Part shown: positions 1-43,586 of the stretch, piece after piece
Numbering within the stretch: the stretch's first letter is position 1
Layout of the letters: the number at the start of each line of letters is the position of its first letter
NCBI RefSeq assembly: GCF_000315625.1
Contig: NW_005434430.1
Span: 1 to 43,586, forward strand
Source of the DNA: Guillardia theta CCMP2712
Taxonomy: Eukaryota > Protista > Cryptophyta
Direction of reading: 5' to 3'
Length of the DNA: 43,586 nt
Translations under genes and position numbers: made by a program
Notes under the pieces: model-generated
The model's input: only the letters and a program-made list of their open reading frames with translations
Databases searched by the model: none
Told to the model about the DNA's origin: nothing

Positions 1-151
1 CAAGGATCCATCATGTGTGCCCCGAGGTGGCTGTTTCCTTTCCTCTTTGGATAGATACCACATGATCAAACAACCGTTTCTGCACAGAAAAATATCCTGT
101 TCAGCACCCTAGCTCGCAGGGATCCCCTCAAACTGCAGGGGAGGAGAGCAT

Positions 152-211
152 GTCTGTTACTCCAGCGGCCTGTCTGTTACTCCAGCGGCCTGTCTGTTAC
201 TCCAGCGGCCT
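152..211. repeat. 20-bp tandem repeat (TGTCTGTTACTCCAGCGGCC) x3
   Basis: Three exact copies directly before the first telomeric tract. Confidence 0.95.
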
Positions 212-234
212 CCTAAACCCTAAACCCTAAACCC
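212..234 (+). repeat. Telomeric repeat tract (CCCTAAA)n
   Basis: cctaaaccctaaaccctaaaccc, the reverse complement of TTTAGGG repeats. Confidence 0.95.
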
Positions 235-417
235 TATTATTATTATTATTATTATGTGAGTTTATTAGAATGCTAGAATGTTGCTCGGCCTCGTTGTGGG
301 CTTGTGCAATTGGATCCTAGTCTAAAGAGGCGCTCGAGCACTGGGAGTACACGGCCTACAATGCGAACCCTGCTTCTGAGGCGTCTTTCTACTCTCTACT
401 TCTGCTGTCTTCTCTTG

Positions 418-633
418 GCTTCCTCAGCCTCAGTCAGGAGAGTTGCCTCTCCTCACCTTGGCCTTCGGTCACCACCTACTCTACCTCCATTCAGCTTCCT
501 CAGCCTCAGTCAGAAGAGTTGCCTCTCCTCACCTTGGCCTTCGGTCGCCACCTACTCGTCCTCCATTCAGCTTCCTCAGCTTCAGTCAGGAGAGTTGCCT
601 CTCCTCACCTTGGCCTTCGGTCGCCTCCTACCT
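418..633 (-). repeat. Three 76-bp tandem repeats in the element 3' UTR, each with a GCAA-tetraloop hairpin
   Basis: Units start at ~420, 496 and 572. The minus strand reads AGGAGAG-GCAA-CTCTCCT. Also present in copy 2 at ~4735-4950. Confidence 0.85.
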
Positions 634-656
634 TCTCTCCTTACCTTGGGCTCAGC

Positions 657-2804
657 TCAAGCTCGGTACGGGCTCGCCCCGTCTTCTTCCTCGCCCTCGC
701 CTTGCTCTTCCTCCATGTCTTCCTCTTCTTCGTCATCTTCCCTCATCTCCACTCGCAGTCGGTCCTTCTTGTCCACCTTCAGCGAGCAGGCCAGCACATG
801 CATCTCTGCGAATTTACTCAGTGCTATGAACAGGAGGCTAAGAGATCGACGCTCTATGTCGTCGCTCTCCGCCTCCTGCTCAAGCTCAGCAGCTGCCGTT
901 GCCCGTGGCGAGAACGCGCTGCCCCTCCTTGCCTTCTTGCTCTCTCCTTGCACGCGAGTCCAGCGCTTGCTCTGCAGCCACTTCCCCAGCCTCTCCTTGA
1001 GCGCGTTGCGTCCCACTCCCTGCTCCTCTGGCATCTTCGCCCACTCTCCCAGCGCCATGAACTCCAGGCTCCCCGGAGAGTAGAACGTGTCGTGGAGGTT
1101 GCCAACGGCCTTGTCCAGGACCAGCTTGATCGGCTCGCTCGTCCCTGCCTCGTTCAAAGAAGCTGCATCTTCGATGACTGCTGACAGCTCGCTGACGAGC
1201 TGCATGTCCTCTTGGCTTGACGGAGATGCTGCCTCCATTGTGATCCTCTCCAGGTCTGTAAACTCCAGCCACTCTCCCTCGCTCTCCTCCTGTCGCTGCG
1301 CTGCGTCGCTGGTGCCCCGCTGACCAGCCGCCTCAGAGTCAGGCTCCTTGTCGAAGCCGACTGCTTCGAGCTTGGTTGCTGCGCCTTCGAGATAGAAGGG
1401 CAGCTCCTTCATCATGCGTCGAGCATCCTCCGTGGAGCCGAGGAGGATGCATAGCTTGGACCCGTTCCAGGACTTGGTGTTCAAATCCTCCTCCATGTCG
1501 ATGCCTTCAACGTTGATCTCGAGCCTGTTAGCGATCTCCAACAAGACTCTCTTGACTCTTGCGATAGACGTGTTGCCGCCGTTGCACAGCCCCTCCATCT
1601 CCTTCCTCGTGAAGCGACCAGATGCCGCCGTCGACTTGATGATGATCTTGATCTCCTTGCCGTCCTTGCCGCCTGCCTTCTTCTGCATCCTTGATGCCTT
1701 CTTCAACTTATTTCTGGACACAAAGCGATCGGCTGTCAACTCGACTGCGAGCGCCTCTCTGATCTTCGGGTCCTCGCTGAACAGAGTCAGGTGTACTCCC
1801 TCCATCGCTTCGCTCTCTCGGAAAGCTCGAAATGCTGTATCATTCGCCTCTGGGCAGCTCGAGGAGACGATCCACTCCACCTCCCTCTGTCTCCAGATGA
1901 CGTTGGCCCCTACAGCGATGAAGCCTTTCTGACCTAAGCCTTTGTGGACTTGCTGTCCTGGCGCCCCAGCGACCAGCATGCCTGCCAGCGGCTGGAGTTG
2001 GACCGCTGCAAGGGACTGGCGCAGCAGCTGATAGCGATAGACGGCAGCTATCTCAGCCGTTGTCATGCCGCCCAAGGTTAGCAGGTGAGTCAGCTCTGCC
2101 AAGCTGCCCCCTTTGCCCCAGGGTCCTCTCTTGGCTCGAATCTTGAAAGATCTATCGTGCACGATGCTCACATGTACAGCTGTGAACTTGCGACCATCGA
2201 TCGCGAAGTCCTCTCTTCCCTGCCAGAGCTTCTCCGCTTGTGCATTGCGGAGGAAGGAAACAGTCACCGGGATCTCCTCAGCACTCGCTATCTCGGGTCT
2301 ATACGGAGCCTTCCACATGATTGCTTTACTCTCTTGCACTGAGTCTACGATCAGTCCGATCTCTTCAAATTTCTTCTTCAGCTTTTCTTCATGGTTGACA
2401 TACACCGAGGAGATGCCCAGGAGAGTCATGGAGATGAAGGAAGTCACCTCGTTGCCTGCTGAGGCGGTGTATGTCTCGACCTTCTCCTTCTTGGCTTCTT
2501 CAATCTGCTGCATAAACCACTCTCTGGATGCGTCACTCCATCCAGTCATCGCTTCTTGCAGAAGCTCACGTCGTGCCTGCTGACATGTCGAGCGGATGGC
2601 TTCTGCGATAGCGTCGGGGGTGCATCCCTCCACAGCCTTGCAAGCCTGGGCTGTCCTGCTGTTCGGATAACGCTTCGCGAAGCTCTTCACCCTCTCGACG
2701 AGATCAGCTTCGAGGACAGAGGCATCCACAAGTCCGCTCTGCGTGTATTGGCATGATCTCCGATACAGCAGGTTGCGAACATTTTCATCATACTGAAGAA
2801 CCAT
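657..2804 (-). CDS. Large ORF of the telomeric element (~715 aa from MVLQYD), ORF1/Gag-like with possible RRM-like segments and an acidic C-terminus
   Basis: Uninterrupted and intronless. The frame stays open upstream to the telomere junction. The diverged paralog at 3889-4518 differs largely at synonymous third positions (GTT/GTA, CTT/CTA, GAA/GAG, AAT/AAC). Segments VTVSFLRNAQAEKLWQGREDFAIDGRKFTAV and LCILLGSTEDARRMMKELPFYLEG resemble RRM halves (inference). No RT YxDD motif seen. Confidence 0.75.
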   Translation of the reverse strand: MVLQYDENVRNLLYRRSCQYTQSGLVDASVLEADLVERVKSFAKRYPNSRTAQACKAVEGCTPDAIAEAIRSTCQQARRELLQEAMTGWSDASREWFMQQIEEAKKEKVETYTASAGNEVTSFISMTLLGISSVYVNHEEKLKKKFEEIGLIVDSVQESKAIMWKAPYRPEIASAEEIPVTVSFLRNAQAEKLWQGREDFAIDGRKFTAVHVSIVHDRSFKIRAKRGPWGKGGSLAELTHLLTLGGMTTAEIAAVYRYQLLRQSLAAVQLQPLAGMLVAGAPGQQVHKGLGQKGFIAVGANVIWRQREVEWIVSSSCPEANDTAFRAFRESEAMEGVHLTLFSEDPKIREALAVELTADRFVSRNKLKKASRMQKKAGGKDGKEIKIIIKSTAASGRFTRKEMEGLCNGGNTSIARVKRVLLEIANRLEINVEGIDMEEDLNTKSWNGSKLCILLGSTEDARRMMKELPFYLEGAATKLEAVGFDKEPDSEAAGQRGTSDAAQRQEESEGEWLEFTDLERITMEAASPSSQEDMQLVSELSAVIEDAASLNEAGTSEPIKLVLDKAVGNLHDTFYSPGSLEFMALGEWAKMPEEQGVGRNALKERLGKWLQSKRWTRVQGESKKARRGSAFSPRATAAAELEQEAESDDIERRSLSLLFIALSKFAEMHVLACSLKVDKKDRLRVEMREDDEEEEDMEEEQGEGEEEDGASPYRA

Positions 2805-2916
2805 ACTTAGAAAGCTATTTGAAGTATACAAACCTCTCGCTTGCAGCTTCCTTGGCGCCCTGGCGGCTTCCCCTACACCACGCGTGCAGCCATGGTGCCT
2901 GAAATAACCGGCGCTG

Positions 2917-2974
2917 CCTAAACCCTAAACCCTAAACCCTAAACCCTAAACCCTACACCCTAAACCCTAAACCC
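2917..2974 (+). repeat. Telomeric repeat tract with a CCCTACA variant
   Basis: About 8 units; variant unit at 2951-2957. Confidence 0.95.
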
Positions 2975-3123
2975 TATTATTATTATTATTATTATGTGAG
3001 TTTATTAGAATGCTAGGATGTTGCTCGGCCTCGTTGTGGGCTTTTGCAATTTGATCCTAGTCTAAAGAGGCGCTCGAGCACTGGGAGTACACGGCCTACA
3101 ATGCGAACCCTGCTTCTGAGGCG
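2975..3123 (-). mobile_element. 5'-truncated copy (3' terminal ~150 bp) of the telomeric element
   Basis: Matches 235-383 including the (TAT)n tail; flanked by CCCTAAA tracts at 2917-2974 and 3124-3145. Confidence 0.85.
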
Positions 3124-3144
3124 CTAAACCCTAAACCCTAAACC

Positions 3145-3889
3145 CCGGCCCTTAGTAAGAGCAGCCGGCCCTTAGTAAGAGAGCCGGCCCTTAGTAAGAC
3201 AGCCGGCCCTTAGTAAGAGAGCCGGCCCTTAGTAAGAGCAGCCGGCCCTTAGTAAGAGCAGCCGGCCCTTAGTAAGAGCAGCCGGCCCTCAGTAAGAGCA
3301 GCCGGCCCTTAGTAAGAGCAGAGCCGGCCCTTAGTAAGAGCAGCCGGCCCTTAGTAAGAGCAGCCGGCCCTTAGTAAGAGCAGCCGGCCCTTAGTAAGAG
3401 CAGCCGGCCCTTAGTAAGAGCAGCCGGCCCTTAGTAAGAGCAGCCGGCCCTTAGTAAGAGCAGCCGGCCCTTAGTAAGAGCAGCCGGCCCTTAGTAAGAG
3501 CAGCCGGCCCTTAGTAAGAGCAGCCGGCCCTTAGTAAGAGCAGCCGGCCCTTAGTAAGAGCAGCCGGCCCTTAGTAAGAGCAGCCGGCCCTTAGTAAGAG
3601 CAGCCGGCCCTTAGTAAGAGAGCCGGCCCTTAGTAAGAGCAGCCGGCCCTTAGTAAGAGCAGCCGGCCCTTAGTAAGAGCAGCCGGCCCTTAGTAAGAGC
3701 AGCCGGCCCTTAGTACTACTTGAAGAGCAGCCGGCCCTTAGTAAGAGCAGCCGGCCCTTAGTAAGAGCAGCCGGCCCTTAGTAAGAGCAGCCGGCCCTTA
3801 GTAAGAGCAGCCGGCCCTTAGTAAGAGCAGCCGGCCCTTAGTAAGAGCAGCCGGCCCTTAGTAAGAGCAGCCGGCCCTTAGTAAGAGCA
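3145..3889. repeat. Subtelomeric minisatellite, 20-bp unit CAGCCGGCCCTTAGTAAGAG, about 37 copies
   Basis: Head-to-tail, nearly perfect copies with a few 18- and 22-bp variants and one insertion near 3715; no spacers. Confidence 0.95.
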
Positions 3890-4518
3890 TGCGGCCCTGC
3901 GGCGCGTAGGGAGAGCGCAAGGGGACCGGTGGAAGCTGCGAGCAAGAGGTTCGTGCAGTTCAAACAGCTTTCTAAGCATGGTACTACAGTATGATGAGAG
4001 CGTTCGCAACCTGCTGTATCGGAGATCTTGCCAATACACGCAGGGTGAGCGCTCTGGAGGCCACGTCGAGGAGGCCGCCGACCTCGTCGAGAAGGTGAAG
4101 AACTTCACCAAGCGTTATCCGAATAGTCGGACAGCTCAGGCTTGCAGAGCTGAGGGGGGATGCTATCGCTGAAGCCATCCGCTCGACATGTCGGCAGGCG
4201 AGACGCGACCTGTTTGAAGACTCTCTGAGCGAATGGAGCTCAGAGTCGAGAGCATGGTTTACTCAACAGATGGAGGAGGCCAAGAAGCAGAATGTCGAGA
4301 CATACATCGGCACCGAAGGCACCGAGGGGACCTCCTTCATCTCCATGACTCTCCTAGGGATTTCCTCGATGTTTGTTCGACAAGAAGAAAAGTTGAAATC
4401 GAAGCTTATGGAGCTAGGTCTCATGGTAGACTCAGTCGATGGAGTCGACAAGGCCATCATGTGGAAAGCACCTTACAGACCTGAGATAGCACGAGCAGAC
4501 GACATCTCAGTCACCGTC
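3889..4518 (+). pseudogene. Diverged, inverted, frameshifted fragment of the telomeric element ORF (N-terminal part)
   Basis: MVLQYDESVRNLLYRRSCQYTQ... and MEEAKKQNVETY...SFISMTLLGISS...KAIMWKAPYRPEIARADDISVTV align to the copy 1 protein; ends abruptly at the telomeric tract. Confidence 0.9.
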
Positions 4519-4553
4519 TAAACCCTAAACCCTACACCCTAAACCCTAAACCC
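4518..4553 (+). repeat. Telomeric repeat tract with a CCCTACA variant
   Basis: ctaaaccctaaaccctacaccctaaaccctaaaccc. Confidence 0.95.
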
Positions 4554-7234
4554 TATTATTATTATTATTATGTGAGTTTATTAGAATGCTAGAATGTTGC
4601 TCGGCCTCCTTGTGGGCTTTTGCAATTTGATCCTAGTCTAAAGAGGCGCGCGAGCACTGGGAGTACACGGCCTACAATGCGAACCCTGCTTCTGAGGTCT
4701 CTTTCTACTTTCTACTTCTGCTGTCTTCTCTTGGCTTCCTCAGCCTCAGTCAGGAGAGTTGCCTCTCCTCACCTTGGCCTTCGGTCGCCACCTACTCTAC
4801 CTCCATTTAGCTTCCTCATCCTCAGTCAGGAGAGTTGCCTCTCCTCACCTTGGCCTTCGGTCGCCACCTACTCCTCCTCCATTCAGCTTCCTCAGCCTCA
4901 GTCAGGAGAGTTGCCTCTCCTCACCTTGGCCTTCGGTCGCCTCCTACCTCCTCTCCTTACCTTGAGCTCAGCTCAAGCTCGGTGCGGGCTCGCCCCGTCT
5001 TCTTCCTCGCCCTCGCCTTGCTCTTCCTCCATTTCTTCCTCTTCTTCGTCATCTTCCCTCATCTCCACCCGCAGTCGGTCCTTCTTGTCCACCTTCAGCG
5101 AGCAGGCCAGCACATGCATCTCTGCGAATTTACTCAGTGCTATGAACAGGAAGCTAAGAGATCGACGCTCTATGTCGTCGCTCTCCGCCTCCTGCTCAAG
5201 CTCAGCAGCTGCCGTTGCCCGTGGCGAGAACGCGCTGCCCCTCCTTGCCTTCTTGCTCTCTCCTTGCACGCGAGTCCAGCGCTTGCTCTGCAGCCACTTC
5301 CCCAGCTTCTCCTTGAGAACGTTGCGTCCCACTCCCTGCTCCTCTGGCATCTTCGCCCACTCTCCCAGCGCCATGAACTCCAGGCTCCCCGGAGAGTAGA
5401 ACGTGTCGTGGAGGTTGCCAACGGCCTTGTCCAGGACCAGCTTGATCGGCTCGCTCGTCCCCGCCTCGTTCAAAGAAGCTGCATCTTCGATGACTGCTGA
5501 CAGCTCGCTGACGAGCTGCATGTCCTCTTGGCTTGACGGAGATGCTGCCTCCATTGTGATCCTCTCCAGGTCTGTAAACTCCAGCCACTCTCCCTCGCTC
5601 TCCTCCTGTCGCTGCGCTGCGTCGCTGGTGCCCCGCTGACCAGCCGCCTCAGGCTCCTTGTCGAAGCCGACTGCTTCGAGCTTGGTTGCTGCGCCTTCGA
5701 GATAGAAGGGCAGCTCCTTCATCATGCGTCGAGCATCCTCCGTGGAGCCGAGGAGGATGCATAGCTTGGACCCATTCCAGGACTTGGTGTTCAAATCCTC
5801 CTCCATGTCGATGCCTTCAACTTTGATCTCGAGCCTGTTAGCGATCTCCAACAAGACTCTCTTGACTCTTGCGATGGACGTGTTGCCGCCGTTGCACAGC
5901 CCCTCGGCATCTCCTTCCTCGTGAAGCGACCAGATGCCGCCGTCGACTTGATGATGATCTTGATCTCCTTGCCGTCCTTGCCGCCTACCTTCTTCTGCAT
6001 CCTTGATGCCTTCTTCAACTTATTTCTGGACACAAAGCGATCAGCTGTCAACTCGACTGCGAGCGCCTCTCTGATCTTCGGGTCCTCGCTGAACAGAGTC
6101 AGGTGTACTCCCTCCATCGCTTCGCTCTCTCGGAAAGCTCGAAATGCTGTATCATTCGCCTCTGGGCAGCTCGAGGAGACGATCCACTCCACCTCCCTCT
6201 GTCTCCAGATGACGTTGGCCCCTACAGCGACGAAGCCTTTCTGACCTAAGCCTTTGTGGACTTGCTGTCCTGGCGGCCCCAGCGACCAGCATGCCTGCCA
6301 GCGGCTGGAGTTGGACCGCTGCAAGGGACTGGCCGGGCGCAGCAGCTGATAAGGATAGACGGCAGCTATCTCAGCCGTTGTCATGCCGCCCAAGGTTAGC
6401 AGGTGGGTCAGCTCTGCCAAGCTGCCCCCTTTGCCCCAGGGTCCTCTCTTGGCTCGAATCTTGAAAGATCGATCGTGCACGATGCTCACATGTACAGCTG
6501 TGAACTTGCGACCATCGATCGCGAAGTCCTCTCTTCCCTGCCAGAGCTTCTCCGCTTGTGCATTGCGGAGGAAGGAAACAGTCACCGGGATCTCATCAGC
6601 TCTCGCTATCTCGGGTCTATACGGAGCCTTCCACATGATTGCTTTACTCTCTTGCACTGAGTCTACGATCAGTCCGATCTCTTCGAATTTCTTCTTCAGC
6701 TTCTCTTCATGGTTGACATACACCGAGGAGATGCCCAGGAGAGTCATGGAGATGAAGGAAGTCACCTCGTTGCCTGCTGAGGCGGTGTATGTCTCGACCT
6801 TCTCCTTCTTGGCTTCTTCAATCTGCTTCATGAACCACTCTCTGGATGCGTCACTCCATCCAGTCATCGCTTCTTGTAGAAGCTCACGTCGTGCCTGCTG
6901 ACATGTCGAGCGGATGGCTTCTGCGATAGCGTCGGGGGTGCATCCCTCCACAGCCTTGCAAGCCTGGGCTGTCCTGCTGTTCGGATAACGCTTCGCGAAG
7001 CTCTTCACCCTCTCGACGAGATCAGCTTCGAGGACAGACTCGGGCATCCACAAGTCCGCTCTGCGTGTATTGGCATGATCTCCGATACAGCAGGTTGCGA
7101 ACATTTTCATCATACTGAAGAACCATACTTAGAAAGCTATTTGAAGTATACAAACCTCTCGCTTGCAGCTTCCTTGGCGCCCTGGCGGCTTCCCCTACAC
7201 CTGGCAGGGAGCCATGCTGCCGAAAATAACGGCG
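4554..7234 (-). mobile_element. Telomere-inserted element, copy 2 (ORF broken by small insertions)
   Basis: Colinear and nearly identical to 235-2916. Frameshifting insertions near 5907, 6274, 6333 and 7040 split the ORF into 4973-5854 and 5791-7113. Confidence 0.8.
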
Positions 7235-7489
7235 CTAAACCCTAAACCCTAAACCCTAAACGCTCCTAAACCCTAAACCCTAAACCCTCGCACCATGGGC
7301 AGCAGGGGAATATCGTCTTCCTAAACCCTAAACCCTTTTACCCTAAAGCTGTTTGAACTATACCAAATTCTTGCTCGCAGCTTCCTGACGACCGCCCGGC
7401 CCCTTGCCAGTGCCAAGTTGCGCTCCTCCTAGTGGCATGCTTCGGGAAAGCCGGCCTCTATTATCTAAACTGGCCCTAAACCCTAAACC
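7235..7489 (+). repeat. Interrupted proximal telomeric tracts (7235-7287, 7320-7347, 7474-7489) enclosing a further diverged element fragment (~7346-7400)
   Basis: CCCTAAA units. aaagctgtttgaactataccaaattcttgctcgcagcttcct is homologous to 2811-2852 (minus strand RKLRARIWYSSNSF versus RKLQARGLYTSNSF). Confidence 0.85.
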
Positions 7490-7793
7490 AGGTTGTCAGT
7501 GCAACTCTGCCGGATCGGACAGCCGAAAGACAGCAAATCCTGTGGTAGGTCTGCCTACCGCGGCGGCTGCCCGGCTGCCCTTAGGTGGTTCTCTACCCCA
7601 CCCTCCCTCGTGACTGCGGCAAGGTCATCACCGAGACCCCCCGGTTGAGCCCCAGAATGACCCACCGGCCCAACCCCCGACCAGTCCGACCACCGTATAA
7701 GCCTGAGGGACACAGCCACGCACCCCTAGTGGGCATTCCGGGTGGGGCGAGGCTTGTTTGCCTCTCCGCGGTCCCAAGGTTGCGACAGACAGT

Positions 7794-8327
7794 ATGCCCG
7801 ACATGTGCTTCAACAGCGTGGTGATGTGTGCCGCAAGTGTTGTGAGAGCGCGATCCTTTGAAACATTTCTCAAGGGGCTTCAACCGGACGACGACATAGG
7901 AGTGTTTGGGCACTTCTTGCCACGTCCAGCTTCGGCTGATTGGCACCTTTGGAGCATTCTGAACTGGGGCACCAAGTGGGATGTCTCAGATCCCAAATGG
8001 GAACGCACCAACCTTTCCTTTCATCTGAAGTTTGAAACTGCATGGTCCCCACCAGTTCCCTTCTACAAATTCCTTGAATCTGCTGCTGGCGGTGACTGGA
8101 TAATTGATGCCACTTTTCATTCTTCTGCGGAGCAGGTTGTTGGACGCTACGCCTGTGGATCCCAGAAGACCTGGAAATACACTTTCCAGGACCCGGCGTG
8201 GCGGGTCAGACTGCCTAACAAGCTTGTTGACGAAGCTGAGCTAGACCGCGAGTATGCAGAATGGCTCGAATGGAAAGAGAGCTGTAGAAAGCAAGATCAT
8301 GTCAGTAGACGTCTGTCATTGGAGTAA
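7794..8327 (+). CDS. DUF1281/YubB/Api92-like ferredoxin-fold protein (177 aa), intronless
   Basis: N-terminal MPDMCFN (family pattern MPNWCxN), then WHLWSILNWGTKWD and FETAWSPPVPFY, the hallmark motifs of this phage/plasmid family. Confidence 0.8.
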   Translation: MPDMCFNSVVMCAASVVRARSFETFLKGLQPDDDIGVFGHFLPRPASADWHLWSILNWGTKWDVSDPKWERTNLSFHLKFETAWSPPVPFYKFLESAAGGDWIIDATFHSSAEQVVGRYACGSQKTWKYTFQDPAWRVRLPNKLVDEAELDREYAEWLEWKESCRKQDHVSRRLSLE

Positions 8328-10614
8328 ATATAGCCAGAATACAACTCGATATCTGCTGAGACATCAGTGACGAGTACAAGCGCTCACATTGCATCTCGCG
8401 TTCATAGAAGCAGCCTGCTCTGTAGACATCTGTGAGCACGTAACAAGAAAGAGTATGGGTGAAAGAGCTGGGCAGCAGCTTGTCCTGCTGGAATGCCACA
8501 CCTGTGCTGATTGTGTGTTTGTTGAGTTGCACTATGACAGTAGATCTCAAGTCACAATTGGTTCCAATACACGACACTAGGTTAGATCTCAGCAAGAGGC
8601 ACAGGTTCGAAGGTGGCGTACACGATGTAGCTGCCCGTTCACATGTTGCAACAGGTTGACGCTGACGGCGAGGTCCGCGACATCTGTGAACAGGTGCTCC
8701 GTATAATGTCATAAGACATGTTGCGGGCTAATGACCAGCTAACTCGGAGCATCCACGTTTTGTTTCTGAGTATCACATATGCTCAAGTCAAGCAATCGCA
8801 GAGAGATCAAACAGTTGTGTGCATGCAGCGAGCACCTCTATGCCAGCTCAAGACGGTCAAGGTTAAGGCTGTCACGGGCTGATGAAGAAGTTTATCACAG
8901 GCGAGATGATGAGGCTATTGGAGCCGCGATGTGCTCTACATGGCTAGATAAACTGATCCAGCGCAATCAAATCTTGAGCCGGCCCGCACGCCTCGAGTCT
9001 GTCGGGGTAGCTGGTGGCATACACGAGAACAGATGGACTCGGAAGGTGCTGCCTCTCGCTGCTCTCAGCTCAGCCTTGCCCACTCACTGGATCGGATCGA
9101 ATGGCGGCAGCGCAAGAAGCCTTGTCCTCGCACCCTCGTCAGGCTCTGAGGACCCTCACCTCCCCGGCTGCAATTTTCCTTGGAACTACAAAACACGACG
9201 TGCGGTGATTTATGCTGGGCAGAGGGGTTTGACAGGTCGAGGCGGAGGAGAGTCGGGAAGTACTCGGGCTGCGGTAGCTGGCCGTTAGTGCTGCATTGTG
9301 TCTTTTGCTTGTGCGTGAGTAGCTTGTGGTCCGTCGTTACAGTCGAGTATTACAAGGCCAAGAGAAGTGGTATCACCCCCCCCCTGTCTGAATAGCAGCT
9401 GATGTCAGAGAGTACACACCGTCAAGTAGTTTCTTTGTACCCCGCATTTTGCTTTGGCTATTGCATTTGAAAGATATGATGTTGTATGTTTCTCACATAT
9501 AAACACCGCGCAGTAAGATTGTGACACGTGTTCAAGAGATGGATCCAGTACAAGAAAGCCTTTGTACACTCGCGCAACAACAACAACACAGAGTGCTAAA
9601 TCGAATGTCGTTCTCCCCCAATGTGGATTTTGCATAGAGAGAGTTGCACTTTTTGTTTCATGTTTCTGTTTTATACATAACTGCCTGTCATCTGACACCC
9701 TTTCTCAAAGTCATCGTTGATTGGGTTTACAAGTTTGACTGGCGTTTGGAAAGCTGAGAATGTCGAGAGCTGAAAATCTTCGTTACGGTTCAATTTTGAT
9801 GCCTTGCGGTTTATCTGGTCCCAAGTGGATTGTTAAATTGTTTCGCATTCGCCGGAGATTCGCTTGCTTCCTTGCAAGTTCTGCTTATCCTTCTCGCCAC
9901 TTTGCCGTTCCATCTCTTACCTCCATCTTATCCTGGATGGGCGTTGTTGTCTACGTGTCTCCTACTTGGCGGCTAAGAAGTTCCTACTGCTCAGTCATGG
10001 GAGGCTACCTGAGTTAGTTTCCTTTCCCAGTTGAACTGAATCTGACCCGAGCAGTCGGAAATTCGGCTCATGCTCAAGTCGGCTCATGATTCCAGGCCGT
10101 CCTTCAATTCAATCGTGCCGCCATGCGGATAGTGTCAGCCAGAGGGCAGTAAGAGCGAGCCCAACCCGTACTGTGGACACTAGGCGTCGATTTTCCGATC
10201 AGCTTCGTGCAAATGATGCAAAACAACTCCTACGAATCCCTATTGGCAAGATCAAGCCTATTCAAGCAGTTGAGGTGCTTATTGGATTATCCTTTACGGG
10301 CCGTGCACTAAAGAGGATTCCAAACCAGTTTTCAAATAATACCAGAAAGCGAAGATTTTCCGTTCAGAAACATCATCATCATTCCATCAACAAAGCGTTT
10401 CATCGCACCCATACAATTCACAACAATGCATTCTATGAAAGCGGCGATCAGGTGATTTCACACTTATTATTATCGGTACATTAACTCTTCAAAGCAAATC
10501 TGCACAGAATCATGTTGCGAGGTTGGTCAACACCTTTGAAAGGTTCCGTTGAGACATGAGCGAGAGAGTCAAGCCAGGGCCTTTGACCAGTCCAGTATAA
10601 TGTACGCCTGCTTA

Positions 10615-11088
10615 TTAGATGAGAAGCTTCTCGATCTGATCTTTGAGCGTCTGGATCTGACCCTTGAGCTGAACATAACCACAGTTACAAGCATGTCGAC
10701 ACTCAAGCAAGTCACACCTGTGAACCCTCGTTGGTGGTGACAGAGGCTGCAATCACAGGACGAGACACCCCGCAAGCGCGACCAAGAGCTTGCTTAGAGG
10801 GAACAAACACGTAGGGTACGTTCTTGTCCTGCCATCGATTTAGACTTACCAAAGAACAAAGTCAAGCATTCTCACCTCGCAAAGTAGGGGAAGATGGAGA
10901 AGAATCTCAAGGGGCTCAGTGTCAGCAGCCATGACGATGAACTCTGAGATGCCTCTGTTGAGAGTCTTGGTGGCCTCGTTCGCTCCCTTCTTGAGCTGCT
11001 TGTAATTGCTTGCTTGCTGCACAAGCTCCAGAATGGTAACAGAAAGGTCTGGAGGAGCAAGGGGGAAAGCCTTGGGATTGACTTCACT
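10615..11088 (-). CDS. SNU13: Snu13/NHP2L1 (15.5K) U4 and box C/D RNA-binding protein, spliced; start exon lies upstream and is not resolved
   Basis: Exons translate [71 protein letters not shown] / [37 protein letters not shown] / [17 protein letters not shown], joined by short GT-AG introns. Confidence 0.95.
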
Positions 11089-11710
11089 CTAACATTCAGT
11101 GTTAGTGTCAAGATACGCGAGTGACACACAGCACATGCGTGAGGGATACATAGAGTCCATGTGAGGGGTACATAGACTCGCCACATGCAAGGGATCTGGA
11201 GAATGTTCGTGTGTTCACAGGCGAATAAAAGCAAGCAATCAAGATCAAAATGCAAGGTAACAAAGTAGAGACAGCAAGAATGACATGGATGTCATCAACA
11301 CCAATGGCCCCCACAGATATGATGCAAGGTCCACGTGAAAGTGATTACCATGGTGATGGTAGATTATTGGAACGGAGGTTATGGAACTCGATGCGTAGAA
11401 ATGAGCAAGAAAGGCCGCAGCTTCACCGACAGGTAAGCCTCGGCTGCGACCAGGAGACAGGAAGTGGAAGTGACGAGGGAGCGACCGCGGGGGCTGCTGA
11501 TGGAGGGAGGAGGAGGAGGGCTTCAAGCGACAGGGCACGAGGAAGAGGATCTCAGGGGCACGTGCAGAAAAGCCTATGAACTAAAATTATCAAAACTAAA
11601 GACAATCTAAACCTACAATCTGAACTAAACTGAAAAAATTGTGAGTGGGGATGAGGGCAGCGACTCTTCGATCCATTGGTAAAATATAAAAAATGGAAGG
11701 AGAGGCGAGT

Positions 11711-11812
11711 GGAGGGATAATGGTTGTAAGAGTTTCTGTGATGGAGGGATAATGGTTGTAAGAGTTTCTGTGATAGAGGGATAATGGTTGTAAGAGTTTC
11801 TGTGATGGAGGG
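11711..11812. repeat. 32-bp tandem repeat x3
   Basis: GGAGGGATAATGGTTGTAAGAGTTTCTGTGAT repeated. Confidence 0.9.
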
Positions 11813-12187
11813 AGCAAGGTTGATGGAAGACGCATTGTTCGACCAGTGAGAGCAAGGGAGGGGGAGCCCAACGAAACGACAAAGCAAACAAACTGATACT
11901 CATTGTATACAGAAACACATTTGGAGGGTTCTGAGCGTGGGGAGTGTCATGTTGCGGGCGAACAGCATGCCCTTGAGATCAAAAGTTGCAGCCTCTATCC
12001 TTTCGGTAACAACAACAGCAACAGCTTTAGGGAGGTAGTGAACTTTGTGCAGATCATCGCACTGGTCTCATGGGTGGGAATTCTCTATGGAAACCCAGGT
12101 GAGACCACGTGCCTTTCTTGTCTTCATCGCTTTTCTTGTCTTCATCGTCTGTCCTATCTTCATCACTCCAACTCCCCCCCCCTGCAG

Positions 12188-12912
12188 GTCGCCCGGAAGC
12201 TGTGGTAGACCTAGAGACGGGGGATGCATTCCTAGACATGATGGACAAGAACTTTGACGATGACGACAAGGTAGACTGAGCATGACTCGCAACCTCGTTG
12301 ACAAGACATTAGAAGGTTCAGCTCAAGGCATCGAAAGTGAAGGCGAACCACGTGAGCCAGCAATGGATAACTGAAACTTTGGCTGACATCAGAAACACAG
12401 CAACAGCTTAGCTGGCAGCACACCCCTGAATCAGCGACATGGCCGTCAGAGAAGAATCCTCTCAAGGACTGGGACGAAGACTTCGAGGGAGTAGAGGTGT
12501 TTCCTGCCCCCTTCCTTCCCCAACTCTAAAATGATATCGACCTAAACCTTAAGTGTTCCTCTCTTGCCTCTCCGCCATTTTCCATCTGCTAATTCTCACC
12601 CGTCTCCCTCACTTCCTACTTTCCTCACAGGCTGGTTTCCCGACGACGACAGGAAGCGCTGATTGGCCCTTCACCAAGAACCCTCTCCTCGGGTTCGATG
12701 CTGAGTTCGGGGCCGAGCACAAGGCGAACCCCTGGAAGGGCTGGCAGGTAACCCTCCTCTTGTTCCCTCCTTCCCTCCCTCACCCCCACCCCTCATCCTG
12801 TTGTTCCCTCTCCTCTCCCTCTTCTCCATCTTCCCTTCCCTCTCTCCTACTGACTTGACGTGCAGGGACCAGAAACAACGTGTATGCTAACCTGCCTGCT
12901 CAGTATCCGTAA
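12188..12912 (+). CDS. Hypothetical spliced protein (3' exons; 5' part probably further upstream)
   Basis: Exon-like blocks with pyrimidine-tract/CAG acceptors and GT donors, e.g. AGFPTTTGSADWPFTKNPLLGFDAEFGAEHKANPWKGWQ / GTRNNVYANLPAQYP*. Confidence 0.45.
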
Positions 12913-13261
12913 GCCTCTACTACTTGGCTGAGAGGATTCTCCTCATGCTCGTTTCTCTAATGTCTCGTGCAGGTTTCTCGAGACCAAACTTTTAGGATCA
13001 AGTCCAAACTACCCGGTGAGCTCTGGCATGCCGAATGTCCATGCAGCGACGATGTTGATACGCTCGCCTCAGGACTGGCAGAATTCAGGAGGGTTGAAGG
13101 AGAACAATGTGTTTGATAGCTATACAACAGAGGGAACAGCGACTGGATGGCCGTCCTATTAAGATTGGGAGCAGCGCTAACAGTTTCTGGCAATCTTGTT
13201 CTTGGCAACATGGCTGCTTGCTAGACAATCTCGTTTTAACAAATTCTTGCCTGCCATCGCT

Positions 13262-13836
13262 CCAAGACTTTCTTCTGGCAGAAATATTCCGATCGTTGAC
13301 TCCGAGGGATTTTATTTGCCTCCATCATTGTATTAAAGCATGAATCTGTTATGCAGAGATTGACTCATTTCCCTTGTAAAGCATGAATCTGTGACCTCAC
13401 ACGAGCTGACCCTGACCCCTCAGCTCGCCTGCTGTGATTCCTCACTGAATGTCTGGTGCGTGCAAACTCCGCAGCAAATGGCAGCTGGAAGGACTCAGAC
13501 TTGTCAGCACAGCAAGACAGACTCACCAAGCACGATGGCGAAGATGCTGGCAGCTACGAAGATGATGCCGCCCGTTTCGTTCTGCGACGCGCACGTCCAG
13601 TGGGTGTGGCCCTTCACCATGCAGCTGCCGTACGTCATTGCGCAGAATCGTTGGGAAGAGCTCACGAGATCCCGAAGGCGAGCAAGACGACACTCCCAGC
13701 ACCCGAGGACAAGCAGCAGATGAGCGCTGAACAATGTCAGCGAGGGAGGAGGCAAGGAGAATCAGATCACAGCAGTAGTAAGACTTGGAGTGTGGTCTCT
13801 TTCGACGAGGCTCGAGGACAATGCTGGCAGAATTGA
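13262..13836 (+). CDS. Hypothetical spliced protein, possible F-box-like motif
   Basis: DFLLAEIFRSLTPRDFICL resembles an F-box; later coding-like blocks follow. Exon structure not resolved. Confidence 0.3.
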
Positions 13837-15247
13837 TCGAATCATCTGCTATAGCCCCGGGATTGTCTTGTTTCGCCTTCTCAGTGTCAGAGCTTGACCA
13901 CAGGAATGACAATCACCATCTTGGTGAAGATGGAATAGACGATCAATGGGAATGGAGGAAAGAGATAGAGATGACGATGATGTTGAGCAACAACTTCATA
14001 CCCTGGAAGGTACAACATCCAAGAGAATTTCACCGCCAGCATCACGTTTCTCTCTCCCTTTGTTTTTCCTGCAGAATGCTTTTTGAGTTTCCCAAGTTAG
14101 AGAAACAGTAATGCTATCTTGTACTTACTTCTTCTTGACTCGGTCCACGATCTCGATTTCTTGTTGAGGCTCAGCGGCATCGAAATCATCTTGATGAATG
14201 TTCTTCTTCTTCTTCTTCTTCTTCTTCTTCTTCTTCTTCTTCTTCTTCTCAAGATAAATACTTGTTACTGTTTGTTCGTCACCTACGTCTGATCAGCATC
14301 ATATCCTTCAGCAGCTCCCGAGCTGCAAACGACCTGATAGACCAGCAGGTCCAGCAGATCGCGCTTTTTCCTCGTCTCTGCCATCTATAGCGTCTTCCTC
14401 GCGCTGGTGCTCATCGCCTTTGACGTGCGTTCGCATGTCATGCTCGCGGATTTGCTTCCAGCTGTCCGACAAGTCGGATCGCGCGGTCTGATCGCTGTCA
14501 GAGTCGTCGCTCGGCGATGTGTAGTGACGCTGGTGGGCGACGGGGAGCTCGTCTTCGACCAGGCAGTGGATCCGCTGCTTCACCTGAGACTGGTTCTGAA
14601 TGCGAGCCTCCTGCTTCTCGACGAGGTGTCAGCAACGAGTCGACGTCAGAGTCGATGCGTGTACCTTGAAGCTGTGCTCGAATATCTGACCAGAGATGGT
14701 CGAGAAGAGCGTCGCCTCTACCTCTACCGCCTGTCTCACCACATGCGGCCTTGCACTGCCCTCGTCTTCGTCCATCTCTGGGGCAAGCACATCATCTTGG
14801 GATCGAAGCGGCGGCAGGAGAGGAGGATCGTGACTCGACGAGACTCCTAGACGCACATCCTCTTCAAGCTCAGCCTGAAATCGTTTTAAGCATGAGACGA
14901 AGCCATTTTCACTCACCGTTCTATCCGAATCGCTGTCTCCTGCATTGCTGGGATTCTCGTTGGTCTGCAGGTGAGTCAGCCCAGCAACGACGCCTATGAT
15001 GATCATCGCACAAGAGCATTCGAAGACTCTGAGACCGTCGCCTCCCTCCTCTGTTGCACATCTGCGTCGGAGCTCTCCCCATCGCTCGTCATGCCTCGCC
15101 TACTTGTCGGTTGCGCATTCAAGCGTTGAATACAACCTAGAAATGGGTTAAGAGGCTTCGATGCAAAGCCTCCCTCCTTGACTCCCTCCCTGCCTTGTTG
15201 ACCCCCTGCCTCCCTGCTTGCATTCCTCCCTGCCTCCCCCCCTCTCT

Positions 15248-15776
15248 NNNNNNNNNNNNNNNNNNNNNNNNNNNNNNNNNNNNNNNNNNNNNNNNNNNNN
15301 NNNNNNNNNNNNNNNNNNNNNNNNNNNNNNNNNNNNNNNNNNNNNNNNNNNNNNNNNNNNNNNNNNNNNNNNNNNNNNNNNNNNNNNNNNNNNNNNNNNN
15401 NNNNNNNNNNNNNNNNNNNNNNNNNNNNNNNNNNNNNNNNNNNNNNNNNNNNNNNNNNNNNNNNNNNNNNNNNNNNNNNNNNNNNNNNNNNNNNNNNNNN
15501 NNNNNNNNNNNNNNNNNNNNNNNNNNNNNNNNNNNNNNNNNNNNNNNNNNNNNNNNNNNNNNNNNNNNNNNNNNNNNNNNNNNNNNNNNNNNNNNNNNNN
15601 NNNNNNNNNNNNNNNNNNNNNNNNNNNNNNNNNNNNNNNNNNNNNNNNNNNNNNNNNNNNNNNNNNNNNNNNNNNNNNNNNNNNNNNNNNNNNNNNNNNN
15701 NNNNNNNNNNNNNNNNNNNNNNNNNNNNNNNNNNNNNNNNNNNNNNNNNNNNNNNNNNNNNNNNNNNNNNNNNNNN
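15248..15776. other. Assembly gap (529 N)
   Basis: Run of N. Confidence 1.
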
Positions 15777-16670
15777 AGGGTAGAGAATGGGAGAGCATGG
15801 AGATAACAGGATGGGAGATAAGAGAATAGAAGATAACAGGATGGGAGATAAGAGGATGGGAGATAAGAGAATAGGAAGATAAAGGATGGGAGATAAGAGG
15901 ATGGGAGATAAGAGAATAGAAGATAAGAGGATGGGAGATAGAGGATGGGAGGTAAGAGGATGGGAGATAAGAGGATGGGAGATAAGAGGATGGGAGATAA
16001 GAGGATGGGAGATAAGAGGATGGGAGACTAAGAGGATGGGAGATAAGAGAATAGAAGATAAGAGGATGGGAGATAACAGGATGGGAGATAAGAGGATGGG
16101 AGATAAGAGGATGGGAGATAGAGGATGGGAGATAAGAGGATGGGAGATAAGAGGATGGGAGATAAGAGGATGGGAGATAAGAGAATAGAAGATAAGAGGA
16201 TGGGAGATAAGAGGATGGGAGATAAGAGGATGGGAGATAAGAGAATAGAAGATAAGAGGATAGGAGATAAGAGGATGGGAGATAAGAGAATAGAAGATAA
16301 GAGGATGGGAGATAACAGGATGGGAGAATAAGAGAATAGGAAGATAAGAGGATGGGAGATAAGAGGATGGGAGATAAGAGGATGGGAGATAAGAGGATGG
16401 GAGATAAGAGAATAGAAGATAAGAGGATGGGAGATAGAGGATGGGAGATAGAGAATAGAAGATAAGAGGATGGGAGATAAGAGGATGGGAGATAAGAGGA
16501 TGGGAGATAAGAGGATGGGAGATAAGAGGATGGGAGGTAAGAGGATGGGAGGTAAGAGGATGGGAGATAAGAGGATGGGAGATAGGAGAATAGAAGATAA
16601 GAGGATGGGAGATAAGAGGATGGGAGATAGAGGATGGGAGATAGAGGATGGGAGATAGAGGATGGGATAT
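15777..16670. repeat. Purine-rich ~15-bp minisatellite (GAGGATGGGAGATAA, variant GAGAATAGAAGATAA)
   Basis: Dozens of tandem units adjoining the gap. Confidence 0.95.
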
Positions 16671-16844
16671 TGGAGAACAGATTGGACCACAGCACACCAA
16701 GTCAAAGAAGGGAGTGATGATGCTAAGCAAAATGCTGCGAAATGGCTCATGTGTGTTTGATCAAGACGACATCACGACTACAAGGATACATGACGATGCA
16801 AGGGAATCTTTACGAAGCTGTTTATGGACAAAGGAATGATACCA

Positions 16845-17792
16845 CTATGATAAAGATTTGTGCATGATAATCCACCCCTCCTTCTTCGGTCTGCGATCTT
16901 CTCCTTCATAAGGCACAACAACCTGCTCATGCTGTTTGGCATCTCTTACTACGAGAACTTCTTGTAACGCACCTTGTTGAGAACGTTGAGCTGCAACCAT
17001 GTCGGCTGCTGCCAGGTCTCTCTGTACCTGCCGTTTCATCGTGACAAGAAACGTGACAGCAGCAGGCAAGAAGGCAGACCCGAAGTTGGAGTAGATTTGA
17101 CGAACGTTGTCATTCTCCACATGCAAGAAGATCTCCGAATAGCCCCACTGCCCCATCATCTCACTTCCAACTTCTCCTCTCTTCCGCCGCCACAGCCACC
17201 CCCGCCTCCTCCTCCTCCTCCTCCTCCTCCTCCTCACCGTCTTGCACTTGTCCTCGCACCATTCCACCAACTTTCGGGCGATCCCTTCACAGCTCGTCAC
17301 CAGGCTGTCAATCAGCTGCTGTCGCCTGACCTTGTCGGCGGTATCGGGGCAGGACCGACAAGTTGAAGAGGTAAGGCTTGGGAGGCGAAGGGCGCGCAGG
17401 GTACGGCACGAGGATCAGCTCGACAGCTCCAGCGATCTCGCCGCTGTTATTGATGACAGCCTGCGCGGGTGTGAATGTGAAGAAGTAGACAGGGAGGAGG
17501 GGAGCACCTTTCCCACGGCACAGAGCTCTTGCTTCTTCGTCTTGGGATCTTTCCTCGTCACTTCGCTCAACCTCGTGTAGACCTGCCCAGCTCGTCTTCA
17601 CCTGCCGCTGGGGCTGAAGAACTTCAACCCCACCTGCTTCCGAGAGTTGACAAAGTCGTGACCGAAGAACTCCTTGCCGTCGGGGCCTCTGGGTGACAGC
17701 ATGAGGGGAACGAGCCTGCTTCGACTTGCGGACCTGAAGGGGAGGAGTGACTTGGGCAAGAAGGGAACAAGCGATCTTGGGAGGAAGCTCAT
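16845..17792 (-). CDS. GNAT-family N-acetyltransferase, spliced, possible N-terminal targeting peptide (boundaries approximate)
   Basis: EIAGAVEL...YLFNLSVLPRYRRQG / IARKLVEWCEDKCKT / WGYSEIFLHVENDN gives the acetyl-CoA motif A (V.P.YRRQGIA..L) and motif B. Confidence 0.8.
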
Positions 17793-17995
17793 CGCCGCGA
17801 GCTCGGGGGGGATCTCGGAAAGGTCACAGCATCCTGGGAGGTATGAACACACAGCAGATATGCTAGAATGATGACAGACCATAGAATGATTTCATCGAGG
17901 CGTTGACGATAGGAATGATATCCTGCGGTTACAGGTCAGGAAACAGCACAGCACAGCACAGCACAGCACAGCACAGCATATTAGCAACTCCTCCC

Positions 17996-18522
17996 TCACA
18001 CATGCAGCATCACTCGCCTTGGGTGTGGCATCAAGAATGCTAACAGAATCGGGCCGTTGGGTCTGAAAGTGACGCAAGATGTGACAACTCTGATCAAATA
18101 GTCGTGTTCGATCGTAGCAACAAGGGCAACAACCTGCATCGACAAGCCCAGGACGCGGATAGAAGTAGGGTGAGGCGCTAGGACTGGAACCCACTCAGAT
18201 TTCCTCCTGTCCATCATACATCGATGATGGAGAGAGATGACACGACTGGTGGCGGGGATGAACGTGAGATCTGAATATCCTTGCAACGATTGTTGCACCT
18301 GATCCTTCGTCAGTCTCAATTTTCCCGCTTCAATCCCTCCAGCATTCACAAAAGACAACACATGCAAGTAGGAGAGGGCCTGTGCATGGAAGACATGGGA
18401 GGACGAGACCGTCATGCATAGCATCTATTTGATGCCGCATCTGCTTATCTCTCTTTCTCCGCATCTCTGCATCGCCTGCGACTTACCAGCATTGCGGCAA
18501 TCGCGATACGCAATGCAGCCAT
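17996..18522 (-). CDS. Hypothetical protein with a hydrophobic signal-like N-terminus, spliced
   Basis: gccATGGCT start, MAALRIAIAAML followed by a GTAAGT donor, then the ORF at 17996-18424. Confidence 0.4.
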
Positions 18523-19124
18523 GGCGGATCCGAGACTGATGGCTGATCCGATGTGAGGTAGTACCACTGTAGTACCAGTGCTTTACCCCAGGGTGGAGTC
18601 TACATTGAGTGGGTAGGGTACTCGATTATCGAATTAGCTCAAAATTTTTTGTGGAAGTGGTTCAGCCAAGGCTCCGGTGACGGTGGGGTACTGTTAACAA
18701 GGGGGGTGGTGCTTTCCAAGACCCGGTAGATGTCACCATTGGAGTAGAGGTTGATAATCAGTACGGGTACTTTGAATAATGACAATGACCGGTCATAAAG
18801 ACCATCAGGTAGGCGAACGCCAAGGGTAGCATTCGGAAGACTGGGAGGTGATGGTGGTGCTGATGGATAGGGTAGGGTGGTGGGGTAATGGGATGCTTTT
18901 CACGATGCTGGGTGACGTAAGACGGGAGGGAGGAAGTGAGAGGGGGGGGATGAAGAAGCGAATGTGAGGGTAAGGAGAATGCAGAGATGACGGAATGAGA
19001 GGGGATGAAGTAGTCCAAGAAGAAGTACACTGGAGAACGAGTGAACATATCCCCACTCTCCTGAAAAGACTAATTCAGAAGTAATTATGTAGATTGAAAA
19101 GCTTATCTTGATACGAAATCCACC

Positions 19125-21500
19125 ATGGATTGAAGAAGAAGGACATGAGCAAGTGGTGGCCAGCAGGCAAGACAACAGATGAAGGTATGCATATTCGATG
19201 CTGTTCCCTTGTTTTACAGTGGCTGCAGAACAAGTCGATTTGCACAGCAAGAATGGACAAGAGTTGCTTGACCCAGTCTGCTCAGAAGAATCTGATCAAG
19301 CAAAGGAAGAATTTCAAGATAAAAAAGATGAAGTAAATGACGCTAGCTTCTCCGGTTGGTCTAAGGTAGAGGACTTGCTGCAGAAAAAGTGAGACATATT
19401 GCTTGGACTTCTGTCCCTGACACCTTGAAGCTTCTGGAAGGCTCAATCGCCACATCCTGCCGAGTGCTCGAAGGCGCTCGACGAGTTTCTTGACTCGGTC
19501 TTCGGGTCAAGCCTGGATGAAGCGACTCTGCAGGTGAAACGAACGAGCTGACGTCAGCTCTTGCAGCTGTGAATCCATGTACTGCCGGAAACACTCAGTG
19601 GATGCCCAGGCAAAGGACGCGATTCGAGCTGAAAACAAGTCGATCGACGAGCTGATAGAGCATGGCGCTACCGTTGCCGATCTGGTTAACATGGGGGTGC
19701 GTGAAGTCACCGCTTAAGTAGCTGGGAGATGCTAAGCCCCCCACAGGTTCCCTTCCCTCAGGCAAGGAAGTTCCACACAGCTCTGTGTGCGAGAAAGAGT
19801 CAAGCAGCGCGGCTCTTGGTGGTTGAAGGTCAAGAGTCAAAGCTCTCGAGGAGGTTTGAAATCTTTCTGTCCCAGAAGCGCCAGCCAGCGGTCAGATCGA
19901 TGAGCTTGTCGAGGAAAGAATTGAGTCCAGGACGATCGGCTTGGAGAAAAATCAGACATGGCGAGGAGAGAGTCCAGTAGCCAAGGGTCAAGTCAAGCCA
20001 CATGAGCCGAGTGGTGAGCAGGAGGACAGCCTCCGAGCGCCACTGCAAGAAGAACTTCTGCTGTGGATCCAACAACGAGGCCTGACCTGCGAAGCTAGCT
20101 TTTCTCATCAAGGGTGCGGACAGGAGACGCGAGAAGGGAACAAGTACCTCTGTGACTACCATGCAGATACATCGACTTTGCATGCATGGAAGAGCTGAAG
20201 GCTCAAGATATTGAAAAACTGGGAGTAGCAGAGCCGCAGGCGTCTGAGGTTGGCCATCGAGACCCGCACGTGACGGCTGATGTCGGACTGCAGTTGCACG
20301 ATGAGATCCGAAGGAGGAGGCTGGAGGATCAAAAGTTGGTCGAAGAAGCTTCGAAAGCTGTGGGATATGAAGGACAGGCTAGAGCTCGTTGCTGACTTGC
20401 TGGCAGAGAGGTTCTCGCAACGTACAGCGCGCAGTGAGCATCGCCTCTGAAGCCTGGAGGAAGAGTCTGGAGTCTTGGAGGGATCAAGGACAGGTGAGAG
20501 GAGGGGCAGGGGCATTCGAGAAGACGTTTGGAGGACTGTATCACTTAAACCTGCCGTAGCATCCAGGAGAAAATGGTAGGCCACGAGACCTCTGGAGGAG
20601 GACGATGGACTTCGCTAGCTTGGCGGGAAACGGAGCAGTAGAATCAGCTCAGGTCCTCCCCTTGTGCTCCTCTGAAGGCTTGACGTCAATCATTGACCCT
20701 GCAGATGTTCATGAAGCACATCTCCAACCAAGCTGAGGATTTTGTGTCCGCACGAACCTTCGGGTTGTCGTTTGACGATGCTCTGGTCTCCTCAGCCTTT
20801 CGGTACCAGCAAACTTACGGAGTCTGAGCTGAGCGACTTTGCAGTATCGAGGGGGTTGATGGCAGCTCCTACATCGACTGCGCTGTTGCGAAGTTTTCCT
20901 ACACACTCAGTCCGTCCATCGCCATCGGCTATGCTCTAAGATCAGGTGCCGCATGCCGCCTCGTGCTCCATCGGCTGACGGCAACGGAAGGCTGTCACCT
21001 CCATTCCTTCGACTTCCTCATCAAGGCCTTCAGCGAGTCTGGCTACCTGCGGCTCGGGGTCATGCAGGTGGACCAGAGCGAGGCGGGAGCTCCGGGGCTG
21101 AAGGGCGAGCAGGAGACAGGCTGCATCGACTTGGACTTGGACGGCGCGTTCAAGGTCGGCGACGACGAGCGGAGGTTGGCAGGCTCGCTCGCGATGCTTC
21201 TCAGCTGATCTACTGACAGCTGGGCGATCTCGTCGGGTGGAAACCTGATTCATTCCAACAGCAGCTGGGGGCCGCGGCTGAAGGCGCCTCTCAAGTCGGG
21301 GGACCGAGTGAGGGTCATCTACTACGAGCACACTGGAGGCAAGTCACGCGCTGCTTCCTCCTCCTGCCCCGTGACTGTGCGGCTGCAGAGCTTCGGTTCG
21401 GAGTCAACGGCTCGATGACAGGTGTCAAGTTCAACAAGGTCGCTGGGCCGCTCGTCCCGTGCGTGTCGGCGAGCGGGCAGACCAAGTGCGTGGTGCAGCT
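19125..21500 (+). CDS. Intron-rich hypothetical gene(s); boundaries approximate
   Basis: Many short coding-like blocks (DKELLDPVCSEESDQAKEEFQDKKDE; DAIRAENKSIDELIEHGATVADLVNMG; GCHLHSFDFLIKAFSESGYLRLGVMQVD) separated by ~45-55 nt intron-like gaps. Confidence 0.4.
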
Positions 21501-22150
21501 TGACAACTACTGGAACTATTAGGTTGACAAGTGAATAATGAGGGGCCGGCAGAAGAAGAAGCTTCCTTGCTTTCCACCACCAGACGTTGGAGAGGTCAAA
21601 CAGAAAGTCGACAGACCTCACGCCTCAGAGCTCAGAGTTTGTTCGTCTCGCCTTGGATTGCTCTCTCGTGAGCTCCTTTCATACTTCGGGTCATCGGGCT
21701 CGACGCCTGTACATCGGTTGAGCAATGCGACTGCTGGTGTTTCTGTAAAACAAATCAATCCGTGAAGGTTCGAATCATGTGCAAGCACAGAATGTGATGT
21801 TCTCTTAGCGAGAGACCATTGCATCTTGCTTTAAGCTTCCTGGTAAGATCCGTGAAGTTCGAGGTTGAAAGACATGGAGAGAGTAATGAAAGGGAAAGCC
21901 AGGACACGAGTGGGAGGCATGGAGAGGGAGGACGAGGGAACAAGATGCGGAAAGAGAGAGAAAAGAACACACTTTAGGAGATCTGGGATGAAATCAGAGA
22001 GCGAAGCCAAGTACTTCATGTCCAAGGATTTCACATGTATTTCGGAGATCTCAAGCAAACAATATAATGTACAGTACAAGGACAAATTCCCTCGAATAAA
22101 AGAATACTTCAAGACAACATCAGCGTGTCGAAAGAAGATAGATTCAGTGA

Positions 22151-23195
22151 TTAGACTTTGGATGCATCCTGGTCGTTCATGTTCGTAGCCAAGACTTCAG
22201 GCTTGGTCAGGTCGTCTGTAGCCAAGAAAGCGTTGGAGGGCAGCAGGCTCGAGTCCTTCATCCCTAAGTAGACAGGGCTCTCGACCCCCGTGCTGGACCC
22301 CTGGTTTGCTCCTCCTCGGAGCGAGAGGTCAGAGAGAGAGAGGAACCCGGAGTCCCATAGTGCGATCACGACCAGGTAGATGTAATGCAGGACCATGGCG
22401 GTCACTGTGATGAACTCGAGCGGCACGAGCCCGAAGATGATAGCGTTGAGAGGAGCCCATGTGGTCAAGCAGCTCTTGTACAGGTCGGGAAAGTCTTTCT
22501 TGACGCGCGCAATGCTGCCCTCCACTCCCTTGAACTCTAGCAGGGACAGCACCACCAAGAAGCCTAGGCAGTAGAGGGGCGTGTACACCGAAGAGCTCGC
22601 CACGGTCATGAAGGCCGTGTGCTGCAGGTGTGTCTGCGTGTAGGTGTTGGCGAGGTCGTCCACGTAGTGATACCTGCAGGCGATGAGGAGCGAGCAGCTC
22701 GAGCAACAAGACTCACCAGGAGTGCGTGCATAGCCCATCCACGAGGCCGACGAGCATCCAGCGAGCAAGCCATGCCACCTCTTGCTTCTGGTTGGCGATC
22801 TTTCCAGCAGACAACTTTCCTAGTAGGTAGAGCAGAGCAGCTGACACGCCGTCAGTTTGCAAGGGGCTGGAGGACAGCACTTCCGTGTAAGACTGCCAGA
22901 GCTGTGAGGGGACACTGCCGATGGCGGAGAGGAGCAAAGAAACGTCGAGTGAGTCGAGGCTCATCCTGGTTGCGCGTGCCGAACGCAAGGCAAGCTCTCT
23001 CCTCGTGAATGGGCGTGATGCTATCCATCTTCCATCCTTGAGCAGACCCGAAGCATGCCATGATGGTGGTGCCGCTGTCAGAGCTCGTGCTGTTGACAAA
23101 GTTGGGTAGGCGCTGAAGCCCAAGACAGTGCTGATCTTGCAGATCACAAAGAAGCATGCGATAGGGAATAATGGAGATGATGTAGCACGGTCCAT
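22151..23195 (-). CDS. Mpv17/PMP22 family membrane protein with a signal peptide plus transit-like leader; intron 22674-22716
   Basis: PLQTDGVSAALLYLLG...GLCTHSW/YHYVD...YTPLYCLGF...RVKKDFPDLYKSCLTTWAPLNAIIFGLVPLEF. A 43-nt GTGAGT...TGCAG intron joins the two ORFs in frame. Confidence 0.88.
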
Positions 23196-24063
23196 GTTGT
23201 TCCTGATCGACCTAGAAGGACAAACAAGACATTAGCAAATACCATATCGGGGGTATTGAGAGGAATCTGACAAAAAAAAACCAACAGTGCGGGCTCGAGG
23301 TAAGCTAGCAAGAAGATCGGTTTTCATCCTGATCCTACAGATTCGAACTCGATTTGCTGTCATAAGGAAGGGTCCAAGTCTTTGGTCTACTTCTGCTTGT
23401 GAATTCACCAGTCATCCCTCTCATGACAGTTCTTAAGCTATTTCTTTTCTCAATCTTGATCATCGTCACCGTGCAATTTATCGTAGAAGTTTGTCTGTCA
23501 ACCTTCTACTTTCATCTCACGTCTGGAATCTGCTTTGTTCCATGCATTCCTCGCGTTCATGCTGCCATACTACCGAAAGCAAGAGCATGAGCATGGATAC
23601 CGAGGAAAGCTCTTCTTCCCTCTCCGTGCATCCTCCCCGCAATTCACACAAGAAACATTTTCCACCCCACCGCTTCTGTACCCTACCCCTACCGCATCCT
23701 ATTAGTTGAAGAGGAATGAACCGGTACTAGAAAGGATCTGTACCACCCGTCATGGAATGCTCCCTTACAAGAAAACGTTTTTGAGATTAAAAAAAGTCCG
23801 ACCCGTACCCCTAGCAAGACCATAGGTACACAGGGGTAGGTTTATATTCGCTCTTTCAAGAGAAGGTAGGGTGTTCAAGAAATATTGAAGCGGTGGGTAT
23901 AAATCGTGATGTTTCAGATGGTGGGGGTAGTGGCTTCGGGGGTGGGGGTCATGTCACAACAATGGGGCTCTAATATAACTTGGGGAATAAAAACTTGGGG
24001 AACAATCAGATCAGATCACCCCCACCCACCCCCACTAGGGGTTTTACGGATGTCCCCAAATGT

Positions 24064-24222
24064 CATTTAATAGATAAACGCCACGAATCTATCTACCACG
24101 GGTACTCTCCCTCATGATGTGACGGAATATGTGAATACCCTTCTGAACGACGAACTAAGTTTTCGCACAGAACTGCCGTCGTATGATTGAGAGCCGCGAC
24201 TCTCCGTCATACAACGGCAGTT
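24064..24222 (-). ncRNA. Putative Fanzor omegaRNA scaffold
   Basis: Long hairpin at 24171-24222, stem 24133-24140/24100-24107 and hairpin 24071-24095. Each contains G-U pairs on the minus strand that are A-C mismatches on the plus strand. Lies between the stop codon and the element end. Confidence 0.7.
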
Positions 24223-24435
24223 GTTTTTTTTGCCAAATTGTCTTCGGATGTTGTTGGAGCCTTACATGAATCCTACCAAATGATGCCAGTCAGTCACTTC
24301 AATGATCACATGTCGTAAACATCGGATCATAATGGAGGCAGGCACCGGGCAGGCAGGCAGGCAGGGAATTAGGCATCGAGTCCCGAGGGACGCAGTCTGG
24401 GTAGGGAGGGGGCGACAACAATCATTGAATTCACC

Positions 24436-26499
24436 TCAGGGGCGACGTAGGTGATTCGGTCTTTCAGGAAACACATTGAAACAAGTGAGTATATTCAGTG
24501 CAGCATTCAAGTCCCTGGATTTGATCGGCTTTCCTTTACAGCTGTCACGATAACAGTTAGATGAAAAGGTGAATTACAGGAGTATACAAAACTTGACATT
24601 ACCTCGATGATCTGCAAAATTTCAATCCTCGTACTTCACTTTTCCTTGTTTTCAACCTACAGGTCTCGTCTGGTTCTTTCCCTGTATTTTCAATCCGTCG
24701 AAGCACATCGAGCTCAGAACCACAATCGTTACAGCACTTGGTAGTACGGTATTCGTCAACATCTACGACTCTGTAGTGATTCTCGAATCTTCTTCTTATC
24801 CACCTGACCGGTACAGGCCTTTCTCCTCGACGTCCTGTAGACGGGAACCTTGCATTTCCATATGCGATAACAGGTTCTATTTCTCCCTTTCCTTTCATTG
24901 TACGGATAAACCTGTCGACTGACTTTCGTTTCGAAATGTAGATGTCGAATTTCATCCTGGCGTATTTTCGCTTTGAATAATGCGAAGTTAACTCCTCCCA
25001 ATGACTTGTAACTGCAAGAAGATAGTCTTCGAATCTTGATAGACTGCCGCCAGACTTACTCGAGAACCCCTTGAGATAGTGTAATGTCGATTGAATATCT
25101 TGATCCCACGTCTTTCTTTTCTTTTTATTGCGATTCAGATGTGACTCGTGATAATATTGTTTTCTCGAAAACTGAAATCTTTTTCTGATTATTTGTTGAT
25201 CATCTCTGAATTGTTCGACGGCCGATATAATGACGCTCCTCCCAGGGTCGATCGCAATTACCCTTGGGCAATTTTTACATTCTTCGATCTCTCTTTGGTA
25301 TTCTGAATTTTCATGTAATACTTTGTATGATATTGATATCTTCTTCGCCGATTTCCGTTCAGCCCTTTTTCTATCGGCAAGCCATTTGGTAGTGCGCAAT
25401 GAAGGTTCCTGTTCGAGTCCATCGATTGTTTTGACAATTAACGTGAAGCGAAAACAAACCGATACACCGTCTGTCGTGATACTTGTAATCTCCTCTCTCT
25501 GATCTCTGAACAGATTCGAACAGTCGAAAATCCTTCTGAAATTCTTAGAGTTCTCCAAAGTTTGATCTATTCTCATGAACGATTTTTTATCTTCTCCCGG
25601 TTTCAAACTGTTCGCTTCTTTCAAAATGTAATACATCACATCATTATCGATTGTTAGATGTTTTCTGCCGAATTTCGACATTGGTGCTGCCTTGAATGTT
25701 TTTTTCGAGAGACCACGATCTTCGACAAGAACTTCAACATGAACATGTGTGTCTCGATTATCTCAAACAGATTTTTCTGCAACCTATGATCAAATTTGTC
25801 ATATTTGAAACTAAAAAGATCTTCGTCCCCCGATAATCCAATTAGTTGTTTCATATGGTCGATGAAGGTTCCTATCTGCTGTGAATTATTCCTGTTAAAC
25901 ACTTCTGTCTTCAACTCGTAATCTTTCCTTTGAAACAATACATTCTTCACGTCTTCGATTTCTTGCTGATGGTTAATATGTAACTCTCCTTTGCAGAATT
26001 CGGCAATGAACTTTTCCAATCGGTTTGTAAAATTTGCTTTCAGGTCTTGGTAGAAATTCGTTCCATATTGATTTGCAGCGAATACAATAGCTTGCGAGTC
26101 TCCTCGAATTCTACATAAATCAACGAAAAGATGTCTTTTCTCTGACCAGAAACGTTGTAGAGTTGGATACTTGTTATCTGTACGGCTATGTTGTTCCATT
26201 CCAAGTGTAAAAACATTCCAGAAAAAGGTCGATTTGGCTCTCTTGATTTCATCCACTACATATCGTAAATTCCCTGTATCCCTGCCCCATATCAGAAAAC
26301 AGTTGAATATCATACTGCCTCTTGATGTGATCTGACTGATATGTAATACCCATCTGTCGATCACGTCTAAAATCGATCTGTTCTCTACCTTGAGTCTCGA
26401 GTATAACCCACATTTGACGACTCTCGTGAATGGTTTTGAATAACTTATTTCTTGACCGTTGTCTGAATCATCTGTAATTCGTTTTCTCTTCCTCGGCAT
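24436..26499 (-). CDS. Fanzor1: Fanzor1 (eukaryotic TnpB-like RNA-guided DNA endonuclease), ~667 aa reconstructed; frameshift at 25699-25705, intron 24542-24602
   Basis: NLS MPRKRKR. RuvC-I VIAIDPG (Asp 25249-25247). IAYGNARF, then VDEYRTTKCCNDC (Glu 24754-24752 plus a Zn-finger half). RGLKFCRSS/SC. After splicing, RuvC-III SRDLNAALNI (Asp 24513-24511) and terminal ERPNHLRRP*. Confidence 0.92.
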
Positions 26500-26747
26500 G
26501 TTATAGTATGTTAGTCTGGCGAAACCATGTTAGATAGCAGGTAGTCACTACATTTTTTTCATTACCATCGTTTCAGTGTATTGTCGGACCGCAAACTCTG
26601 TAATGGCGGGAAGATGAAACGAGCAGCCACAAACTTTCCGTCGGACTCCGGGAAGGCGGGAAGATTTTTTTTTCTTTTTTAAGACCCTCATACAGCCCCA
26701 TTGGATGGGTGATTGAAACCTATCAATGACCCCTGTCATGCTGGTCC

Positions 26748-26767
26748 AGGACTCCTTCGGGAGTCCT
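26748..26767. other. Perfect subterminal hairpin AGGACTCC-TTCG-GGAGTCCT at the Fanzor left end
   Basis: 8-bp perfect stem overlapping the inner edge of the inferred terminal repeat. Confidence 0.85.
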
Positions 26768-27220
26768 TTTGTCGATTAAAGGTTAAGCCAGTCACTGAGT
26801 GACTTTCCTGCCGGCCCCGCCGGGCGGCCCGACTGTCAAGCCAGTTTGACGGTGACCGTCTGACTCGGAATGAAGATGCAGGTGGCAGTCAAAACCATGT
26901 AGCGACGCCAAAGTCAAATGCAACAACTTCCAATCATGCTCAAGGTGAAGACCACAGATATTCAATGCTGGCTTAATCGCTTCTGCAGTGCTATTCACTG
27001 CTGACATGCTCGTGTTTTGTGTTATGGTGTCCTTACATGTCATCTGATACTTTACAAGGTGCATCGAGAACAACATGCGAGGCTCGCCCTGCTCGCGTTG
27101 TTGGCGGCTAGACAGGGAGGAGCTTTGTGTGTACAATGGCATGGAGCTCATCGTCGCAGATCGAGGGGGGCAGGGGCAGATGCACCTGATGGCGGATGAG
27201 AAGAGGTGGGAACGTTGCAG

Positions 27221-27606
27221 GTAGAGCCATGGGCTGGCCGGACCGAGTGCTGGCCCGACATTGGGAGTTCGGCTTCAGCATCATGGCGGACAAGATGGAG
27301 AAGCTCAGACTTGGAACTAGACCGATCCTTCCACGACAACCAGAGCTTCGCCTTGGTCATCTGCACCCGTCGACTGGGAAGCGAGCACACGTTTTTGTCT
27401 CCAGCGAGCCGCATGCGGAGGAGGCGCTGGCGAGGATAGCGAACAGAGAGCTGTCGCTAATTAGCACGGAGTTTGCTTTCTTCTGCTACGTGATGTTTAG
27501 CACCTGGTCCTTTGCTGTGAGACCGGGACAGCCCATGGTCTTGTTGCTGCCGCAGTGCGCATGCGACGCTATCAAGATGAGGCCGAAGGAAAATTCGCCG
27601 TCATGA
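27221..27606 (+). CDS. Hypothetical protein (3' part of a spliced gene)
   Basis: Coding-like ORF GRAMGWPDRVLARHWEFGFSIMADKMEKLRLG...FAFFCYVMFSTWSFAVRPG; no family recognised. Confidence 0.35.
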
Positions 27607-27862
27607 AGATAATTCAGCAGCAGGAGTTTGACAGCTAGCTACCGTGCCATGATGCTACCGTGCCGCACTAGAGAAACAAAAAGACAGCGAGACAAAACCT
27701 CGCAGCTCCACTACCATCAACTAGCTGAGTCCGATCGTTAGCTGACTGATGATCGGATCGGATGCCGCGCCTACCGTGACCGGTCATATCGTACGGGTCC
27801 TTTCAGGAATCAATCATGAACATACTTGGATCCGTACGCCAACAATGGATCGGACCCATCTT

Positions 27863-29175
27863 TTATCCGTACAGTTTAGGTTTGCGGCGGTATCCTGTCA
27901 GTCTTGCACGTGTTTCAAGACCGAGCACAATGGCCAACTGATTGCCTCCTGACTGATCCCAAGGCTCGAGCCATTCCCAAGGTTGGAAAGTTTCGTCATC
28001 ATAGGAAGCTCTGCGATGTAAGCTCATGAGCGCCATCCATCCGATGTCATGCATCTCTCGATCATCAGGATGAGCGCGTATGGCGGCGACAATGGCGGCG
28101 ATGCCTCCTGTTTCCCGTATCTGTACCTTGCCATCCTCGTTCATCTGGTTTTCCTGGTTCAGCTTGGAGAATATGTTGCAAGCCAATGACTGCATTGCCG
28201 GGCAGTTATGATGAGCACGCATGGCGGCGACGAGAACGGGGATGGCTCCTTGCTCTAGAATTCTGGAAATGATCTCACCATAAAATTCGTATTCCATCTC
28301 AATCAGGCTCAAGATCACCAGACAGCCCTTCTTCTGTACCTCCAGTCTGTCCAGGTGAGTGCGCATTGCGGCGACAATGGCGGGGATGCCTCCTGCACCC
28401 AGAATCAAACCCACAATTTCCTCGTTGGCCGTAAGATCCTTGAGCGCCTTGCATGCAAGCTCCTGTATCGCACAGCTGTCAGGGTGAGCGTATAGAGCGC
28501 GCATGGCGGCGATGATGGCGGAGACACCGTCAGCTTTCGCAATGAGGAAAATGTTGGCAAACTTGCTGTTGAGCGCCTGACATGCCAACTTCTGTATCAC
28601 AAGATTGTTCCGGTGAGCGCACATGGCATCCACGATGGCAGGGACGCCTTCTGCCTCAAATATCAAGGAATTGTTATCGCTGTTGCCGCGAGATAAGTTG
28701 ATCAGCGCTGCGCAAGCACGGATGGGTGCTCCAGATGAGCGCGCATGGCGGCGACGATGAGCGCTATTGCTCCTCCTTCCCCGATCTTGGTGGCGACGAT
28801 GAGCGCTATTGCTCCTCCTTCCCCGATCTTATTGGCGACGTTGTTGTTTGCTGACAAGAGTCGGAAAAACTTACACCCTGCTCGAGCTAGCTTCTCGTTG
28901 ACAGACCCTCGCTTCATCGCCGAGATCATCGCCTCTATCGCTCCTGCCACCCATGCTTCCTCCTCGTTACCCTTCAGCTCCTCCTGCGTGACGATTCACA
29001 ACATAGCCTCCACTGCTGCTGCCAACTCAATCTCAATTTCGTGCTCCCCCATGATTTCTGCAAGCCTCCTCCAGTCTCTGCTCCTCCCCGCTGCTGCTAT
29101 CTCCTGCAGCGCATGCTCACTACTCAGCACCTCAACATTGTCCTCCCTCAGCATTTCATCGTGCTCTCCAAGCAT
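27863..29175 (-). pseudogene. Armadillo-repeat protein gene, intronless, disrupted
   Basis: Repeated GGIPAIVAAMRxH...VQ..AC..L ARM units. In-frame TGA at 28996-28998, frameshift near 28715 (EHPSV then ACAALINL in another frame) and a 39-bp internal duplication (KIGEGGAIALIVA x2). Confidence 0.8.
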
Positions 29176-29720
29176 GTTGATGATCTGACAGATGCGAGCC
29201 GCAAGCTTGAGGAAACAAGCTAAGAAGAGGAGAAGCTAAGAAGACTGCCCGGCGGCCCGGGGGCGGGCGGGGGCCCGGGCCGGAGTGCCAGCCTGGCAGG
29301 CTCAGCGGCCAGGTCACCAAGTTCGCGGCCCGGGCCCGGGGGCCGCCTTGTTTCAGTCACAGAGTCACTTGCCGCTTGAAGCAAAGTTTTAGTTGTGCCC
29401 CCGAGTGACCCACCGGTAACAGAGCGCCCGTTAAGTTTTTTCATGTACGAGACTGCAGGCCCCGGCGGCCTACTCAAGGTCACCGGGCCCGGCGATCCGA
29501 TCGGATCCGGGATGACTGATCGGACTCGCTACCCGGATCAGAAGCATTGCAGTGCTCAGTACGGTCAGTCACGAGTCAGTGCTGTAGCTTGTCAGCCTCG
29601 GTGTCGAGTCGGGCCCGAGATGCGTCCCGGCTTGTGAGATTCGGAGGTGGGCCCACAAACGAGCTCGGTAGCAACTGACATCTGCGACGTGGGAGCAGCA
29701 GCGCCATGCCCTACTCTTTG

Positions 29721-30001
29721 CTCCATGTATGTCTCAACGACTGTGATAGCTTAGCTTGACCTCTCTTGTTCTCTTTCCTCCATGTATGTCTCAACGACAG
29801 TGATAGCTTAGCTTGACCTCTCTTGTTCTCTTTCCTCCATGTATGTCTCAACGACAGTGATAGCTTAGCTTGACCTCTCTTGTTCTCTTTCCTCCATGTA
29901 TGTCTCAACGACAGTGATAGCTTAGCTTGACCTCTCTTGTTCTCTTTCCTCCATGTATGTCTCAACGACTGTGATAGCTTAGCTTGACCTCTCTTGTTCT
30001 C
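29721..30001. repeat. 57-bp tandem repeat, about 5 copies
   Basis: CTCCATGTATGTCTCAACGACAGTGATAGCTTAGCTTGACCTCTCTTGTTCTCTTTC repeated. Confidence 0.95.
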
Positions 30002-30238
30002 TTCCCCTTCTTCTCTTCCATTCTCTCGCTTCTTCTCTCCTCCCCCACTCTTGTCGTCCTGCTGTGTCGTGTTTCTTCCATTTGAATGTCTTGCTATGCC
30101 GCTCCTTCACTTGAGTCTCGTTTCTCCTCTTCTCATGATGCCGATTGTAGCACCGTTGTTCCATACATGTAGTTATGCCATGCTATCAGATTTTGTTGCC
30201 GTTGCAACTCTTGTCACATGACTGAGCTTGTTTAACAG

Positions 30239-32228
30239 ATCGCTGCCATTCGCAACGACGTGAAGCGAGCGAAGGAGCTGATTGAAGGAGGAGGCCCTGA
30301 CCTCGTGCACGTCTGGTCCGGACAGACTCAGCCATTGAAAGTGAATGCTGGAGGGAGGGAGGAGGAGGAGATGACGCAGAGGCAGGAGGAGCACATCTAC
30401 ATTGACGTTCGAGACAAGCAGGGGTGGACACCGCTGATGGTCAACCAAACTCTCTTGCCTGATCTACTGCATGATAGTGATATCTGAATGTACATGATGG
30501 TGATATGTGGGAGAGCATGATGGTGATATGTGGGAGAGCATGATGGTGATATGTGGGAGAGCATGATGGTGATAATTCTTTTTACATGTCGTCAGGTCGC
30601 GGCAGCTCATGGTCACTATGACATGTGCAATCTGCTGCTATCCAGCAAGGCAGATGTGAATGCCCGCAAGGACTTTCGCTGCTCCTCCCTACACCTCGCG
30701 GCACATGGCGGCCACACGGTGAGAGGGGAGGGAGGGGGAGCTAATTTGCGAGGAGAGAAGGGAAGAGAGGAGGGAGGGGGAGCTAATTTGCGAGGAGAGG
30801 AGGGAGGAGAGGAGGGAGGAGAGGAGGGAGGAGGAGCTGATGTGCGAGAAGAGGAGGGAGGAGAGGAGGGAGGGGGAGCTGATGTGTGAGGAGAGGAGGG
30901 AGGAGAGGAGGGAGGAGAGGAGGGAGGAGGAGCTGATGTGCGAGAAAAGGAGGGAGGAGAGGAGGGAGGAGGAGCTGATGTGCGAGAAGAGGAGGGAAGA
31001 GAGGAGGGAGGGGGAGCTGATGTGTGAGGAGAGGAGGGAGGAGAGGAGGGAGGAGAGGAGGGAGGAGGAGCTGATGTGCGAGAAAAGGAGGGAGGAGAGG
31101 AGGGAGGAGGAGCTGATGTGCGAGAAAAGGAGGGAGGAGAGGAGGGAGGGGGAGCTGATGTGTGAGGAGAGGAGGGAGGAGAGGAGGGAGGGGGAGCTGA
31201 TGTGTGAGTGCAGCGCGTGGTATCTCGTCTCATAGAGGCTCACGCAAACGTGCTGATGGAGAAACTTGACGGGAGTCTGCCCATACATGATGCCGCCAAG
31301 CAAGGCCACATTGACGTGTGCTGCATTTCCTCCCTCTCTTTCCCTCTCCTCCTCCCTCTCCTCCTTCTCTCTCTCCTGCTTCTCCTCCCCCTCTTCCTTC
31401 ATCTTCCTGCTTCTCCTCCTGCTTTTTCTTCTCCTCCTTTTCTTTCATCCATCTCCTCCTTCTCCTTCTCCTGTTGCTTCCCTTTCCTCCTCCTCTCCTC
31501 CTCTCCTCTCCTCCTCCCTCTCCCTCTCCTCTCCTCCTCCCTCTCCTCCTTCTCTCTCTCCTGCTTCTCCTCTTTCACCCTCTTCCTTTATCTTCCTGCT
31601 TCTCCTCCTGCTTTTTCTTCTCCTCCTTTTCTTTCATCCTTCTCCTCCTTCTCCTTCTCCTGCTGCTTCCCTTTCCTCCTCCTCTCCTCCTCTTCAACCA
31701 TCTGTTGCAGGTCGTGAAGGTCCTGCTGAAACACTCGCACGGGCAGCATGGTGCTTGCGACGCTGGTGGGACTGGACGGCTGACGATGCGAGTGGTAGAT
31801 GCCATGCTACGAAGCGTAACGGACAGCAAGCAAACGCCGTTGCACGTGGCAGCGAAGAAGGGGCAGGCAGAGATGGTCCGATACCTGATCGCCTCCGGAG
31901 CTCCTCTCGACGTCAAGGACGAGAAAGGAAACCTGCCTTCAAGCGTCTGCTCCAACAGGAGAACCCTCCTCGCGTATGCATCCTCTGTTTCCTCCTCTAG
32001 TCGCCTCGTCCTCTGGTCGCCTCGACCTCTGGTGACCTTCCCCCGCAGGTTTCCCGAGTCGTTTGAGAGTGCGGAGAAGGTGAAGGGGAGAGGAGGCTGA
32101 CGAGCTCTGACCTGCTAGTCCAGCTCAACGTCATGGCGCAGGTGCACAAGCGACCCGAGACAGGGGACGTGGCAAAGTTCACACAGTCGCTTGGAATCTC
32201 GGAGCAACCCATGGACTTTCCTTTCTGA
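30239..32228 (+). CDS. Ankyrin-repeat protein, multi-exon (ends approximate)
   Basis: DKQGWTPLM/VAAAHGH...ADVNARKDFRCSSLHLAAHGGHT / LPIHDAAKQGHID/VVKVLL / QTPLHVAAKKGQAEMVRYLIASGAPLDVKD. Introns are filled with GA-rich (30720-31210) and CT-rich (31325-31700) repeats. Confidence 0.9.
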
Positions 32229-32322
32229 TCTTGTAATGTGAATTCTCTACACGACTAGTGTTTCCATAACCTTCAATGTACATGTAATCTACACTTGCTT
32301 GCTTCCCATCCTCTCCTCCCTC

Positions 32323-35300
32323 TCATCGCCTTTGACTCTTGCGAGGAGTTGGAAAGTTCTTGGAGTCATCCCACATCACAGAAGCCGTCGACTGAGAGCC
32401 GGTGTGATCATGAGGGAAGTCGAAGAGGTGCTGGTAGAACTCCGAGTAGAAGTGCTTCTCCTCCTCCTGCATCTGAAGCGAACCTCCCAACCCCTCCGCG
32501 TCCTCCCTCACATCCACCTCCAGGTTGATCTTTTCTACATCGATGCTCTCCAAGCAGTCCTCGATGGCGCTCACCAGCGTCTGTATGTCTGTCTCCAAGC
32601 GCGAGGGCTGCCCTCTGCGCAGCGCGTCGTAGGAGGACTCGTGAGCTTCGATCCTGCTCTTGAGGTTGGTGACGAGCAGCCGAAGTCGGAAGACGATGAG
32701 CAAGACGTCAGTCAGCTCGCCGCGCAGCTTCGCCAGGTTCTGCCACTTGTCATCGACGATCACTCTGAGCAGTCTGGCAAACATCTCCATTAGTTGGTAG
32801 TAGTCATCCACCGACCCGATCTCGTGACGCTTGATGCTCAGCAGCAGCTCGCTCTTCATCTGACCGAAGGACGCTCTTGTGTCTTGCTTGGGCAGGTGCA
32901 GCAGATGCCGCCGGATGACCTGCTTCCTGTGGCTCCTTGCGCAGCAGGCCGGGAGCAGCAGCGTGGCGAGGACGAAGGCGAGGACAGCAGAGAGCGCTGT
33001 GAAGTTTGTGCTGTTCATCCCAGGAGGACAGTCTTGCAGAGACAGCACGAGGAGGAAGAGACGTTCTGAGGCGGACACATCCACGTCCCTCGGCGTTGCT
33101 TGCTGCAAGTCCTCGAGCCCTCTCGACACACTGGCAGCGACACTTGGCCGCCTGACCTCCAGCAGAGCTTGCACGGGGTCCAGCAGCTGCTGGGAGACTT
33201 TCCCGGCCTCGGCACCCTCGAGGAGGAGGAGCAAGCCGTTGGTTGACTTGAGCCCGACGACAGAGACTCGCCTGATGTCGCTGCCGCCCAGCCGGTCGGA
33301 GGAGAAGGGAAGCTTGTGCTCGGCAACCTGCTGACCGTGAGCTGCTCGCATCCTCTTGATCTTCTCACCTTGTACGCCAACGTTGATGAGTCTGCAGCCT
33401 CACTGCTTACGACGAGCGTGTCGAGCACCCGATCAAGCACCTGCTCTTCCACCAGCACCTGTACCACCGCAGGCTCCTTCTCCCCCAGAAACTGCTTGAC
33501 CGGGGAGGAAGAGGACGCGTCCAACAGAATCAAAGCATGTTTGTCGATCAAGTAGCAACGGTTCCCTAAGACAGCAGCGTCAAACATGCCATGGAGTATT
33601 GGGATGAACCTGGAAACACGTTTCGGTTGCAAACATTCATCTCGACCCGCCCCCTCATCTCAAAGCTCTCTGCTTCAAACATCATCCGTCTCAGTGCATC
33701 CCAACACAACTGCAAGCCAACTACTCCGACGACTCTGACTGAACATGTCACCGCACGCCAAGGCTGATAGAGCTCTCACCCCGGCGCTCCTCCCGTCCCC
33801 TCGTACGGCAGCGACTGCGACAGGAGCAAGCTGGAGCTCAAAGTCGAGGGGGTCAGGTGAAGGGCATCGGAGTCGAGGAGGCCTCGGGTAAACCAGGGCT
33901 GCCTGTGCGTTCGAGATAAGAGGCGAGCAAGACAGCATGAAGTGAGTGAGTGAGTGAGTGAGTGAGTGAGTGAGTGAGTGAGTGGCGAGTGAGTGAGTGA
34001 GTGAGTGAGTGAGTGAGTGAGTGAGTGAGTGAGTGAGTGAGTGAGTGAGTGAGTGAGTGAGTGAGTGAGTGAGTGAGTGAGTGAGTGAGTGAGTGAGTGA
34101 GTGAGTGAGTGAGGGAGTGAGTGAGCGAGTGAGTGAGTGAGTGAGTGAGTGAGTGAGTGAGTGAGTGAGTGAGTGAGTGAGTGAGTGAGTGAGTGAGTGA
34201 GTGAGTGAGTGAGTGAGTGAGTGAGGGAGTGAGTGAGTGAGTGAGTGAGGGAGTGAGTGAGTGAGTGAGGGAGGGAGGAAGCGAGGGAGGGAGCGAGGGA
34301 GCAAGTGTGAAAACCTGGTGGGGTCAATTGCCGTGATACTGCTTGATGACTGATTGGTGACCGACAACTTCCGGTACACCCCAGCGTTGGTCGAGAAGAA
34401 GACGCTGTCGATGCAGCGAGCGTTGACCCGAGTCAAGTTCCATGCTGACTCAACTAACGCGGAGAATCGAGCTTGCAGGTAAGCCTCACTTGTGACTCCT
34501 CCTCCTGTCATCTGCCAAGGCCAACCGTCAGCTCGATACTCCAGCAAGAGGTCGCGGGCTACTTGTCTGCTCGAGTGATACACGACGCTGTTGAGGACCT
34601 TGAGCAAGGCCTCCCATCCTCGAGCCTCCGCTTGAGACTTGTCGCACTCCGAGGTGTTGTGCGAGGAAGCACAGGCTGCCTGACGCAGGCTCGCCTCCCC
34701 ATCAGTGCGCACCTCCATGGGACTGACGAACCTGCTCGGGGGAATGAAGATGGATGAAACCATCGGCTGGGCTGGACTCCAGCTCAAACATCGCACAGAG
34801 TCGTTACAGCTGAGAGACAGCAGCGTGTTGACTCGAGAGGTCAGACGAAGAGATTCAGGGCGCTTGCCTGGCGTATAGATTTGCCACGAGGTGACCAACA
34901 CAAGAAGGGTGTAAGGTTTCATGTGCCGCCAAGTGTAGGTCAAGTTGATCTGCTGGTTGGGCTGCGGTTCAAAGAGCCATGTCGGCAGGTTCACCAGCTC
35001 ACGTTTGGTGAGGATCTGATGATCGGAACCCCAAGGAAGCGAGAGGATGTCGAGCAGCTTACCAGAGGACAGGAGCTGACCCCCCGTCCACTCATTCAGG
35101 GAGTAACGGATGTCTCCAGCGACGGAAGCGACGCTTTGATTCCTTCCATGGTACGAGGCGAGAGCCTCTTCGCTCACAAGCAGCACGCCTGGGCTCACGC
35201 TCCTCTGGAACACCTGGAAGCTTTGGTGCGCGTTCAGTACCGTCTTGTTCATTCTGACGTTAAGCATGTGCGTGCGTAGCCCCTGAAAGGAAGTGTTGGT

Positions 35301-36824
35301 GGGATCGTTGTACACAAGCTCCACAGTCACAACTCCGAGAAGCTGCGGAGACGAAGAGTTTCGATTCTGAAAGCACGGCGTCGATATTGCAATCAGTTCT
35401 GTCCGGCCGCAAGCAGATGCGTAGGGTAAGCTTATCGAGAGCTCCGGGCTCGCAGCAAGAGGAGCAGCCATGATGATGAAGTAGTCGGTGAGCACGTCTA
35501 GCAGGTAGGAGCTTTGATCTCTTGTGCTGGAATGGTTCCATTGTGAGAAGTGAAACTCGACCCCTTTAAGCAAGCAGGAGAATGCTTTGAGGTTGTACAT
35601 CTGCGGGCTTATCGCGAACATGAAGAAGTGAACATGCGAGGAGGAATAGTTCAGATCTGCCATCGAGGAGCGTAAGGAGGAGGAGACTTGAAGCCTGAAG
35701 TCACTGACTGCGACGACTGAGCAAACGAGAGAGGAGCACTCGGAGCTGTTGAAGTAGGAGGATGCGTTCTGAAGCTCTTTCTGCCAGAGATAAGAGTCCA
35801 GAGCCCCATCGCACTCGATATCGCTGATCATCGACTGCAGGATGAGCTTGTTGTGATAGGAGGCGGAGGTGAAGCCACGGGTGACGGTCATGCTGGAGGA
35901 GGAGGTATAGAGCATCACAACGTCATTGGGAAGCAGCGTGTCCACCAGTCCGTTCACCACCTGCTTCATCCTCGCACATCCCTCCTCCCCCCGCAAGCGC
36001 ATCGAGTTGTCCATGACCACCAGCAGCTTCTTCCTCGCCTGACTGGCGTTCAAGAAGGAGGGCGAGCGACGGCCATCCCCAACCTTGCGCTCTCCTGCAA
36101 GCTCCATGCTGCTGCCATCCATCTCTGTAAACCTGATGCCCTGCAGGTAGGGTACAGACGGGTTGACGAACTCAGAGTAGAAGGAGTTCTGAATGGCGAC
36201 AGGAATCGAGGAAGCGTTCTTAGTACTGCCATCGCTTGACATGAAGGTTATGGTAGCATGATCCTGGGAGCAGCTGCTCCTGTCCGTCATCACGCCCCTC
36301 AGTCGCTCCTTGAAACTTTGATTGGATGTTGCCACTGCCTGCTCGTTATCGCACACGGAGCTCTCGAGCCCGAGCTCGATCTGGCTCCTAAGTGACTCAA
36401 TCATCGCTGTTGCGTTCTTGAGGACGTTGCTCATCGACGTCTCCACCTGCTGCAGCTGCTGTGCCAGGGTCTCCTCTGCGGGTGCAAGAGCATGCTTCGC
36501 TACAGCACTGTCCATCATCTCTTTCAGCGTCGTGCCATCTTTCTTGCTAGGAGGGTTGGAGCAGCTCCCCATGCCCGAGTTTGTCGTTGAGCAAAAAGTG
36601 TCCAAGAGCGACGCAGAGAGCAACTCAGCGAGAGCCGCCGCTGAAGGAGCAGCAGTAGCACTGGCATAACTTGATACGAGAATGCACTGACACAGCAGCA
36701 GCAACAGCGAAAACCTGCGGCAACCCGAAGGGAGGAGGCAGCAGGGAACAGCTCGAGGAGGAGGACGGAGGGTCAGCAGAGGAGGAGGAGGAGACGAGCG
36801 ACGTGGATCCCGTCTTGCCTGCAT
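32323..36824 (-). CDS. Alpha2delta/CACHD1-like VWA plus Cache domain type I membrane protein, spliced
   Basis: Signal peptide. RRSPSFLNASQARKKLLVVMDNS...VNGLVDTLLPNDVV (VWA). ISLPYASACG..LIAISTPCF...LLGVVTVEL (Cache). A second Cache-like segment DPTR/QPWF...VVGVVGLQL. C-terminal TM FTALSAVLAFVLATLLLPACC and a helical cytoplasmic tail. Confidence 0.75.
33941..34268. repeat. (GTGA)n tetranucleotide microsatellite in an intron
   Basis: About 80 GTGA units with a few variants. Confidence 0.97.
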
Positions 36825-37854
36825 GGCTACTACCGGCAAGGAAACGCTGCCATGTCGCCAGTCCCACTCAGTACCGAGGTGTCGGGCCGCAAAAAGAACA
36901 GTGTTCGTAACTGCCCGTAACGTTTTCATTTTTCCGTTTCGAATGTAACGGGTGCTTCGGTCAAGATTTAAAAAAACTTTATTGAGTCTGTACCAGAGTT
37001 CTCCTTAAAACAATTTTTGAGCTTCATATGCTTTAGGAAGTGTACCGTATTTGGAAAATCTTAAAATAGTTTTAAAACTACGGCCTTGGGGTGGTGGACT
37101 CAATGATTGAGGTGGTTCAAGTACCCCTACCCACATATCAGATGATATTTGATCCTAGTTTGGGGGGTAATGTGTCTTCAAATGGGGTGGTATTGTTATT
37201 TGAAAGACAGGGGTGGGGTACTTGCGCGTGGCGCGGCAATGGATCGACGGTGAGTGAATGAGAGCGCAGAACAAGGGAGAGAGAGGAAGGAGAGGTAGCG
37301 ACGCCGGCGAACGGAAGGATGGGATAGGAGGGAGGAGGGAGGAGGGAGGAGCATGTCGAAAGGGTGATTGAGAAGATTACGAAGAGGATAAATCGAAGGA
37401 ATGTTCGAGAAAGAAAGGAACTTTTACAAGCAGGAGATGTAACACGGCAAAGAACATCGTATAAGAGCGAGTTGTAGTAGGATGATCGAGACAGAATGTC
37501 CTAGACCATAGTAAGCTGCGATGAGAGGTATGGAAGTGGAGACCGAGGATGTGCCAGTCAGAGAGGTACACTTCGCCTTCGAATGTTTTGGATTTTCAAA
37601 CATGATGATGGCAAGGTAAAGGGTGGGGCGTGGAAGAGTGCAAGTCTCAATCAGATAGTCGTATGTGAGCAGTTTCTCTTGAGAGGCAACGAAGTTGTTT
37701 CTTCGAAGTTTGAAACTTGATAAACATGGTTTCTTCACGACCCACTAGACGACTGAACGACTGTAGAACTCACTCCAATCCTTGTGACGATGTACTGAAC
37801 ACGCGGAATTCAGCTTAGGTGGAAAACCCAAACAACAAGAATCTCGAGGAGGGG

Positions 37855-40756
37855 ATGCCTGGCGCAAAGGTAAGGCTATTCCGGCATGTGCTCATCAGTT
37901 TTATCTGTGTATCTTCACTGTTTGCTTGCTCCTCTGTTATGGCTTTGCTCACTGCATCTGGTGTTCCCACTCACAAAGGTTCTTCAGGAGGCAACTTCTC
38001 TAAGGATGGAGGAGGAAGGGATGGAGGAAGGGATGGAGGAAGGGATGGAGGAAGGGACAGTGGCAGAGATGGTGGCACCCCTCGAGGCGACCGCGGTGAC
38101 CGTCGGTCCGGAGGACAGAGGAGGTACTCTGATCAGTCTTCTGGTAATGTACAACTTACCTGCTATGTCCGGAATCCAGTGGATACACGGGCGCTCCTCG
38201 CGGCAACTCCGATCCGATGCAAGACAGGCTGCACTTGGTGTTCGCATCTCTGATCGGGCAAACAGTTCGAGTTCAAGTGGGATATTGTTTATATGACCTG
38301 TTATATGACTTGTTCTGGAACAGGATTCTGATAATCAGTGGTACGAGGGCCTCTTCCATGAGTGCAGTAAGAACACCAAGGCTGGGATGGAGGTGATATC
38401 ATCCTCACCGAGGCAGCATCCTAGAGCTCAGATGTTTTATCAGATTGTCCTGCAAGCAGCGTACAACATCAGCAAGAACGAGAAGGGCATGGTATTTGGA
38501 ATCCCTTTGCAACGACCTCAAGTTGAATGAGTGCCGGGCAGGTTAAGCCGATTGAAAAACTCACAATCAACTGTGAAAACTTTGTGCAAGTATGCAATAT
38601 GGACCAATTTGAATGAGAAGTTTACATCGGTGTCAGATGTTTGCAAAGGATGTAGAGCTCTGTAAAGAGAAGAAGACCGGCAATGCTCGTGGATTTGCTA
38701 CTGACACAGGTTCAATGAGAGCACCCCCTCTTGCTGTGCCTGAACTCCTCACTGCTGTAAAATAGAGATCTCCTCCGGTTCATCCGTTGCTTCAAAGGAG
38801 CTTGAAAAGTTTCAATTCGACGAGAAGAATGAGTTTGCGACCATCCAACTCGATTCGAACTCACAGGTTTGGACTTGTCGATGTTGTTCGTGATTGGATT
38901 GGCTCTGATTTTGTTGCAGGATTGGGATCAATTCGAGCAAAACAGGCAAAAGTTTGGTGTCACGAGCAACTATCACGTGCGGCTTTCTTTGGTTTTGACT
39001 CAAAAGATATTAATCTGCATGATCGAACAGGAAGACTTGTACACCACTAAGTTGGACAAGTCGAAGCTGACCCTCGAGCAGCAACGAGCTGCTGAGCGCA
39101 TTGCAGGTGTTGATACCTCTCCCTCCGTCCTCTCAGACTGACTTCCTTTGTGTAGCTGAGATCGAAGGAGACCAACAAACACAGCGAAAGATCTTCGGAC
39201 GTGTGCGAAATGCCGACGAGGCGGAGGTATCTCCTGTGTTGGTACCCGGGCCTTGAATGATTTATTTCTTCAGGCTGCTGGCGATGATGAAGGGGATGAG
39301 TGGGCTAGTGATGTTAGAAATGTTGATGGAACAGTCCGTGGATCCTACCACAAAGCACAAGCTGCTCCTCGTGAGCTATACACTTATCTTCCTCCATCCC
39401 TCTGACTCGATTCAGCTGCAAATCCCAACGTGTACAAGCCTCCTCGTGGAAATGCCTGGGGCCAAAGCAATACGCTCGCAGACAAGCTCAAGAACGAAAA
39501 GAAAATTGCTGACCTCAAAGCTAATGACCCTGCCATCTTGTCCACGACCTTGATGCCAAGCTCTGCGGTACGATCCCGTTCACGTCATGGTGATGTTGTG
39601 ACATCCGGCTTCTCAGACCATCATGTCTGAGCCCAAGAGCGACCAAAAGCCTCAGGAGAGCAAAGGAGATGGCAAACCCAAAGACGGCGAACCTCAGAAC
39701 GCTCCGACAGGTGAATGCTGGGCGTCAAACCCTCCTCGCTGACGCCAATAGTAGACAAGGACAAGGAGCACTACTCGACACAGCAGAACAAGCTTCAGGT
39801 GCCACAAAAGCTTGGTGAAGGTGGATGCTGATCTCTATCGTCATAGCAAGTGAAGATGGAGCGACAAGAACAGATGCCTGGTGCCAAACCGGCCAATCGC
39901 GCCTTGAAACCTCCTGGGGTGAGCCTGCATCAGTGTGCCGGGCTTGCGGTCATTTCTCTTGCAGTCTCAAGGAGCTGCCGAGCCAGGAAAGCCCAACGAC
40001 GATGAAGGCCAACTAAAGGCTCTCAACCCCGAGGTAAGGGACGTGACCTCGGGTTCCTCCGAGTGATGGGGTTGACAGAGCTCGGAAAACAAGGACGGGA
40101 AGGTCGCTGGCTCCACTATCCCAGTCAAAGAGCAGGTAAGAGGAGGAAGGCTGCGATGCCCGAGCAAGCGCTCACTTGCTGTAGGGCGACAGCACTGCAG
40201 AAGCGCCGAAGAAGAAGCTGCTCAACGTCGACGCCAAGGAGTTCGTGCCTTCTTTCTCAGGTCGCTGGCCCTTGAGATGCCGCCCTCTGCTCACTACTCC
40301 TGCAGCCCCTCAAGACATGTCCGGCTCCTTCGGCCCTGCTGGAGGCTTCGTGCCGAGCCCGCAGCAGGGCGGGATGCAGCACGGGATGGTGGGTGACATG
40401 ATGCAGGATGGCATGGGGATCATGAACCATCCCAACATGATGATGCACCCGGGGATGGCCATGCCGGGCATGATGGACCCCCAGATGATGCGGGCGGGCC
40501 ACCCTTCTTCGTGCTGGGGAACCCCCAGTACATGCGGATGGCTCCCATGCCGATGCAGCACATGGGCCACGTCCCGATGCACATGAACCCGGTGAGACTT
40601 CTCGCTCCTCCTCCGCTCCTCCGCTCCGCTGACTTGGATGGGCAGCAGCAGCAGAATATGAACATGGGGAGGGAGGGCATGCAGCCGGGAGGACGGGGAG
40701 TCCACGTTCCCAGGAACAACATGCCCAACGACTACGGCGGGCAGGATCCAGGATGA
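37855..40756 (+). CDS. ATXN2: Ataxin-2/Pbp1-like RNA-binding protein (LSm, LsmAD, PAM2), many short introns
   Basis: RLHLVFASLIGQTVRVQ...WYEGLFH (LSm); GFATDT/EIS; WDQFEQNRQKFGVTSNY/EDLYTTKLDKS...AAERIA/AEIE (LsmAD); KLLNVDAKEFVP (PAM2); M/P/G/Q-rich tail. Confidence 0.88.
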
Positions 40757-41167
40757 TGACAAAGAGACAGAGGGGGAGGAGGAGGAGGCCGAGGAGGCAG
40801 GGAAATCGAGCCGGAGGATGGCTGGCTGTGGATTTTGTCTTCCTCTGCCACCTCGGAATGCCAAATGGTGGGAAATCATCAGTGGGGAGGGCCAGTGGCA
40901 AGGCAAGAGGAAGAGAGGTGATCGTTCTTGGAAAGAAGGGGAGGGATGCTGGAGGACGGCGAGAGATGAAAGGCGGAAGAGGGAGAAGGAAAGAAAAGAG
41001 CGGGTAAGACGGGGAGGGAGGGCGAGGTGTGCCACCGTCACTGCGGTCAAGCGAGACAGTTCAGCAGGACACACAGGATGGTTGCAGTCACAAACACAAA
41101 AAGATGAAAAATGTGGAGAAGCATGTCAAAAGAGCTGGCAAATATGGCTGATGTTGATGACGATGCT

Positions 41168-41234
41168 GCTGATGCTGATGCTGATGCTGATGCTGATGCT
41201 GATGCTGATGCTGATGCTGATGCTGATGCTGATG
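41168..41234. repeat. (GCTGAT)n hexanucleotide microsatellite
   Basis: About 11 tandem units. Confidence 0.95.
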
Positions 41235-41934
41235 CCGTCGTTCAAGGTTCGTGGTGATGAAATTTTTCCAGGGGTGTGTATTTGTCGTTTTCTTGCTATT
41301 ATTTGTAGAAATTCCTGAAGGACAGCAAGTCAGTTCAATGCTCTTGTTGTTGTTTCGAGCTTCTGCCTCAGGTGCTATCGGCATCGGTCTCAGGACCTCG
41401 AGGAGCAAAGAGCGAAGAGTTTACAGCTACCGGATGGAAAGATGATGAAAGATGTCGGAGGGAAGCCGAAGGGAAGAAGAGAGTGAAGGAGAGTCTGATA
41501 ATGAAGGAGCTTACTAGAGGATCCCCTTACTCTTTAACCTCCCCCCTCATACCTGTATTGCGCACATCTACATTCCTCCTCCTCCTCCTCCTCCTCCTCC
41601 TCCTCCTCCTCCTCCTCCTCCTCCTCCCTCCTCCCTTCTCCTTCTCCTCCTGCTCCCTTCTCCTCCTCCTCTGCCCCTCCTTCGTAGTCTTCCCTCTCAG
41701 TCTCCTACTAGCTAGAAGAAGCATAGGATTTACTGGCAGAAGGTAAAAAGTGCCTCAAGCTAGACATAGTCCTCCCTCAATTTCATTGCTCTCGTTACCC
41801 CTCGAGGGTGGGGGTGATATTTGTACGGTGAACCAGGGGTGGGTATATCATTGATTCTCAGGGAATCCCAGGGTGGGTGAGGGAAAAGGAAGGGTGGGTG
41901 GTCTCGGCAGACTGGTTGACAAGACCCAACCGTC

Positions 41935-42226
41935 ATGGCCGACGCGAGCGAAGAAGTCGACGAGAGGAAGGAGGAGGAGGAGGAGCAGAAGCAGGAGCAG
42001 GAGGAGTTGAAGGAGGAAGAAGCGAAGGAGGAGGAGAAGCAGCAAGAGAAACCTGAAAAGAAGGAGGAGGAAGCCAAAGGAGGAGGAGGAGGAGGTAGTG
42101 GAGCATATCCCTGCGGTTATGTCGGAGGTGTCGACGATAGAGGAGATCGCAAGATTTTCCCATCGAAGCTCATCACGGAAGAGGCTCTTGGTATGCTCTG
42201 ATACTGATGCTGAAACCTGATGACGG

Positions 42227-42283
<57 letters not shown>

Positions 42284-43361
42284 TGCTTCTCATGATGATG
42301 ATGAGCTGAAGGAGATGGTGGAGATGACTTGGATGTTTCACTAGCTGTTTGCTCGAAGTTGACGGGCATGGAGGGGCTGCCCATGGATCAGGTGACCTGC
42401 TCCTCCTTGCACCAACTCATTCCCTCCTCCTCGTCCTCCTCCTCTCTCCCTCCTTCCTTCGTTGATATGGATGCTTGAAAGATCCTTGGAGAAGGTGTGA
42501 GCATGAACGAGGAGGAGTTTGCAGAGATCTGCAAGGTACGGGATGGAGAGTACAACGAGGAGGGGAGGGGAGGGGAGGGGAGGGGAGGGGAGGGAGGACA
42601 GAGGAGAGGAGGGGAGGGAAGAGGAAGGGAGGGGACATGGTTGAGCTTGAAGCAGGCAATGGAGGACGAGCAGGCAGACATCTACCGAGCGTGCTATTCT
42701 CATTTCCTAGAGTACTTTAAGAAGGTGGACGAGGAGGGGAAGGGGATGTTGATTGGAGACACGTTCAAGACGGTGCGTATGCCCAGTCATCCTCCCCCCC
42801 TTTTTGACTCAGCTCCATTGCTTTTCCCCTGTCCTGTCCTGTCCTGTCCTCTCTTGCTGTTGTCGTTCCATTCTGCCTCCCCTCACTCCACTCTTCCTGA
42901 CTCCTCTCCTCTGCTCTCCTCTCTTTCTCCTCTCTCTCTCCTCTCTCCTCTCCCCTCCTGTCCTCTTTCTCTCCTCTCCTCTCCTCTCTTCAGCAAAGTT
43001 TCCCTCCCTCTCCCGTCTTCTCTTTTGTCTCCTCATCTGTCTTTCAGGTCCTCACTGACATGGAGGGAGAATACGCCATGTCTTTCATGACCGAGAGGTC
43101 GTTAAGACCCCTGCTGCTGCTGTTGCCGCTGCCGCCGCCCCTGCAATCCCTACTCCTCTTTCATTAACCCCCCCCCTCCCTTCTCATCGCTCTTTCCCTT
43201 CCTCTGACTGCTGTCACAGGGCGCAGGAGCTGATCGCGTCAGCTGCAGGAGTGGCGGACGGGGGGAAGGGACTGGAGCCGCCGGCAGGAGAGGGCGACAT
43301 GGTCTTCTATGAAGACTTCTTGAGAAGAGAGCTCAAGTCTCCTCGCGACATGAAGCTCTGA
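41935..43361 (+). CDS. Calmodulin/myosin-light-chain-like EF-hand protein with an acidic N-terminus, spliced
   Basis: SMNEEEFAEICK / ...FLEYFKKVDEEGKGMLIGDTFKT/VLTDMEGE...MTE/RAQELIA...GDMVFYEDFLRR...MKL*. Introns contain (CTG)n and purine or pyrimidine runs. Confidence 0.65.
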
Positions 43362-43586
43362 AGGAAGAGGAGGAGGAGGAGGACAGGGAGAAAGTGGGAG
43401 AGGAGGAGAAGGAGGATGGGGAGGAGGGAGAGGAGGGGGATGATGGTCTTAGTGGTGCGGGGCTGATTAAAAAGCTGTCTCCGTGTAATCAAACATGGAG
43501 TTGACAGAAGAAGCAAAAGGGGCGGGAGGAGGAGAGGGAGATGGTGGGGGAAGGAGGAGGAGGATGACGGGAGTTAGAAGTCAGGA

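Follow-up and report, generated by a model that had tools for sequence, protein, structure and literature searches.

Does the run of hairpins that lies 3' of a Fanzor-type gene in the cryptophyte Guillardia theta CCMP2712 form the scaffold of a guide RNA for the nuclease encoded beside it? The question is raised by a stretch of 43,586 nucleotides (assembly GCF_000315625.1, contig NW_005434430.1, positions 1 to 43,586), referred to here as the window, in which a preliminary description made from the sequence had proposed a candidate omegaRNA on the minus strand. Fanzor nucleases, which correspond in eukaryotes to TnpB and Cas12, attract practical interest as compact genome editors; to our knowledge, only a few Fanzor guide RNAs have been defined experimentally. 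The answer favoured here is that the block of hairpins at 24222-24071, together with the TTAA at 24070-24067, is likely to be the omegaRNA scaffold of a Fanzor1-type nuclease, the gene of which resides in a non-autonomous DNA transposon of 2.7 kb with TTAA on both flanks. This candidate scaffold is probably a further member of a system already known, and the locus does not alter present views of how Fanzor systems work.

The gene that precedes the block is of the Fanzor1 type and is read from the minus strand. Its first exon (24603-26499) encodes the N-terminal half of the protein, RuvC-I, RuvC-II and the first half of a zinc finger, and the translations of the open reading frames place the RuvC-I aspartate in IAIDPG and the RuvC-II glutamate in VDEYRTTKCC. 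These motifs belong to a minus-strand ORF of 360 aa, which carries IAIDPG for RuvC-I and VDEYRTTKCCNDCG for RuvC-II plus the zinc finger. A 61-nt intron with GT..AG borders (24542-24602, minus strand) lies inside the nuclease domain, and its joint, 24541->24603 (CT..AC on the plus strand), is found in two contigs of the RNA record X8. Beyond the intron the frame continues as ...FCRSSSCKGKPIKSRDLNAALNI...RRP*, which is RuvC-III. The second exon (24436-24541, minus strand) completes the zinc finger with its second half, encodes the RuvC-III motif SRDLNAALNI and closes with the TGA stop codon at 24438-24436. The D-E-D triad of RuvC, with a zinc finger (TNB) inserted after RuvC-II and before RuvC-III, can be followed through IAIDPG, VDEYRTTKCCNDCG, FCRSSSCKG and SRDLNAALNI, and in the family alignment D417, E582 and the Cys residues are invariant.

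The raw ORFs gave no match in Pfam, and the identification came by way of the motifs, sequence matches to PDB entries and homologues. Among solved proteins, the window's protein matches SpuFz1 (8GKH, E 5.1e-7) and PpFz1 (9CF0, E 6.6e-6). Its database homologues carry PF07282, a domain to which the window's own protein shows a weak match, below the cut-off. Among the homologues recovered, the closest named relative is P0018 of another cryptophyte, Hanusia phi. The family is absent from the G. theta loci file and protein tables of Saito et al., which were searched with staggered 9-mers and peptide words.

The copy of the gene in the window does not have an intact frame. Compared with contigs L004 and L005 and with all contigs of X1, X8 and X13, it has a 2-nt insertion at 25727-25726, which shifts the frame and splits the gene into ORFs of 281 aa and 360 aa. 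Either the frameshifted copy is a pseudogene that has kept its RNA block intact, or the window contains an error of assembly at this point. An intact sister gene product is P0014, a 632-aa ORF that is 100% identical over the query and was recovered with a homologue query extended by 14 codons. As the nuclease gene of the window copy is frameshifted, any RNA made from this copy would need protein from intact sister copies.

The gene and the block are part of one mobile element of 2,712 bp (24071-26782), which on the minus strand begins with CCTTTAATCGAC... and ends with ...GCGTTTATCTA. Two independent contigs that carry P0014, L004 and L005, match the window with 99% identity over the stretch from 26787/26790 to 24067, and their flanks are unrelated to it. 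In the DNA run X1, word depth rises from 71 in the flank (23700-24044) to 645-1000 within the element, a ratio that corresponds to about 9-14 near-identical genomic copies; the window itself holds no second copy. The same run yields a collapsed repeat contig that begins at 24068, and loose ends with differing sequences at 24066-24068. Position 24071 is the last base common to the three copies (window, L004 and L005), after which come TTAA and then unrelated flanks. On the left side, the target-site duplication (26783-26786, minus strand), which is also the candidate TAM, reads TTAA in the window and in L005 and TTAT in L004. On the right side it occupies 24067-24070 (minus strand) and is expected to form the last 4 nt of the scaffold. 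TTAA is present on both sides of the element in the window and in L005. The preliminary description had the hairpin block stop at the inferred end of the element; the final hairpin does stop on the last base of the element, and the end itself is at 24071, followed by the TTAA, rather than at 24064 or 24045.

Several other features of the element can be recorded. The comparison of its ends revealed no convincing inverted repeat, and there is no transposase gene inside the 2,712 bp. At the left end a perfect hairpin of 8 bp, AGGACTCC-CGAA-GGAGTCCT, is found 20 nt inside the element (26762-26743). Short direct repeats of the CTTCCCGCC type occur at 26595-26665 in the 5' untranslated region, in which the window copy has a 9-nt insertion (26654-26646). 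This insertion, and a run of A8 instead of A9, are the other differences of the window copy from the other copies. L004 and L005 have their right flank in common and differ in their left flanks, which reflects either a chimeric assembly across the repeat or insertion into another repeat. A Helitron was considered and rejected, for neither the ends of the window element nor its TTAA duplications fit the Helitron pattern (5'-TC...CTRR-3', with insertion at AT).

The block (24222-24071, minus strand) lies on the sense strand 3' of the gene, the stop codon of which is at 24438-24436, and consists of four consecutive hairpins over about 155 nt. SL1 (24222-24171) is a hairpin of 21 bp, made of 15 bp, a 2x2 internal loop and 6 bp, with a CGCG loop and two G-U pairs. 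SL2 (24171-24142) is short and imperfect, has 11 pairs in the consensus fold and is the least certain of the four. SL3 (24140-24100) has a basal stem of 8 bp and a weaker apical stem. SL4 (24098-24068, core 24095-24071) is a terminal hairpin of 10-12 bp, with a 3' arm that reaches exactly to the final base of the element. The minus-strand minimum free energy fold of 24235-24068 (ViennaRNA) contains 58 pairs, 8 of them G-U, and the same four hairpins, at -67.9 kcal/mol. Ahead of the block is a linker of 50 nt (24223-24272, minus strand) that belongs to the last exon and ends in an A8 run. The three stems named earlier, at 24222-24171, 24140-24100 and 24095-24071, are all present on the minus strand with the sequence of 24222-24071 as it had been written out, and the A8 run (24224-24231) is likewise where it had been reported in the window copy; the other copies carry A9.

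The structure of the block is beyond chance and specific to one strand. In 24040-24235, the minus strand folds at -72.7 kcal/mol (z = -5.8), a stability that none of 200 dinucleotide shuffles reached, and the plus strand folds at -56.4 kcal/mol (z = -3.3 against shuffles). Folding of both strands had been proposed as a check on the preliminary description, and for the block alone it comes out clearly: the minus strand, at -67.9 kcal/mol, is far more stable than its own plus strand at -51.0 kcal/mol. The block also ranks first of 1,280 GC-matched windows of 155 nt (40-52% G+C, both strands, entire 43.6-kb window), with -67.9 kcal/mol against -60.3 kcal/mol for the runner-up. The runner-up is a plus-strand fold at 37076-37230. 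A further argument had been drawn from four imperfect positions that are G-U wobbles on the minus strand and A-C mismatches on the plus strand. These positions are real (24213/24180, 24199/24194, 24135/24105 and 24089/24077), and between 4 and 8 positions favour the minus strand against one that favours the plus strand. As statistics, this asymmetry of the wobbles is weak to modest; it counts as a single sample because the copies of the block are all identical.

The same identity limits what the copies can say about conservation of the fold. All 55 of the 55 block pairs are invariant across the window, L004 and L005, and the genomic copies have no variant letter in 24068-24246; the copies are too alike to show covariation. 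The sole natural variant occurs in L004, where 6 nt are inserted at the apex of SL3 without a change in fold energy. When a covariance model derived from the three copies was applied to loci of relatives that are 31-40% identical (L006-L010, at 35%, included), it detected no related block, which is not surprising because Fz1 scaffolds differ widely past SL1 (Xu et al., PMC11423790). The 3' flanks of the distant relatives L001, L003, L006 and L007 have modest or GC-driven structure and give no independent support. In metagenomes, scans by protein and by a 22-nt word of SL1 returned no match. Rfam assigned the block to no family at the gathering threshold, and at a permissive threshold it returned only generic miRNA-precursor noise (22.9 bits vs a cut-off of 100). 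No tRNAs were found.

Two of the relatives deserve a description of their own. L006:1099-3027 is a second Fanzor family in a metagenome sample, with a protein (P0015) of 642 aa that is 35% identical and no intron at RuvC-III. Downstream of it, 3108-3257 folds at -45.5 kcal/mol in the sense direction vs -28.7 kcal/mol, and there is no TTAA within the contig. In L001:40-2803 the Fanzor protein P0002 (31-32% identical) is encoded head-to-head with a Tc1/mariner-type DDE_3 transposase, near helicase genes; this locus is probably of a giant-virus or similar context.

RNA records add a second intron and point to transcription of the region of the block in the sense direction. A 162-nt intron (24434-24273, minus strand) with GT..AG borders begins 1-2 nt past the stop codon, and its joint, 24271->24434 (CT..AC on the plus strand), is found in two contigs each of X8 and X13. 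Since the X8 and X13 records are assembled contigs without strand information, their strand and continuity are inferred from splice-site polarity. Both joints, 24541->24603 and 24271->24434, have minus-strand polarity and are absent from the DNA run X1. The unique flank of the window has zero depth in X8 and X13, hence their contigs are not bulk genomic DNA. Contigs that retain the region of the 162-nt intron unspliced are present too. Because this intron lies just past the stop, splicing brings the end of the coding region to about 50 nt from the hairpin block, which in the spliced RNA starts 52 nt past the stop codon. One X8 contig of 403 nt covers 24274->24066 and runs on for 193 nt into a different flank, which suggests that a transcript of another copy crosses the block and the end of the element. 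The raw-read RNA run X21, of which 6% was read and the library of which is presumably long-RNA, covers 24666-25760 and leaves 24045-24660 uncovered except for one read. Neither a discrete small RNA nor the ends of RNA molecules were detected in X8, X13 or X21.

The transcripts also redraw the upstream limit of the candidate. The preliminary description had extended it over 24064-24330 and included a further hairpin at 24302-24330. That stem exists, with 6 bp and a 17-nt loop, and lies inside the spliced 162-nt intron, so it is not part of the scaffold. The omegaRNA reading is supported for the strand, the position and the element end, and is not supported for 24232-24330, a stretch made up of linker and intron.

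Three other readings of the block (a 3' untranslated region, a DNA-level end structure and a small-RNA precursor) are doubtful even when taken together, and each accounts for less of the anatomy than the omegaRNA reading does. In the first, the block would be no more than a structured 3' UTR of the usual kind, which serves the stability, 3'-end formation or translation control of the Fanzor mRNA and has no use as a guide scaffold. The block is indeed within the last exon of a spliced mRNA, and the distant relatives show modest 3' structure only. There is, however, no reason for a UTR to stop its structure to the base at the boundary of the element while the transcripts appear to run on. Moreover, the guide scaffold of every characterised Fanzor and TnpB is found in exactly this place (PMC10432273), and the size and the four-hairpin layout match the omegaRNA of GtFz1 (PMC11423790). 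An ordinary 3' UTR is therefore an unlikely account of the block.

The match to known systems can be followed case by case. The omegaRNA of GtFz1 has 150 nt and four stem-loops (Xu et al., 2024, PMC11423790), and the TAM of this nuclease is 5'-TTAAN (Saito et al., 2023, PMC10432273). The window block is alike in that it lies on the sense strand at the 3' end of a Fanzor1 locus, has about 150 nt and four stem-loops, and has a last helix directly beside the candidate guide; the final 10 nt of the published scaffold likewise pair with a segment further inside and make the closing helix at the guide junction. The TTAA on either side of the window element agrees with the published TAM, TTAAN. In Fanzors generally, the 5' target-site duplication is read as part of the TAM, and in solved structures the 3' duplication is inside the omegaRNA scaffold (2026 review, PMC13565253).

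The likeness has its limits. That the window protein is GtFz1 itself was considered and ruled out, as its N-terminus and its scaffold are unrelated to the published ones. The window protein has no PDB match to GtFz1 at E<=1, whereas SpuFz1 and PpFz1 do match, and its third catalytic residue is the canonical D, where GtFz1 has N. The RNA of GtFz1 overlaps the last 17 codons of the gene, whereas the window block begins 214 nt past the stop in DNA. SL1 is 7 bp in all three solved Fz1 RNAs (PMC11423790), whereas the first hairpin of the window block, as provisionally delimited at its 5' side, has 21 pairs, and no 7-bp equivalent of SL1 was identified. Finally, GtFz1 loci are reported without inverted repeats or a link to a transposase, whereas the family of the window has clear TTAA duplications.

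By sequence, SpuFz1 is the closest solved protein (8GKH, E 5e-7), and the element that carries it is comparable in other respects. Spu-1 of Spizellomyces punctatus is a multicopy element of about 2.1 kb with a single Fanzor gene, the scaffold extends across its right end, and 14-15 nt of the flank serve as the guide. The SpuFz1 scaffold differs in having 75 nt and two stem-loops within a terminal inverted repeat of 30 nt, with a TA duplication and CATA as the TAM. The window element, in contrast, is without a clear inverted repeat and its gene has introns. The TnpB elements of the IS200/IS605 group, for example ISDra2, also have the scaffold at the right end with a guide from the flank, and their TAM is the transposon target motif beside the left end. 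Unlike the window element, they are prokaryotic and have neither introns nor a target-site duplication, their RNA, which has a pseudoknot, overlaps the 3' end of tnpB, and TnpA moves the element in the form of single-stranded DNA.

With regard to the transposon, Fanzor genes in piggyBac elements are recorded in Repbase, and TTAA duplication is typical of piggyBac and Kolobok (PMC13565253). The window element resembles such non-autonomous Fanzor elements in its TTAA duplication on both sides and in lacking an internal transposase gene (PMC13565253). The CCC...GGG inverted termini of piggyBac are not evident in it, the ends being CCTTTAATCG... and ...GTTTATCTA.

The ends of the element lead to the second of the other readings, by which the hairpins are DNA-level features of the right end (subterminal sites, or a cruciform or hairpin) for a transposase acting in trans and have no role as RNA. 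The block is located at the very end of the element, the left end likewise has the perfect 8-bp hairpin (26762-26743), and SL1 is a near-perfect palindrome of 52 nt that folds on the plus strand too. Hairpins at the ends of IS200/IS605 elements do serve transposition. DDE transposons that duplicate TTAA, however, recognise inverted repeats rather than four different hairpins over 155 nt, and the two ends of the window element are unlike each other. The stems are better on the strand of the gene (-67.9 vs -51 kcal/mol), where G-U pairs stand opposite A-C on the other strand, and the region appears to be transcribed in the sense direction. A purely DNA-level role is accordingly judged decidedly unlikely, and both roles coexist in TnpB systems, so that a role in DNA would not exclude an omegaRNA.

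The last of these readings, that SL1 is a substrate of the host small-RNA machinery (a precursor of hairpin-derived siRNA, or one resembling a miRNA precursor, with silencing of the element family as its effect), is highly improbable: the length and near-perfect pairing of SL1 suit Dicer-like substrates, the only Rfam matches are to miRNA precursor families and the element has both sense and antisense transcripts, yet those matches are far below threshold and meaningless at 22.9 bits, and the reading accounts for one of the four hairpins and explains neither the position at the end nor the strand bias.

If the block is an omegaRNA scaffold, as preferred here, the anatomy suggests how the system may operate. 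The promoter of the element would make a single sense transcript, from which the intron past the stop codon would be removed, so that the end of the coding region comes to lie about 50 nt from the scaffold, and the transcript would continue beyond the end of the element into host DNA. The Fanzor protein would bind the hairpin scaffold, and some 15-20 nt of flank after the TTAA (24066 downward) would be retained as guide. With the scaffold block reaching to the right-hand boundary of the element, the candidate guide would come from the flanking host DNA AUGACAUUUGGGGACAUCCG (24047-24066, minus strand), which is assigned by position only and with a length taken from other Fanzors. The complex would then cleave a site made up of TTAA and the flank behind it, that is, the donor site left empty after precise excision, and repair from a filled copy would restore the element. 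The RNA of the window copy could be used by protein from the intact sister copies.

Two details of the locus add to this scheme. The 162-nt intron separates the coding region from the scaffold, and splicing may for this reason set whether a transcript becomes mRNA or omegaRNA precursor. A second TTAA, the presumed TAM, stands at the right junction of an occupied site, so that the nuclease could cut beside a resident copy; with TTAA at both junctions, a TTAA TAM alone would not protect an occupied site. That the guide RNA derives from a spliced transcript, with splicing choosing between mRNA and omegaRNA precursor, and that the nuclease also cuts beside its own resident copy, is a tentative proposal with a small chance of being right. 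Cutting beside the resident copy would give the nuclease a role other than the simple restoration of empty donor sites.

The locus offers a candidate scaffold with exact limits (about 155 nt and the TTAA), TTAA as the predicted TAM and, in P0014 joined to the last exon, an intact protein of 666 aa. These parts belong to a family that differs from GtFz1, the characterised enzyme, and that has the canonical D-E-D triad; with them the system is directly testable. A Fanzor is here also tied to a transposon that duplicates TTAA and has well-defined ends, in contrast to the published GtFz1 loci, which are without a recognisable transposon context.

A few observations on the RNA records stand apart from these conclusions. 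X8 and X13 share a loose end at 24158, and they also share a non-canonical skip of 48 nt (24202-24251), in which the A-run is lost together with the 5' arm of SL1. The end at 24158 and the skip could be deletion copies, artefacts of reverse transcription at the hairpin, or products of processing.

Joints with GT..AG borders on the plus strand were recorded as well, at 24484->24542, 24871->24940, 25007->25246 and 25296->25362, in RNA contigs and in raw reads. In the raw reads that carry these joints, the first mates are all on the plus strand. The joints between 24484 and 25362 look like spliced antisense transcripts over the Fanzor coding region, and such transcripts may regulate a system of this kind.

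Follow-up and report, generated by a model that had tools for sequence, protein, structure and literature searches.

Organisation of the locus and the Fanzor1 gene

The window, the whole stretch of 43,586 nt of Guillardia theta CCMP2712 DNA that was analysed, carries a mobile element with a Fanzor1 gene on its minus strand. The following features are discussed in this report:

24071..26782, minus strand: non-autonomous mobile element carrying Fanzor1, 2712 nt (span of the sibling copies and junction alignment of the ends)
26783..26786, minus strand: 5' target-site duplication TTAA, candidate TAM (same 4-mer flanking sibling copies)
24067..24070, minus strand: 3' target-site duplication TTAA (junction alignment)
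26749..26766, minus strand: subterminal 5' hairpin GGACTCC-CGAA-GGAGTCC (from the sequence; kept in all full-length copies)
26499..25654, minus strand: ORF1, 281 aa, beginning MPRKRKR (ORF list)
25681..24599, minus strand: ORF2, 360 aa, with IAIDPG, AYGNARF, VDEYRTTKCCNDC and RGLKFC (ORF list)
24603..26499, minus strand: Fanzor1 exon 1, residues 1–631 and 2 nt more in intact copies; disrupted in the window copy
25725..25727, minus strand: 2-bp insertion TG/GT, frame shift -1, window copy only (placement ambiguous within tTGt)
24542..24602, minus strand: spliceosomal intron, 61 nt, GTAATG..GACAG (sequence and spliced contigs)
24436..24541, minus strand: exon 2 with the fourth zinc-finger Cys, the RuvC-III RD, the C-terminal RPNHLRRP and a TGA stop
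24273..24434, minus strand: 3' UTR intron, 162 nt, beginning 2 nt past the stop codon (spliced contigs)
24071..24435, minus strand: 3' non-coding tail, 365 nt, candidate omegaRNA region (folding and conservation)
24047..24066, minus strand: host DNA beyond the 3' TTAA, predicted native guide ATGACATTTGGGGACATCCG (by analogy with the Fanzor/TnpB architecture, PMC10432273)

An earlier note had reconstructed a protein of ~667 aa from two ORFs and a hidden last exon. Both ORFs, the exon and the splice joint are real; the window copy needs repair of its 2-bp insertion, and the intact protein of the siblings has 666 aa. The motifs PRKRKR, IAIDPG, AYGNARF, RGLKFC, RDLNAALNI and RPxxLRR are found in the ORFs and the last exon as described there. 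The 61-nt intron splits the zinc finger and sets RuvC-III apart. Contigs derived from RNA in run X1 contain its joint (24541->24603, CT..AC on the plus strand), whereas the DNA run X9 does not. The joint of the 3' UTR intron (24271->24434, cut +1, CT..AC on the plus strand) is likewise found in contigs of runs X1 and X2 and not in X9. Spliced sense transcripts are made from the Fanzor1 gene. Part of the transcription of the ORF region is antisense and also spliced, and the RNA-seq run proper yielded zero reads across 24066–24700.

The RuvC-I aspartate is Asp417 in RVIAIDPGR (codon 25249–25247). Glu582 lies in VDEYRTTKC (codon 24754–24752), with the zinc-finger residue Cys588 six residues further on, and the RuvC-III aspartate is Asp642 in SRDLNAALNIL of exon 2 (codon 24513–24511). 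The CCCC zinc finger (CCNDC ... FCRSSSC) takes its exon 1 cysteines from TTKCCNDC and KFC and is followed by the RuvC-III RD once the transcript is spliced; exon 2 translates as SCKGKPIKSRDLNAALNIL...RPNHLRRP*. An alignment of 62 family sequences has Asp417, Gly547, Pro563 and Glu582 invariant and the R and D of RD at least 90% conserved. The invariant Gly547 in IAYGNA probably marks the canonical position of the RuvC-II glutamate. A shift of this glutamate to the vicinity of the zinc finger is a described Fanzor trait (PMC13565253, PMC10530073). PRKRKR at residues 2–7 is a putative nuclear localisation signal.

The AlphaFold model of residues 1–631, with the last 35 residues left out, has a pLDDT of 84.6 and a pTM of 0.85. 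A Foldseek search of the PDB places Fanzor1 proteins (SpuFz, PpFz and GtFz) in all of the top seven positions (E 1e-19 to 4e-15, TM 0.54–0.67), with SpuFz as the best match (E 1e-19, TM 0.63); Cas12 and TnpB come after them at E 5e-4 and weaker. The protein matches 1408 cluster representatives at E<=1e-3, and its nearest relative is from the cryptophyte Hanusia phi (36% identity). The score for Pfam PF07282 (Cas12f1-like TNB / OrfB_Zn_ribbon) is 14.8 bits and thus below the cut-off of 26.3. The known Fanzor1 of the same alga, GtFz1, also falls short (23.4 bits), so the low score reflects the sensitivity limit of the profile and does not exclude membership. A search of NCBIfam gave no match. 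Judged by its motifs, the 62-sequence alignment and the predicted fold, the protein of the window family belongs to Fanzor1. The position of Glu582, the alignment and the fold bear out the Fanzor architecture with a RuvC-II glutamate next to the zinc finger that had been proposed from the sequence, and the structural comparison with Fanzor1 suggested at that time has been carried out with the top seven matches given above.

The zinc finger and the RuvC-III RD of the window copy lie downstream of the frameshift. The insertion (ttct[TG]tcgaag) is lacking in the six other full-length copies in an alignment of seven. The 2 bp at 25725 are also missing from the contigs of runs X1, X2 and X9, but these contigs are collapsed and cannot reveal a variant of a single copy, so the TG is without independent confirmation. 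The window copy is a pseudogene or an assembly error and not a complete gene. A functional window copy would require either that the TG is such an error, which the collapsed contigs leave room for, or that the ribosome slips by -1 at A AAA AAA (25712–25706) in the ORF overlap. The frame of ORF2 is indeed -1 relative to ORF1, and a perfect X_XXY_YYZ heptamer is located ~13 nt downstream of the insertion and ahead of the ORF1 stop. The six siblings without TG, on the other hand, pass the same A7 run in a single frame, so that no frameshifting is needed in the element family, and a lone indel in a single copy is the ordinary explanation. Programmed -1 frameshifting at the A7 run was rejected for this reason, the 2-bp insertion being confined to the window copy, and a functional window copy is considered quite improbable.

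The intact 666-aa protein is encoded by four sibling copies (contigs C111, C87, C29 and C23). Small insertions, deletions or gaps disrupt seven of the ~11 long copies. Thus, the complete locus announced in the earlier note exists for the family in its four intact siblings, whereas the window locus itself, being frameshifted, does not encode the intact nuclease claimed for it. Substitutions among the copies (13 nonsynonymous, 11 synonymous) are weak evidence of constraint.

Copies, ends and mobility of the element

At least 14 copies of the element with 95–100% identity are present in the G. theta genome. They define the shared ends, as had been recommended, and the span common to them is 24066–26786. 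The ends proposed earlier (24064–26786) are essentially right, with the element proper extending from 24071 to 26782 between flanking TTAA. Since the copies are near-identical, the family is very young. Nine of the 11 two-ended copies are flanked left and right by an identical 4-mer (TTAA in six, TTAT in three). The 4-bp duplication is fixed at full-length copies, its fourth base co-varies left and right, and no longer flank repeats were found at these copies.

The ORF list of the element span contains no other ORF of more than ~100 aa, so the element has no transposase of its own. The element is carried as a multi-copy, non-autonomous unit with TTAA/TTAT target duplications, in agreement with the transposase-less, non-autonomous transposon that had been inferred before.

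A 4-bp AT-rich target-site duplication, as in cut-and-paste transposons of the piggyBac, Kolobok or Sola type, is present. No inverted repeat of 11 nt or more was found between the element ends. Inspected by eye, the ends have symmetry at 8 of 13 positions (TAA.CG.CA), and those of a sister family (sister family A, described below) at 11 of 16. The genome contains at least ten piggyBac-like (PF13843) ORFs, none of them near the 39 matches to the terminal motif. A piggyBac partner is unsupported, as transposase ORFs exist but none adjoins the terminal motif. By the Helitron2 criteria the element does not fall into that class: a complement of the 5' terminus was not seen in the 3' subterminal region, and full-length copies have the 4-bp duplication.

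The 3' tail and the truncated copies

The 3' tail contains a long hairpin (24171–24222, 26-nt arms) and a terminal stem-loop (~24071–24097); the z-score of its minimum free energy is -2.94. The tail of the window copy is identical to those of the siblings. A diverged copy (C1) and a ghost locus (C6) retain the terminal ~45 nt and a hairpin block, and the 3'-terminal motif GTGKCGTTTAKCTA is common to the element family and sister family A. RNAalifold of five 3' tails gives two compensatory pairs and a covariation term of +0.32, with little power as only three lineages are represented. One RNA-derived contig spans from 24274 across the element end into the flank of another copy. Rfam has no match within 23900–26900 at E<=1. 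In solved Fanzor1 complexes the 3' target-site duplication belongs to the omegaRNA scaffold (PMC13565253). The stretch predicted as the native guide (24047–24066) differs from copy to copy.

Variant forms of the element end also occur. A third end-motif variant is present on contigs C41, C47, C134, C318 and C319, and the GTGTCGTTTATCTA end variant is found at six loci.

Six of the 11 5'-truncated copies in the element family and the sister family are flanked by direct repeats of 5–14 bp that start with the target 4-mer. These repeats start directly behind the 3' end and run up to the truncation junction. They consist of the TAM-like 4-mer and the first 1–10 bases of the 3' flank. The longest repeat in a control of 110 mismatched pairs was 7, and none reached 9. 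Microhomology of 3–5 nt is present at four of the six repeat-bearing junctions.

We tentatively interpret these repeats, at somewhat less than even odds, as scars left in vivo when Fanzor cuts, within the protospacer, an insertion site that the element has vacated. The break end on the right would copy the element inward from the filled sister or homologous chromosome, and the one on the left would be joined by microhomology. Alternatively, the truncated copies could derive from one-ended, rolling-circle transposition of the Helitron2 kind that initiates at the 3' end, a mechanism put forward by Bao and Jurka for CRe-1/2/3 of Chlamydomonas (PMC3627910). Fanzor1 elements assigned to Helitron2 have been published with this pattern, having truncated 5' ends, 3' ends left intact and target-site duplications of 7–19 bp that lie downstream of the target tetranucleotide, and the present element carries hairpins close to its two ends and lacks clear inverted repeats. 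A fixed 4-bp duplication with a co-varying fourth base at full-length copies, however, is not a Helitron trait, and inspection by eye revealed no asymmetric terminal inverted repeat. Furthermore, the microhomology at four of six junctions points to end joining, and all repeats, at 14 bp or less, are within the cutting distance of GtFz1 (after bases 14–17). One-ended transposition appears distinctly unlikely. Guide-matched ectopic insertion is unsupported, as the 3' flanks of truncated copies and donors share only TTAAA(C/G).

Proposed role and comparison with known systems

Taken as a whole, the window is best explained (probability about 0.75) as holding a member of a young nuclear Fanzor1 transposon family with inferred omegaRNA-guided restorative homing. 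The protein of the four intact siblings would bind omegaRNAs that the individual copies produce from their 3' tails, perhaps including the broken window copy. Such an omegaRNA would comprise the element terminus and UUAA and run on into host DNA as the guide. The complex would recognise a TTAA-type TAM and cut its own insertion site where that site is vacated and element-free, and repair would use the sister or homologous chromosome as template to restore the element. New insertions would be made by a separate transposase acting in trans, for which a type with 4-bp target-site duplications such as piggyBac or Sola is plausible.

The family could instead be a decaying or catalytically silent relic that owes its spread entirely to a transposase acting in trans and whose nuclease has lost the ability to cut. 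Seven of the ~11 long copies being broken, a raw N/S ratio close to 1 among the copies and the inactivity of two relatives (GtFz1 in human cells, CrFNuc-1 in vitro) speak for such a relic. Four copies, on the other hand, still have an uninterrupted 666-aa frame in which every catalytic and zinc-binding residue is present, the 97–100% identity between copies indicates a very young family, sense transcripts of the gene are spliced, and the TAM-anchored scars at truncated copies suggest cuts downstream of TTAA. We consider a silent relic unlikely and favour the homing family.

Fanzors were shown to be RNA-guided nucleases in 2023. On their role in eukaryotic genomes, Saito et al. noted that loci of the GtFz1 type, which lack inverted repeats and transposases, may have another role (PMC10432273). 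The scars, if correctly interpreted, would be the first genomic evidence of restorative homing by a eukaryotic Fanzor1, and homing would re-explain the 'one-ended transposition with variable TSDs' described in 2013 for Chlamydomonas Fanzor1 elements. The family resides in the same culturable alga as GtFz1 and is younger and more numerous. With its youth, copy number, four intact genes, many RNA-only or broken loci and clear TTAA/TTAT target, it is suited to asking whether Fanzor aids element retention. The scars at truncated copies give a checkable prediction of the cut position of the enzyme, which should fall at base 10 of the target or further on. For tool builders, the protein is a new, compact orthologue (666 aa) with a predicted TTAA-type TAM. 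Taken by itself, the window yields a modest result: its copy is frameshifted, and the kind of element is known.

GtFz1 (FZID83, GUITHDRAFT_101477, PDB 9cer; Saito et al. 2023, PMC10432273) comes from the same genome; its published omegaRNA scaffold matches contig C7 precisely at the coordinate published for scaffold_7 (PMC10432273 supplement). It is a Fanzor1 with the same fold (E 1.3e-15), its TAM 5'-TTAAN agrees with the TTAA/TTAT target duplication of the element, and both loci lack clear inverted repeats and an associated transposase. In contrast, BLASTP aligns the two proteins in only one local match of 51 aa (35% identity), and phmmer of the protein against the PDB misses 9cer. GtFz1 has two loci and the element family at least 14 copies, the intron ahead of RuvC-III is a feature of the element family's gene, and the 3' tail sequences differ. 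Identity with GtFz1 was rejected on the single local match and the different tail; by sequence comparison the family is separate from GtFz1 and very divergent. The earlier note had left open whether the family was described. The host is the source species of GtFz1, and the protein's peptides were not found in the Saito 2023 supplements searched (PMC10432273); Bao and Jurka 2013 (PMC3627910), Jiang 2023 and Yoon 2023 make no mention of Guillardia. GtFz1 cuts after bases 14–17 and produced no editing in human cells, and Chlamydomonas CrFNuc-1, also a Fanzor1, gave no cleavage in vitro. An intact triad is therefore no guarantee of activity.

The CRe-1/2/3 elements of Chlamydomonas reinhardtii (PMC3627910) are likewise algal, transposase-less and equipped with an intron-containing Fanzor1. 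Their 5'-truncated copies are in excess with intact 3' ends, and the flanking repeats of these copies vary in length and start after the target tetranucleotide. Their ends, however, are shared with Helitron2, and full-length elements insert after TTTT without duplication, whereas the Guillardia family duplicates 4 bp (TTAW) when full length. The bacterial IS200/IS605 TnpB-omegaRNA systems are proposed to resemble the family in that the guide stems from the 3' flank, the TAM is the target motif of the transposon, and cutting of the vacated site restores the element. They differ in their TnpA Y1 transposase, the lack of a target-site duplication and the canonical RuvC-II glutamate; in the Guillardia family homing is inferred from the scars only.

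SpuFz1 of Spizellomyces punctatus (PDB 8GKH, 9CEU-9CEZ) is the best structural match (TM 0.62–0.67 over ~630 columns) and the sole sequence match in the PDB (E 1.2e-6). Asp417 and Glu582 align with its VVIDPN and DEYKTS motifs, which hold the metal-binding residues Asp383, Asn385 and Glu541. Both systems are multi-copy, and some loci of each may supply RNA without protein. The identity is only ~16%, Asn385 corresponds to Gly (IDPG) in the Guillardia protein, and 30-nt inverted repeats and a CATA TAM are found with SpuFz1.

Sister family A of the same genome (for example on contigs C78, C26, C14 and C72) belongs to the same clade (29% identity, E 8e-74). Its C72 member is an intronless ORF of 639 aa, its target 4-mer is ATAN (four of six) instead of TTAW, and its 5' region has an internal tandem repeat array. 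It shares with the window family the N-terminus MPRKRK, the 3'-terminal motif, the 4-bp duplications and the truncated copies with TAM-anchored repeats.

The Fanzor1 gene and its fold

Two minus-strand ORFs and a hidden last exon had been described as a complete Fanzor1 locus in the earlier note. That sequence description is accurate, and the ORFs, a 61-nt intron and the final exon were all found.

Gene features in the window copy of the element (24071-26782)
26499..25654, minus strand: first ORF, 281 aa, starts MPRKRKR
25681..24599, minus strand: second ORF, 360 aa, with IAIDPG, AYGNARF, VDEYRTTKCCNDC and RGLKFC
24542-24602, minus strand: 61-nt intron, GTAATG...GACAG, directly after ...TCATCGAG
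Stop at 24436-24438, minus strand: last exon, read from the sequence as SCKGKPIKSRDLNAALNILTCFNVFPERPNHLRRP

The region is AT-rich (GC 38–46% versus a genome background of ~55%). In the window copy the frame of the second ORF is -1 relative to the first. An alignment of seven full-length copies of the element in this genome shows two extra bases (ttct[TG]tcgaag, 25725-25727) in the window copy only, and the frame of the remaining six is uninterrupted across the ORF overlap. An explanation by slippage on the A7 run, where the two ORFs overlap, was rejected, because these six siblings read through and the 2 bp are extra in the window copy alone. The TG is likewise missing from collapsed contigs of three public runs. 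Because single-copy variants are invisible in collapsed contigs, the TG may still be an assembly error. The locus is a real, well-delimited Fanzor1 element, but the window copy is a gene frameshifted by 2 bp and not an intact one.

Contigs C111, C87, C29 and C23 each carry a copy whose spliced 666-aa ORF is intact; in other copies it is interrupted by a short insertion, an internal deletion or an assembly gap. Insertions in the copies on C40, C57 and C30 (sequences L002, L004 and L005) are scattered, non-templated, GC-rich and mostly 4 bp long (CACG, CCAT, GCCA, GCCG, CTGC). Each is private to one copy and several disrupt the ORF. In appearance they resemble scars of end joining or another element's footprints.

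Pfam yielded only a sub-threshold TNB match, and Spizellomyces punctatus Fanzor1 (SpuFz1) was the sole phmmer match in the PDB (E 1.2e-6). The predicted RuvC-I residue D417 aligns with the IDPN motif of SpuFz1 and the predicted RuvC-II residue E582 with DEYKTS, the motifs that hold its metal ligands D383/N385 and E541. E582 precedes the first zinc-finger Cys by six residues; a RuvC-II Glu rearranged to near the zinc finger has been described for Fanzors (PMC13565253, PMC10530073). The Fanzor motif reading was right. When 1.84 billion cluster representatives were searched exhaustively with HMMER, 1408 relatives passed E<=1e-3 and 41 passed E<=1e-30, the best being a transcript from the cryptophyte Hanusia phi (36% identity). 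D417, G547, P563 and E582 are invariant in a 62-sequence alignment, and the RuvC-III RD is at least 90% conserved. The fold comparison proposed in the earlier note agrees: with an AlphaFold2 model of residues 1–631 (pLDDT 84.6, pTM 0.85), the top seven Foldseek places in the PDB are all filled by Fanzor1 structures, led by SpuFz (E 1e-19, TM 0.62–0.67), then PpFz and GtFz (E 1e-15). Cas12h, Cas12f and TnpB follow at E 5e-4 and weaker.

Element ends and truncated copies

The proposed search for sibling copies covered the 669 contigs (87.1 Mb) of the G. theta genome and gave at least eight long copies at 97–100% identity, as well as fragments. Counting the 3' tail by itself, there are 14 occurrences at >=95% identity, and in a DNA-like run the depth of the element is about tenfold above that of its flanks. 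Junctions fix the common ends at 24071-26782. An identical 4-mer is present on both sides of nine of the 11 two-ended copies (TTAA in six, TTAT in three); the element genuinely duplicates a 4-bp TTAW target, in most cases within C-TTAW-A. The two ends are not linked by any inverted repeat of 11 nt or longer, and by eye their symmetry is only weak. There is no second ORF within the element; it is thus non-autonomous and, as claimed previously, lacks a transposase. The genome also contains piggyBac-like (PF13843) transposase ORFs of 250–800 aa, at least ten in number (including C1:917360, C21:234111 and C181:11687), which are candidate TTAA-specific transposases in trans.

Four copies have a common 3' flank from TTAA onward (GTGGATTCCTAAACCTAAACC..., with telomere-like CCTAAA units; L005:4216-4290, L007 minus strand after 1501, L055:2922-3182, L056:2775-2922). 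Two of these come from ENA metagenome contigs. Their 5' flanks are unlike and the paired 4-mers are mismatched in three of the four. A composite or 3'-transducing variant is possible, as is repeated insertion beside a repeat. The C40 copy carries the 11-mer ACACCTAAAGT on both sides (L002:1475-1504 and L002:4221-4240), 2 nt upstream of TTAA at the 5' side and immediately after TTAA at the 3' side, which a simple 4-bp duplication does not explain. Elsewhere in the window, 15001-17000 comprises a very AT-rich kilobase (24% GC) and then a kilobase in which both GC skew (+0.65) and AT skew (+0.38) are extreme.

A profile search of the genome revealed several related Fanzor1 families. In the abundant sister family A (C78 group), the C72 member is 29% identical to the present protein and has an intronless 639-aa ORF; this family duplicates ATAN. 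Many profile matches cover the C-terminal part only, hence 3' ends are in excess, and a poly-G-truncated copy was seen in family A. Among 11 5'-truncated copies analyzed from both families, six have direct repeats (5, 7, 9, 10, 13 and 14 bp). In all six, the repeat opens with the target 4-mer, directly adjoining the element 3' end, and stops at the truncation junction or at most 2 nt from it. Matches in the control set of 110 mismatched pairs were 7 at the longest, and none was as long as 9. Microhomology of 3–5 nt to the interior of the element is present at four of the six junctions.

The same pattern in Chlamydomonas Fanzor1 elements was read by Bao and Jurka (2013, PMC3627910) as one-ended rolling-circle transposition. 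After a transposase break, the left end would finish at TTAA. The observed left end is TTAA plus up to 10 right-flank bases, which would require that the site had been vacated before it was cut, at a point downstream of the target-adjacent motif (TAM). This is where Fanzor1 cuts: GtFz1, the published G. theta Fanzor1, cuts after bases 14–17 (PMC10432273). From these 11 cases we infer that Fanzor1 would cut the vacated insertion site downstream of the TAM; one-sided copying from the filled chromosome and subsequent end joining would give exactly such truncated structures.

The 3' tail and its transcripts

The 365-nt tail contains a terminal stem-loop and folds better than shuffles (z-score -2.9).

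Features of the tail and related loci
24171-24222, minus-strand tail: perfect long hairpin (inverted-repeat search)
L028:9052-9209 (C6, ~622550-622708): ghost locus whose diverged 3' tail retains the hairpin block and terminal stem-loop and ends in TTAA
C41:540677; C47:582898, 588368; C134:168486; C318:3508; C319:19622: terminal-motif variant GTGTCGTTTATCTA

A diverged C1 copy and the ghost locus conserve two parts of the tail: its final ~45 nt and an internal hairpin block. The L028 sequence around the ghost tail extends ~9 kb upstream and 0.7 kb beyond it and contains no Fanzor ORF. In the terminal stem, the changes preserve pairing only when G-U pairs are counted, and for covariation analysis the lineages were too few to decide. 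The sister family also has the terminal 14-mer GTGKCGTTTAKCTA, of which the genome contains 39 occurrences, versus three for a control. The third variant, GTGTCGTTTATCTA, at six further loci (two on C47 are 5.5 kb apart), could mark another family or an autonomous partner. The tail has no Rfam match. A candidate omegaRNA from the 3' tail is plausible on these sequence features.

Contigs of two RNA-like runs contain the joint 24541->24603 of the 61-nt intron and another joint on the sense strand, by which 24273-24434 is spliced out; both are absent from the DNA-like run. This 162-nt intron begins 2 nt past the stop codon on the minus strand and takes out an initial portion of the candidate omegaRNA region that contains the hairpin block conserved in diverged copies. 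Its splicing might compete with guide-RNA production, as has been reported for bacterial IStrons.

Four GT..AG joints in the RNA-like contigs lie on the opposite strand.

Antisense introns
24485-24541, plus strand
24872-24939, plus strand; also in ~8 raw RNA-seq reads (1 joint, 7 loose-end)
25008-25245, plus strand
25297-25361, plus strand

In the true RNA-seq run, whose library may not be stranded, 100 of 100 reads have the first mate on the plus strand (24708-26121); no reads cover the 3' tail. From joints and read orientation, antisense spliced transcripts therefore exist too. Silencing, exonisation at another copy and noise are candidate explanations.

Comparison with GtFz1

The present protein was not found in the searched supplements of Saito et al. 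2023 (PMC10432273), and Guillardia is unmentioned in the Fanzor surveys Bao and Jurka 2013, Jiang 2023 and Yoon 2023. The published GtFz1 omegaRNA scaffold (PMC10432273 supplement) matches C7 at 896451, the coordinate published for scaffold_7 of Guillardia theta CCMP2712, which identifies the genome as that of G. theta. GtFz1 (690 aa) and the present protein share one local match of 51 aa only, and the GtFz1 RNA is unrelated to the RNA region of the present element. For GtFz1, a TAM of 5'-TTAAN was measured and the loci were reported to be without inverted repeats and transposase (PMC10432273); both properties are paralleled in the present element. The present family adds to the known Fanzor1 type, in a species that has already served for Fanzor work.
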